Source: Candidatus Thorarchaeota archaeon
Lineage (GTDB): Archaea > Asgardarchaeota > Thorarchaeia > Thorarchaeales > Thorarchaeaceae
Length of the DNA stretch: 38,440 nt
Assembly: GCA_019057475.1 (NCBI GenBank)
Contig: DXJO01000049.1
Coordinates: 1 to 38,440, forward strand
Reading direction: 5' to 3'
Of the stretch, positions 1 to 38,440 are shown piece by piece. Both the position numbers and the translations under genes were made by a program. The notes under the pieces were generated by a model, which saw nothing but the letters and a program-made list of their open reading frames with translations, did not search any database and was not told where the DNA came from. Position 1 is the stretch's first letter. Each line of letters starts with the position of its first letter.

Positions 1-3000
1 GGTCGTCACATTGGCAATGAGCACCTCGGAGTCTGTGTCCAAGTCCCAGAACACTACAGTCACAGGACTATTCGAACCCCATGGTGTAATCGGACCAGAT
101 GCAACAGTGACACTCGTGTGATGTGCCCTTACAGTTAGTGCCACCAAAGTCCAAGCATGTCCGTAGTTGGCACTGCTTGAGTAGACACTGACATTCAGCT
201 CGTATTCACCAACTGTCCAACCATCGACATCTAGAGTGAAAGCCAACGAAACGAATGGCCCCTGTGTTCCTTTCGTCGCACTGACCACGGTCACGTTCTG
301 AAGTGAAGAAGAGACCTCTCCTCCTGCATCGGCATCATACCACGTCACGTCGAACGACGAGTCTACGCCCCAGGGGATCGTCGAATCGAAGTCTACGACA
401 ATGTATGTGTCATGGGGAGATATGACTAGACGAATCGTGATTGTGGCACCGTGATAGTTTGTCTTTGACAGAATCACGTTGATCAAGTAGGTCCCAGGAC
501 TTGCCGTGCCTACGTCAATGCTCACGCTATAAGCCCCGTCACTGATCTCAGTCACGCTGGCTGTGATCCCCACCGGGTTCTCAACGGAGTTGCCGGCCCC
601 GGTGATCCCAGCGAAGCTGTGGTCAGTGTCATTGTAGGTTATGGTCATGGAAATGTCAAACTCATAGGGCGTTGACACAGAGTTGCCGCCCACCCCGTAG
701 ATGGCAGTGTAGATGTTCCTGAGCGTGAATGTGATGTTGACTGTGCTCTCGAGAAGGTAAGTCTCGCTCGGTGTCGCGTTGATCTGATATACATAGCTGC
801 CAACGCCTAACCCGCTACCGTCGAGTGTGACAGTGTAGCTTCCATTGGCATGGTCTGTTGGCAAACCGACGATGGTTCGATCTGAAGTTATCGTGGCGCC
901 AGGTATCGGGTTGTCATTGAACGAGTCACGTACTGTGATCTTGACTGTGAAGTCGTCGCCAATGGGAGTCGACGGCGGGGTTTCATACGTGATAGAGGTC
1001 TCATGAGAAAGGTCTAGGTCGAAGTAAGTTGTCGCATTGTTGTAGTACTGATAGTATGAATCGATCTCAATGCGCCAGCGCTTTGCATCTCCTAGGTCCG
1101 ATGTGTTCAATGCCACTCCGTAGTCGCCAGTACCGTAATCCTCCAGTGTGACATCAGAGGGACTGCCAGACACAGTCCAGTTCATCGTCACAGTGGCGCC
1201 AGTGACAACCTGAGAGTTGTCGTCATCCACGAGCTGCACCTCAACGTACAACATCTCACCAGCAACTCTTACTGACAATTGATCGTTGACTGCGTCACCG
1301 GGGGACTGGAGTGTGAGACTCGTGTCGTGCTTCACTGTGAAAGTCCGTTGATACGTTCCGACCTCAGTCGGACTGGTCCCAGCAGTGTCATTGAAATTAA
1401 CATCCGCATACCAGACGCCCGCATCCCAGGAGCTTGTGACAGTAATGCCAAGCCACTCAAAATCGCCGCCGGACCCCTGCGTTGTGTCATCTGAGGCATA
1501 GAACAACTGACCTGAGGGATCCGTGAGCAGCAGACGCATTGCTGAACCTCCGATGATCTCTGCAGTGCCTTCGAACTTCGCTGAATCGCCTACATTGAAA
1601 GTGGCCGTGTCACCGTAACTACCAGCCCCAATGCCCATCAGGAGATCCGTAGCTCCGTTGGTTGTGGACAGGACGAACCTCCAGATACCGTAGGTGTCAA
1701 CCGCCGTCGAGGGTATAGTCAACTCAGTGGTTGAGGCCGTTACAGCAGATGATCTGTCATCGCCGTCCGGATCTGTAGCATTCTGGAATGTCCAGTCGCT
1801 AGCCTTGCTCAAGCTCATGTTCACATCGGTGACCCCAGATGGTGGAGAGATTAGGACATTGGCAGTCCAGTATGCCAAGGAGTTGTTGACTACGCTGAAC
1901 GAAGTCCCGGTGTTCTGCTCGTTATCCAGGGTATCAACAGTGTCAGTGACGTTAAGGTATAACGATGGCTCAATCATCACATCCACGGAAGAGTTGGTCG
2001 TGAACTCGACTGTCACTGTGTCAGACCCGGACCAGCTGCCGCTCAGAAACACTGTGTCCTCCTGTGGAATCATGTAGTTGACGAAAAGCCGAGCCAAATC
2101 AGCTCCATTGTAACCGGAAGTTCCTTTGATGTCGTGCCATCGGTCGTATGTGCTCGAGTACATGTACTCTAGCATGATGCAGATGTAGTTCCCTGTCGAC
2201 CATCCGGACCTGCTGATGATCTTCTGAACGAGTCTCGTGATATCCGGTGAAGAGTATCTTGTATCTGCGGCCCATCCCGTCACATCCCAGTCAACACTGG
2301 TGTTAACCCAGTCAAAGCGGTCCTCAAGATGAGGCGTCCCACTGGAGAACGCAGTGACAGTGTCTTCATCAGAGGCATAAAGGCGCATGTCAAAGTAGTT
2401 CGTAGTAGTGGTTGCAGACTCGACCTCAATGTATGCAGACGTGATTATGGCTCCCTGAGGGATAGACAATGGAAATTGGAAACCAGACTCCCACGTTTCA
2501 TGCGTGAGGGTCACTGCGACATACAACTTGCCATCGTTAGTAGGCCCATCCAGGTCAATTCCGGTTGATGGGTTGTCCGTGCAGTCCCTATTGGCATCAT
2601 CGGGCACATACGGTGATACACTGCCTGATGTCATCCCTCCGATGGCAGTATTGTTGGCCTTCAGATTCACCTGTTCTGGGAAGGGACTGACCTCGAAGTC
2701 CATGTAAATCTCATCGATATACGTGTAAGAGTCGTATGCGCTGGCCTGGATTCCTGAGAGATCAGTTCCAATGCCAATATCAAAGGGTAGAGACTCTGGG
2801 GTCGTGATATTTTCATATGCAGACCAGGGGATGACCACTTCCCCGACCAACCAGGCGTTCGTCGTACGCCCTGACTCGTGAACATAGAGCTTGGTTTCAT
2901 GGTCCCCGAACCTCACAAACACATACGTCTGGTTTTGCAGATCAGTATTGGCGGTGACGTTGTACAGGAACGTGATGTGCACAGAATAGAGGGCGCGTCG

Positions 3001-3609
3001 AGGGATGTTGATCATCTGACTGAAGTAGATCTCGTCTGTTGATGCGAGTGTGACGATAGTATTGTACTCGGCATCAAAGCGCCACCCTCTACTACCTCCG
3101 ACTCCATTGGAATCACTGTTCATCTCAAAGACACCGTGTTCAGGATGGTCACTATGCCAGATTCCGGAGGTTTCCTGCTTAATCAATGTCCAATCATCCG
3201 GGACCTGCAGAGTGCTGTCATCGTCGCCCACGTCAAGCCATCTCTCGGCATGATAGTCATCAAGGTCGTTGTTGATTGGGTCTCGGTCCACCCACATGGA
3301 CGAATGGGGAATGTCGACACGCAGGTTGGTTCCGGTCCAGCCTGCTGGCAGATCCACAGAACCAAAGCCCGATGAGGAAGAATCTATATGCAGTGGCCCT
3401 GCAGTCTCGTTTGTGGTCAGCCCCTTCAGTGTGGCGGTCCGTGCAGCGCCAGACCCAGAATACGGTGTTCCCCCTTCTGCATTTGTGCTAGTATTCCGCA
3501 TCGGAGTGATTCCACTCGATTCCACAATCGCAGGGTCACCATCATGAATCAACACTGGAAACAGAAACAAGACAGCGACAAATAACGCTATGATACTAGC
3601 TCTTTTCAA
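1..3609 (-). CDS. Very large secreted/cell-surface protein with tandem Ig-like beta-sandwich repeats (5' part only; runs off the left edge)
   Basis: Absent from the ORF track because its stop is outside the window. TTG at 3609 follows a GGAGG SD and reads MKRASIIALFVAVLFLFPVLIHD (signal peptide). The frame was spot-translated as open near 3300-3609, 2050-2700 and 1-1270. It is Thr/Ser/Val/Asp/Gly-rich with ~100-aa repeats (e.g. TPIGDDFTVKITVRDSFNDNPIPGATI..NGSYTVTLDGSGLGVGSYVYQINA) and many N-x-S/T sequons. Confidence 0.85.
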   Translation of the reverse strand, partial: MKRASIIALFVAVLFLFPVLIHDGDPAIVESSGITPMRNTSTNAEGGTPYSGSGAARTATLKGLTTNETAGPLHIDSSSSGFGSVDLPAGWTGTNLRVDIPHSSMWVDRDPINNDLDDYHAERWLDVGDDDSTLQVPDDWTLIKQETSGIWHSDHPEHGVFEMNSDSNGVGGSRGWRFDAEYNTIVTLASTDEIYFSQMINIPRRALYSVHITFLYNVTANTDLQNQTYVFVRFGDHETKLYVHESGRTTNAWLVGEVVIPWSAYENITTPESLPFDIGIGTDLSGIQASAYDSYTYIDEIYMDFEVSPFPEQVNLKANNTAIGGMTSGSVSPYVPDDANRDCTDNPSTGIDLDGPTNDGKLYVAVTLTHETWESGFQFPLSIPQGAIITSAYIEVESATTTTNYFDMRLYASDEDTVTAFSSGTPHLEDRFDWVNTSVDWDVTGWAADTRYSSPDITRLVQKIISRSGWSTGNYICIMLEYMYSSTYDRWHDIKGTSGYNGADLARLFVNYMIPQEDTVFLSGSWSGSDTVTVEFTTNSSVDVMIEPSLYLNVTDTVDTLDNEQNTGTSFSVVNNSLAYWTANVLISPPSGVTDVNMSLSKASDWTFQNATDPDGDDRSSAVTASTTELTIPSTAVDTYGIWRFVLSTTNGATDLLMGIGAGSYGDTATFNVGDSAKFEGTAEIIGGSAMRLLLTDPSGQLFYASDDTTQGSGGDFEWLGITVTSSWDAGVWYADVNFNDTAGTSPTEVGTYQRTFTVKHDTSLTLQSPGDAVNDQLSVRVAGEMLYVEVQLVDDDNSQVVTGATVTMNWTVSGSPSDVTLEDYGTGDYGVALNTSDLGDAKRWRIEIDSYYQYYNNATTYFDLDLSHETSITYETPPSTPIGDDFTVKITVRDSFNDNPIPGATITSDRTIVGLPTDHANGSYTVTLDGSGLGVGSYVYQINATPSETYLLESTVNITFTLRNIYTAIYGVGGNSVSTPYEFDISMTITYNDTDHSFAGITGAGNSVENPVGITASVTEISDGAYSVSIDVGTASPGTYLINVILSKTNYHGATITIRLVISPHDTYIVVDFDSTIPWGVDSSFDVTWYDADAGGEVSSSLQNVTVVSATKGTQGPFVSLAFTLDVDGWTVGEYELNVSVYSSSANYGHAWTLVALTVRAHHTSVTVASGPITPWGSNSPVTVVFWDLDTDSEVLIANVTT

Positions 3610-3811
3610 TTCTGAAGCCTCCGAACTTCTCAGGGCAGTGTAAACCGGAATCTTAGGAGCTGGCCGTATTGTGACATGACCAGCTCTAGACAGCTGCCAC
3701 GCATGGCTGGACACGGGACATTATCAATATTTGCTGAACAGACTAATTCGATAAATCGGGATGTTCGAGGACCCGGGCCCACATCAGGTATCAGTGTCAG
3801 AAATCGGATGC

Positions 3812-4528
3812 TCAATCATGAGTGAGAAGATAATCGCGATAACCAACAAACCGGTAACCCAATCTATCCTTCATGTCCTTAAGGAGATTGAAAACAGAGT
3901 TTGCCCTATGGTCAAGCGGATGAATGCCCATCTGCAGGGGCCCGCTAAGCTCAATCTCCATCTGTGCCTCAATGAAAGAAGCACCCTTCATACCCTGACT
4001 GATCAAACACTCAGCAGTTTCAAAAACTCGCGACTCAGGCAAATGGTACAAGCAATTGCCAACAACACAGTAATTGAAGCCTACATCTCTGACAGCGTCC
4101 ACGATACGGCGCGGCGCCACCCATAATGGGGGAACGAATCCAAAGGGTTTCTGTCCAAAGCTCTTCTTGATCAATGACTTCCCGGACTTGAGTCTGGAAA
4201 TCGCTCGCTCCTGGGGTATCCTCCTAAACTCATCAGGAGCACCGGACTTTGCGACGTGAGAGTACCCATGAAGCGAAACCTCGAGATTCAGTGATTGAAG
4301 GTACTCAGCGAACAAGTCGTGCTTCTCAAAACTGTTTGACCGCTTGAGTTCATAAAGTGGCGTGACAAGAAGAGTAAAGCTGTCTATTCCCAGGTCGATT
4401 AGACGGTCATAGGATTTGATGACATCATCTTCCATTGTGGGATTGACATCGTGAAGCGAGAGAAGGATAGTGCCGTCTGCAACTGCCTTAGTCCCTTTGC
4501 GCGAGCTGCCCTGCCCTTTCCGCACCAT
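3812..4528 (-). CDS. DUF2334 / NodB-like polysaccharide deacetylase family protein
   Basis: LSLHDVNP, EVSLHGYSH, GFVPPLW and GIHPLD motifs typical of CE4-like deacetylases. Confidence 0.75.
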   Translation of the reverse strand: MVRKGQGSSRKGTKAVADGTILLSLHDVNPTMEDDVIKSYDRLIDLGIDSFTLLVTPLYELKRSNSFEKHDLFAEYLQSLNLEVSLHGYSHVAKSGAPDEFRRIPQERAISRLKSGKSLIKKSFGQKPFGFVPPLWVAPRRIVDAVRDVGFNYCVVGNCLYHLPESRVFETAECLISQGMKGASFIEAQMEIELSGPLQMGIHPLDHRANSVFNLLKDMKDRLGYRFVGYRDYLLTHD

Positions 4529-4596
4529 GGTCTCTCACCTGAGAATCCACAAGTTGTGATACATAAACTCATTCTATCGACTAGGGCTTCAAGAAA

Positions 4597-4619
4597 GCGG
4601 AGAGCCTAGTCGGCTCTGC
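4597..4619 (-). terminator. Hairpin downstream of the histone gene
   Basis: AGAGCC-TAGTC-GGCTCT inverted repeat ~30 nt after the histone stop. Confidence 0.3.
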
Positions 4620-4646
4620 TGGGTCTGTGATAAGTCAATCCTAATC

Positions 4647-4883
4647 CTAGCGAGGCTTTTTCCACTGCTTGTAGGCTAAGTCAATGTCCTTGTGCGTGAT
4701 TGTCTTTCTCTTTGCGTGCTCGGTCAGCTCAAAGGCCCTTCTGGCAATGTCCTCACCGACCTCCTCAAGAATTTGCGCTAGGCGCTCCGCACCTTTGTCA
4801 CTGACTCGCTCAGCACCAGATTTTCGTATCAGCTTATCAACAGGTGCCACAGGGATGATTCTATCCTTTTTTGACCGAGGCAA
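4647..4883 (-). CDS. Archaeal histone (HMf-like histone fold)
   Basis: IPVAPVDKLIRKSGAERVS...HAKRKTITHKDIDLA histone-fold signature; AGGAG upstream of the TTG start. Confidence 0.95.
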   Translation of the reverse strand: MPRSKKDRIIPVAPVDKLIRKSGAERVSDKGAERLAQILEEVGEDIARRAFELTEHAKRKTITHKDIDLAYKQWKKPR

Positions 4884-4946
4884 ATCTATTCATTCTCCTT
4901 AGACTGGCTTTAGCAGCCCACATAATCCCCCTTTGACTGCAATCTC

Positions 4947-4953
4947 TATTTAA
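4947..4953 (-). promoter_or_regulatory. Putative TATA box of the histone gene
   Basis: TTAAATA on the minus strand ~65 nt upstream of the start. Confidence 0.45.
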
Positions 4954-5002
4954 GCGCTTGTAAGTGGCGAAAAGAACCCTCTTTGTTACGCGCGGAATTG
5001 AC

Positions 5003-6199
5003 TCAATGGTACCTTTTTCCCAGCTTCAAAATGATGATTTCCGCTCGCGAGATCTGCTCTGAAATCACCTGCAGGTCAAATGCCTTCTCAATTGACTCGA
5101 CGTCTTTCACTGAGGCTTTCACTTCGGGGTACTTAGGAGGGAGTGTGCAGCAAGATGAAACCTCTCCTGCAAGGTAGTATGTACCAATCTCTGCGGCTAG
5201 ATGTTCTATATCCACCTTGTCATCTCCAGCACAAGGCCTCAGGATTGGATAATCGCAGACCGCAGTGTTGATTGCTCTCAGATTCTTGGAGGTCTGCGAG
5301 GCTTGCTCACCGATTATCTCACCTGTAACTATCACGTCTGCATTCTCAATTATCGCAATCTCGCGCGCAAGCCGTAACATGTTCCTCTTGCAGTATATAC
5401 AAATCATCTTCTCTGGAGCATGTTGAACCACTTGAGCAAGATCCAACCCATGAGGTACGATGTACATCTTCACCTCATAATCATGGATGTATTCGGCCAA
5501 TTTTCTGGCCTGCTTGATGGCAACATCCTTGGGGGAGTTGTCCAAGTAGGGATCATTGTCGAAATGCGCGAAAACGGGTATGCATCCTCGCTTCATCACT
5601 TTGTACGAAGCAACGGGAGAGTCAAGGCCGCCTGAGATTGTACAGATGGCCTTGCCCTGAGAGCCAGTTGGCATCCCTCCGACACCTTTGACTGTTTCTG
5701 TAAATAGGTACGCAGTGTCATCGCGCACCTCGACATAAATCGACTCCTCGGGCGCAGTTAGGTTCACCTTGAGATTGAGCTCAGGCAGCCCCTCAAGGAT
5801 ACGTTCCCCAAGCTTCGCTCTGATGTCTTGACTCGTGTAGTCGTGCGTGCCAATTCTCCTAGCATCTACTGCGAATGTACTGCCCTTCGCGAACTGTTCT
5901 TTCGCCATGGCACCCCCGGTTGCCAAGATCGTATCCATATCCGAGGATGCAACCACTACTGGTGAAGCTGATACGATTCCGAAGACTTGCGATGCAGCCT
6001 TTGCTGCTTCAGCAGCCTCTTCAGTTTCAATGAATATCCGTCCGTATTCCCTTCGAACCTTTGTGAAGGACACTCCCTTCTCTTTCAGCGCCGTGCGTAC
6101 ATGTTTGACGAGCAACGAAACCATGCGACGTCTTGTCTGCTTGGACTTGATTCCAATCTCACCGAACCGGAGAAGGACTGTTGAGTAAACGGTCGACAT
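5003..6199 (-). CDS. thiI: tRNA 4-thiouridine(8) synthase ThiI (archaeal type, no rhodanese domain)
   Basis: LLRFGEIGIKS N-terminus, THUMP region, PP-loop SGGLDS, CIYC plus a downstream CC, GEQASQT. Start placed at ATG 6199 (MSTVYS) rather than 6223. Confidence 0.95.
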   Translation of the reverse strand: MSTVYSTVLLRFGEIGIKSKQTRRRMVSLLVKHVRTALKEKGVSFTKVRREYGRIFIETEEAAEAAKAASQVFGIVSASPVVVASSDMDTILATGGAMAKEQFAKGSTFAVDARRIGTHDYTSQDIRAKLGERILEGLPELNLKVNLTAPEESIYVEVRDDTAYLFTETVKGVGGMPTGSQGKAICTISGGLDSPVASYKVMKRGCIPVFAHFDNDPYLDNSPKDVAIKQARKLAEYIHDYEVKMYIVPHGLDLAQVVQHAPEKMICIYCKRNMLRLAREIAIIENADVIVTGEIIGEQASQTSKNLRAINTAVCDYPILRPCAGDDKVDIEHLAAEIGTYYLAGEVSSCCTLPPKYPEVKASVKDVESIEKAFDLQVISEQISRAEIIILKLGKRYH

Positions 6200-6373
6200 A
6201 CTGAATTCTTCCGACCTCTGCAATTCGTCCTGTTACCCGAATAAAGGATTCTAAACAGACAATTATTGAGCTCCTCACCATATCCCTGAACCACACAGCG
6301 AGTGGGGGCGTAATCCTCAACAGAGTCGCCCAAGTATTCTTAATGCGGCTAGTCCTGCGAACTCCCAAGGAAG

Positions 6374-8401
6374 ATGAAGGTCATAGGTTGTGATGTCGGA
6401 GGATCCTTTACCGATATCATCATGGTCGACACAGATACAGGCGAACAGGTCGTCCACAAAGTACAGTCAACACCACACTCACAGGATGTTGCTGTCATTC
6501 AAGGCATACGTGAAATCCTCGAGGATAATGGAATATCACCCGCTGAAGTGAGTCTAGTTGTTCATGGAACAACCGTTGCCACGAACGCCATGCTCCAGAG
6601 AAAGGGGGCAAGGGTATGTCTTGTTACAACTGCTGGCCTTGAAGACTTATTGGAGATTGGAAGGCAGAACAGGGAAGAAATCTACAGTCTACAAGCAACA
6701 AGACCGCGGCCCCTAGTCGGACGGGAGTACAGGATTGGCGTACACGAGCGATTGGATGCACAAGGCAATGTAATAGAAACCCTGAATGATGATGAAGTTG
6801 AGAGAATCGTCAGCGTACTTCGAAAGAAGAAACCTGATGCGGTCGCGGTTTCGTTGCTGTTCTCATACTGCAACTCTGAGCATGAAATGATGCTGCTTGA
6901 TTGCATCAAGCAGGAGATAGAATGCTACGCCGTTGCATCATCCCAAGTGCTTCCAGAGTTCAGAGAATTCGAACGCACTTCTACAACGGTTTTGGAGGCG
7001 TACCTCGGCCCGTTGGTTCTGGGGTATCTAGGGAACCTCGATACATCGCTAAGGCAGCTTTGCCCGAAGAGCAAACTGCTGATTATGCAGTCTAATGGAG
7101 GGACAGTTCACTCCAGCCGCGCCAGCGGTCGAGCAATCGGCTTGGCAATCTCAGGCCTTGCTGGAGGGGTGATGGGTGGCTGGTACATTGCAGGTCAGAG
7201 CGGAGTAGAACAGGCCATCACAGTGGACATGGGGGGTACCAGCTGCGACATTAGCGCAATTGTGGGAAAAGTGGTTGTGAAACCAGACAATGAAGTTGGA
7301 GGGCTCCCGCTACGTGTGCCTTCAGTTGACGTGAAAACCATTGGAGCAGGAGGAGGGAGTATCGCGTGGGTTGACGACGCGGGTGTACTCCATGTTGGTC
7401 CACAGAGCGCTGGTGCTGATCCTGGACCTGCAGCATATGACAAACGGGGACTCGAGGCTACGGTCACGGATGCCAACCTATTGCTGGGAAGGCTAAATCC
7501 TCAGTTTTTTCTGGGCGGCAGAATGCAGCTTAACGTGGATTGCTCAAGAACTGCGGTTAGCAGACTCTCAAAAAAGATAGGCAAGACTGTGAACGAGGTT
7601 GCATTGGGCATCATCAGAATCTCGACCTCAAACATGATGCAAGCAATCAGAGAGGTGACGGTGGAGCGAGGACACGATCCGCGGCATTTCACACTGGTTC
7701 CGTTCGGAGGTGCAGGACCCACCCAAGCCGTGGATATTGCTGAGGCTCTTAACATCAACACGATTATAGTCCCGCCGTTTCCGGGAATAACGTCGGCCCT
7801 AGGACTCGTGTGCGCTAACCTAAGAGTGGACCTAATGAGGACTGTTCTTACAACTGACCCCGAAATGGATGCGGAGGAAGCTACTTCGGCTCTTAACGAG
7901 CTCACCGAGGAATCCCAACACAGGCTCCTAGAGCAAGGGGCAGAGAAACAGCATATCACATGTGAGTGGTCCATAGATATGCGATACGTAGGCCAGTCAC
8001 ATGAACTCTCAATCCGTTTACCACAGCGTCAGCGTGAACCGCTGTCTGCGTCTAGGCATCTATTCGAGTCTGAACATGAGAGGATATATGGCTACAGAAT
8101 GAAACGGAGAGCAGTCGAATGGGTCACCGTGCGGGTGGTCGCCAGAGCCAAGCAGCTGGACTTGAAGCCATATCGACACGACCCGCTGGAAGGGATGAAC
8201 CCACACAGTCAGCGCGACGTAATTCTTGAGGACAGCTCCTGTGCACGTGCGGAGGTCTATAGGAGAGAGCAACTGTCTGTGAAACAGCAAATCAACGGAC
8301 CGGCAATCATTGAACAAGTGGATTCGACGACTTATCTTGCACCAGACTGGTCTGCAAAACAGCGTAGAGATGGAACTCTAGTAGTGAGGAGGGGTCGATG
8401 A
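6374..8401 (+). CDS. Hydantoinase/5-oxoprolinase subunit A (HyuA-like)
   Basis: DVGGSFTD, HGTTVATNA, DMGGTSCD, IGAGGGSIA, SAGADPGPA, TVTDANL, FGGAGP motifs. Confidence 0.93.
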   Translation: MKVIGCDVGGSFTDIIMVDTDTGEQVVHKVQSTPHSQDVAVIQGIREILEDNGISPAEVSLVVHGTTVATNAMLQRKGARVCLVTTAGLEDLLEIGRQNREEIYSLQATRPRPLVGREYRIGVHERLDAQGNVIETLNDDEVERIVSVLRKKKPDAVAVSLLFSYCNSEHEMMLLDCIKQEIECYAVASSQVLPEFREFERTSTTVLEAYLGPLVLGYLGNLDTSLRQLCPKSKLLIMQSNGGTVHSSRASGRAIGLAISGLAGGVMGGWYIAGQSGVEQAITVDMGGTSCDISAIVGKVVVKPDNEVGGLPLRVPSVDVKTIGAGGGSIAWVDDAGVLHVGPQSAGADPGPAAYDKRGLEATVTDANLLLGRLNPQFFLGGRMQLNVDCSRTAVSRLSKKIGKTVNEVALGIIRISTSNMMQAIREVTVERGHDPRHFTLVPFGGAGPTQAVDIAEALNINTIIVPPFPGITSALGLVCANLRVDLMRTVLTTDPEMDAEEATSALNELTEESQHRLLEQGAEKQHITCEWSIDMRYVGQSHELSIRLPQRQREPLSASRHLFESEHERIYGYRMKRRAVEWVTVRVVARAKQLDLKPYRHDPLEGMNPHSQRDVILEDSSCARAEVYRREQLSVKQQINGPAIIEQVDSTTYLAPDWSAKQRRDGTLVVRRGR

Positions 8402-9984
8402 AAATGATGGATGACCCGATATCCTTTGAGGTTATTAAGAACGCCTTAGAGTCCTGTGCCCGAGAAATGAGTCAGGCCCTGAGGCGTACTGCGTTCAGTC
8501 CGAACATTAAGGAACGCAGGGATTGCAGTTGCGCCATATTCGACAACGCAGGCAGTCTGGTTGCCCAATCAAAGGACATCCCGGTTCATCTTGGCGCAAT
8601 GCCGCTATCGGTTAAAGCTTGCATCGAGCAGGTGGGTAACGAGATGCGCCAAGGCACGATGGCTCTTCTGAACGACCCATTCTCTGGCGGGTCACACCTT
8701 CCAGATCTGACGCTCGTGGCGCCAGTCTACGATGGAAGCAGCAGAGTGGCATTCGTAGCAAATCGGGCACACCATGCTGATGTGGGAGGTTTAAGTCCAG
8801 GGTCAATGCCGGGCACATCGACATCAATTGATGATGAGGGAATTTTGATACGGCCTCGAATCATTGTCAGGGATAGTGAGCTCGTTCTTGACTTCATAGA
8901 CGACCTGCTGTCAGCGACTCGGACGCCGGATGAACGACTTGGCGATCTTTCCGCTCAGGTTGCAGCAAACACTGTTGGCTCTAGGAGGCTTGAGGGTTTG
9001 TCGAATAAGCACACTTGGAACGGGCTCCTCAAGACATTCGAGGAGCTGAAGCGCTACTCTGCAGAGATGATGAAACGCACACTCATGCCATATCAAGGAA
9101 AACATGCCGAGTTCACCGATGTAATGGACAGTGATGGAGCTGGCACCAGTGAAATTCCCATTATGGTGACTGTGAACTTCGCAAGCGAACGAGTACAGGT
9201 GGACTTTACTGGAACCTCCGAACAGGTCAAAGGGAACATCAATTGCCCCATTGCATCATCTCTCTCTTCAGTGTACTACGTCTTCAAGGCACTGTTTGGC
9301 GAAGGAATCCCAATGAATGAAGGGTGTTGGAGCGCCATCGACATCCATGTACCCAAGAGATCTATCCTTAATCCCGAATACCCAGCGGCCGTTGCTGCAG
9401 GAAATGTAGAAACCTCGCAGAGAATCGTAGACACTACTCTCGGAGCCCTCGCGCAGATTGACCCGGACATAGTGCCCGCTGCTAGTCAAGGAACCATGAA
9501 CAACTTGGCAATTGGGGGAATTGACCCAAGAAGCGGCAGAGCATTCTCATTCTATGAAACAATCGGAGGTGGAGCAGGAGCAGGGCGCGGATATAATGGC
9601 AGCAGCGGCATTCACACTCACATGACGAATACCCTCAACACTCCCGTGGAGTCTCTCGAAACCGAATATCCACTAAGGGTTCTTACATACTCTATTCGCC
9701 GCGCAAGTGGAGGAAGGGGAAGGTGGAATGGTGGCGACGGAATCATCCGAGAAATAGAGATCCTTGGAGAGGACTGCACTGTATCAATACAGTCTGAACG
9801 TAGAGCTTCGCAGCCTTGGGGCTTGAAGGCAGGCGAGCCGGGAGTCATCGGACGAAACACCCTAATGCTGAAAGGCAAGGTGTTGGAGCTCGCCGCGAAG
9901 TCGACTGTGAGCGTTCCTTCAGGGTCTATCGTACGCATCGAAACGCCAGGAGGGGGAGGGTGGGGGAAACCTCCCTCTAATTAA
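8398..9984 (+). CDS. Hydantoinase B/oxoprolinase subunit (HyuB-like)
   Basis: SPNIKERRDCSCA, PVHLG, NDPFSGGSHLPD, HHADVGG, GTMNN, TPGGGGWG; ATGA overlap with subunit A. Confidence 0.93.
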   Translation: MKMMDDPISFEVIKNALESCAREMSQALRRTAFSPNIKERRDCSCAIFDNAGSLVAQSKDIPVHLGAMPLSVKACIEQVGNEMRQGTMALLNDPFSGGSHLPDLTLVAPVYDGSSRVAFVANRAHHADVGGLSPGSMPGTSTSIDDEGILIRPRIIVRDSELVLDFIDDLLSATRTPDERLGDLSAQVAANTVGSRRLEGLSNKHTWNGLLKTFEELKRYSAEMMKRTLMPYQGKHAEFTDVMDSDGAGTSEIPIMVTVNFASERVQVDFTGTSEQVKGNINCPIASSLSSVYYVFKALFGEGIPMNEGCWSAIDIHVPKRSILNPEYPAAVAAGNVETSQRIVDTTLGALAQIDPDIVPAASQGTMNNLAIGGIDPRSGRAFSFYETIGGGAGAGRGYNGSSGIHTHMTNTLNTPVESLETEYPLRVLTYSIRRASGGRGRWNGGDGIIREIEILGEDCTVSIQSERRASQPWGLKAGEPGVIGRNTLMLKGKVLELAAKSTVSVPSGSIVRIETPGGGGWGKPPSN

Positions 9985-10016
9985 GGTTCAACTCAATGAC
10001 GTGGCAGGACTCAAAT

Positions 10017-10775
10017 TCATACCTTCAAAGCCACATTTCCATTCACTGCGTTGATGCGCATCATCTTTGACTCCGAACCAATGGCCACCTTCACGTAATA
10101 CGTTGGCACATAGTAGCCCTCAATCTTCTTGAATGTAAGACTGTGGCTTACTACGCGCTTCGCTTCAGCAGGCTTTCGACCGGCCATCTTGACTACTGCC
10201 TTGGTGACCTTTTCGAGAGTATTGAACTTCCCTGGAGATATCTTGTTCTTCCGAACCCAGGCAGGTGTTGCCTTTTTCTTGCCGGGTCCCTTTAGAAGAC
10301 GCTCCAAGCTTCTGGCAGGAGTGCCAGTTGAGCCATCTAATAACATCGCATCTGTACCTTTGGTTTCAAAGAGTTCTACAATGTCCAACTGGATAGCCTT
10401 GCCAGGAATGCTTTTCCCCTTTTTTGGCGTGTGTATTTCCTTCCCGATCATAGCGGCCTTCATTTGATCCTGAACGCCAAGCTCCTGCTTCCTCACCCGA
10501 ACGAACGCCATCTCGAGCTCCGCCTCATAGTCGCAGTAGAAATCGTATTTGAGAGACGGCTTGCTGATTTTAAGAACAGTACCGGACACTCCCAAGATGT
10601 CAGCGCCAGTTCCTGCGGCGAGCTTCGCTGCTTTCTTAGGCTTCACTTTGGTTCCGAAGTAGTAGAGCTTCTTCTTCTTATCGTCCACTTTCAGTTTCGC
10701 ACTTGCACCAGTCACCTTGAAGAGCGAGGGTGACAATGTTGCTTTCTTTTTTAATTTCGTCCTCTTCTTCGGCAT
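10017..10775 (-). CDS. Lysine-rich hypothetical protein
   Basis: 252-aa ORF with ATG start and a very basic composition; C-terminal YYVPTYYV..RINAVNG segment; no family recognised. Confidence 0.7.
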   Translation of the reverse strand: MPKKRTKLKKKATLSPSLFKVTGASAKLKVDDKKKKLYYFGTKVKPKKAAKLAAGTGADILGVSGTVLKISKPSLKYDFYCDYEAELEMAFVRVRKQELGVQDQMKAAMIGKEIHTPKKGKSIPGKAIQLDIVELFETKGTDAMLLDGSTGTPARSLERLLKGPGKKKATPAWVRKNKISPGKFNTLEKVTKAVVKMAGRKPAEAKRVVSHSLTFKKIEGYYVPTYYVKVAIGSESKMMRINAVNGNVALKV

Positions 10776-10867
10776 AGGATACCACTACGTAGATGGCTAG
10801 TACATGCCTATTTGTCCTCTTTGGCTGCAGGATTGCGACCCCTAGTGATAACTCACATGTGGAATCA

Positions 10868-12601
10868 TTACTTGTGCGCAAAAGCGACTTTCATTGGCGT
10901 GCCGGATTCAACAACGCATCCAAACCCCCATCTTTCAAACTGCAAGAACGTTCCGGGCTTCAGTTTAGATGCACTTGGTTCTGCGAAACCCGTTGTTATT
11001 TGACCGTCAATCATCGTAATCTCCGCTCCCACTGCGCCCTTCTTAGGCACCCACTGAATTATTGGCCCTCCAGCAGTTCGGACATCATTTACGTCTTGAC
11101 TGTGGAATTGACCGACTGGCGATTTCTCCTTGAGGAGTTTGAAGTTGGCGAAATCCTTCAACCTGAAGAGGGTGTCGTTCTTGAATCGATCGTAGTCCTT
11201 CTTTTGAATTCCTACTAGAAGTGTGTCATCAACCATTCCAAGAGGAATCGTCCTGACTCCACGGTCCGGGAAATCAGGATGAACAGGTGCTTCTGCATAG
11301 GTGGTTTCAGACGGAACCCCCGACAGCTCCAGCCAAGTTGGTGATTCAACAAAGAAAAGGCGCGGAGCATCGGCGTCTCGCAGCTTCCGGTTCTCAGAGT
11401 AGAGTGCTTTCATCGAGATTGAGATGTCAACAGTGCTCAGCCCAAGGTCAAGCATAACCTTTCGTACGGCCTGAGAATCAATTCCCCGCTTGGCCAATGA
11501 CTGCATACTCCAGGTGCGAGGATCATCCCATCCTGAGTAGGTTCCATCAAGGACCTCTCTTCGAGACTTGCTCTTGCTGAGTGTGGCGTCTTGGAATTTC
11601 AGGCGGCCATAGTAGAGAAGTTCAGGATGTTGCCAGCCATAGATGCTCCAGATGTGTTGCTCAATCTTCCCCTCCTTCACGAGATCCTTGCCCCTGATTA
11701 TGTGAGATACTCCTAGTTCATGGTCGTCGATTCCCCATGAATACTCCAACAGAGGCCACACACGATAGCGAGTCCCCACTCGGGGATGCTCTGTTTCGGA
11801 GATTCGAAGGATTACGTGGTCTCGCATCGCGGGGTCAGGATTGTCCATCCCGGTCTTCAGACGGACTGCGGCGCCTTTTTCGGGATAGGTGCCATCTAGC
11901 ATCATCTCCCAACGAGATAGATTCTCGTCGACAGAGAGGAGGCTACATGAACAAGGTTTCCCTTTGATCTTGTGCTCCTTTCTCCAAAGTCCGGCATCAC
12001 AATCACACACGTAAGCCTCGCCTTTCTTCAGCAAATCAACTGCATACTTGTAGAATATATCAAGTCGGTCTGATTTGTACACAGTGCGATGCCATTTAGC
12101 TCCAAGATATTCCAGACCCTCAGGAATCATATCAAAAGCTTCAGTCTCGACCTGTTTCTCATCCGAGCCTATCGTGTCATCAAAGACAAGAATAAGCTCA
12201 CCATCATACCTCTTCACGTAATAGTCATTCAGCACGACCATTCGGGCATTGCCAATGTGAAGGGGACCTGATGGAAAGGGTGCAAGTCGCATGACTACCT
12301 TTGGCCACATGCTTGCATTCGGGAGTTCTGGGAGTTCTTTAGACTCTGGCTCCGACTTGGCCTCCTGTTCAAGCAGTTCAGGGGCGATATCACGAAGCTC
12401 TGAACGTTGTGCCTCAAGAGTCAACTTCTCAATCTCATTCACTACCTTGGACACAATCTCCTTGACTTCGCTTGCACGTGACCTTAGGTCGGCCCGGGAT
12501 CCGAGGAGAGCGCCCATCACGGACTTCACGTTCGGTTTCCCTTCGTACTTCACAGCGTTGCCCAAGACGACTTTACGGATTTCGAACTCTAACTCGTCCA
12601 A
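10868..12601 (-). CDS. gltX: Glutamyl-tRNA synthetase (archaeal, class I)
   Basis: RLAPFPSGPLHIGNAR (HIGH), LSKSK (KMSKS), GWDDPR, QFERWGF. Start placed at TTG 12601 (MDELEF) after GGAG; a TATA-like TTAAAT lies ~35 nt upstream. Confidence 0.96.
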   Translation of the reverse strand: MDELEFEIRKVVLGNAVKYEGKPNVKSVMGALLGSRADLRSRASEVKEIVSKVVNEIEKLTLEAQRSELRDIAPELLEQEAKSEPESKELPELPNASMWPKVVMRLAPFPSGPLHIGNARMVVLNDYYVKRYDGELILVFDDTIGSDEKQVETEAFDMIPEGLEYLGAKWHRTVYKSDRLDIFYKYAVDLLKKGEAYVCDCDAGLWRKEHKIKGKPCSCSLLSVDENLSRWEMMLDGTYPEKGAAVRLKTGMDNPDPAMRDHVILRISETEHPRVGTRYRVWPLLEYSWGIDDHELGVSHIIRGKDLVKEGKIEQHIWSIYGWQHPELLYYGRLKFQDATLSKSKSRREVLDGTYSGWDDPRTWSMQSLAKRGIDSQAVRKVMLDLGLSTVDISISMKALYSENRKLRDADAPRLFFVESPTWLELSGVPSETTYAEAPVHPDFPDRGVRTIPLGMVDDTLLVGIQKKDYDRFKNDTLFRLKDFANFKLLKEKSPVGQFHSQDVNDVRTAGGPIIQWVPKKGAVGAEITMIDGQITTGFAEPSASKLKPGTFLQFERWGFGCVVESGTPMKVAFAHK

Positions 12602-12765
12602 CCAGAACAGCTCCATAGAGGTTGTTAGCCGGAGCAATTTAACAATTCTGATGGGTTACTAGTACTAATGAAGGGTGAAACAAGTGTGTTCTGGTGGAAG
12701 TTGGACTGAGGGTAAGTATACATATTGCGTTCAGCTGGAAATGACGAATTGTTTGAGGTTAGTTT

Positions 12766-13524
12766 CTATTTGGATTTCAAATCTTTCCTTATCATTCTAG
12801 CGACGTTGAGCGGCCAATGACAAATGATGTTAAACTTTTGATATATTGTATCTGTCACTTGTCTTGATCCATTGTTTCGACCTATTATGGGAGAGAATGC
12901 ATGATTGCAAGAAGCGAGATATACTTTAACATCTCCAGTTTGTGAATAGAAATCAAAAATATGTGCAGCCTCTGCGAGAATCGCTTGATCAGTTGGGTCT
13001 GCACCTTTTTTCTTAAGACGGAATAATTGCTTGTGGGTTAGATGTTCATGTTTTAATATTGCTTCGTAGACACTTTTTTCAAAAGTATATGCAATCCGAA
13101 CATTGGTTAAATCAGCAAGTGTATCAAGTGCATTGTAGAGGTTCTCTACTTTTCTCAACCATTCTCCTCTAATTTCGGGCAAGATCGGTTCTCGGGTCAA
13201 TATTTCTAGATAGCTTTCAAGTCTATCTTCACATTTCCCAAGAATATGAGAGCCGAGTCGAAGGATGGCGTTCATATCCATGTGAGGTTTGAATTGTCGT
13301 AAGGTCTTAATCAGGACCTTGTTCAAAACACTATGCGTTTCATCCTCAATTGTTTTTGTGATAATGCCTATACGTTTACCCATGTTCTTCTTCAGAAGAC
13401 CGATTAGGCTCATAGAATGATCATGGAAATCATGCTTGAATGGTTCATCAAAGTCTTCGATTGATGCCACGAAAACTGATGCTGCAAGAAGTACATTGCT
13501 ATCTAATAGTGCTTTAATCTTCAT
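12766..13524 (-). CDS. PIN-domain-like protein in an AT-rich islet
   Basis: N-terminal ALLDSNVLL, IEDE, DPTDQAILAEA and YLASCN spaced like PIN acidic motifs. Confidence 0.6.
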   Translation of the reverse strand: MKIKALLDSNVLLAASVFVASIEDFDEPFKHDFHDHSMSLIGLLKKNMGKRIGIITKTIEDETHSVLNKVLIKTLRQFKPHMDMNAILRLGSHILGKCEDRLESYLEILTREPILPEIRGEWLRKVENLYNALDTLADLTNVRIAYTFEKSVYEAILKHEHLTHKQLFRLKKKGADPTDQAILAEAAHIFDFYSQTGDVKVYLASCNHAFSPIIGRNNGSRQVTDTIYQKFNIICHWPLNVARMIRKDLKSK

Positions 13525-14038
13525 TTACTAACCCCATCACAATATCTTGAAATACTTTGAATCCTTTCTTTCGGATTTTTGCGGGGATAGATTGTATGTC
13601 GTTTTCATTAGCTGGTAACATGTTGGCATGTCTTGCCATGTTTCTTAATACTCTAGCAGTTTGAAAGCTTTGATTTCCAAATAAGGATGGAGGTCCATCT
13701 TTTGCTTCCATCATGAGGGTTATGGAATCTATCAAACTTGGTAATACAGTGATTGCATCTTCAGTAACCCTTGGATTGTCTTTGGTTTCTTTGGCAGTTT
13801 TATATCGTTGAATCATTTGTCCTAGAATTAGAGCACCATTGCGTGAAACATGGAACATTGGAAATGAGGCTTCGATATTGTTGTCTGTATATGTTTCAAG
13901 CCAGTGATTTTCCATATGTTCAAACTCAGCTAACAATGTTTCTAGAGGTTCAATAATCGCTAAATCCACTTTTCCAGATTTTTTGGATTCCTCTACAAAA
14001 TTCATTATTGTACTGAATGTTTCTGATATGTTCAGCAT
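13514..14038 (-). CDS. Hypothetical alpha-helical protein, overlapping partner of the PIN gene
   Basis: 174-aa ORF with ATG start, 11-nt overlap with the PIN gene and the same AT-rich composition. Confidence 0.7.
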   Translation of the reverse strand: MLNISETFSTIMNFVEESKKSGKVDLAIIEPLETLLAEFEHMENHWLETYTDNNIEASFPMFHVSRNGALILGQMIQRYKTAKETKDNPRVTEDAITVLPSLIDSITLMMEAKDGPPSLFGNQSFQTARVLRNMARHANMLPANENDIQSIPAKIRKKGFKVFQDIVMGLVNED

Positions 14039-14250
14039 AGGTGTGGTTCCCTCTCGGATGGTTTTTATTCAATATTCCCGGCGAAATCATGTCGAGTCAT
14101 GCAATACATAGACTTGTCTACGTCTTACATATTTAACATTAACTGGAAGAACAATGCGTGAAAAGAAGCCGAGCAAAAAGAAGACAGCGAAGTGAAGATT
14201 ATAAGGCATGACTGCGGATTTCTAGTTGAAATACTGCATCGGGTGGTAAC

Positions 14251-14523
14251 TTGTCTGAACTGAAGTGTTGCAAATTATGCGGAGCTTTTCTTACCTGTGA
14301 CCACAAGAGTGAATGCTGCCCAGAGTGTGAGTACTTTGATCCACAAGACATACTCTGCATGGCTCCTGAGGCATTGAAGAAAGCTAAGAATAAAGAAGTA
14401 GCTGTAAATCGCTTTGATGATGACGAAGTTGATCCTCAAACCTTTCTCTTTGAGGATGATGACGAAGCCGAAGAGGAAACCGACACAACAGATACGCTCG
14501 ACGTTGAAGATGCATGGGGCTAA
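14251..14523 (+). CDS. Small Cys-rich (zinc-finger-like) protein with acidic tail
   Basis: CCKLC..CDH..CCPEC..C followed by an Asp/Glu-rich C-terminus; GGTGG upstream of the TTG start. Confidence 0.7.
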   Translation: MSELKCCKLCGAFLTCDHKSECCPECEYFDPQDILCMAPEALKKAKNKEVAVNRFDDDEVDPQTFLFEDDDEAEEETDTTDTLDVEDAWG

Positions 14524-14624
14524 TACCCACATCCTTAGAATTGCTCATGGACATGCTTTTATGGAAATGGCCTCTGTTCTTCCTTGGAGGGGAGCCACGA
14601 GTTTATCGCAAGGTGATTGGGAGT

Positions 14625-14780
14625 ATGACGAAAGTTGGATATATTATGGGGCCAATGCCCCCCCATAATGAACCAGTCTTAACTGCTGAAGAAAGGCTTC
14701 AGCGTGTAAAGGGTTGCGCTGTTCTTTGTTGCGTTGCAATTATCCTAATGGTATTAGTGGGCGTCATCTTGAAGATGTGA
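14625..14780 (+). CDS. Small C-terminally anchored membrane protein
   Basis: AGGTGA..GGAG before ATG 14625; hydrophobic C-terminus CAVLCCVAIILMVLVGVIL. Confidence 0.5.
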   Translation: MTKVGYIMGPMPPHNEPVLTAEERLQRVKGCAVLCCVAIILMVLVGVILKM

Positions 14781-14936
14781 TTAGTGCCAAGACAGCCGGT
14801 CTTGGGGCGATGCCATAATAGCGCCTGAACGGTCCACGCGACTAAGTTTCAAGGGAGCAGGGTGTTCTATTTGTGAATGAACAACCGCGTGTAAGCCATG
14901 AACTATCACTCATATTCTGATTATGCTGACAGGAAT

Positions 14937-15728
14937 CTAGGGACTTGGCACTGGCAGATTATAGAAGTAGAGTGCCATGAGGGCGATTGCAATGACTAGC
15001 AGGATGGTTGCATTTCCAACAAGCCAGCCCCGAGCGTTCTTCTGGGTAATCTTGATTGGGCCAAGTGGCTTGATCCCGGTTGGTGCTTTGTCATGTGGGT
15101 TTGTTGCCCGCCAGATTATTTCCAAGGGACTTGCGTCACTGGGGAAGATGTCAAGGTACAAGTGACTGGCATAGCCAATGAGGAACAGGCTTGCGATGTA
15201 GTACTCGATGCCTGCACCCACACTGAATGTTTCTGATGAAACGATTCTCGTAGCGACATTGACCACGGTCATTAACACAAAAATGAATGGTAGCACAGCT
15301 GAATGAAAAATGATATTCCTATGACGAGAGATGCCAAGAAACGTTATGTCCCAATCAGGTAAAACTGCCCCAGTCACCATAATCAGAGCGCCAATGAATA
15401 TTGAGAGGTTTCCAACAATCGGCACACCAGTAGTCCACTGATAAATAAGGGCACCAAGCAGCGAGCCAATACAAAAAGCAACGAATGTCAGGGCACTAAC
15501 TGCCCCCACGTTTCCAACAGTTCGGGCGGCCATCCCCTTGTGAGGAGACTTGTAGTATAAGATAGGAACTGAAATGATGCTGGTCGCAAGACCGCCTGCA
15601 ACATAATAAAATAGCAAATCAGATAGGAGACTAGCGTCAGCCTGCCATACACTGAAGACATAGATCAATGTGTAAAGTCCTACGAATAATGCTATCGCGA
15701 AAACCATGTGTGACAACCGATTCATCAT
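14937..15728 (-). CDS. Membrane-bound metal-dependent hydrolase (YdjM/LexA-binding-like family)
   Basis: Multiple TM segments; SH near the N-terminus, LPDWD, HRNIIFHS, GYASHLYLD. Confidence 0.7.
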   Translation of the reverse strand: MMNRLSHMVFAIALFVGLYTLIYVFSVWQADASLLSDLLFYYVAGGLATSIISVPILYYKSPHKGMAARTVGNVGAVSALTFVAFCIGSLLGALIYQWTTGVPIVGNLSIFIGALIMVTGAVLPDWDITFLGISRHRNIIFHSAVLPFIFVLMTVVNVATRIVSSETFSVGAGIEYYIASLFLIGYASHLYLDIFPSDASPLEIIWRATNPHDKAPTGIKPLGPIKITQKNARGWLVGNATILLVIAIALMALYFYNLPVPSP

Positions 15729-15786
15729 TACAAACTCCTGTGTACTCCCGGTTTCTGCTTAAGTCCTGCTCAAACGGTCATTCGTC

Positions 15787-18132
15787 TTATTTCTTTCGAC
15801 GCCCTCGAAAACCTGGGAACCAGTATATCGTACTCTTAGAGTAGCTTTTCTGCACCTTTGCCACTCCATTCTCAGCAAGAAGGTCAAGTGCGTTGGTTAC
15901 ACGATCCTCAGTCCATCCAAGACCAACAACAACATCTTCGATTGTTAAGCGACCATCTCTTTTTGCGGCGAGGCCTAGCACTTGTGTGGGGTCCTTGGTT
16001 AGTTCGACAGGCATGAATTTCACTAGGCGTGTGCCATTCTCAAGTCTTGTCATGCCTTGGATGAGCCCTTCTTTGGTCATAGAAGTAACAATGTTTTCTA
16101 TCTCTTTCGACTTGGTGGCCCATCCAAGGGAATCCAATCTAACCAAGAATTCGGAGAACATCATTATGCCCCCGGATTCCTTGGATTCCTGTGCTAATCG
16201 AAGGATGTCTCGTCTCAGACCCTCAAGCCTATCGTCCCGCTTCAGCAAACGTTTGACCATTCCTTTCTTTTTCGTCGCTTCAGCAATCCATGACTCGGGC
16301 TCATAGCCGAGCTCGGTTAGAAGCTCCTCAAATGCACTTCTATAAGCAGGTATGGTGAGCAGCGTGCTTCCTTGCTTTTGGAATGCATCTCTCAGCCTAG
16401 CTCTGATTTCGTCGATGTGTCGCGCCCGTTCCATTAGTTTGTCAAACCTGATAGTGAGACGTTCCTCGTCAGAGAATGGATCTAGGGTCACCGGTATAAC
16501 CAAGTTACTCGTTGAGCTTAGAGTGAACTCGATTGGCCTGTCGTGGTAGTCGTTTGCTCGAATTACTCCCTCATAGCGGCTCTTGGGCAGGGACGCCTTA
16601 ATCACTCCGGCAGCATCTGACCGAAGAAGAAATGCGCCCAGTTCTAGAAGGGCCCCCTCAATGGGTTTGCCTGAATCATCGTGCACGTGAAATCTAACGA
16701 AGCAAGTTGTATCAGTGCCTGAAAGAAGAGGGGACACCTTGCTGAGTTTCATTGGCTTCTTCTTGTTTTCTGGAAATCCAGAAATGATGCCGCTGAGTTC
16801 GTTAAGCAGATTCACTTTCACTAAGCCATCGGATTGCAGAGATTTGCCACCCTCCCTGATTAGGGAACGAGTGACTCCAATGGTGAGAAGGTTGTTATTC
16901 TTCGAGGAGGTCCGCAAGAATTTTCTGAATCCAACATCATTGTTGGCGCGGTGTGTGAGTTCGTCCGTAATCGAGCTGAGCCCGGAATCGGCAGCAATAG
17001 GATTGACATAGTCACGACGCCGGCCAACTTGTTGGTCAATGGGAAGCAAGTACGATGGAGGGTATACCGCGACACGCAGACGGCCCTTCTTGGAGAAACC
17101 AACCATTATGAAGGGAATCATCAGGGTGACGCCGTCTTTATCCGGGCCAACACCACTGCAAGCAACAAGAAAGGCTTCGTGCAACAACCGACGCTGATTC
17201 TCAATTCCACTTTGGGCGCTCTCAGTCCGTGAATGTAATTCCTCTTGCTGTATAAGCAGATCCCTGAAGGTTTTCTGGACCTGGGTCAGAATCTCTTCAC
17301 GTTTGGCAATATCTCTCTTCAGAGCCTTCTTCCGACCCTTCAAGGTCGTTTCGATCTCTTGCATCTTTGAGGACCGTTTACCTGCCGAAGAATCTCTCGC
17401 TGTCATTTGTTCAATCCGTGACTCCAGATTCGCGACCTCTTTCCGAAGAACGGTTATTCGTTTATTGAGTCTGGTGGTTTTCGTCGATGTCTGTGATTCC
17501 TGTTCAGAAACGATGTTCCGCATCTGAGATGCAACTTCTTCATCGACGTGAGAGAGAGCAGCTCCAGCATTGTGAAGAACTCGGAATGTTTCTTGAAGAG
17601 CCTCAGCACATTTTTCAACATCTGAATCCTTCAACAGCTTCGGAAGAATGAGGGCGTACTCTTCAAGCCTCTCTTTGGTCGGCCACTCCAACATCTGTGA
17701 TACGCATGCTGCTAATGGCCCAGATAGCACACCAAGGTGCTCCTGTGATGCAGCGGTTGAAACGGTGTTGACTACTGACAGACAATCGCGGATACAATCA
17801 AGAAGTTCGGAGCTAGAATGGCTACCCCTCACGCGATCCAGCAAATCTCCAAAATTGATTTCTTGATGACTGATAAGACTAGCAGAACTCATGCCCTGAT
17901 ACTCGATAAGAAAGCATCCTGATGATAGTGTCGAGGGAACCACTCTAATCGGAAGATATGTCTTGAGGACGAACTCGATATCATTGTCATTCTTTGTAGC
18001 CAAAGCGTTGATCAAGATTGCTGCCAACGCATAGTCCTCTGGCACCGCTTGCTTAACCGGCTGCCCATCAGCCAACCGAGTGGTTCTGGTTGCCATGACA
18101 GGGATGATGAGTTGACGAGTTGGAGAGTCCAT
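15787..18132 (-). CDS. Multidomain ESCRT-II-like protein: N-terminal alpha/beta domain + coiled coil + carboxypeptidase-regulatory/Ig-like domain + C-terminal EAP30 (Vps22/Vps36) tandem winged helices
   Basis: The C-terminal ~200 aa (PAYRSAFEELLTELGYEP..GGIMMFSEF..PVELTKDPTQVLGLA..GRLTIEDVVVGLGWTEDRVTNALDLLAENG..YWFPG) follow the Vps22/SNF8 pattern; VHDDSGKPIEGA beta-sandwich domain. Confidence 0.8.
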   Translation of the reverse strand: MDSPTRQLIIPVMATRTTRLADGQPVKQAVPEDYALAAILINALATKNDNDIEFVLKTYLPIRVVPSTLSSGCFLIEYQGMSSASLISHQEINFGDLLDRVRGSHSSSELLDCIRDCLSVVNTVSTAASQEHLGVLSGPLAACVSQMLEWPTKERLEEYALILPKLLKDSDVEKCAEALQETFRVLHNAGAALSHVDEEVASQMRNIVSEQESQTSTKTTRLNKRITVLRKEVANLESRIEQMTARDSSAGKRSSKMQEIETTLKGRKKALKRDIAKREEILTQVQKTFRDLLIQQEELHSRTESAQSGIENQRRLLHEAFLVACSGVGPDKDGVTLMIPFIMVGFSKKGRLRVAVYPPSYLLPIDQQVGRRRDYVNPIAADSGLSSITDELTHRANNDVGFRKFLRTSSKNNNLLTIGVTRSLIREGGKSLQSDGLVKVNLLNELSGIISGFPENKKKPMKLSKVSPLLSGTDTTCFVRFHVHDDSGKPIEGALLELGAFLLRSDAAGVIKASLPKSRYEGVIRANDYHDRPIEFTLSSTSNLVIPVTLDPFSDEERLTIRFDKLMERARHIDEIRARLRDAFQKQGSTLLTIPAYRSAFEELLTELGYEPESWIAEATKKKGMVKRLLKRDDRLEGLRRDILRLAQESKESGGIMMFSEFLVRLDSLGWATKSKEIENIVTSMTKEGLIQGMTRLENGTRLVKFMPVELTKDPTQVLGLAAKRDGRLTIEDVVVGLGWTEDRVTNALDLLAENGVAKVQKSYSKSTIYWFPGFRGRRKK

Positions 18133-18352
18133 TGTATTGTCCTTGAACCGAACAGCAAATCAATGCTTTTCACCCTTTCTAGGAAGGAACTCAATGCTCG
18201 TAGATGGCGCCTGTTGAGGGTGTGTCCTACGAAAGCGACTAATCAGCAGCATAATTCGAAACCCAGTGAAATGACAAGTGGTTTGGACTCGCGGGAGCTC
18301 ATCAGGGTCAAACATTTATGCAGTAAGACACATCCCGAGAATGGGGCGTCAC

Positions 18353-19465
18353 ATGCCAGAAGCGATTTTCGTAGTTCATTTGGACGATTACCAAGGATTC
18401 GTTGTTGAGAAGCGCTATCCCTCCACACTTTCCCTCAATGAGAAGGCGCTAAACCTTGTGTACTATGAGCATGAGAAGGAGAAGGCAACGAACCTCAAGT
18501 TCTCAGATATAGAGGGAATGAGGGTGGTTTCTTTCGCTGAAAGGACACACCCCGGATGGGTAGTGTGCTTTGTCCTCGGAGCTGATGAGGATTACGAAAC
18601 TGAGGACAATAACATGGCAGGCATGGCACGGCTCATCTTGGAACTGATGAGCGAAGTGCCAGATGCGGTCAACTTGCGCGAGATCCTCGGTAATGAGAGT
18701 GTTCTCAATGAACCGAATGAGGAGCAGAAGATGGCGGACATCTTCTTCACTCCTTCATCTGCGCTGCTTCTGGAAAGACTCGAGATAGAGGGTGTGGAAA
18801 AAGCGGCCAAGCTTTCTATCTGGCTTCAAACTCAATTGCAGACAGACACAATCGAGCTCCATGAGATTGTGGAACCACTTATGCAATCCGGAGTTATCAA
18901 GGTTGAACTGCTAGGCAAGACAGGAGAAACTGTTTTCCTGGTCAAGGATATTTTCGGCTATCGCGCCCCACCCGTGAAGTCAATCATGAAAGCTATGGAA
19001 GCTGACCCAGAAATGGGCAAGAAGTACAAGCAGCTTGTTTCAAGTTTCTTCTCGCCCCCCACGGGTAAGGGTTACAATCCCACACTGCCATTGGACGATC
19101 CAAACTCTCCACTTCTTGAGGACAGGGAGAAGATGTCAAGGCTGCTCTCCAAGAGTTTACCTTATATGGTCCTGGAATGTCTGCGCGAGGGCCCTCAGGA
19201 GATTGGGAATATAGCACAGAAGACGGCGCTTCCTCTTGAAACCGTCCAATCTATTCTGTGGTCGTTCGAATCGGACAGAGTGGCTGCCCAGCTTGATGAA
19301 TACGGTATCTGGGTACTTGTTTCAGATCCTGTTATTGAATCATTCATGCCTGAGTTCATACTCCCGGCTATTTCAAAGAAACTAGCAGACAAGGAGCTAG
19401 CACCTGAAACAGCAATTAGGCATCTTGAACTCCTTATCGAGGAGTGGGGTGAAATTTGTGATTAG
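18353..19465 (+). CDS. Longin/uDENN-like N-terminal domain plus winged-helix domains
   Basis: AIFVVHLDDYQGFVVEKRYP beta-hairpin start and WVVCFVL strand; HTH segments (ELHEIVEPLMQSGVIK; IAQKTALPLETVQSILWSFESD). Start placed at ATG 18353. Confidence 0.6.
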   Translation: MPEAIFVVHLDDYQGFVVEKRYPSTLSLNEKALNLVYYEHEKEKATNLKFSDIEGMRVVSFAERTHPGWVVCFVLGADEDYETEDNNMAGMARLILELMSEVPDAVNLREILGNESVLNEPNEEQKMADIFFTPSSALLLERLEIEGVEKAAKLSIWLQTQLQTDTIELHEIVEPLMQSGVIKVELLGKTGETVFLVKDIFGYRAPPVKSIMKAMEADPEMGKKYKQLVSSFFSPPTGKGYNPTLPLDDPNSPLLEDREKMSRLLSKSLPYMVLECLREGPQEIGNIAQKTALPLETVQSILWSFESDRVAAQLDEYGIWVLVSDPVIESFMPEFILPAISKKLADKELAPETAIRHLELLIEEWGEICD

Positions 19466-20306
19466 AGGCGTTTACATTCTTGGACAACAGAGTGAGATGA
19501 TATTCTCAAAAGAGTATGCCAAGAGCGAACACAAAGATAGTCTGATCGAGTTTCTAGTGAATCTTACACAGTTCATCAAGGCTGTGGAGCTCGACGGAAA
19601 TGTGGAGTCAATGGGCGTATCGAGCTGGAGAATATTCTACAGTTTAGAAGATGCTTTCACATTCGTGTTCATTGCCGACAAGGCGGATGACAGCGCACAG
19701 ATTAAGGGGAAGATAAGCGACCTAATTGTGAAATTCATGAAGGATTACGCCCCTCTTGCCATAGCAAACCAGCCTCTTGAAGGACTCGATGCCATCGTGG
19801 ACGAAGTTGCAGTCACTTTGGTGAAAGTCGCCATACTCGGCTTCGCAGGTGTGGGGAAGACGACTACTTTGCACCTATTGAGAGGAGAAACTCTCCCCCT
19901 TGTCCATGACCCCACCATTGGTGTTTCAATCAAGAAATTGCCCACCGAAGTGGAGAATGCTAATATCGTCCTTTGGGATCTCGCAGGTCAATCAAGGTTC
20001 AGTATTCTTTGGGCCAAGATGATTGCCAATGCACAAGTTGTTGTGATTGTTACTGATAGCACGCTGGAGAATGTGCTGAGAAGCAAGAAGTTGGTAACTC
20101 TAGTCAGCGAAGAAGTTCCGAACGCAAGGGTGATTGGCATTGCAAATAAACAAGATCTTCCAACAGCACTGACTCCTGAGCGAGTTGGCCAGATTCTAAG
20201 CATTCCCACTTACGAACTAGTAGCCATCGATATTTCATACCGTGAAAGGCTCATCCAAATCATTAGAAAGTCTATTCTCGAAGGAAAGGCTGACAAGGTT
20301 ACATAG
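19458..20306 (+). CDS. Longin-domain / small GTPase (Arf/Ras superfamily) fusion
   Basis: N-terminal IRGVYIL..MIFSKEY..FTFVFIAD longin pattern; G1 GFAGVGKTT, G2 PTIG, G3 WDLAGQ, G4 NKQD. GTG start overlaps the upstream stop. Confidence 0.9.
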   Translation: MIRGVYILGQQSEMIFSKEYAKSEHKDSLIEFLVNLTQFIKAVELDGNVESMGVSSWRIFYSLEDAFTFVFIADKADDSAQIKGKISDLIVKFMKDYAPLAIANQPLEGLDAIVDEVAVTLVKVAILGFAGVGKTTTLHLLRGETLPLVHDPTIGVSIKKLPTEVENANIVLWDLAGQSRFSILWAKMIANAQVVVIVTDSTLENVLRSKKLVTLVSEEVPNARVIGIANKQDLPTALTPERVGQILSIPTYELVAIDISYRERLIQIIRKSILEGKADKVT

Positions 20307-20411
20307 TTCGATGCGTAGAGTTGTATGTTGAATTGTAGGTAGGTCACGACAAAGGTTAAGAACGAGCATATCGATGCTCCAAGTAGAAAGAGCACACCTA
20401 GGTGGCTATAC

Positions 20412-20972
20412 ATGTCCTTTGATTTCAGTGCTATGCAGAAGCAGATGGAAGAGATCGCGGAATTCGCGAACAAGGTTGCTGAAACCAAGAAATTGGCGGA
20501 TGAGTTGGCAGAGAACTTTGCTAAGATGAAGCTGTCTATCAACCAGACAATCAACGACTCGTTCACGGAGATCGCAAACCAAATCGATACTCTTCGCAAG
20601 AATATGGAAATGATGGAAAGCATAAAGCCTTCAACCCCAAAAGTTGAGGCTCCGGCTCCGGAAGCAGATCCTACTCCGACCCCCGAGCCGGAGATTACGC
20701 CGGAACCTGAACCCGAACCCACTCCCGAAGTGACAGAACCAGCTCCTGAGCCTGCACCAGAAGCAGAGGCTGCACCAGCAGTTGAAGCTGCTGAAGGCAA
20801 TGACCAACTCGATTTCCTGTTGCAGCAAAAAGATCGCCTGAAGGCTCAGCTTACAGACTTGCGCTTTGATTACATGCGCGGGTACATACCTGAAGACGAC
20901 TACAAGGCCAAAGAGGGAGAACTGGATACGCAGTTAGAGGGTCTGGACAAACAGATAGCAGGACTGAAGTAG
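20412..20972 (+). CDS. Coiled-coil protein with Pro/Glu linker and C-terminal SHOCT/steadiness-box-like hairpin
   Basis: N-terminal heptads, PEPE/TPEP linker, LTDLRFDYMRGYIPEDDYKAKEGEL. Confidence 0.75.
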   Translation: MSFDFSAMQKQMEEIAEFANKVAETKKLADELAENFAKMKLSINQTINDSFTEIANQIDTLRKNMEMMESIKPSTPKVEAPAPEADPTPTPEPEITPEPEPEPTPEVTEPAPEPAPEAEAAPAVEAAEGNDQLDFLLQQKDRLKAQLTDLRFDYMRGYIPEDDYKAKEGELDTQLEGLDKQIAGLK

Positions 20973-21019
20973 AAGCAGCTTCATACTCGAAGCAGGCTCA
21001 ATGAAACCCATCAATCCAT

Positions 21020-21041
21020 CTTGATGACCACGGTCATCAAG
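21020..21041. terminator. Near-perfect palindrome between convergent genes
   Basis: CTTGATGACC-AC-GGTCATCAAG (10-bp arms). Confidence 0.35.
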
Positions 21042-21231
21042 CAGCTTAACTTGCGCATCGGGGAATAGGATTACATCCTCGGTGTCGCAAGAACTTCTTT
21101 CTTTCGCATCATGCTCATTCAACCAGTTTGAGCAAAAATCTGAGCTTGATCCCGGTTTGGGTCAAGTTGGGATGTGGGAAGGCGCGCGGGCTGGGTTGAG
21201 GCATTATGGGGTTGAGCAGAAACGGGATGTG

Positions 21232-22041
21232 CTATTTCTTAGGGGTCTTCTTCTTGGGCTTTGCTTCCGCCTTCTTCTTAGTGACCTTCTTCTTGGGCTT
21301 TGCTTCCGCCTTCTTCTTAGTGACCTTCTTCTTGGGCTTCGCTTCCGCCTTCTTCTTGGTCACTTTCTTCTTGGGCGTTTCTTCAGCCCTTTTCTTAGTG
21401 ACTTTCTTCTTGGGCTTTGCCTCAACCTTCTTCTTGGTCACTTTCTTCTTGGGCTTTGCCTCAGCCTTCTTCTTGGTCACTTTCTTCTTGGGCTTCTTCT
21501 CTTCAGGTTTCGGAACTTCGGCAATAAGAGATTCCGCAGTTTCCGCGAGGGGCTCAACTACAATCTCAGGTTGTCGAGCCTTTTCTTTCACCTTGCGATC
21601 GTCGAGAGCGCGTCGCTGCCGTGCAAGTTTGCCAGGTTTCGCGGATTCAGCCGCTGAAACTGCACCAAGAGCTATGTCTATTTCTTTGGTAATCACAGGA
21701 CGCTTGGGCACAGAGGATGCGATTTCCTCAAGGACGTCTACAATCATAATTGGTTTGCCGCCGTCCCGCTTCTCGATCTCTGCAGGAGTCGTGTAGACAA
21801 CAAAGCCACTTTCGTGAATATAGGGAACAATCACGCCTTCAGTTTCCTTGTCCTTGAGTATTCTGCGTGCAATGCTCATCCTGATGTTGAACCGCTGGGC
21901 AAGGTCATAACTAGTGACTGATTTTGCCTTCTTCACGTACTCATCAATTTCGCCAATTGTTTCTGGTTTGGGCACAGCATCTCGGACAATCTTCTCTGTC
22001 TTTGTTGCCGTTCGTCCCCACTTCTTGCGGCTGATAGCAAT
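21232..22041 (-). CDS. rps25e: Ribosomal protein eS25 (S25e) with long Lys-rich repeat extension
   Basis: The frame extends upstream of the track start to ISRKKWGRTATKTEKIVRDAV, then VTSYDLAQRFNIRMSIARRILKDKETEGVI..VVYT (eS25 winged helix). The only plausible start after AGGAG is ATT at 22041. Confidence 0.85.
   Translation of the reverse strand: MAISRKKWGRTATKTEKIVRDAVPKPETIGEIDEYVKKAKSVTSYDLAQRFNIRMSIARRILKDKETEGVIVPYIHESGFVVYTTPAEIEKRDGGKPIMIVDVLEEIASSVPKRPVITKEIDIALGAVSAAESAKPGKLARQRRALDDRKVKEKARQPEIVVEPLAETAESLIAEVPKPEEKKPKKKVTKKKAEAKPKKKVTKKKVEAKPKKKVTKKRAEETPKKKVTKKKAEAKPKKKVTKKKAEAKPKKKVTKKKAEAKPKKKTPKK
21235..21489 (-). repeat. Tandem 39-bp coding repeat (KKKVTKKKAEAKP x6 plus partial)
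   Basis: Six near-identical 13-aa units followed by KKKTPKK at the eS25 C-terminus. Confidence 0.95.
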
Positions 22042-22093
22042 TACACTCCTAGATTTGTTCCCAAGGGGTCACCGCGAACGTTTTGAGTTCGGC

Positions 22094-22100
22094 TTTTAAA
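22094..22100 (-). promoter_or_regulatory. Putative TATA box of the eS25 gene
   Basis: TTTAAAA on the minus strand ~55 nt upstream of the inferred start. Confidence 0.45.
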
Positions 22101-22184
22101 GATGCTCATGCATGAGAACGAAAAAACAGCTATGATCGAAAGCGACGGGCAAGTTTTGGCGATTAGGCATATCGATGTGTGAAA

Positions 22185-23483
22185 TCACTTGCTGCTGGAA
22201 TCGACGTGTTTGCGTTGCTTTATAATTAGCTTCTGCCGGGCTGAAACATCGCTTCTCGGAGGTATATCTTTGTCAATGATACAACCCGGGGCTATGACAC
22301 TGTGCTCTCCTATGCGTTGAGCGGGGTATATAGCTGAGTTGATGCCCACGACAACTCCGTCCCCTATAATGGCGCCGAATTTGCTCAATGGTATCTGCAC
22401 ACGCCCGTCCTTGTAGTTGAGATGGAACGGTTTGTTGTCCGGACGCCAGTTCCAGGTTTGCGCTCCGGATTCGATGCACGTGTTTGCACCAACGATTGAA
22501 TCTGCTATGTAGGTCATCCTTCCGACAGTGACTTTGTCAAAGATCACACTGTTACGCACCTCAACAGAATATCCGATGCGCACATCATCACATAGACTGG
22601 TGTATTTCCGAATGAGTGAGTGGTCGCCTACATACACTCCCTTACCTATGTAGATTGGCCCCTTTAGGGTCGTGCCCGGACGTATGACGCTATTCTCATC
22701 GATGAAGACAGGACCTTCTATTACAACGTGCCGATGTATTTCAGCAGTTTCAGCAATAAAGGTCCCGTGCCCACGGATCTGTCTGTCCATAACAATCCGA
22801 TTGGCTTCAAGCACATCCCAAGGCCAAGTAAATTCTGCCCATTCCTTCTCCCAGACAGCGGCAGCGATTACGGATTTGGCCTCTATCATCTTCTCGATTG
22901 TGCGCTCCATGGTCTTATGCTCCTCAAGGAGAGGGAGTGTTCTTACTGAAAACACTGACACGCCAGCCACCGCATAGTTGCTGACATAGCGATCGGGCCC
23001 ACCCTTCTCTACAAGCATTTCCACGACTCCGTTTTTTCCAATCCGAACCGTGCCAAACTGCTCGGGATTGGACACGAGAGTCACGAGCATTGTTACTTCT
23101 GCTTCCATGTTCTCGTGATTAGTCAGAGTGCGAGAAACCATCTCAGGGTCCACAAGAACGTCACCGTTGACAAGCAGGAACTCATCGTCATTTTCAATTT
23201 CATCACGAGCAGTTAGTATTGCGTTTTCAACACCTTTCTGCTCATGCTGGATTACATAGCGTATCCTCACGCCTGAGTCGGCACCATGCTGGAAGTAGTC
23301 GATAATCTCATCACGGCCATGCCCTACAACAACAACAATATCCTTGAATCCGTTTTCCTTCAAGCTATCGATGATGTACTGCATCACAGGGCGGCCTGCA
23401 ATCTTCAACATCGTCTTTGACCTATTAGCGGTTAGTGGCCTAAGTCTCTGACCAACTCCGGCAGTCAATACAAGTGCCTTCAT
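22185..23483 (-). CDS. Sugar-1-phosphate nucleotidyltransferase with left-handed beta-helix (archaeal GlmU-like)
   Basis: MKALVLTAGVGQRLRPLT..K, LVNGD, hexapeptide repeats, KFGAIIGD. Start placed at ATG 23483. Confidence 0.88.
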   Translation of the reverse strand: MKALVLTAGVGQRLRPLTANRSKTMLKIAGRPVMQYIIDSLKENGFKDIVVVVGHGRDEIIDYFQHGADSGVRIRYVIQHEQKGVENAILTARDEIENDDEFLLVNGDVLVDPEMVSRTLTNHENMEAEVTMLVTLVSNPEQFGTVRIGKNGVVEMLVEKGGPDRYVSNYAVAGVSVFSVRTLPLLEEHKTMERTIEKMIEAKSVIAAAVWEKEWAEFTWPWDVLEANRIVMDRQIRGHGTFIAETAEIHRHVVIEGPVFIDENSVIRPGTTLKGPIYIGKGVYVGDHSLIRKYTSLCDDVRIGYSVEVRNSVIFDKVTVGRMTYIADSIVGANTCIESGAQTWNWRPDNKPFHLNYKDGRVQIPLSKFGAIIGDGVVVGINSAIYPAQRIGEHSVIAPGCIIDKDIPPRSDVSARQKLIIKQRKHVDSSSK

Positions 23484-23546
23484 CCGACTCACACTCACAG
23501 TAGGCATCTGATTAGCTCATAAAACTGTTGGCTGTTACGCACGTTG

Positions 23547-24272
23547 TTAGTTGACCAAGCTGAAGTATATACGCCTCTTGCCGGCGCCCACATTCTTAGT
23601 CTTCCCGATTTTGATAGCGCCTACCTCTCGCGTGTTTTTCACATGCGTTCCGGCACAAGAAGCCACGTCGTAGTTTCCAATGGCAATCACTCTGAACTCC
23701 TTCACTGACTTTGGGACCATCTCAAGGTATCTTGTTTGATAGCCTTTCTCATTGAGGTAGTCAATTGCGTCCCTACGTAGCATAAACTCAATGGAAACAT
23801 CAAGGTTCTTAGCCAGAATCTCGTTCACTCCAGCCTCAACCTTGCGCTTCATCTCATCATCAAAAGACTCAAGCGGCGAGTAGTCGGCCCTGCTCTTGTC
23901 GGGTTTTATCATGTTACCAACAGTGATGACTCCGTAATTTAGCTGGAGGTATCGAGAGAGAACATGCTGCGCCGTGTGGAATCTCATGCTTTCGTATCGC
24001 TTGTTCCAATCAAGAGAACCATGAACATTAGCCCCAGCACTTAGCGCAACGGGCCCGTCCACTAAGTGCTGAATCTCTCCGGAGTCCTTCTTCGTGTTCA
24101 CAATCGTTAGAGTGGTAGTGCCATCGCTTATTTTCCCCCGATCTCCGCTCTGCCCGCCTCCCTCAGGATAGAATGCCGTGCGATCAAGTACAATATAGCC
24201 ATCGCCCACTGCCACAATCTTCGCATCAAACTCTCGGATGTAATTATCCTTCATGTGGAGGAATTCGGTCAC
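23547..24272 (-). CDS. alaX: Alanyl-tRNA editing protein AlaX (AlaX-M type)
   Basis: LDRTAFYPEGGGQSGDRG, HTAQH (HxxxH), CAGTHV (CxxxH). Confidence 0.92.
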   Translation of the reverse strand: MTEFLHMKDNYIREFDAKIVAVGDGYIVLDRTAFYPEGGGQSGDRGKISDGTTTLTIVNTKKDSGEIQHLVDGPVALSAGANVHGSLDWNKRYESMRFHTAQHVLSRYLQLNYGVITVGNMIKPDKSRADYSPLESFDDEMKRKVEAGVNEILAKNLDVSIEFMLRRDAIDYLNEKGYQTRYLEMVPKSVKEFRVIAIGNYDVASCAGTHVKNTREVGAIKIGKTKNVGAGKRRIYFSLVN

Positions 24273-24278
24273 ATGTAC

Positions 24279-24812
24279 TTACTCCGGGGAGCTAGTTCTC
24301 CGTCTCGAGCGCAGCCACTCTTCAAGTGCTAGCTGCATCGCCATATCAAGTTCAACACCTGTGAAACTGACACCTTCGCTTTCTGCCGCAGCGTCCATAA
24401 TCTCTTTGACTGCTTCCTTAGATTCCAAGTCGCTAAGTTCGCTGATGATTGTATCAGTAGTGGATTCATCAACACCATGGTCCAAGAGGCATTTCGCCAG
24501 GGGAGTGCGTGATGTCGGTATGTGACCAGAACCTGTGGATGGCTCCAAACCTACTGCGTGCATCTTCTCCTCGAAGCTCTCAGTGATAATGTCTTGCCGG
24601 GACTTGACCGGCACATCCTTGATAGTCTTGCCCTTTTCGATGCGTGACATCATCTTGCTCATTTGTTTGATGATTGGCGGCCCTTCAGGCCCCTTAGGTC
24701 GCCTTCTGATTGCAACCCCTATAACAATTAGAACTATCAATACTGCAACGAAGTAGACACCAGGTGGCTCAAGAAGCAAGGCGGTATTTTGGATAATCTC
24801 ATCTATTTGCAT
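24279..24812 (-). CDS. Single-pass membrane-anchored hypothetical protein
   Basis: TM segment GVYFVAVLIVLIVIGVAI followed by RRRPK and a helical soluble domain. Confidence 0.65.
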   Translation of the reverse strand: MQIDEIIQNTALLLEPPGVYFVAVLIVLIVIGVAIRRRPKGPEGPPIIKQMSKMMSRIEKGKTIKDVPVKSRQDIITESFEEKMHAVGLEPSTGSGHIPTSRTPLAKCLLDHGVDESTTDTIISELSDLESKEAVKEIMDAAAESEGVSFTGVELDMAMQLALEEWLRSRRRTSSPE

Positions 24813-24872
24813 AGGCAACTGCCCCTGTGGTAATCTTGAACCACTGCAGAAGAATCCTTGAGCGACCACAAC

Positions 24873-24878
24873 TTTAAA
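24873..24878. promoter_or_regulatory. Palindromic TATA-like TTTAAA between divergent genes
   Basis: Lies between the divergent starts at 24812 and 24926. Confidence 0.35.
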
Positions 24879-24925
24879 CTTTCTCCTGACTAATCCTGAA
24901 ACCGGAAACGCGTGAGGAAGATGTT

Positions 24926-25708
24926 ATGCACACTACTAGAGATATTCTGAAAGCGCTGACCAGCGGAAAGCTGACGATTGAAGAGGCAGAGAAGAAGCTC
25001 CAGGTTCTCACGCTAAGTCATGTGGAGGATCTTGCTGTCCTTGACCACGGTAGACAGGACCGGACTGGCATACCTGAGGTAGTCATGGCAAAAACAAAGC
25101 AGAGCGACGAAATCATCAAAATAACGAGAAACATGCTGGCTGCTAATGGGTTCGCACTACTTACAAGGGCAGACCAGAAGAAAATCGACGCTCTTGAGAG
25201 TGCTATCGATGATTATGTCATCAATGTGAGCGGTAGTGGAGATCATCTCACCGTGTTTGTTCATTCTCAGAACTGGAAACCCCCCGAAGCTTTGGGGAGA
25301 ATAGCCGTAATTACTGCTGGAACCTCAGACATTCCATATGCACGTGAAGTGGAAGCCATTGCCAAAGTCGTGGGAGTTGAAACACTATCATTCTTTGACG
25401 TAGGAGTGGCAGGAATCCACCGACTCATCGACCCCCTGAAGCAAATAATCGAAAAGGATGTAGATGCGGTAGTTGTCCTGGCAGGAATGGAGGGCGCACT
25501 GCCAACTGTAATAGCTTCGTTAGTCGATATTCCCGTGATAGGAGTGCCAATACCATCTGGCTACGGTTATGGTGGCGAAGGAATTTCTGCGCTATATTCA
25601 ATGCTCCAATCATGTGCACCAGGTCTAGCAGTGGTGAACATCGGTAATGGCCTTGGCGCAGGAGCCATAGCATCCCTCATTGCCAGAAGGAGAGGTAAAC
25701 CCAACTGA
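24926..25708 (+). CDS. larB: Nickel-pincer cofactor biosynthesis protein LarB (PurE-like)
   Basis: DHGRQDRTGIPEVV, TAGTSDIP, DVGVAGIHRL, AGMEGALP, GYG, MLQSCAPG, VVNIGNG. Confidence 0.93.
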   Translation: MHTTRDILKALTSGKLTIEEAEKKLQVLTLSHVEDLAVLDHGRQDRTGIPEVVMAKTKQSDEIIKITRNMLAANGFALLTRADQKKIDALESAIDDYVINVSGSGDHLTVFVHSQNWKPPEALGRIAVITAGTSDIPYAREVEAIAKVVGVETLSFFDVGVAGIHRLIDPLKQIIEKDVDAVVVLAGMEGALPTVIASLVDIPVIGVPIPSGYGYGGEGISALYSMLQSCAPGLAVVNIGNGLGAGAIASLIARRRGKPN

Positions 25709-25728
25709 TGCAGACAAAGTCGCATTTA

Positions 25729-26877
25729 TCACTCACCAAAGTGCCGAGCAATTTGAAGGTAGACATCAACAGATTGGAACATCTCATCAATGTGTATGTA
25801 TTCGTCAGGTTGGTGTGCCTGCTCGATGGAGCCGGGTCCACATATCACATTGATAACCTCTATCTTTGGTTGAAGTACCGAGCAGTCCGTGCCAAAAGTT
25901 GCCGCCGTGGGCACTGGCCGCCTTCCTGTAACCCGCTCAACTGCGTCGAGACTAACTCCGACTATTTCAGCATCACGGGGAGTTGAAACAGCAGGCTTGC
26001 CGTGAATGTACTCGATTTCGATGCATTCAGACAATCCAGATTTCGCAAGACGGGCATTCATCTCCGCCAGCACGGACTCCACGGTCTGCCCCTTGGACAG
26101 CCTCATGTCCAAGTGCGCTTCGCAGCGGTCGGGCACGACATTGATCTTCACTCCTCCTTTGATGATACCCACACTGATTGTTGGTTTGCCCAGCAGTTCA
26201 TCTGGTTCAAAGGTGTACGATTGGCCTGTAAGAACATCCAACGCTCTCGTGCATAATCGAATCGCGTTTTTCCCCTCGTTAGGTCTAGACCCGTGAGCGG
26301 CTTTGCCAGTCGCGATTACACGGGACCAGAACATTCCTTTCTCGCCGACAAGGACATTGAGGTTTGTGGGTTCCGCACAGACGCCAAACTTCACTCCCGC
26401 TAGCTTCCCGCTCTTAGCAACCTCTTCAGCACCTGAGCAGCCACTCTCTTCGTCAGATGTGGCCAGCATGAGAAGAGGAAGGTTGTGCTTCTCCTCGCTG
26501 TATAGAATCAGGGTTTCTGTCAAAGCTGTAACTGGCCCCTTCATGTCGCATGCCCCCCGCCCGTACATGCGTCCATCCACAAGCTCTGCACCGAATGGAT
26601 CGTAAGCCCAAGCATCTGGAGAACCAGCTGGTACAGTATCCATATGACCATGCAGGACTAGTGAACCCAATTCTTCGTCCACAGTAGAGAATATCAGATT
26701 TGGCCGATCACTTGGACCAACGGACTCGCAAGCGACACCGTGTGATTCCATATGGTCTCGAAGAACCTTGGCGACTTCAGCTTCTCTGCCCGGGGGGCTC
26801 TCAGAGTTCGTGGCTATGAGAGTTCTAAGAAGTGACAGCATCCGTGATTGGTTGGTCTTGATCAACTTGGCACCCAA
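25729..26877 (-). CDS. M20 metallopeptidase, ArgE/DapE family deacylase
   Basis: HGHMDTVP, GRGACDMKG, SDEE, AEPT, GKAAHGS, AHQPDEY. Confidence 0.92.
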   Translation of the reverse strand: MGAKLIKTNQSRMLSLLRTLIATNSESPPGREAEVAKVLRDHMESHGVACESVGPSDRPNLIFSTVDEELGSLVLHGHMDTVPAGSPDAWAYDPFGAELVDGRMYGRGACDMKGPVTALTETLILYSEEKHNLPLLMLATSDEESGCSGAEEVAKSGKLAGVKFGVCAEPTNLNVLVGEKGMFWSRVIATGKAAHGSRPNEGKNAIRLCTRALDVLTGQSYTFEPDELLGKPTISVGIIKGGVKINVVPDRCEAHLDMRLSKGQTVESVLAEMNARLAKSGLSECIEIEYIHGKPAVSTPRDAEIVGVSLDAVERVTGRRPVPTAATFGTDCSVLQPKIEVINVICGPGSIEQAHQPDEYIHIDEMFQSVDVYLQIARHFGE

Positions 26878-27007
26878 GCAGCATCATCCCAGACCCTGAT
26901 AATAACATTCCCGAACGCCTGACCTGTGCCAAACGAAAAATGTGGTATGGCTGAAACCTCTCCAGGTCAGTTAAAGGCGGGACGGATTGAGCCGCACTCT
27001 TTGTCCC

Positions 27008-27199
27008 CTATACCCCTATAGCGATGTGCAAATCGTCACCCCACAGGATCCTGCGCTGTTTTCGAATGACGACCGGATATGTCCGTCCATATACATCTTC
27101 AACTGATACCTTGTACTCCCCTGAGAGGAACTTACGCACGGATTTCCGCAACTTGCGTGTGGGGATATCGCGAATGCGTATTGTGTAGGTTTCAGCCAT
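27008..27199 (-). CDS. Small basic hypothetical protein (63 aa)
   Basis: ATG 27199 after GGAG; MAETYTIRIRDIPTRKLRKSVRKFL...; TATATA upstream. Confidence 0.55.
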   Translation of the reverse strand: MAETYTIRIRDIPTRKLRKSVRKFLSGEYKVSVEDVYGRTYPVVIRKQRRILWGDDLHIAIGV

Positions 27200-27499
27200 G
27201 GTTCTTAGCTCCAACGGATGCTGGGTGGCGCGGCCAGCTTGTAACGGTGCGAAGCTTGTACAATGCTTCGTACGGTGGCATATATACGCAAATCGTTTCA
27301 ATTTCAACCGGGAGGGGCAAACAGAGTGGCCTTAGAAGTCATCTAGCTTGTGCGTTCTAACATCGCCTCTAGAACTGAGAGAACGTATTGTAACAGAGAA
27401 CACTGATGATGTCTTCGTCTTAACAAATGGCCAACATCCTGTATGGCAATTATGTATCGTATAGTAGATCCTTAGCGGCTATTTTTTGGTTGGACGTTC

Positions 27500-28975
27500 C
27501 TAGGGATTATACGCGAATGGGTGTCGAGCTGAGTCTTTCCTAGCTACAATCTCATTGACGTCTTGTCGTCGTTCTATCGCCCTTCGGATGGCGTGTCGAA
27601 CTGCACGGAAGTTGTTGATGTGCACACGCTTTGGATTATTGGCACTAGGATGCACGAATACATTGGCGGCTATCACCAAGTCAGGAATGAGCTCCTCAGG
27701 AATTATCATGTCTGTTATGGTGCGTGTCACAGCATCAGCCACTGCCTTCTGAGCTACTTCGTATACCAGCGCTTTGTGTTTTTCATCGACGATTGTAACT
27801 GTTGAAACGAAGACTGTTGTGGGTTCGAGGTCTTTGATGACATTGGAAGCATGAAAGCCCTCCGTCATTGTCCCGGCAGCTGCTAATGCTTCTTTGAGTG
27901 GTCCGTCCCGAAGACCCATGACAAGATCGACGTGTGCAACCTCCAGCCCTTCTCCAGCCAGCGCTTCTCCATGCAGCAATGTCAAGTCGTCGATGACTTC
28001 CGGAACTATGCCAATAGCCGTGGGATAGGACTCAGCAATCAAAGTCTTGTCGCCCATTTTGAACGTGACTGGTCCTCGCTTAATGAGTTGGAGGTCTTCC
28101 AAACACGTCCTGAGCTCGTCTATATCCTCGTACCTGAGAGCGTCACCTTCAATCAATGGAGCTCGTGCGGTTCCTACTGGAATCCCCATCATATTCAAGG
28201 CGGCCTTGACAGCAAGCCCGCCGCCCTTGTTTACCATTAGCCGGATTGTTTTCTGTAAGCTTCGTTGAATGATTAGGCCTTCCTTGAGGTCTCCGCTGGC
28301 AAGTGCTGCTTGCATTCGTATGTAGCGGTCTGGAAAGATATTGGCACTCAAGAGTATCGCACCATCACAGCCGGTAGCAAGGGCTGGAAGAGCAACCTCA
28401 TCATGTCCGATAACTACCTGAAAGGTTTCCGGCCGGCGAACGAGAATCGTCGTAAGATCAAGCAGGTTCGCACTTGAGTCCTTCATCCCGATGATTCCAT
28501 CTATCTCTCGGAGACCATCTACAAGCCACCAATCGATGTTAACTCCCGTCACTTGGGGGATATTGTAAAGGAATATCGGAATATCGCTTGCGTTGGCGAC
28601 CCGTTCAAAGTGCTCATAGATTTCCTTCGTGCTAGGTTTAAGGAAATACGGTGTGACCACTAGTGCGGCCGAAGCACCGAATTCAACAGCTCTCCTTGTG
28701 AGCTGAATGGCTTCCCTTGTGGATGCAGCTCCCGTGCCAGCCATTACAGGAACCCTGCCTTTTGCTGCGTCACAAGCAATCCTGAATGCATCGACCTTCT
28801 CATCGAAGCTCATGCTAGTGAATTCGCCTGTTGTTCCGCAAGGAACGATTCCCGTCGCACCACTCTTGATTACATGGTCAATCAATCCACGGTATTGCTC
28901 CTCGTTGACGCCATCTTTGCTGAATGGTGTTACCAAAGCGGGGAATACGCCCTTGAATGTGAAGTCATCTGTCAT
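27500..28975 (-). CDS. DapA/NAL-family Schiff-base aldolase fused to a formaldehyde-activating enzyme (Fae) domain, copy B
   Basis: PALVTPF, GTTGE, LYNIP, GMKDS; C-terminus GEALAGEGLEVAHVDLVMG..VTI..AQKAVADAV..VFVHPSA..N..AI.RAI..ARHPF matches Fae. Confidence 0.9.
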   Translation of the reverse strand: MTDDFTFKGVFPALVTPFSKDGVNEEQYRGLIDHVIKSGATGIVPCGTTGEFTSMSFDEKVDAFRIACDAAKGRVPVMAGTGAASTREAIQLTRRAVEFGASAALVVTPYFLKPSTKEIYEHFERVANASDIPIFLYNIPQVTGVNIDWWLVDGLREIDGIIGMKDSSANLLDLTTILVRRPETFQVVIGHDEVALPALATGCDGAILLSANIFPDRYIRMQAALASGDLKEGLIIQRSLQKTIRLMVNKGGGLAVKAALNMMGIPVGTARAPLIEGDALRYEDIDELRTCLEDLQLIKRGPVTFKMGDKTLIAESYPTAIGIVPEVIDDLTLLHGEALAGEGLEVAHVDLVMGLRDGPLKEALAAAGTMTEGFHASNVIKDLEPTTVFVSTVTIVDEKHKALVYEVAQKAVADAVTRTITDMIIPEELIPDLVIAANVFVHPSANNPKRVHINNFRAVRHAIRRAIERRQDVNEIVARKDSARHPFAYNP

Positions 28976-28981
28976 TTCTGA

Positions 28982-30379
28982 TCACTTCCATATCTGTCCC
29001 AAGGCAGCTGACACGACTCTCTCAGTCGCCGCTGTTACTTGCCGTCGGTTTCTGGAGTTTAGGTCAATGTCTAGTGCCATAATCACCACATTGTCAACAA
29101 TGACTTGATCTGGCACCTTGCCACTCTTGAGATGCGCCGCCACAGCCCTTGCGGCTCCTGACTGTACAGGCCCGTAGAAGAGGGTGGCCTGACGCATTGA
29201 CTTGATTTTCTTGATAGGCACCATGATGCTTGTCGGTCTCACAGGAAGATTAGGTTCCAATATCACCGTTAGTGCTTCGTGACCTACTCTTGGATTCATG
29301 AGCAGCTTAACGAATGCCGAACCCAGAGCGCTATGTTTCGGCCCGGTCATAATAGCCACTGACACGGTATCTTCAGAAGCCTTCCCGATTTCCGCATCTT
29401 GAAGGTAGTCCGGTCCAACTCCGAATGTCCCAAGAGCTCCTTGTATGTCGATGTCCTTTGTAGCCTTGGGATGAGTCAGGGCCTCTATCAGTCCAAGATT
29501 CTCCAGTTCAATTCGAATCTCAGCCCTTAGCTCATGAGTCAGAGTGCCGCCTGAATTCAAAGGCATTCTAGAATAGCCTGCGTTTATCCCCATTATTCTA
29601 AGCGCTGCCTTTACGGGAGGTGCGCCTCCCTTTCTTGTGACTATTCGTGCAAAGGTCTGCGCCGAGAGCTGAAGCTTCGCAGCATTCTTCATGTCACCCT
29701 TTTGCACCTTGTCCATGATGTCGAGCCAAATGTGAGGCATCACGTTTGCGGATGCCAAGATTGCCGCACTCGCTCCTGCCGCAACCGCAGAGAGGAAGCA
29801 CTCATCATGGCCAATCAGCACTGGCATCTTGCCATCTAGCTTCTGAATCAGCTCGAGAGTATGGCCTATGTGGCCACTACTATCCTTGATCCCAACGATA
29901 TTGTCAAGCTCGGCCAAGTCCTCTACAATGTTCGATTGCAGAACCCCGAGCGTACATTGTGGAATGTTATACATTATGATTGGCAGCCCGCCCGTTCCGG
30001 CAACAGCTTCATAGTGCTCGTAGTATCCCTTGTCTGTCGGGCGAAGATAGAATGGCGAAATGACTAGGGCTGCATCGCATCCTATGTCTGCAGCATACTT
30101 GGTCATCTTGACTGTTGCTTCTGTGCTAGTTTCTCCAGTCCCAGCCACCACGGGCACGCGACCATCCGCGAATTCCACACACATCTTGAAGAGTTTCTTC
30201 CGCTCCTCGGTCCGCATATAGACGAATTCTCCGGTCGTCCCAGCAGGCACAAGACCCGTCGCGCCCTTCTCAATCGTGTAATCGATTATGTCCTTGAATC
30301 CTTCTTCTATTATGTCGCCGTCCTTTGTGAAAGGGGTCACCAAGGCGGGCATAACACCCTTTGGTTCGAACTTAGCCAT
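28982..30379 (-). CDS. DapA/NAL-family Schiff-base aldolase fused to a partial Fae-like domain, copy A
   Basis: PALVTPF, GTTGE, MYNIP, GIKDS; C-terminus GPKHSALGSAF..GHEALTVILEPNLPVRPTSIMVP..IKSMRQATLFYGPVQ.G.ARAV matches the central part of Fae. Confidence 0.88.
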   Translation of the reverse strand: MAKFEPKGVMPALVTPFTKDGDIIEEGFKDIIDYTIEKGATGLVPAGTTGEFVYMRTEERKKLFKMCVEFADGRVPVVAGTGETSTEATVKMTKYAADIGCDAALVISPFYLRPTDKGYYEHYEAVAGTGGLPIIMYNIPQCTLGVLQSNIVEDLAELDNIVGIKDSSGHIGHTLELIQKLDGKMPVLIGHDECFLSAVAAGASAAILASANVMPHIWLDIMDKVQKGDMKNAAKLQLSAQTFARIVTRKGGAPPVKAALRIMGINAGYSRMPLNSGGTLTHELRAEIRIELENLGLIEALTHPKATKDIDIQGALGTFGVGPDYLQDAEIGKASEDTVSVAIMTGPKHSALGSAFVKLLMNPRVGHEALTVILEPNLPVRPTSIMVPIKKIKSMRQATLFYGPVQSGAARAVAAHLKSGKVPDQVIVDNVVIMALDIDLNSRNRRQVTAATERVVSAALGQIWK

Positions 30380-30417
30380 CAAGAACCACCTGACAGGCTT
30401 CGCGGGCTGTGCAGTTG

Positions 30418-30424
30418 TATAAAA
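30418..30424 (-). promoter_or_regulatory. Putative TATA box of the aldolase-Fae pair
   Basis: TTTTATA on the minus strand ~40 nt upstream of ATG 30379. Confidence 0.55.
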
Positions 30425-30446
30425 GGTTCCGCTTGTTAGTTTCAGA

Positions 30447-32897
30447 TTAGTAGGATTTCGCCAAATTAGCGCGTCGTGCCGCGTACTGGAGCGAGTTGTT
30501 GAAGTACTGCCCTATCACCTTAGCTAGCGCCGGCCCCACAATATAGTTTATCTCGCCTGGGAGCATGGCATTCAAATTCGTCTTGGACGTCAATTTGCCG
30601 CTCCTCTTCAGATTCCCGATTTCTCTCTGGACAATGACCCTGGCCTCATCCCACGTCATGGCTTCAGCTTTGGGGCCAATCAGACCTCTCTTTATGTCAG
30701 AGATGGATCGCATTACGAACACAGCAAGACTGTCCAAGTCTTTGCTCTTAATCATCTGGCCGGAACCATGTTCAGAGCAAGCTCCTTCCTTGGGTATTGC
30801 ACCGCAATTTGTGCAGACAGAACGTCCTCGGCTTGTTCGTACATAGAATGCAAGAAGGTTGGCGAGCTTTGTATCGTCGTTTGCTGTCCAGTTCAAACCC
30901 GCAGTTCCAACTCGGGCTATTGCCCTGAATACGGTATGAGCCTTTGTGTAGACAAAAGATAGCGCATCGAGCGATGTCTTCTTGCGCTCAGCAAGCCTTT
31001 GCTGCTGTCGTTTTGCTTCAATGGCCAGTTCCTCTTTTGCCGCCATTCCAGACCGTTCCTGTTTCAAGAAGCGATGCATCACATCATATGCGATGGCGTA
31101 GTTATCAAACGTGAGCCCATCCCGGACTAGAGGGGCTTCCACTACACCCTCGAATACTGGACTTGGCGTTGATTCAAGATTCGAAGAAGCAGCATCCAAT
31201 GCCTTGCTTGCCAAACGTGCATGCATCCATGCGCTTAGTGTTGATGCATCGAGTTCAGGATGCACACATTTTAGCTCGTAGATGCGAATAGCTGTAAGGT
31301 CAATCAGGATCTCCTCGCGCAGGAATTGAAGCTCGGTTTCTGTATCTTCATAGATGCTCGTGAGTAGTGCCTTCATGCGGAGCAGGTCTTGCTTCGACCG
31401 CATGTAGGTTTCCACTATGCGTGTGAGATTCGTCAACAGACCTATAGTGAAATGCCAGACCAAGTCCAGCTTGATTGCTCTCGCGACTTCTTCATGCCTG
31501 AGTTGCTGACTTATATCAGAAACGGAGGCCATACCCAGTGAACTTAGAGCGCCATCATGAACTTGCTCACGCTGCTTGATGAGTAACTTGAGGTTCTCTG
31601 GAGAGGGAACACGCATCTTTGATTCGAGGGTTTCCAGTACTTGAACCTCAATGCCCATCAGGCTGCTGCGGTCCTTGGTCAGAAGATCCAATGATATCTT
31701 GTCTAACTCCGATGCTCTCCACCCCTTTGCTCTTAGCATACCCTTAACCTGCTTCTGGAGAGTGGTTTCAAGTTTCTCAAGACGTTTCAACGATCGCTCC
31801 ATTACCTCAAGGTCTTCCTTGTTGATGGAGGGGCCTTCGGCTTTGGCAGTAGGTGGCTCAGCCACACTCATCAAACCTTCTGCTAGCTGCAATACGTCTT
31901 TGACGCCCTTCACTCGCAGCGCGGCTTGAATATCACTGGAGTTAATCTGAAGTAGCTGTGACAGCATATTGTAGACGCTGTCAGGCTCAGCTTTGATCAT
32001 CTCACTCAAATGGTTCGCGACTACCTGACCCATCTTCGCCTCATACTCCTCAAGCGATGTGGGCGTTTCGAGATCGATTTCTACAGCTTCGATTAGCCTA
32101 AGCTTCAATTCATGGGCAGCTCGTATCGCCTGTGTTTCCAGAGGGCTCTGGCAGAATCGTTTCAGCACCGCATCAGAAATAGCGTTCCAAGCCGAGTCAG
32201 TAACGGATTGCGTGGGTCGTCCCTCTGCGTACTTCATAGTCCCGTAAATTTGACTCAGACCACGGGTTAGAACCGTGATTTCTGCAGTTTCTTCATCTCT
32301 GGGTCTGAGCAATTCATCCCTCAAAGAGAGAGCGGTTTCTTTCAGACCAGAAGCCTTTGTGTAAAGTTCTCGCCTCCATGCTGCGCTCCAGCCAGTTACT
32401 TCATTAATGAAATCAATATCATGATTTGGCGAATAGTCAGTTGGAATCTTTCCGAGATACTCCTTCACCAAGGATAGAGCCATTTCCTTCGTGCTTTGAT
32501 CAGTTGCGCTTTTGTCGCCTAGCTTATCTGCGGCCTTGATGAAGAACTCACTTACAAGGCGGGATACATCGACCTCCTCTTGGAATTTAACACCGAGCAG
32601 CTCCCGAATCTCTAACTCAAGCTGACGACGCTCCTTGCGTGTTGCTTCGTCCTTGAGCTCAATTGTAAGGTCTTGCGCCTCATCAAACCCTAGCAGCTTA
32701 ACACCTTGGTAATGGTACAACCAGAATGACGCAAAGAAGGATAAGATATCTTCCATGGGTCGAGAGCCTTCCGCAATTTCCGTTAAGAGCTGACGATCCC
32801 TATTACTTCGCATGTGGTTGACAAGCGCTTCCCTCAGGAGAATCTCCTTTCCAGCCTCGGACATCTGCCTGGTCTTGAGAATCCATGAACTTGCCAC
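30447..32897 (-). CDS. Large alpha-helical hypothetical protein with C-terminal Zn-ribbon-like motif
   Basis: 816 aa; coiled-coil segments; CTNC..CSEH; GTG start overlaps the upstream TAG (TAGTG). Confidence 0.8.
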   Translation of the reverse strand: MASSWILKTRQMSEAGKEILLREALVNHMRSNRDRQLLTEIAEGSRPMEDILSFFASFWLYHYQGVKLLGFDEAQDLTIELKDEATRKERRQLELEIRELLGVKFQEEVDVSRLVSEFFIKAADKLGDKSATDQSTKEMALSLVKEYLGKIPTDYSPNHDIDFINEVTGWSAAWRRELYTKASGLKETALSLRDELLRPRDEETAEITVLTRGLSQIYGTMKYAEGRPTQSVTDSAWNAISDAVLKRFCQSPLETQAIRAAHELKLRLIEAVEIDLETPTSLEEYEAKMGQVVANHLSEMIKAEPDSVYNMLSQLLQINSSDIQAALRVKGVKDVLQLAEGLMSVAEPPTAKAEGPSINKEDLEVMERSLKRLEKLETTLQKQVKGMLRAKGWRASELDKISLDLLTKDRSSLMGIEVQVLETLESKMRVPSPENLKLLIKQREQVHDGALSSLGMASVSDISQQLRHEEVARAIKLDLVWHFTIGLLTNLTRIVETYMRSKQDLLRMKALLTSIYEDTETELQFLREEILIDLTAIRIYELKCVHPELDASTLSAWMHARLASKALDAASSNLESTPSPVFEGVVEAPLVRDGLTFDNYAIAYDVMHRFLKQERSGMAAKEELAIEAKRQQQRLAERKKTSLDALSFVYTKAHTVFRAIARVGTAGLNWTANDDTKLANLLAFYVRTSRGRSVCTNCGAIPKEGACSEHGSGQMIKSKDLDSLAVFVMRSISDIKRGLIGPKAEAMTWDEARVIVQREIGNLKRSGKLTSKTNLNAMLPGEINYIVGPALAKVIGQYFNNSLQYAARRANLAKSY

Positions 32898-35515
32898 TAG
32901 ACTGCACCTCCCATCTTGCTTCCACCGATTCTGATTGTGAGTTCGCTTCCTCTTTGTTCATAGGTTACCACATAGATGAAGTCAGGAGAATCAGGATTTC
33001 TTAGATACGCTCTTGTTGGCCGCGGAAGTAGTCTACTTAATCCTCTAATGACCGAATCCATCAGATACTCGAGAAACTCGTCACCAATGCTGAGAGAGAT
33101 TGTTTCGGTGGCAGTCGATCCCTCAGATTGCAGTTGTTTCAACCTTTCAAGGAAAATGGCTTCCATCTTCTCTTGACTCTCATTCATCATTGAGAGTTCC
33201 TTTGTCATGGTGTCGCGTAGCTCAGTATAGAGTAGTGTTTCTTGTGACATCTCGGGCGTGGGTGGAATTGGATGTTCTGAAAGACCGGGTGAGTACTCAG
33301 CATCAATGTCAGCAATGCGCAAATTCATGCTTCGAGGAGGATTGGGCTTGTCTGGGATAGTGATGCCAGTGCTATCAAGAGATGCTTGAGCAAGTCTTCG
33401 CTTCTCTCGGATCGATTCATACTCGGCCGTTTCCTCGTTGAATTGGGATTGTGTCTGCTGAAGCAGAGTATCCCTCGTTTCGTTGTGAGCCCTTATCTTG
33501 GCATTCTCAGCTTCTATTACTTGGCGTTCTTGTTCCCATTCCTGAACCAGAATCTGATACTCCTGTTCTCGCACATTGGCCTTGCTGGCAATTCGCTCAA
33601 CTGTTGACCGCGCAGTTCCCCTGCGTCCTGCCTTATCATGAATAAACTGTAGGAAATCCATCAGCTTAGTGGAGAGGCTATCATCCGTTCCTTGAACGCG
33701 AAAATCCTCAACCCAGAGCCGGGCTTCGGTTTTCCACATCTCGGGTTTCTCACTCTGCTTGTCTATTATCGACAACAGCGCTTCCGTCAGGTCAACGCCT
33801 TCATTCAGGACTGCATCAATAGCCTCCGAAATTAATGCCTTGCTCAAGAGGTGGTCCGCCACATCGGGCACCACATCTGCTACAAGGGTCTCGAAGTCGG
33901 AGAGTAAATTCTGAAGTGCTATGCCGGTTTCTGAGAGTGTAGCACTGCCCTCACTGACTCCAGCTGAGTGGTTGTTCTCGATTTCAGAGCGGACAACCTG
34001 AGCCACGTCGCCGAATCTTATCAAGGCCCATGCATCAATCTTCTCAAAGGATTCTTGGATATCACTGACAATCACGCTTATCAACTCGGCTGGATGATCT
34101 TGCTTGGAGCCTTCGAACGCCTTCTTGCCAATGACCGCATTCAGTTGACTATACAAATCATCGAAGAACTTGTGGAATAGCATGGTTTCAGTGGGACCCA
34201 TCTCTTGATTTGACATCTCGTCCCGGAAATCCCGCATAGTTTCGAATATCGCTCTTCTGGTTGCCCCCACAATCAGGTATTGCTGCAAATCCAGCACGAA
34301 GTACTGAGCCACTTTCTTGGCATAAACGACGAAATACCTCATGGTGCTCTTCAGCTGCCACGCCCTCAGCTCATCGTTAACGGGGAACTCACGCTCAACG
34401 GATTCCATCATATAGCTCACAAGGTTTTTCGCGAGTTCAGTCTTGAATCCATCAAACCGCGTCTTGTCAGATTCTATCTCGGAGTTGAGCTTGGACTTGT
34501 GTTCTGAGAGCGACAGTGTGAGTCCAGAACTAACGTGCTGCTCAATAACCACTTCAAATGAATCAACAGTTTCAGTTAGGAGCGTAGCGAATTCGTTTGT
34601 CCTCTTCTTGAGTGAATCGAGCTCGCGGATTTCCGCTCGCTCACTCCCGAGAAACTGAACAAGGGCAGCAATCGATGCGCGAACGATGTCTACCTCTTCT
34701 ATACCGTAGGCGTATGTGTTTAGTTCGCTTAGAATTGCTCTGCCCGTGTTAGCAACACTTGATGATATCGTTTCAATAGCCAAGGGCGTGAGGATTCTTT
34801 GTTTGAAGTAGTGGATTTTCTCTATCTCGCTCGATTTAGGAGAATCAAACCTAAGGTCGGTGCGCTCCACTATTGTTATCCCGGGAGGCAACGTAGTGAA
34901 GTCGTCGCGGCACTGTAATTTGATAGCGACTTCCTCGTCGATGTTTTCCGATTTAAGCTGAATCGAGTCCCACGAACCCTTGAACTGACGGTCCATCAAT
35001 TCTACAAAGACAACGCGGTTCAGGCGATCCACGAACTTGCTAAGTATGGCCATCCCATCGGTTTCGTAGTTCAAGCTGCTATTAACAACTGCAGCCTCCA
35101 CGTCAGCAATCTTCTTTGATAATCCCTGCATATGATTGTCAATCTTGAACGGATCTACAATGCCCTCTTCCCAGCTCAGCACACACACATGAGAACTAAC
35201 CTCATTTGACAAAGCACCAGCGATGGAGAGCTGTTCTGGCAGAACTTCGGAACCTTGAGCGCGGTCTAGGTTCCATTCCAATGAGAGTATCTCAAGACCC
35301 TCTGTTTTTCTTAGAGCATCCCTAATCGCGAAGACTAGAGACGATATATTCATGGCAACAGCTTCGGAATTCTGTTCCATCATGCTGCCAGAGCCTATTG
35401 CACTACCAAGGGGGTTCCCACGACTTGTGGAAACTCCAAGTACTGAGGCCGAAGCCATTCTGATTGCCTCAATGGTGCTTCGAGCTTGCGCCTTTTTTCT
35501 GGATAGTCCGCTCAT
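32897..35515 (-). CDS. Large acidic alpha-helical / coiled-coil hypothetical protein
   Basis: ~872 aa open frame; long coiled coil (EQEYQILVQEWEQERQVIEAENAKIRAHNE..); no catalytic motif recognised. Confidence 0.8.
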   Translation of the reverse strand: MSGLSRKKAQARSTIEAIRMASASVLGVSTSRGNPLGSAIGSGSMMEQNSEAVAMNISSLVFAIRDALRKTEGLEILSLEWNLDRAQGSEVLPEQLSIAGALSNEVSSHVCVLSWEEGIVDPFKIDNHMQGLSKKIADVEAAVVNSSLNYETDGMAILSKFVDRLNRVVFVELMDRQFKGSWDSIQLKSENIDEEVAIKLQCRDDFTTLPPGITIVERTDLRFDSPKSSEIEKIHYFKQRILTPLAIETISSSVANTGRAILSELNTYAYGIEEVDIVRASIAALVQFLGSERAEIRELDSLKKRTNEFATLLTETVDSFEVVIEQHVSSGLTLSLSEHKSKLNSEIESDKTRFDGFKTELAKNLVSYMMESVEREFPVNDELRAWQLKSTMRYFVVYAKKVAQYFVLDLQQYLIVGATRRAIFETMRDFRDEMSNQEMGPTETMLFHKFFDDLYSQLNAVIGKKAFEGSKQDHPAELISVIVSDIQESFEKIDAWALIRFGDVAQVVRSEIENNHSAGVSEGSATLSETGIALQNLLSDFETLVADVVPDVADHLLSKALISEAIDAVLNEGVDLTEALLSIIDKQSEKPEMWKTEARLWVEDFRVQGTDDSLSTKLMDFLQFIHDKAGRRGTARSTVERIASKANVREQEYQILVQEWEQERQVIEAENAKIRAHNETRDTLLQQTQSQFNEETAEYESIREKRRLAQASLDSTGITIPDKPNPPRSMNLRIADIDAEYSPGLSEHPIPPTPEMSQETLLYTELRDTMTKELSMMNESQEKMEAIFLERLKQLQSEGSTATETISLSIGDEFLEYLMDSVIRGLSRLLPRPTRAYLRNPDSPDFIYVVTYEQRGSELTIRIGGSKMGGAV

Positions 35516-35656
35516 CAATCGGTCCCCTGAACGAATTTCATAATTCGTAGATTGTCAGAAACTATGAACAGGGCTGCCCGATGCTGTTCTGGTTTCTGGT
35601 AAGGGACTTTCGTGTGGGTGTCTTTTGAATCTAGCTCGATTGTACATTGAAGGGAA

Positions 35657-36604
35657 TTAGGCAGGGTGCCAGACTCCGTGGTTGTTTTCGTGGATAAGTC
35701 CAGCTTTTTCAAGTGCGTTCAGCGTAACTTGTATTGTTGTGGGCAGCAATGCAGGATTACTCTGTGGAACTGGTACACTGCGGGCTCGTATCATGTCGTA
35801 TGTCAATTGATTGACATCCGCATCACCTCTCAAAGAAATGTGTTCCAGCAAGAAATCCTGGAATTGGATAACTCCATTGCTGACCTCCTCGAACTGTAGG
35901 GAAACATCACGCAGGATATGAGCTACATCATGAGCAGGTAGAAGGAATTCAATATCCAGTGTCCGAAGATGTTCGATTGCAGCCAGCTTAGCTGAGAGAC
36001 TGCCGGTCAGATCAACGTAGAATTTTCTAGGCTCATTGGGGAAGTTGTTGACCTCATCGCCTGAAAACAATGCTTTCCTTGGAGCATCATAAAAGACACA
36101 GTGCCCAGAGGAATGTCCACCCGTCAGGATGACTGTTAGAGCTGTGCCCCCCACCCGGATTGTGTCCCCATCCTCAATGAAACGGTCTGGCTCGATTCCC
36201 CGAAAGTTGACTCGTAACGGACTCTTATCAAACTTCATTGCAACACGCCCCGCAAAGTCCATCCTGAGTCGCTCTTTGATAAACAGCTGAGGCGCACTTA
36301 GTAGCTCAGCATCGTTCTTATGAATCATCACAGGAGCGCCCGTCGCCTTATGCAAGCGTGCAGCACCGCCGATGTGATCCGGATGTCCATGTGTGCACAG
36401 AATGCCCACAACATCCTTCCTATGACTAAGGCCGAGGTCCTTTATCGCCTTCAGAATTGCCTTTCCGGGGTTTCCAGCTGTTCCGGGGTCTATGATGAGA
36501 ATCTCACCATCATCTACCACAAGGTAGCTAGCGATGAAACCAAACTCATCGGCGAATTTGCCATTTACAACATGAATACCGGGTACAATCTCTTTCGCAC
36601 TCAT
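35657..36604 (-). CDS. Metallo-beta-lactamase fold hydrolase with C-terminal winged helix
   Basis: IIDPG, THGHPDHIGG, GHSSGH, FSGD, PAHD. Start placed at ATG 36604. Confidence 0.9.
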   Translation of the reverse strand: MSAKEIVPGIHVVNGKFADEFGFIASYLVVDDGEILIIDPGTAGNPGKAILKAIKDLGLSHRKDVVGILCTHGHPDHIGGAARLHKATGAPVMIHKNDAELLSAPQLFIKERLRMDFAGRVAMKFDKSPLRVNFRGIEPDRFIEDGDTIRVGGTALTVILTGGHSSGHCVFYDAPRKALFSGDEVNNFPNEPRKFYVDLTGSLSAKLAAIEHLRTLDIEFLLPAHDVAHILRDVSLQFEEVSNGVIQFQDFLLEHISLRGDADVNQLTYDMIRARSVPVPQSNPALLPTTIQVTLNALEKAGLIHENNHGVWHPA

Positions 36605-36726
36605 TGTCCATCTAAAAGAACCCCTTCCAATCCTTATGATAATATCGACGACGAGAGCCTTATCAGTGGAATTCAAACCACTGTTCCAGTGCAAGAAACA
36701 AGAGTTCTCATCGATGAGGCAGAAAG

Positions 36727-37209
36727 ATGAAAGGTGTGTATGCACTTGTGATTCAAATCGAGAAGAACCTTGCAACTACCGTAGGTGCATTGGGTCAAGT
36801 CGGGTTTCAGAGAGGAATCTGGATTTATGTGGGGTCGGCAACGGGAACGGGGTCAACCAATTTGGAAAATCGAGTCAGGCGGCACTTCACGGATGAGAAA
36901 GCCGTACACTGGCACATCGACTATCTTCTGAAGACAAACGCGAAACCCCTTCGTGCAATTTGGGCAGAATCCGATCGCGCGGCGGAATGTGATCTAGCAA
37001 GAGAAATGAACAAGTCGCCCCTATTTGTGGCGGGACCAAGGGGCTTTGGATCTTCAGACTGCACTAGAGGCTGTGGAACGCATCTGTTCCGATTCACAGG
37101 ACTTGGCAAGGTCGACGGAAGTATCCGAGGAATCCTCTCGAATTTGGGTTTGATCCCCTTCATAACAGAAAAGGACACTCGCCGTTGCCCGAAACTTGCA
37201 CAATCCTAG
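36727..37209 (+). CDS. GIY-YIG (Uri superfamily, DUF123) nuclease
   Basis: KGVYAL, GIWIYVGSA, RVRRH, HWHIDYLL, ECDLA, GFGSSDC..C.THL. Confidence 0.88.
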   Translation: MKGVYALVIQIEKNLATTVGALGQVGFQRGIWIYVGSATGTGSTNLENRVRRHFTDEKAVHWHIDYLLKTNAKPLRAIWAESDRAAECDLAREMNKSPLFVAGPRGFGSSDCTRGCGTHLFRFTGLGKVDGSIRGILSNLGLIPFITEKDTRRCPKLAQS

Positions 37210-37340
37210 ACATCAATGTCCTTGACTGATGTTCGGTTCCTGATTCATCGAGGTCTGCTCTGCAGATCCTATTGGATCTGCGACAAGTCTTACATCCTCT
37301 CCACAGGCGTTTTCTGTCTCCGTCCAACTGGCGGCGACAA
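37160..37340 (-). ncRNA. Putative TnpB omegaRNA (reRNA) scaffold plus flanking guide
   Basis: Overlaps the tnpB 3' end; hairpin GCAGATCC-AATA-GGATCTGC (37262-37281) and CATCA..TGATG stem. Boundaries are approximate. Confidence 0.55.
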
Positions 37341-38440
37341 GATTACATGCAGCGTTGAAATCGCGGTCCAGCTCCAACCCGCACTCATCACAGACGTAGA
37401 CTCTGTCTGATAAGCTCAGGTCGCTCTTGATATTCCCGCAGACTGAACATTTCTTCGATGACGGGTAGAATCTTGGGGCAACAACAAGTTCGGAACCGTA
37501 CCACTCGCACTTGTACCCCAATTGTCTTCTGAACTCGTAGAACCCTACATCAGCAATCACTCGGGACAGTCTCCTGTTCTTCAGCAGCCCTGAGACACAC
37601 AGGTCCTCAATCACTATCTGACTGTGGTTCTTGGCCAGATGGGTCGTGATCTTGTGCAGTGTGTCTTGCCGTATGTTGAAGACTCTTAGATGGAGTCTAG
37701 CAAGTCCAAGTCTTGCCTTCTCCCTGTTCTTGCTCCCTCTCTTCTTTCGTGATAGGCTCTTGGATAGTTTCCTCAGCTTTCTCAGTCTCTTCTCTAGGAT
37801 TCGCGGATTGGAATACGTAGTTCCATCAGAGAGAGTGGCCAGAGTCTTGACACCAAGGTCCACTCCTACAGGTCCGCCTTTTGGAGGTTCAGGAATAATT
37901 ATCTCCATCTCAACAGTCACTGATACATGCCATCTGTCAGCTCTTCTGGTCACGGTGGCCGACAGGACCCTTCCTTTGAAGTAGCTCTCTCTCTTCTCCT
38001 TGAGCCTGATTCTTCCTAGTCGTGGTAATTGAATCATTCGACCAATAAATCGGATAGTGCCAGTGAGCCTGAAACTGTCGTGTACACCCCGCTTCTTGAA
38101 CCTGGGAAATCCCACTCTCTTCCCGCACTTCAGTCCCCGATAGAAGTTCTTGAAGGCGCGTTCAAGGTCTCTCAGGGCTTCCTGTGGGGCACACTTGGAA
38201 ACCTCGTACATCCATGGGAAGACCGTTTTCTTCAGTCGGTTCAGTTCCCTGTGTTGTGCAATAGCACTGGCAAAACGCTTCTTGTCCTGATTCTGACGGT
38301 AGAGTGCGATTCTCTGCTGCAGACCCCAGTTGTAGGCAAAACGCGCACACCCGGCATGTCGAGAGAGCCTAGTCCTCTGCTGGTTGTTTGGGTCCAGTTC
38401 ATATTTGAAGGCTCTAGCAATCAGCATTGAACATCCACAC
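37182..38440 (-). mobile_element. IS200/IS605- or IS607-type TnpB element (left end outside the window)
   Basis: Intact tnpB; minus-strand downstream sequence ..TGTGCAAGTTTCGGGCAACGG resembles IS607-type right ends; no transposase visible in the window. Confidence 0.7.
37213..38427 (-). CDS. tnpB: RNA-guided endonuclease TnpB
   Basis: HTH_OrfB-like N-terminus (HAGCARFAYNWGL), RuvC GVDLG / VIEDL / DRDFNAA, zinc finger CSVC..CDEC. Confidence 0.95.
   Translation of the reverse strand: MLIARAFKYELDPNNQQRTRLSRHAGCARFAYNWGLQQRIALYRQNQDKKRFASAIAQHRELNRLKKTVFPWMYEVSKCAPQEALRDLERAFKNFYRGLKCGKRVGFPRFKKRGVHDSFRLTGTIRFIGRMIQLPRLGRIRLKEKRESYFKGRVLSATVTRRADRWHVSVTVEMEIIIPEPPKGGPVGVDLGVKTLATLSDGTTYSNPRILEKRLRKLRKLSKSLSRKKRGSKNREKARLGLARLHLRVFNIRQDTLHKITTHLAKNHSQIVIEDLCVSGLLKNRRLSRVIADVGFYEFRRQLGYKCEWYGSELVVAPRFYPSSKKCSVCGNIKSDLSLSDRVYVCDECGLELDRDFNAACNLVAASWTETENACGEDVRLVADPIGSAEQTSMNQEPNISQGH

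Follow-up and report, generated by a model that had tools for sequence, protein, structure and literature searches.

ESCRT-II is a eukaryotic signature system that is cited for pre-eukaryotic membrane sorting in Asgard archaea, where its Vps22 subunit is usually encoded with vps25, ESCRT-III and vps4. The 38,440-nucleotide stretch of a Thorarchaeia (Asgard) archaeon genome analyzed here (the window) encodes a Vps22-like region in another setting: at the end of a 781-residue protein, three times longer than canonical Vps22 and preceded by 553 extra residues that form a head, a stalk and a sandwich. What does a Vps22 unit do on such a protein, at a distance from other ESCRT genes? The ORF list and translation assign this protein (P0001, the long Vps22 fusion) to a single open reading frame at positions 15787 to 18132 of the minus strand, on which all coordinates below also lie. 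Approximately 125 full-length homologs sharing 40 to 92% identity argue that this frame is not a chance occurrence, and a scan of all 781 residues found no hydrophobic transmembrane segment, which points to a soluble protein. From the N to the C terminus, the fusion comprises an α/β head split by a hairpin, a transthyretin-like sandwich and a complete Vps22/SNF8 unit. The AlphaFold2 model (mean pLDDT of 82) and sequence searches place the domain boundaries, nearly residue by residue, where an earlier note made from the DNA letters had drawn them.

A complete and strongly conserved Vps22 at the C terminus

The fusion ends in a complete Vps22 of 230 residues, which is strongly conserved. The earlier note had recognized an EAP30-type double winged-helix module here, and phmmer, Foldseek and hhalign searches bear this out as a full Vps22 at residues ≈554 to 781 (positions 15787 to 16473). 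Residues 557 to 774 match human SNF8 (2zme_A) with an E-value of 3.6e-9, and the fusion matches yeast Vps22 (1u5t_A) with an E-value of 8.5e-7 (phmmer, PDB); the only PDB chains that it matches at the sequence level in phmmer are those of Vps22. The C terminus is a specific Vps22 homolog, rather than one of the generic winged helix-turn-helix regulators that were considered as the alternative. The top PDB matches of the model in Foldseek are 3cuq_A, 2zme_A and 1u5t_A, with E-values of 1.6e-7 to 7.5e-7. The Pfam EAP30 match (PF04157) spans residues 585 to 758 and scores 24.4 bits on the protein (hmmscan) and 28.5 bits in a six-frame genome search, relative to a gathering cut-off of 26.8, and the ortholog in a genome of the sister family (G108) reaches 70 bits.

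The likeness to canonical Asgard Vps22 (asCOG cog.002769; Makarova et al. 2024, PMC10936438) extends from end to end of residues 554 to 781, with the invariant residues retained. An hhalign comparison of the two gives a probability of 99.95% and an E-value of 1e-37 over 218 columns, and the canonical Asgard profile matches the fusion with an E-value of 5.9e-46 over positions 23 to 240 of 242; the same profile matches the short Vps22 of this genome more weakly and over positions 91 to 240 only. The difference lies in the N-terminal helical region of the fusion (residues 554 to 650, positions 16183 to 16473), which pairs with residues 23 to 119 of human SNF8 in phmmer, covers profile positions 23 to ≈110, has a column identity of 0.69 and is absent from the short thorarchaeal Vps22. 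The fusion keeps the full ancestral Vps22 core, whereas the ESCRT-cluster copy does not.

In the model, the C terminus adopts a fold of tandem winged helices with helices ahead of them. Alignments, conservation and the model agree on winged helix 1 (residues 651 to 710, positions 16003 to 16182), with invariant GG (654 and 655) and GW (670 and 671) pairs, and on winged helix 2 (residues 711 to 781 plus the stop codon, positions 15787 to 16002), with invariant D714, W740 and R744 and a YWFPG end. In eukaryotic Vps22, winged helix 2 is the Vps25-binding domain. All of the positions that are invariant in the Vps22 family (GG, D, W..R and FPG) are kept in the fusion, and column identity is highest in the Vps22 part (0.60 to 0.70, vs 0.29 to 0.44 in the N-terminal module), which together argue that interaction surfaces are under selection.

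The head, stalk and sandwich that precede Vps22

The first half of the head (residues 1 to 168, positions 17629 to 18132) showed no recognizable known fold, and an Atlas structure search with it returned nothing at 0.9 or above. A longin or roadblock match for residues 1 to 150 was likewise not found with Foldseek or VIA, using a low-confidence model of the isolated fragment (pLDDT of 68). This model, of residues 1 to 168 folded alone, is worse than that of the same residues within the whole protein, and we therefore read them as one half of a composite head completed by residues 322 to 460. A structure search with the whole model against the PDB is uninformative on the head, as the list is filled by coiled-coil, sandwich and winged-helix matches. 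The second half of the head (positions 16753 to 17169) is modeled as a β hairpin and four helices; it is basic, with a net charge of +8, and carries conserved GFSKKG and VGRRRD motifs. Between the two halves lies the coiled coil by which the earlier note had seen the α/β domain interrupted (residues 169 to 321, positions 17170 to 17628): in the model, it is a stalk of two antiparallel helices (169 to 245 and 253 to 321), with conserved R221, L222, R225 and L229 opposite R267, A270, L271, R273 and D274, and its matches in Pfam, NCBIfam and the PDB are of the coiled-coil type only. A linker (residues 461 to 475, positions 16708 to 16752; pLDDT below 50 at 462 to 473, column identity of 0.13) leads to the carboxypeptidase-regulatory or Ig-like sandwich that had also been anticipated ahead of Vps22. 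This domain (residues 476 to 553, positions 16474 to 16707) is a seven-strand prealbumin-like sandwich of the CarboxypepD_reg family (PF13620) in a cytosolic protein.

The head-and-stalk module of ≈460 residues is an independent archaeal protein family, unnamed and new, found in Bathyarchaeota and Asgard archaea. It also occurs as stand-alone proteins of ≈540 residues in Bathyarchaeota and ≈529 residues in Promethearchaeota, and an hmmsearch matched P0229, P0239, P0245 and P0254 (E-values of 3e-19 to 1e-16). The fusion aligns with the Bathyarchaeota proteins over both head halves and the hairpin (hhalign, 99.5%, E-value of 1.6e-22, 400 columns), including the P..FY..Y.....YPP block of the second head half. 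Structural neighbors of the module in the Atlas (TM scores of 0.59 to 0.72) include Promethearchaeota proteins and a Thorarchaeota zinc-ribbon fusion. No ESCRT genes or conserved neighbors accompany the stand-alone modules in the Bathyarchaeia contexts examined. A local HMM found no second paralog of the N-terminal module in the genome analyzed here; a Bathyarchaeota-derived profile is insensitive in this genome, as it misses even the fusion itself.

A long N-terminal extension recalls Vps36, the long eukaryotic ESCRT-II subunit with an N-terminal GLUE/PH domain; the extension of the fusion is unrelated, with no PH, GLUE or NZF/zinc-finger domain in Pfam searches and no such fold in the model, and the fusion is nearer to Vps22 than to Vps36 by sequence (phmmer). 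Asgard genomes have been described as lacking Vps36 and encoding a single short Vps22-like gene (Hatano et al. 2022, PMC9192718). Similar in general plan are arCOG09748 of Thermococci (a helical domain, a coiled coil, an unknown globular domain and a C-terminal winged helix) and Asgard cog.002441 (two winged helices, SB and zinc ribbons); for both, see PMC11188069. In these proteins, as in the fusion, a Vps22-like winged helix follows a coiled coil and a globular domain of unknown type, but they lie inside ESCRT loci, have another domain order and show no sequence relationship with it. Several Vps22 paralog architectures are surveyed in PMC10936438, none like the fusion. Neither this fusion architecture nor its accessions KXH70249.1, TFG31621.1 and RDE17312.1 appear in the accessible parts of the surveyed papers and of the Makarova supplements, and we found no description of the 781-residue protein in the literature searched.

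Genomic association with a ligase/hydrolase/vWA gene set

As the earlier note had remarked, Vps25, ESCRT-III and Vps4 are absent from the window; all three are found together on another contig of the genome (C26), in an intact ESCRT cluster with a short Vps22 of 269 residues. The fusion is thus a second, long Vps22 paralog in a genome with one copy of Vps25. None of the 15 loci examined places vps25, ESCRT-III or vps4 near the fusion gene, which differs from canonical Asgard Vps22 in this lack of linkage and in its separate clade. In an EAP30 tree, the fusions form long-stemmed clades apart from canonical Vps22; their attachment point is unsettled, and a single clade of all fusions is not rejected (AU p of 0.28).

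The fusion is present in ≈66 of 76 Thorarchaeaceae genomes, in a sister family (G108) and in Asgardarchaeia-type MAGs. What it co-varies with is a gene set comprising an ATP-dependent carboxylate-amine ligase of the GCS2/YbdK type, extended by an Ig-like tail, together with a protein of ≈225 residues, a CDC48_N-vWA protein and an amidohydrolase. The first ≈480 residues of the ligase (≈1150 residues in all) match YbdK, with catalytic segments aligned to the E. coli enzyme (profile E-value of 2.2e-9). It shares this catalytic part with the YbdK/GCS2 ligases (PF04107; PDB 1r8g and 1tt4) and differs from them in its long Ig-like tail and in its vWA, amidohydrolase and long Vps22 companions.

Adjacency of the fusion and this set is found in three distant lineages. 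The order fusion, small gene, ligase is shared by the sister-family genome and by G004, the sole representative of another class among the genomes compared. In the latter and in an independent metagenome contig, the arrangement is fusion, (small gene), ligase | vWA, amidohydrolase, and the two fusions concerned are only 38% identical. In Thorarchaeaceae, the fusion occupies a separate locus, unlinked from the ligase set, yet the genes disappear together: fusion and ligase are both missing in G005, G016, G027, G037 and G093 (genomes 95 to 99% complete), and a further genome, G046, has no fusion and only a truncated ligase relative of 33% identity. The vWA and amidohydrolase genes are also missing in G005, G016, G027 and G046 and are present in the control genome G098, and the site of the fusion is cleanly excised in genomes without it. 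Since the congeners G236/G290 and G069 retain the genes, at least three independent co-losses are required, a count that derives from MAGs and from kin that are not fully independent. Four additional genomes that seemed to lack the fusion (G206, G212, G281 and G173) also miss the universal p395 gene, so that the region is taken to be unassembled there, and they were left out of this count. One genome (G055) encodes a very divergent fusion and gives no ligase match. By comparative genomics, then, the fusion is a dedicated component of the ligase/225-residue/vWA/amidohydrolase set, and this coupling is new. The dependence is not strict for the ligase, as relatives of the ligase domain occur in Asgard families without fusions, and genomes that lost the fusion retain canonical Vps22, which indicates that core ESCRT function does not require it.

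Candidate roles of the fusion and its neighbors

The fusion may connect the ligase/hydrolase/vWA set with the membrane-remodeling machinery that these archaea share with eukaryotes. In the reading that we favor, at a probability of roughly 45%, it is a second, long ESCRT-II-type subunit, the head of which docks on the ligase set while the Vps22 end brings ESCRT. The head, stalk and sandwich would bind the set itself or a substrate marked by it; the Vps22 end would engage the sole Vps25, possibly in a heterodimer in which the short Vps22 takes a Vps36-like part; and this would in turn draw ESCRT-III and Vps4 to the docking site, a recruitment that we infer. The fusion would thereby carry a built-in adaptor analogous to the GLUE-domain extension of Vps36, which serves ubiquitinated cargo in eukaryotes. 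Of the earlier proposal of an alternative ESCRT-II adaptor acting on a different cargo or site, this retains a genuine Vps22 in a second, long paralog away from the ESCRT cluster and recasts the cargo or site as coupling to the ligase set. The fusion is a concrete candidate for the way in which archaeal ESCRT-II could be directed to cargo that is not ubiquitinated, and the solution of a short Vps22 plus a long targeting paralog would also have arisen outside eukaryotes.

That the fusion is never encoded with ESCRT genes in the loci examined, falls in long-stemmed clades and is dispensable for the persistence of canonical ESCRT would also suit an exapted scaffold, in which the Vps22 fold serves the ligase/hydrolase/vWA system as a protein- or nucleic acid-binding platform and no longer engages Vps25 or ESCRT-III. 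We consider this unlikely, because the Vps22 part is the slowest evolving and lies nearer to the pan-Asgard consensus than the thorarchaeal ESCRT-cluster Vps22, which is unexpected after release from ESCRT-II. Somewhat less probable again is a stand-alone adaptor, as the earlier note had proposed. The fusion would form its own ESCRT-II-like complex with Vps25 and recruit ESCRT-III wherever the head and stalk recognize a cargo or membrane site, the ligase link reflecting only shared gene-content ancestry. The complete, conserved Vps22 unit, the conserved basic patch in residues 322 to 460 as a possible recognition segment and the unlinked locus in Thorarchaeaceae all agree with it, but neither the adjacency to the ligase, seen in three divergent lineages, nor the independent co-loss of five genes on three or more occasions is easy to explain without functional coupling.

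YbdK/GCS2 enzymes belong to the same superfamily as PafA and Dop of pupylation. A speculative and rather improbable reading is a nonubiquitin tag-and-sort pathway in Thorarchaeia and Asgardarchaeia, in which the ligase would write an amide (isopeptide-type) mark on proteins, the amidohydrolase would erase it, the vWA protein and the head and stalk would recognize the mark or the enzyme, and the Vps22 end would pass the marked cargo on to Vps25, ESCRT-III and Vps4. If true, this would be an independent analog of the ubiquitin-ESCRT route, to our knowledge previously thought to be the sole cargo signal for ESCRT-II. Finally, a chromosome or nucleic acid organizer, with an SMC/Rad50-like head and coiled coil and ScpB/SelB-like tandem winged helices binding DNA or RNA, is highly improbable: weak NCBIfam matches to an archaeal SMC-related protein and Rad50 (E-values of 1e-3 to 4e-3) and a structural tie of SelB winged helices with Vps36/Vps22 speak for it, but the former are confined to the coiled coil (residues ≈150 to 320), searches of Pfam and NCBIfam revealed neither a P-loop nor an ATPase head, and the C terminus is specifically Vps22 by sequence.

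A module of p395, an Arf-like GTPase and CC186 lies divergent from the fusion gene and was rejected as a functional dependency. CC186 was considered as a steadiness-box protein and discarded, with only a weak Pfam CdvA match (E-value of 0.007) and none in a PDB search; an Arf-like gene near the fusion in G004 is not orthologous. Four genomes that lack the fusion (G005, G016, G027 and G046) retain the whole module, with YdjM directly beside p395, and this persistence makes the association merely syntenic.

Architecture of the giant Vps22 fusion

The giant is encoded by a single 781-codon open reading frame on the minus strand (window 15787-18132), and its start agrees with the conserved N-terminus of ≈125 full-length homologs (40–92% identity), every one of them labeled hypothetical and, where an organism is named, assigned to Thorarchaeota. 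We modeled the protein with AlphaFold2 from a 45-sequence alignment and obtained a confident prediction (mean pLDDT 82). In this model, strands and helices (residues 1–168) lead into two long antiparallel helices (169–245 and 253–321), a beta hairpin with four helices (322–460), a disordered linker (461–475), a beta-sandwich (476–553), and finally a 39-residue helix, further helices, and two winged helices (554–781). The EAP30 and sandwich coordinates proposed in the earlier note are right to within a few residues. Residues 322–460 are basic (net +8) and harbor conserved GFSKKG and VGRRRD motifs; no transmembrane segment was found in the protein.

The earlier assignment of the C-terminus to the Vps22/EAP30 family is borne out by a phmmer search against all PDB sequences, which returned significant E-values for Vps22 chains only, including human SNF8 (E 3.6e-9, residues 557–774) and yeast Vps22 (E 8.5e-7). 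Foldseek with the model placed the same three Vps22 chains on top, followed by Vps36. A profile of the canonical ≈245-residue Asgard Vps22 matches the giant over profile positions 23–240 (E 5.9e-46), with an hhalign probability of 99.95%. In hmmscan, Pfam EAP30 falls narrowly under its 26.8-bit cut-off (24.4 bits), which is exceeded by the giant in a six-frame search (28.5 bits) and by the ortholog from G108, the sister-family genome (70 bits). On these sequence matches and the fold of the model, we assign the C-terminus to Vps22. This is also the best-conserved region, with column identities of 0.60–0.70 versus 0.29–0.44 in the N-terminal module.

That N-terminal module is, by profile matches and structural neighbors in the ESM Atlas, a protein family in its own right. 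In a profile search of 1.8 billion representatives, ≈540-residue Bathyarchaeota proteins match giant positions ≈45–450 only (hhalign 99.5%, E 1.6e-22, 400 columns). The ESM Atlas model of one of these proteins has as neighbors a 529-residue cluster from Promethearchaeota (TM 0.67) and, at TM 0.59 each, the Thor giants and a 552-residue Thorarchaeota cluster with Zn-ribbons; the Promethearchaeota family consists of the head-and-stalk fold alone. An HMM search of G000, the genome from which the window comes, revealed no second head-and-stalk copy. Residues 1–168 fold more poorly alone (pLDDT 68) than in the whole protein, and we therefore read 1–168 and 322–460 as parts of a single predicted composite head, with the hairpin projecting from it. 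A structure search found no known fold for this head, although the poor quality of the isolated model makes this a weak negative. No P-loop was found in the giant, and SMC/Rad50 matches are confined to the coiled coil.

Distribution and relation to the short Vps22

We scanned 301 Asgard genomes with a profile of the giant family. Full-length giants are found in ≈66 of 76 genomes of Thorarchaeaceae, the family to which the window belongs, and in G108, the sole sister-family genome; G004, of another class, encodes a divergent full-length giant (24% identity over residues 318–779), and Vps22 genes in the other families encode ≈250 residues only. An all-against-all profile search of the 1.8 billion representatives also retrieved relatives of 760–785 residues named Candidatus Asgardarchaeia.

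Hatano et al. 2022 (PMC9192718) report one Vps22/36-like gene per Asgard genome and an absence of Vps36. G000 (96% complete) has a standard ESCRT cluster on contig C26, comprising a Zn-finger/PH protein, ESCRT-III, Vps4, Vps25 (single copy), and a 269-residue Vps22. In G000, G108, and G004, the match of the short Vps22 to the canonical profile does not begin until position ≈91, versus position 23 for the giant; by sequence, the giant is a second and more "complete" Vps22 paralog. For a short Thor Vps22, KXH75178.1, the supplement of Makarova et al. 2024 (PMC10936438) places a steadiness box at residues 1–70. Phylogenetic analysis of the EAP30 module separates three fully supported, long-stemmed clades: giants of Thor, giants of the Asgardarchaeia type, and short Vps22s of Thor. 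The giants lie outside the Thor short Vps22 clade, and the tree does not resolve the deeper branching order. A topology test does not reject a single clade of all giants (AU p 0.28), which does not establish monophyly.

The giant is genetically coupled to a ligase set

After the giant, G108 and G004 both carry a gene of 214–235 codons and then one of ≈1140 codons, the latter homologous between the two genomes (37% identity over 700 residues). A profile of the ≈1140-residue protein matches E. coli YbdK (E 2.2e-9) with aligned ExE, HxH, and E.R..D segments, which identifies it as a predicted YbdK/GCS2-type carboxylate-amine ligase; its long tail gives Ig-like matches. Genes for a CDC48_N-vWA protein and an amidohydrolase extend this array in two cases, G004 and an independent metagenome contig encoding a giant only 38% identical to that of G004.

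Full-length ligase orthologs turned up only in the three families with giants. Both genes are absent from five Thorarchaeaceae genomes that are 95–99% complete (G005, G016, G027, G037, and G093), and in G046 (97% complete) the giant is missing and the ligase is represented only by a truncated relative (708 residues, 33% identity). The vWA and amidohydrolase genes are also absent from G005, G016, G027, and G046; in the control genome G098, both are present, side by side. Giant and ligase are kept in G236 and G290, of the genus of G005, and in G069, of the genus of G046, indicating at least three separate losses. The one exception is G055, in which a very divergent giant occurs without any ligase match. 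Four fragmented MAGs seemingly without the giant also lack the neighboring gene p395, so the region is merely unassembled there.

In G000, the set is unlinked to the giant and lies on contig C56, with the 225-residue protein, ligase (1156 residues, Ig-like tail), and DUF92 membrane protein genes at 37.3–42.6 kb and the vWA and amidohydrolase genes at 48.6–51.5 kb. These belong to a loose cluster (37.3–54.2 kb; L055:9304-14597 and L113:2600-8228) that also encodes an 887-residue protein with amidohydrolase-like and vWA-like regions. A second ESCRT-III (Snf7) gene is located ≈17 kb upstream (C56:20136-20618).

The giant thus combines an Ig-like sandwich and an independent head-stalk module with a Vps22 unit that is complete and constrained, and it is genetically coupled to the ligase/hydrolase/vWA set. 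We propose that its Vps22 end would still bind Vps25, and perhaps also the short Vps22, thereby bringing ESCRT-III and Vps4 to the target of the head, stalk, and sandwich. The main rival explanation, exaptation of the Vps22 fold as a scaffold within the ligase system, is mildly disfavored because the Vps22 part is highly conserved and close to the pan-Asgard consensus. ESCRT-II paralogs are described as diverse in Asgard archaea in the text and searched supplements of Makarova et al. 2024, in which the architecture of the giant was not found, and the literature searched yielded no mention of the accessions of three giant orthologs. What is new here is the connection between the giant and the ligase set with its hydrolase and vWA companions.

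Gene order around the giant

The Thorarchaeaceae gene order is gltX–YdjM–giant, divergent from p395–Arf-like GTPase–CC186, a conservation shared with everything else 8 kb either side. In G005, G016, G027, and G046, YdjM directly abuts p395 and the GTPase genes are intact; the giant has therefore been cleanly excised, and the GTPase module is independent of it. The YdjM beside the excision site in G027 (L109, contig C20, 8966-9737) matches in three pieces overlapping by a few bases, is frameshift-like, and may be a pseudogene.

In the window, two genes (174 and 252 residues) lie between gltX and YdjM (12660-14150), where GC falls to 0.41; they have no counterpart in 15 syntenic loci of relatives, in which gltX directly follows YdjM, and look like a strain-specific inserted islet. 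An insert of ≈4.9 kb separates giant and p395 in L045 (G164:C3, 9850-14700). Divergent upstream of the giant, G108 encodes a 256-residue protein (L048, contig C21, 6521-7291) with a weak ANCHR-like B-box zinc-finger match (E 7e-4), and both Asgardarchaeia-type loci encode a protein of ≈840 residues (L049, G004:C7, 9471-11993; L114, 7306-9432). The latter two share 21% identity (E 1e-9), are without Pfam domains, have no blastp homolog in G000, and may also belong to the ligase set.

The eS25 homolog at window 21232-21975 aligns with relatives over its first ≈120–230 residues only, and its lysine-rich tail differs between genomes. Weak, subthreshold EAP30-like matches (E 1e-3 to 1e-4) within a 711-residue open frame of G000 (C54:23576-23893) and a 1221-residue open frame of G027 (C28:61015-61329) may represent further winged-helix paralogs.

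Follow-up and report, generated by a model that had tools for sequence, protein, structure and literature searches.

Tandem aldolase–Fae genes in a Thorarchaeote

The window, a 38,440-nucleotide stretch of DNA from a Candidatus Thorarchaeota archaeon, contains two paralogous genes, A and B, that lie in tandem on the minus strand and are separated by 6 nt. Gene A (28982..30379, with its ATG at 30379) encodes a protein of 465 aa composed of a class I pyruvate aldolase barrel and a truncated Fae domain, which we propose is a completing subunit, and gene B (27500..28975) encodes a protein of 491 aa in which a barrel of the same class is joined to a Fae domain that carries the catalytic face; the two proteins are 35% identical. 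An archaeal TATA box with the sequence TTTTATA (30418..30424, minus strand) is located ~40 nt upstream of gene A, and a TTATA-type box is found at a similar distance from A in all 20 of the relatives in which the start could be placed. These findings bear out a preliminary description of this DNA, which reported adjacent paralogues 6 nt apart with their own TATA box and whose coordinates match ours. All 49 Thorarchaeia loci in which the DNA extends upstream of B keep the order A then B, and metatranscriptome contigs of relatives span the A–B junction and cover both genes, which fits co-transcription although such contigs cannot show one transcript. The neighbours of the pair in Thorarchaeia are an M20 peptidase, two large unknown ORFs and a nucleotidyltransferase, an arrangement that resembles conserved synteny and offers no functional clue.

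Both proteins score above the curated cut-offs of Pfam DHDPS (PF00701; E = 7e-74 for A and 1.5e-72 for B) and of Pfam Fae (PF08714), which A matches over profile positions 11–133 of 159 (E = 7e-24) and B over positions 2–158 (E = 4e-33). Against the Fae model TIGR03126 (cut-off 118.05), B passes with a score of 125.5, whereas A, at 79.3, is below. The predicted structure of the A domain (pLDDT 88.7) is nonetheless that of a Fae, matching 1y60 in a Foldseek search (E = 3e-14, TM 0.85), and the fold search returned matches to 1y60 and 1y5y only. The assignment of a DapA/NAL barrel and a Fae-type domain to each protein in the preliminary description therefore holds for both. The genome, which is 96% complete, contains no Fae domain besides those of A and B, whose close relatives are Thorarchaeota proteins named dihydrodipicolinate synthase in databases.

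Single-copy DapA-Fae fusions of ~492 aa are widespread, being found in Bathyarchaeia and in no fewer than seven other Asgard families, and tandem pairs occur beyond Thorarchaeia in two Asgard families (G007 and G053). A query with the Bathyarchaeia region matched up to 1918 clusters, the best 120 of which all bear Fae and are nearly all DapA-Fae, the rest not being countable as fusions. Many genomes with the single-copy fusion also encode Fae-Hps; Hps was not found in the Thorarchaeote genome. A literature search found no paper on the DapA-Fae fusion, and the enzyme, which is real and conserved, is apparently undescribed.

Barrel residues and a Fae site divided between two proteins

The barrels of A (29552..30364, minus strand) and B (28142..28957, minus strand) are members of the DapA/NAL class I pyruvate aldolase superfamily. 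When their residues were compared with those of Escherichia coli DapA, NanA and YagE, both barrels were found to keep Thr48, Thr49, Tyr137 and Lys165, the equivalents of DapA Thr44, Thr45, Tyr133 and Lys161, which are 96–100% conserved in the A and B groups; the GTTGE motif, catalytic Tyr and Schiff-base Lys that had been read from the sequence earlier are thus present in both proteins. Also shared with aldolases of this superfamily (DHDPS, NanA, YagE, HOGA and KDG aldolase) are the trans Tyr107 relay and a NanA-like GxDE motif. Asp192 and Glu193 are kept at 96–100% in both barrels, and in NanA these residues bind a polyol tail. Unlike these aldolases, A and B are without Arg138 or Asn248 and have Leu at position 204. 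Specifically, A has Cys142 for Arg138, Leu208 for Ser204 and Gly252 for Asn248, and B has Val142 for Arg138 and Leu208 for Ser204; in all four fusion groups Arg138 is replaced by Cys (Val in B), Asn248 by Gly or Ala, and Ser204 by Leu or Met. The Leu/Met at this Ser204/Gly207 position is near invariant, and the substitution suggests that the acceptor pocket is small, Leu208 perhaps narrowing it to suit a small aldehyde. Neither protein passes the family cut-off of NanA (147–153 against 382 bits), HpaI, KdgD or archaeal KDG aldolase, and the sugar-binding Gly207-Ser208 motif of NanA is Leu-Ala or Leu-Leu. Tyr107 of DHDPS reaches into the neighbouring subunit (PMC3188589). Its equivalent is Tyr in A (Tyr111; 93%) and Phe in B (Phe111; 98%), and A can thus complete the proton relay of B but not vice versa. 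Among the deeper groupings of the barrel tree, support is confined to Thorarchaeia A with G007 A (95/88).

We aligned the Fae domains to Methylobacterium extorquens Fae (PDB 1Y5Y/1Y60) and to Asgard Fae-Hps, taking the roles of individual residues in the catalytic faces as assumed. The Fae domain of B (27515..27970, minus strand) keeps His348, Asp350, Phe440-Val-His-Pro and the C-terminal His485-Pro-Phe, has Thr392 for Lys71, and has an EPNL loop that is ~4 residues shorter. The Fae domain of A (29000..29371, minus strand) keeps GHEAL (366–370), LEPNL (374–378) and GPVQ (403–406), has Ser340 and Ala342 where M. extorquens Fae has His22 and Asp24, and has no C-terminal arm. B proteins invariably have His348, Asp350, FVHP and the HPF arm, and A proteins invariably have EALxxILEPNL and YGPVQ. 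In the pair, no single chain has the complete His22/Asp24 face, EPNL face and C-terminal arm, which A plus B together supply; single-copy fusions retain both of the residue sets that are split between A and B, and the faces are divided in the same way in the tandem pairs of the two other Asgard families. The Lys71 position is Thr in B and in single-copy fusions and Lys in Asgard Fae-Hps. Thus, rather than the two complete enzymes implied by the preliminary description, each Fae domain is incomplete and the two are complementary halves of one site. With M. extorquens Fae the pair has in common the fold, the His/Asp strand, FxHP, the C-terminal HPF arm and an inter-subunit site, but A and B keep one face each.

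A model of the complex between the two Fae domains joins the His face of B to the loop face of A. The model scored 0.84, compared with 0.39 for the best control, with runs sharing at least 84% of contacts and partner pLDDT of at least 84; the mark it reached was attained by 58 of 80 solved pairs and 2 of 110 mismatched pairs, and it may have been reached through likeness to the solved Fae pentamer. Conserved columns on the modelled contact face of B are kept at 0.76 in B and 0.20 in A, and those on the contact face of A at 0.68 in A and 0.33 in B, a comparison that is partly circular as the faces were taken from the model. Together with the complementary residue sets, the model argues that A and B very probably form a heteromer. 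Because the free faces of A and B are degenerate, we expect a closed A–B unit with one Fae site and not the five-fold ring of M. extorquens Fae, and in such a unit a two-fold barrel would no longer clash with a five-fold ring.

A proposed hydroxymethyltransferase and its alternatives

We propose that A and B constitute one heteromeric two-step hydroxymethyltransferase that interconverts 4-hydroxy-2-oxobutanoate (HOB) plus reduced pterin and pyruvate plus methylene-pterin, a reading to which we give a probability of roughly 0.6. In the barrel, a Schiff base at Lys165 would serve to make or cleave the C3–C4 bond, the aldehyde being formaldehyde and Tyr111 of A being supplied to the barrel of B, and formaldehyde would be condensed or released at a Fae site formed by the His348 face of B and the EPNL/Gln406 face of A. 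A further conserved protein, X1, encoded on contig C46, would catalyse a step at the opposite side of HOB or homoserine.

The design is like that of Fae-Hps (tetrahydromethanopterin hydro-lyase/3-hexulose-6-phosphate synthase; NF009833), in which a formaldehyde-handling aldolase barrel is also joined to Fae, and the analogy with Fae-Hps drawn in the preliminary description is apt. A and B differ from Fae-Hps in that the barrel is PF00701 with a DapA/NAL Schiff base and not Hps, the domain order is reversed, Lys71 is Thr, and the site extends over two genes; they score 68 and 95 bits against the NF009833 cut-off of 274 bits. The proposed net reaction, pyruvate + C1 <-> HOB <-> homoserine, is the same as that of two engineered schemes, the HOB pathway based on PanB and the homoserine cycle, in which RhmA/YfaU and GarL serve as HOB aldolase, but those pathways draw on side activities of unrelated folds and HOB is called non-natural, whereas A and B would be a dedicated natural enzyme (PMC6966089, PMC8879981). 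With a design like Fae-Hps and a proposed net reaction like PanB, the pair is a member of neither, nor of DHDPS.

The choice of HOB stems from gene context, with the proviso that related genomes in the counts that follow are not independent samples. Among 39 single-copy fusion loci, X1 (unnamed, 428 aa) is present at 25 and X6 (U32-like, 315 aa) at 11, together 36 of 39 and never both. Across 111 Asgard genomes, 60 of the 61 that are fusion-positive carry X1 or X6, none carries both, and the lone exception is truncated by the end of a contig. In one Loki-type family, 18 of 19 genomes with the fusion have X1, against 0 of 9 that lack the fusion, and in two genomes of one genus (G041 and G058) X1 and X6 occupy the same spot between aligned flanks. 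The equivalence of X1 and X6 rests on this context because their profile homology is weak (E = 0.006, probability 6%). X1 has no match in Pfam, NCBIfam, PDB or atlas searches; its model is a TIM barrel for which no structural match stands out (best Z 12.1, rmsd 4.4, 254 aligned). The X1 of the Thorarchaeote genome on C46 is 63–72% identical, and in Thorarchaeia X1 is not adjacent to the A/B pair.

In two families X1 is present but the fusion, ftr and RFAP synthase are not. In such fusion-free settings X1 stands first in an operon, which at loci with enough DNA contains a class I aminotransferase and homoserine dehydrogenase in 11 of 11 cases and an aldehyde:ferredoxin oxidoreductase (AOR) in 10. 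The homoserine dehydrogenase scores 427 bits against a family cut-off of 373, and its operon with X1 recurs in several archaeal lineages (metagenome loci). In addition, a PanB paralogue is directly upstream of X1 at two GC-rich bacterial-type loci, and in engineered E. coli PanB catalyses the conversion of HOB to pyruvate and methylene-H4F (PMC6966089). We propose HOB because it is the single compound that links a pyruvate/formaldehyde aldol reaction, a transaminase with homoserine dehydrogenase, and PanB, and on this context it is probably the substrate. The preliminary description had arrived at a pyruvate/formaldehyde aldolase, for example one acting on HOB, and at a coupling to homoserine catabolism; gene context independently points to the same substrate, although the substrate and the channelling of formaldehyde are things that we still infer. 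A general role of X1 in supplying aspartate semialdehyde for archaeal aromatic synthesis was rejected, DHQ synthase II being found in 0 of 29 Thorarchaeia and, in the two families that carry the operon, in 1 of 11 and 0 of 7 genomes.

Several observations count against HOB or against the reaction as a whole. All fusions have Thr at the Lys71 position of Fae, a replacement that could speak against the proposed chemistry, and the link to HOB through X1 is indirect, X1 being a predicted barrel protein whose gene does not adjoin the pair in Thorarchaeia. In a Pseudomonas putida selection, neither DapA nor YjhH of E. coli worked as an HOB aldolase (bioRxiv 2025.02.17.638773), and hence the fold alone does not confer this activity. 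Moreover, Asp192/Glu193 are near invariant, and formaldehyde does not obviously call for them. These two residues could bind extra hydroxyls, as would suit the same chemistry on another 4-hydroxy-2-oxo acid (ketopantoate via a catabolic ketopantoate aldolase, 3,4-dihydroxy-2-oxobutanoate, or a formaldehyde-releasing branched sugar acid), and bacterial X1/X6 genes are indeed located near genes for IlvD, an enolase-type dehydratase, a lactonase-like protein, DhaKL, or PanB. We regard such a substrate as unlikely: the homoserine dehydrogenase of the X1 operon lies above its family cut-off and is recurrent in archaeal lineages, and canonical PanB is present in the genome and in 27 of 29 relatives, so that no replacement for biosynthetic PanB is needed. 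The same distribution led us to reject PanB replacement for CoA synthesis as a role for the pair.

The identity of the C1 carrier bears on whether the Fae domains act on a pterin at all. The preliminary description had linked the pair to H4MPT. Of that pathway, the Thorarchaeote genome has mch and mer, but searches of it returned no RFAP synthase, mtd, ftr or fwdA (a search for bacterial-type Mtd, in which no control matched, is uninformative), and the H4MPT link is doubtful. RFAP synthase is present in 1 of 29 Thorarchaeia relatives and in most other fusion-carrying Asgard, and the A/B pair is kept in ~10 genomes that have neither ftr nor mtd. With those four genes not found and with DHPS (dihydropteroate synthase), FolD and Fhs all encoded, the acceptor in this genome is likelier to be a folate, or a salvaged pterin, than H4MPT; for the single-copy fusion enzymes H4MPT is a plausible carrier. 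The carrier described for M. extorquens Fae is H4MPT (PMC8879981), and in the literature consulted no activity with folate is documented. These points, along with the loss of Lys71, are what would be expected if the Thorarchaeia Fae domains were a heterodimerisation or regulatory module without pterin C1 chemistry and the aldolase took free formaldehyde or another small aldehyde. We think this improbable, as one full Fae site is conserved between the invariant residues of B and the facing invariant motifs of A, and DHPS, FolD and Fhs are present with mch and mer kept.

That A and B are instead independent homo-oligomers with different substrates, for example in two successive steps, is very improbable. 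Lys165, Tyr137, Thr48/49 and Asp192/Glu193 are kept at 96–100% in both barrels, and the barrel of A is therefore still under selection; however, each Fae domain is without one face of the inter-subunit site, and the two genes sit side by side in an unchanged order at all 49 informative loci, as they do in two further families. Finally, although both proteins pass TIGR00674 (217 and 233 bits, cut-off 206 bits) in agreement with their database names, a true dihydrodipicolinate synthase with a chance Fae fusion is scarcely credible, and A and B are almost certainly not DHDPS, because Arg138, which binds aspartate semialdehyde (PMC3188589), is Cys or Val, Asn248 is Gly, Ser204 is replaced, and searches of the 96% complete genome yielded no dapB, asd (with controls detected), hom or aspartate kinase.

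Direction of the pathway and implications

For the proposed hydroxymethyltransferase, synthesis of the homoserine/threonine skeleton from pyruvate and C1 and its breakdown appear roughly evenly matched. Synthesis is favoured by the Loki-type family, in which canonical homoserine dehydrogenase is present in 8 of 9 fusion-negative and 4 of 19 fusion-positive genomes (kin that are not independent), by two threonine-synthase-like genes in the Thorarchaeote genome, which is without aspartate kinase, asd and hom, and, in several lineages, by further such genes in the vicinity of the fusion or of X1. AOR usually oxidises aldehydes, and its presence in the alternative X1 operon counts for breakdown, as do the bacterial X1/X6 clusters, which include transporters, dehydratases and dehydrogenases. 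Breakdown is also favoured by the finding that neither homoserine kinase nor a MetB-family gene was found in the Thorarchaeote genome, and FolD and Fhs could take C1 to formate with a gain of ATP.

The lysine-biosynthesis label on the large DapA-Fae family distorts metabolic models of Asgard and Bathyarchaeia, and A and B illustrate cleanly how two paralogues can divide an inter-subunit site. The very conserved, unnamed X1/X6 family is now linked to a testable substrate. If the HOB reading is true, the pair would be a natural version of the reaction that synthetic methylotrophy borrows from side activities, and a candidate part for C1 biotechnology; the proposed C1 transfer between pyruvate and a folate-like carrier is so far known from engineered bacteria only. 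More tentatively, HOB may be a natural hub metabolite in sediment archaea, which the aldolase-Fae enzyme would build from pyruvate and pterin-bound C1 (or the reverse) and which, with X1/X6, would give an aspartate-independent route to homoserine and threonine, with Thorarchaeia having split the enzyme into a heteromer and switched its Fae site to folate. There is, in our view, a fair chance that the pair belongs to a new natural pathway.

Genes surrounding the aldolase-Fae pair

Two large ORFs of 816 and 873 aa at window positions 30447-35518, neither with a Pfam match, are kept 5′ of gene A (one of the two tandem DapA-Fae fusions, A and B) in 43/51 and 35/51 Thorarchaeia loci, respectively. 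An M20 deacylase gene (25729-26877) is syntenic in 37 of the 51 loci, and the window also carries a LarB (nickel pincer cofactor) gene (24926-25708) and a gene for a 404-aa TnpB of the IS200/IS605/IS607 type (37213-38427). A 99-aa ORF on the minus strand (27008-27307) has relatives in 10 loci; in one metatranscriptome, contigs are far deeper over this ORF than across the adjacent genes.

C1-carrier, DHDPS-family and homoserine genes

Both mch and mer are retained in the source genome (G000; contigs C18 and C19) and in Thorarchaeia generally, even though no gene for mtd, ftr, fwdA or RFAP synthase was found in G000. Many Thorarchaeia relatives retain ftr and mtd without RFAP synthase. A third DHDPS-family gene of G000, which lacks Fae (contig C3, L005:1474-2373), has KdgD as its nearest family, with a score under the KdgD cut-off. 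G000 has two threonine-synthase-like genes (L231:4167-5339 and L232:4475-5746); no gene for homoserine kinase or aspartate kinase, no asd or hom and no MetB-family gene was found in it.

The X1 family and its gene neighbourhoods

X1, proposed to act at 4-hydroxy-2-oxobutanoate (HOB) or homoserine, is a predicted TIM-barrel protein of 428 aa belonging to a family without a name (L114:9147-10451; G000 contig C46:75152-76438). It was found in 29/29 Thorarchaeia relatives, and archaeal members share more than 50% identity with that of a betaproteobacterium. The family has invariant Glu, His, Lys and Arg residues, which suggests a metal or Schiff-base enzyme.

In two Asgard families, both without ftr and RFAP synthase, X1 lies in an operon with aminotransferase, homoserine dehydrogenase and aldehyde:ferredoxin oxidoreductase genes (L204-L217); this operon also occurs at low-GC metagenome loci, where it adjoins 2-oxoacid:ferredoxin oxidoreductase genes. 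In G089, a genome without the fusion, a divergent DHDPS-family gene lacking Fae is located directly 5′ of X1 (L209:5085-6131), and at L181, L182 and L185 X1 has a GlmS-like gene on one side and a gene for a CBS-domain-containing amino-acid dehydrogenase on the other. On a Polaromonas plasmid (CP087967; L117), X1 is divergent to a cluster comprising D-2-hydroxyacid oxidase-like, dapA, TRAP transporter, Ldh_2, iron ADH and semialdehyde dehydrogenase genes, a cluster that could oxidize a HOB skeleton to malate.

Follow-up and report, generated by a model that had tools for sequence, protein, structure and literature searches.

Two adjacent genes of Candidatus Thorarchaeota archaeon, designated A and B here, encode paralogous proteins in which a DHDPS-like aldolase is fused to a Fae domain, and the two Fae domains are degenerate in complementary parts. 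Based on computational evidence, we conclude that A and B are probably subunits of one obligate hetero-oligomeric enzyme with one composite Fae site. Both genes are intact open reading frames on the minus strand of the window, i.e., the whole analyzed stretch of 38,440 nucleotides. Gene A (28982..30382, minus strand) encodes 466 amino acids that comprise the aldolase and a degenerate Fae domain lacking both the His motif and the C-terminal arm, and gene B (27500..28975, minus strand) encodes 491 amino acids that comprise the aldolase and a Fae domain with the His motif and the arm, but without the central loop. These assignments are based on the open reading frames, on Pfam, and on alignments of 117 A-type and 107 B-type sequences. 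The stop codon of A and the start codon of B are separated by 6 nt only (28976..28981, minus strand; TGA tcagaa ATG), which makes a translational coupling of the two genes probable. The neighbors of the gene pair in the window were also examined, and no functional link was found there.

According to Pfam, the DHDPS domain covers residues 7-277 in A and 7-278 in B, and the Fae domain covers residues 338-460 in A and 336-487 in B. The Fae domain of B spans the profile positions 2-158 (E 3.7e-33), and that of A spans the positions 11-133 only (E 6.7e-24). The PF08714 scores of 115.2 bits for B and 85.1 bits for A are both above the cut-off of 27. Both domains also have the Fae fold, with TM scores of 0.83-0.84 for A and 0.78-0.79 for B in Foldseek comparisons with 1Y5Y/1Y60.

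In Fae, the active site reportedly lies between neighboring subunits, uses His22 for acid catalysis, and has a C-terminal arm that becomes ordered on binding. The alignment of both domains to the Fae of M. extorquens (1Y5Y) bore out the division of these elements that an earlier note had read from this DNA, namely that B keeps the His motif and the C-terminal tail around an eroded center in which GPAQ has become EVAQ, and that A keeps the central segment and YGPVQ without the His motif and the HPF tail. In B, the motif HGEALAGEGLEVAHVDL (27923..27973, minus strand) contains His348 (codon 27932-27934), the counterpart of the acid catalyst His22 of Fae. B also keeps VFVHP and the C-terminal arm QDVNEIVARKDSARHPFAYNP (27503..27565, minus strand), which reads ...SARHPFAYNP. 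The center of its Fae domain is shortened, as the LEPNL loop is gone with a 4-residue deletion, and YEVAQ replaces GPAQ. The Fae domain of A (28985..29371, minus strand; AF2 pLDDT 87) keeps the central segment GHEALTVILEPNLPVRP (29234..29284, minus strand), the LEPNL loop, and YGPVQ. At the position of the EVAHIDL motif, A has TVSVAIM, with Ser341 at the position of the catalytic His, and its Fae domain is about 22 residues short at the C-terminus. Besides the His, A has also lost the Asp, VFVHP, and the arm. Translation of the DNA confirmed the positions of these segments in both genes.

The complementary erosion of the two copies is real, since the same split is conserved in more than 100 orthologue clusters per copy (107 B-type and 117 A-type sequences) and is also found in gene pairs from two other Asgard families. 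In domain numbering, E49, L51, I54, L55, E56, P57, N58, L59, and P63 are invariant in A-type Fae domains, and H27 and D29 are invariant in B-type Fae domains. The catalytic His is found in 99% of clade B and in 0% of clade A, and the arm ending in ...RHP is deleted in A as well as in its counterparts from the other Asgard pairs. Across the more than 100 clusters, the His, the Asp, ARHPF of the arm, and the EPNL loop show no or almost no variation. The LEPNL loop and the GP of GPAQ are also invariant in canonical Fae and in single-copy fusions, in which one aldolase carries an intact Fae domain.

To describe the split by columns, we used the 55 columns in which canonical Fae and the single-copy fusions both show conservation. 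Of these ancestral columns, 14 are kept by A only, 25 by B only, 9 by both, and 7 by neither, which means that 48/55 survive in at least one copy. The association between the copies is negative (odds ratio 0.18, Fisher p 0.005), and both values are descriptive only because the columns are not independent. As judged from the aligned sequences, the complementary pattern is not due to chance. The earlier note had seen a clean case of subfunctionalisation in this pair. The columns kept by both or by neither, together with the Gln88 equivalent that is retained by both A and B in Thorarchaeota, show that the split is not entirely clean.

As B keeps 34/55 of the ancestral columns and A only 23/55, we also considered a heteromer without a shared site, in which B alone would carry out the remaining Fae-type chemistry and the Fae domain of A would be a non-catalytic scaffold whose loop holds B. 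The NCBIfam Fae equivalog domain TIGR03126 (cut-off 118.05) speaks for this possibility, as B scores above the cut-off with 125.5 and A scores below it with 79.3, and so do the losses from A, which concern the His and the Asp as well as VFVHP and the arm. Nevertheless, we regard such a scaffold as unlikely, as B is without the LEPNL loop and the GP of GPAQ, which are exactly the elements that are invariant in A, and as the loop of A adjoins the His and the arm of B in the predicted complex.

Structure prediction also yielded the contact between A and B that the earlier note had postulated. The modeled complex of the two Fae domains had an ipSAE of 0.82 (0.82, 0.86, and 0.82 in three runs) versus 0.01 for the best of 3 controls, a pass that may partly reflect likeness to the Fae homopentamer because the latter is a solved structure. 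Of 80 solved complexes, 58 attain this mark, compared with 2 of 110 mismatched pairs. The runs shared at least 73% of the contacts, and the partner pLDDT was at least 83. In domain numbering, the modeled interface comprises residues 29-64 and 92-112 on the side of A, and residues 9-18, H27, D29, 37-56, 67-73, 115, 117, and 140-163 on the side of B. The model sets the His motif, the Asp, and the arm of B against the central loop of A, with the kept central segment of A and with His348 and the arm residues 150-163 of B within the predicted interface.

The used and unused faces of both domains were defined from this model of A and B themselves, and such a model may favor conserved surfaces. In clade A, the entropy was 1.78 bits for the unused face, in which 16/40 columns were deleted, and 1.09 for the used face; in clade B, the respective values were 1.11 and 0.66. 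The parts of the domains that vary most or are missing are thus the reciprocal faces. The view that each paralogue keeps one face of the interface site is partly supported, as the kept sets meet in the predicted complex and the reciprocal faces are relaxed, but the split is imperfect. Strictly alternating A and B subunits cannot close a Fae-type pentamer, and in conjunction with the relaxed second interface, this suggests that the Fae domains of A and B form a heterodimer rather than a ring.

An obligate pairing of A and B is also in line with their co-occurrence, as B lies directly downstream of A in 47/48 Thorarchaeota genomes that contain a whole A. In none of 61 Thorarchaeota genomes did we find a genuine singleton with this erosion. 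Apparent singletons, i.e., genomes with one or no Fae hit, are explained by genes that are cut at contig ends, and we therefore rejected them as genuine singletons. RNA-library contigs of relatives (90-95% identity) cover both genes, and two of them bridge the A/B junction; they can be taken as a weak hint only, from which no level, strand, or single transcript can be derived. We consider it very unlikely that the two proteins act separately, as homo-oligomeric enzymes of different function whose genes merely remain adjacent. Substrate divergence is common among paralogous aldolases, and the equivalents of Lys161, Tyr133, and Thr44 are kept in the aldolase domains of both proteins. However, a Fae homo-oligomer needs two faces, one of which is relaxed or gone in each copy, and the complementarity of the kept columns, the linkage of A and then B with a 6-nt spacer, and the confident A/B interface in the model all argue against independence.

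In the phylogenetic tree, A and the A-type pair copies from the two other Asgard families form a clade (99), B and the respective B-type pair copies form another (98), and the intact single-copy fusions fall between these two clades. The ancestral form is a single-copy fusion with an intact Fae domain, and A and B each are one clade derived from such a fusion. Long stems lead to the two Thorarchaeota clades (0.7 and 0.91 changes per site), and an altered function would be consistent with them as well. Among 1.84 billion representatives, the aldolase-Fae fusion family accounts for no more than about a dozen clusters at 50% identity. The conserved neighbors of the single-copy fusions matched no known family. 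As no description of a DHDPS-Fae fusion was found in full-text literature searches, the family appears to be uncharacterized.

With respect to our favored composite enzyme, the ancestor would have been a single-copy class I aldolase of the pyruvate type, with a Schiff-base Lys and an intact Fae domain, which underwent a tandem duplication. After the duplication, one face would have persisted in each copy: in B, that of the acid-catalyst His with the neighboring Asp (Asp350), VFVHP, and the C-terminal arm, and in A, that of the LEPNL...P loop with YGPVQ. A complete Fae-type pocket would then be rebuilt only where the His/arm face of B meets the loop face of A. The opposite contact would have decayed, and the Fae domains would therefore probably be heterodimers and not a homopentamer. 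Of this scenario, the domain composition, the complementary conservation, the linkage, and the single origin are demonstrated, and the binding of A to B, their common site, and the chemistry are inferred.

Both A and B currently carry the database label DapA (4-hydroxy-tetrahydrodipicolinate synthase). Both proteins are above the dapA cut-off of TIGR00674 and share the equivalents of Lys161, Tyr133, and Thr44 with DapA, and the best PDB matches of their aldolase domains are true DHDPS enzymes, such as that of M. jannaschii (2YXG, E 7e-50). The aldolase domain of A, which is of the DHDPS/NAL type (29552..30364, minus strand), keeps the equivalents of Lys161, Tyr133, Thr44/45, and Tyr107 and has a Cys in place of Arg138. 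The aldolase domain of B (28142..28957, minus strand) keeps the equivalents of Lys161, Tyr133, and Thr44/45, has a Phe (Phe111) as the Tyr107 equivalent, and has a Val in place of Arg138. The single-copy fusions share the conserved equivalents of Lys161, Tyr133, and Thr44 with A and B. Arg138, the residue that binds aspartate semialdehyde in DHDPS, is absent from 241/241 family sequences, which have Cys, Val, or Leu instead. As Arg138 is absent and as DapB (DapB_C), Hom, and archaeal Asd were not found in this genome, we rejected the assignment of A and B as true DapA, which differs from them by its Arg138, its DapB/Asd pathway context, and the lack of a Fae domain. Tyr107 of the E. coli DHDPS extends into the active site of the partner subunit. 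Its equivalent is a Tyr in 12/12 single-copy fusions, a Phe in 106/107 B sequences, and a Tyr in 105/117 A sequences. In this residue, the aldolase domains are asymmetric between A and B as well. A third DHDPS paralogue of this genome, on contig C3, was also rejected as DapA, as it is KdgD-like and encoded beside a transporter and an amidohydrolase. Likewise, we rejected the idea that the fusion replaces PanB as a ketopantoate hydroxymethyltransferase analogue, since PanB itself occurs both here and in 37/43 Thorarchaeota genomes.

In analogy to Fae-Hps, the aldolase domains may catalyze the formation or the cleavage of a 4-hydroxy-2-oxo acid, with formaldehyde being the aldehyde component, such as in the reaction of pyruvate and formaldehyde to 4-hydroxy-2-oxobutanoate, and the composite Fae site would exchange the one-carbon unit with a pterin carrier. 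4-Hydroxy-2-oxobutanoate is the keto-acid of homoserine. We tentatively propose, as a possible rather than a probable function, that A and B could be a hydroxymethyl-transferring aldolase that interconverts pyruvate plus a pterin-bound one-carbon unit and 4-hydroxy-2-oxobutanoate at the single composite Fae site with a non-methanopterin carrier, and that it could replace the missing aspartate-semialdehyde/homoserine-dehydrogenase route in Thorarchaeota. The evidence on such a homoserine route is mixed. Matches to Hom were found in 2/43 Thorarchaeota genomes and in 0 of the searched genomes of the families f12, f13, f21, and f27, and ThrC is present in this genome and in 41/41 Thorarchaeota genomes searched. 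ThrB was not detected above the cut-off in this genome, and some families carry both Hom and the aldolase-Fae fusion.

Regarding the carrier, searches of this 96%-complete genome detected no beta-RFAP synthase, Mtd, or Ftr, and matches to RFAP synthase occur in 2/43 Thorarchaeota genomes (one of them marginal) versus 39/40 and 18/19 genomes in two other Asgard families. As methanopterin synthesis is undetectable in Thorarchaeota, the carrier may not be H4MPT, and the earlier assumption of H4MPT at the shared site, just as classic Fae chemistry with H4MPT in this organism, is doubtful. Mch and FolD are both present, and a pterin one-carbon carrier therefore exists in this genome. Fae-Hps was not found in the Thorarchaeota genomes searched. 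It could be argued that Fae chemistry was lost together with methanopterin and that the Fae domains now serve as a hetero-dimerization or regulatory module of two aldolases or bind a different ligand. The missing methanopterin genes, the lack of detectable Fae-Hps in Thorarchaeota, and the long stem branches of both Thorarchaeota clades would be in agreement with such a loss. We nevertheless think that it is improbable, because the near-invariance of the His, the Asp, ARHPF, and EPNL goes beyond the needs of a mere contact surface, because the same A/B split occurs in the genome G007, which has RFAP synthase and Fae-Hps, and because Mch and FolD indicate a pterin carrier here.

The Fae of M. 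extorquens (1Y5Y/1Y60) has the same fold as the Fae domains of A and B (TM 0.78-0.84), and nearly all of its conserved motifs are kept when A and B are taken together. However, the subunits of the Fae homopentamer are identical and complete, whereas the motifs are divided between two paralogous aldolase-fused chains in A and B, whose host is apparently without methanopterin synthesis. In the archaeal Fae-Hps (NF009833), Fae is fused to a formaldehyde-handling aldolase-type enzyme, as in A and B, and Fae-Hps is a precedent for the coupling of an aldol reaction to a pterin carrier. It is an analogue and not a member of the same family: its Fae domain is N-terminal and not C-terminal, its Hps part is a barrel of the OMP-decarboxylase type and not a Schiff-base DHDPS/NAL aldolase, and it is encoded by a single gene with an intact Fae, in contrast to the two genes with degenerate Fae domains. 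Many Asgard genomes contain Fae-Hps and the single-copy DHDPS-Fae fusion together. Paralogous heteromers with complementary degenerate sites are known from the trypanosomatid deoxyhypusine synthase, from AdoMetDC/prozyme, and from the crenarchaeal alpha2-beta2 tRNA splicing endonuclease. They follow the logic that is proposed for A and B, in which a homo-oligomer with an interface site is duplicated and each copy keeps one role, but these families are unrelated to A and B, and none of them contains Fae or involves one-carbon carriers.

Hundreds of Asgard proteins are labeled DapA although they are without the specificity residue and the pathway. Reconstructions of Thorarchaeota metabolism in which A/B-type genes stand for lysine synthesis or for plain Fae would be wrong. 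As the intact single-copy ancestor, intermediate pairs, and the strongly diverged Thorarchaeota pairs all exist, the family offers a well-documented and testable case for the transition from a homo-oligomer with interface sites to an obligate heteromer by complementary loss. The aldolase-Fae fusion may be a natural enzyme that joins 2-oxo acids to one-carbon carriers.

The source genome, a Thorarchaeota assembly of 3.34 Mb and 96% completeness, contains only two matches to Fae (formaldehyde-activating enzyme), both of them in fusion genes, and no Fae-Hps was found in it. Gene A (28982-30382, minus strand, 466 aa) and gene B (27500-28975, minus strand, 491 aa) each encode an N-terminal DHDPS/NAL-type aldolase followed by a C-terminal Fae domain, and they are separated by 6 bases (TGA tcagaa ATG). 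Contigs from three RNA libraries of two studies, belonging to relatives at 90-95% identity, covered parts of A and B; two such contigs bridged the A/B junction, which is compatible with co-transcription but short of proof.

We aligned both Fae domains to M. extorquens Fae (PDB 1Y5Y) and confirmed the coordinates by translation. In the domain of B, HGEALAGEGLEVAHVDL and the tail SARHPFAYNP are retained, the centre is shorter, and EVAQ replaces the GPAQ of Fae. The domain of A retains GHEALTVILEPNLPVRP and YGPVQ, has TVSVAIM at the position of the His motif, and ends about 22 residues early. Beyond this genome, the His motif, VFVHP, the NN..A.R.A.R.A.E helix, and the ARHPF arm are all retained in the B-type consensus, whose LEPNL loop is 4-6 residues shorter and whose GPAQ has lost its GP, while the A-type consensus keeps the loop, MRQAS, and YGPVQ, and lacks the His, the Asp, and the entire arm. 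All clade consensus sequences, those of Thorarchaeota and those of the pairs in other families, had the identical split, confirming the complementary degeneration proposed in the earlier note. Among the 55 columns conserved in canonical Fae and in single-copy fusions alike, 14 were kept by A only, 25 by B only, 9 by both, and 7 by neither (odds ratio 0.18, Fisher p 0.005, with columns that are not independent of each other). The idea of a clean subfunctionalisation needs qualification, given the columns kept by both or by neither. AlphaFold2 models (pLDDT 87 for A and 81 for B) had TM-scores to 1Y5Y/1Y60 of 0.83-0.84 and 0.78-0.79, respectively, so that both domains are predicted to still have the Fae fold. 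In these models of the monomers, confidence was low in the EPNL loop of A and the arm of B, as expected of elements that become ordered against a partner.

Database searches returned more than 100 cluster representatives per type. All had the DHDPS+Fae architecture, and almost every one came from Thorarchaeota. We scanned 201 Asgard genomes with a Fae profile and then fetched the loci. In many families, Fae-Hps was accompanied by another ORF, about 500 aa long, whose Fae domain was intact; in the fetched loci, these ORFs were single-copy DHDPS-Fae fusions with every Fae motif intact. The Thorarchaeota family had precisely two weak Fae matches per genome, and tandem pairs occurred in two further families, with A upstream and B downstream as in Thorarchaeota. 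In a maximum-likelihood tree, the A-type proteins formed one clade (support 99) and the B-type proteins another (98), with the intact single-copy fusions between them, which points to a single duplication that would have been followed by complementary loss. Long stems led to Thorarchaeota A and B (0.7 and 0.91 changes per site). The A/B arrangement is conserved and ancient. In 61 Thorarchaeota genomes, B lay directly downstream of full-length A on the same strand in 47 of 48 cases; in four more, a contig end interrupts A but the junction is the same, and where one or no copy seemed to be present, the genes ran off contig ends. Among the 61 genomes, no true singleton showing the same erosion was found. 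Full-text literature searches found no description of the DHDPS-Fae fusion, and an exhaustive profile-free search of 1.84 billion representatives yielded only about a dozen full-length clusters at 50% identity.

For the two Fae domains, a complex model built from our own alignments reached an ipSAE of 0.82 (three runs: 0.82, 0.86, and 0.82), a mark that 58 of 80 solved complexes attain, as do 2 of 110 mismatched pairs; none of three controls exceeded 0.01. Contact agreement between runs was at least 73%, and partner pLDDT at least 83. As the Fae homopentamer has been solved, this pass may partly echo it, and the neighbour orientation chosen, one of two possible, is more informative than the score itself. 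Numbered from the start of each submitted domain, the A side of the interface comprised residues 29-64, including the retained loop 47-64, and 92-112, and the B side residues 9-18 (HGEAL), His27, Asp29, 37-56, 67-73, 115, 117, and the arm 140-163. In the model, the retained face of A thus lies against the retained face of B. With faces defined from the interface columns of this model, a caveat being that it is a model of the very same proteins, variability in clade A was highest in the unused face (1.78 bits, 16 of 40 columns deleted; used face 1.09, rest 1.15), and in clade B it was 1.11 bits in the unused face, 0.66 in the used face, and 0.76 in the rest. Constraint therefore appears to act on a single kind of interface, which suggests a heterodimer of Fae domains and not a closed pentamer, and a heterodimer removes the parity problem of two alternating subunits in a five-membered ring. 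For the proposed obligate heteromer with a split site, support is good and computational in kind.

Several neighbouring genes were recorded. Immediately upstream of A on the same strand are two large ORFs of 816 and 873 aa (30447-35518, minus), the second beginning on the final base of the other; Pfam had no match for the 816-aa ORF, and both may be co-transcribed with the pair. Between B and an M20 peptidase (ArgE/DapE-like; 25729-26877, minus; about 600 bp downstream of B) lies a 99-aa ORF (27008-27307, minus) without a family match, which may not be a genuine gene. M20 homologues were near a single-copy fusion in two further loci (L007 and L016), a proximity that could be due to chance alone. 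In six Asgard loci, a 435-aa protein (L006:752-2059, plus, and homologues) without a match in Pfam or NCBIfam directly precedes the single-copy fusion, and a 64%-identical homologue is encoded elsewhere in the source genome (G000:C46:75149-76426, locus L034). A 315-aa protein without a Pfam match adjoins the fusion or pair in other Asgard families (L015:840-1787, plus; L007:1304-2251, plus; five more loci); its language-model look-alikes were U32-peptidase-like clusters (score 0.98), and this query found no homologue in the source genome.

The earlier note placed an H4MPT site between the subunits, and the carrier in this assignment needs qualification. Beta-RFAP synthase catalyzes the committed step of methanopterin synthesis; neither this enzyme nor Mtd or Ftr was found in the 96%-complete source genome, in which Mch and FolD are present. 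RFAP synthase matched in 2 of 43 Thorarchaeota genomes, one match being marginal, and in 39/40 and 18/19 genomes of two Asgard families with the intact single-copy fusion. As one lineage (genome G007) has the pair, RFAP synthase, and Fae-Hps together, the split itself is independent of methanopterin loss. Adaptation to another pterin may explain the long stems of Thorarchaeota A and B.

In the aldolase domains, the equivalents of Lys161, Tyr133, and Thr44/45 are conserved in both A and B. Arg138 of E. coli DHDPS binds aspartate semialdehyde; none of the 241 family members has Arg at the equivalent position, which holds Cys, Val, or Leu. DapB, archaeal Asd, and homoserine dehydrogenase were not found in the source genome, whose one remaining DHDPS paralogue resembles KdgD. 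The DapA label is therefore very probably wrong; A and B both receive it by barely exceeding the TIGR00674 cut-off. Tyr107 of DHDPS extends from one subunit of the tight dimer across the interface into the site of the other. Its equivalent is Tyr in 12/12 single-copy fusions and 105/117 A-type proteins, and Phe in 106/107 B-type proteins, a second asymmetry that would be sensible in an A:B dimer in which A would complete the site of B.

A PanB-like role was ruled out because PanB itself is present. Hypothetically, the pair could supply a homoserine precursor by joining pyruvate and a one-carbon unit to 4-hydroxy-2-oxobutanoate, which fits the missing Hom and Asd alongside the present ThrC; however, ThrB was not detected over its cut-off, and Hom and the fusion coexist in some families. 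A ThrC-like paralogue (about 390 aa, 137-171 bits, near the TIGR00260 cut-off) is found on the pair's contig in Thorarchaeota genomes, about 25-30 kb away in more than 20 of them, which is conserved synteny and not adjacency. Thorarchaeota genomes mostly lack Fae-Hps, beta-RFAP synthase, Mtd, Ftr, DapB, and homoserine dehydrogenase, archaeal Asd is missing in most, and Mch, FolD, PanB, and ThrC are retained. For the A/B pair, we infer by analogy with Fae-Hps an aldolase that would make or cleave a 4-hydroxy-2-oxo acid, formaldehyde being the aldehyde in the reaction, and the composite Fae site would hand the one-carbon unit to or from its carrier.
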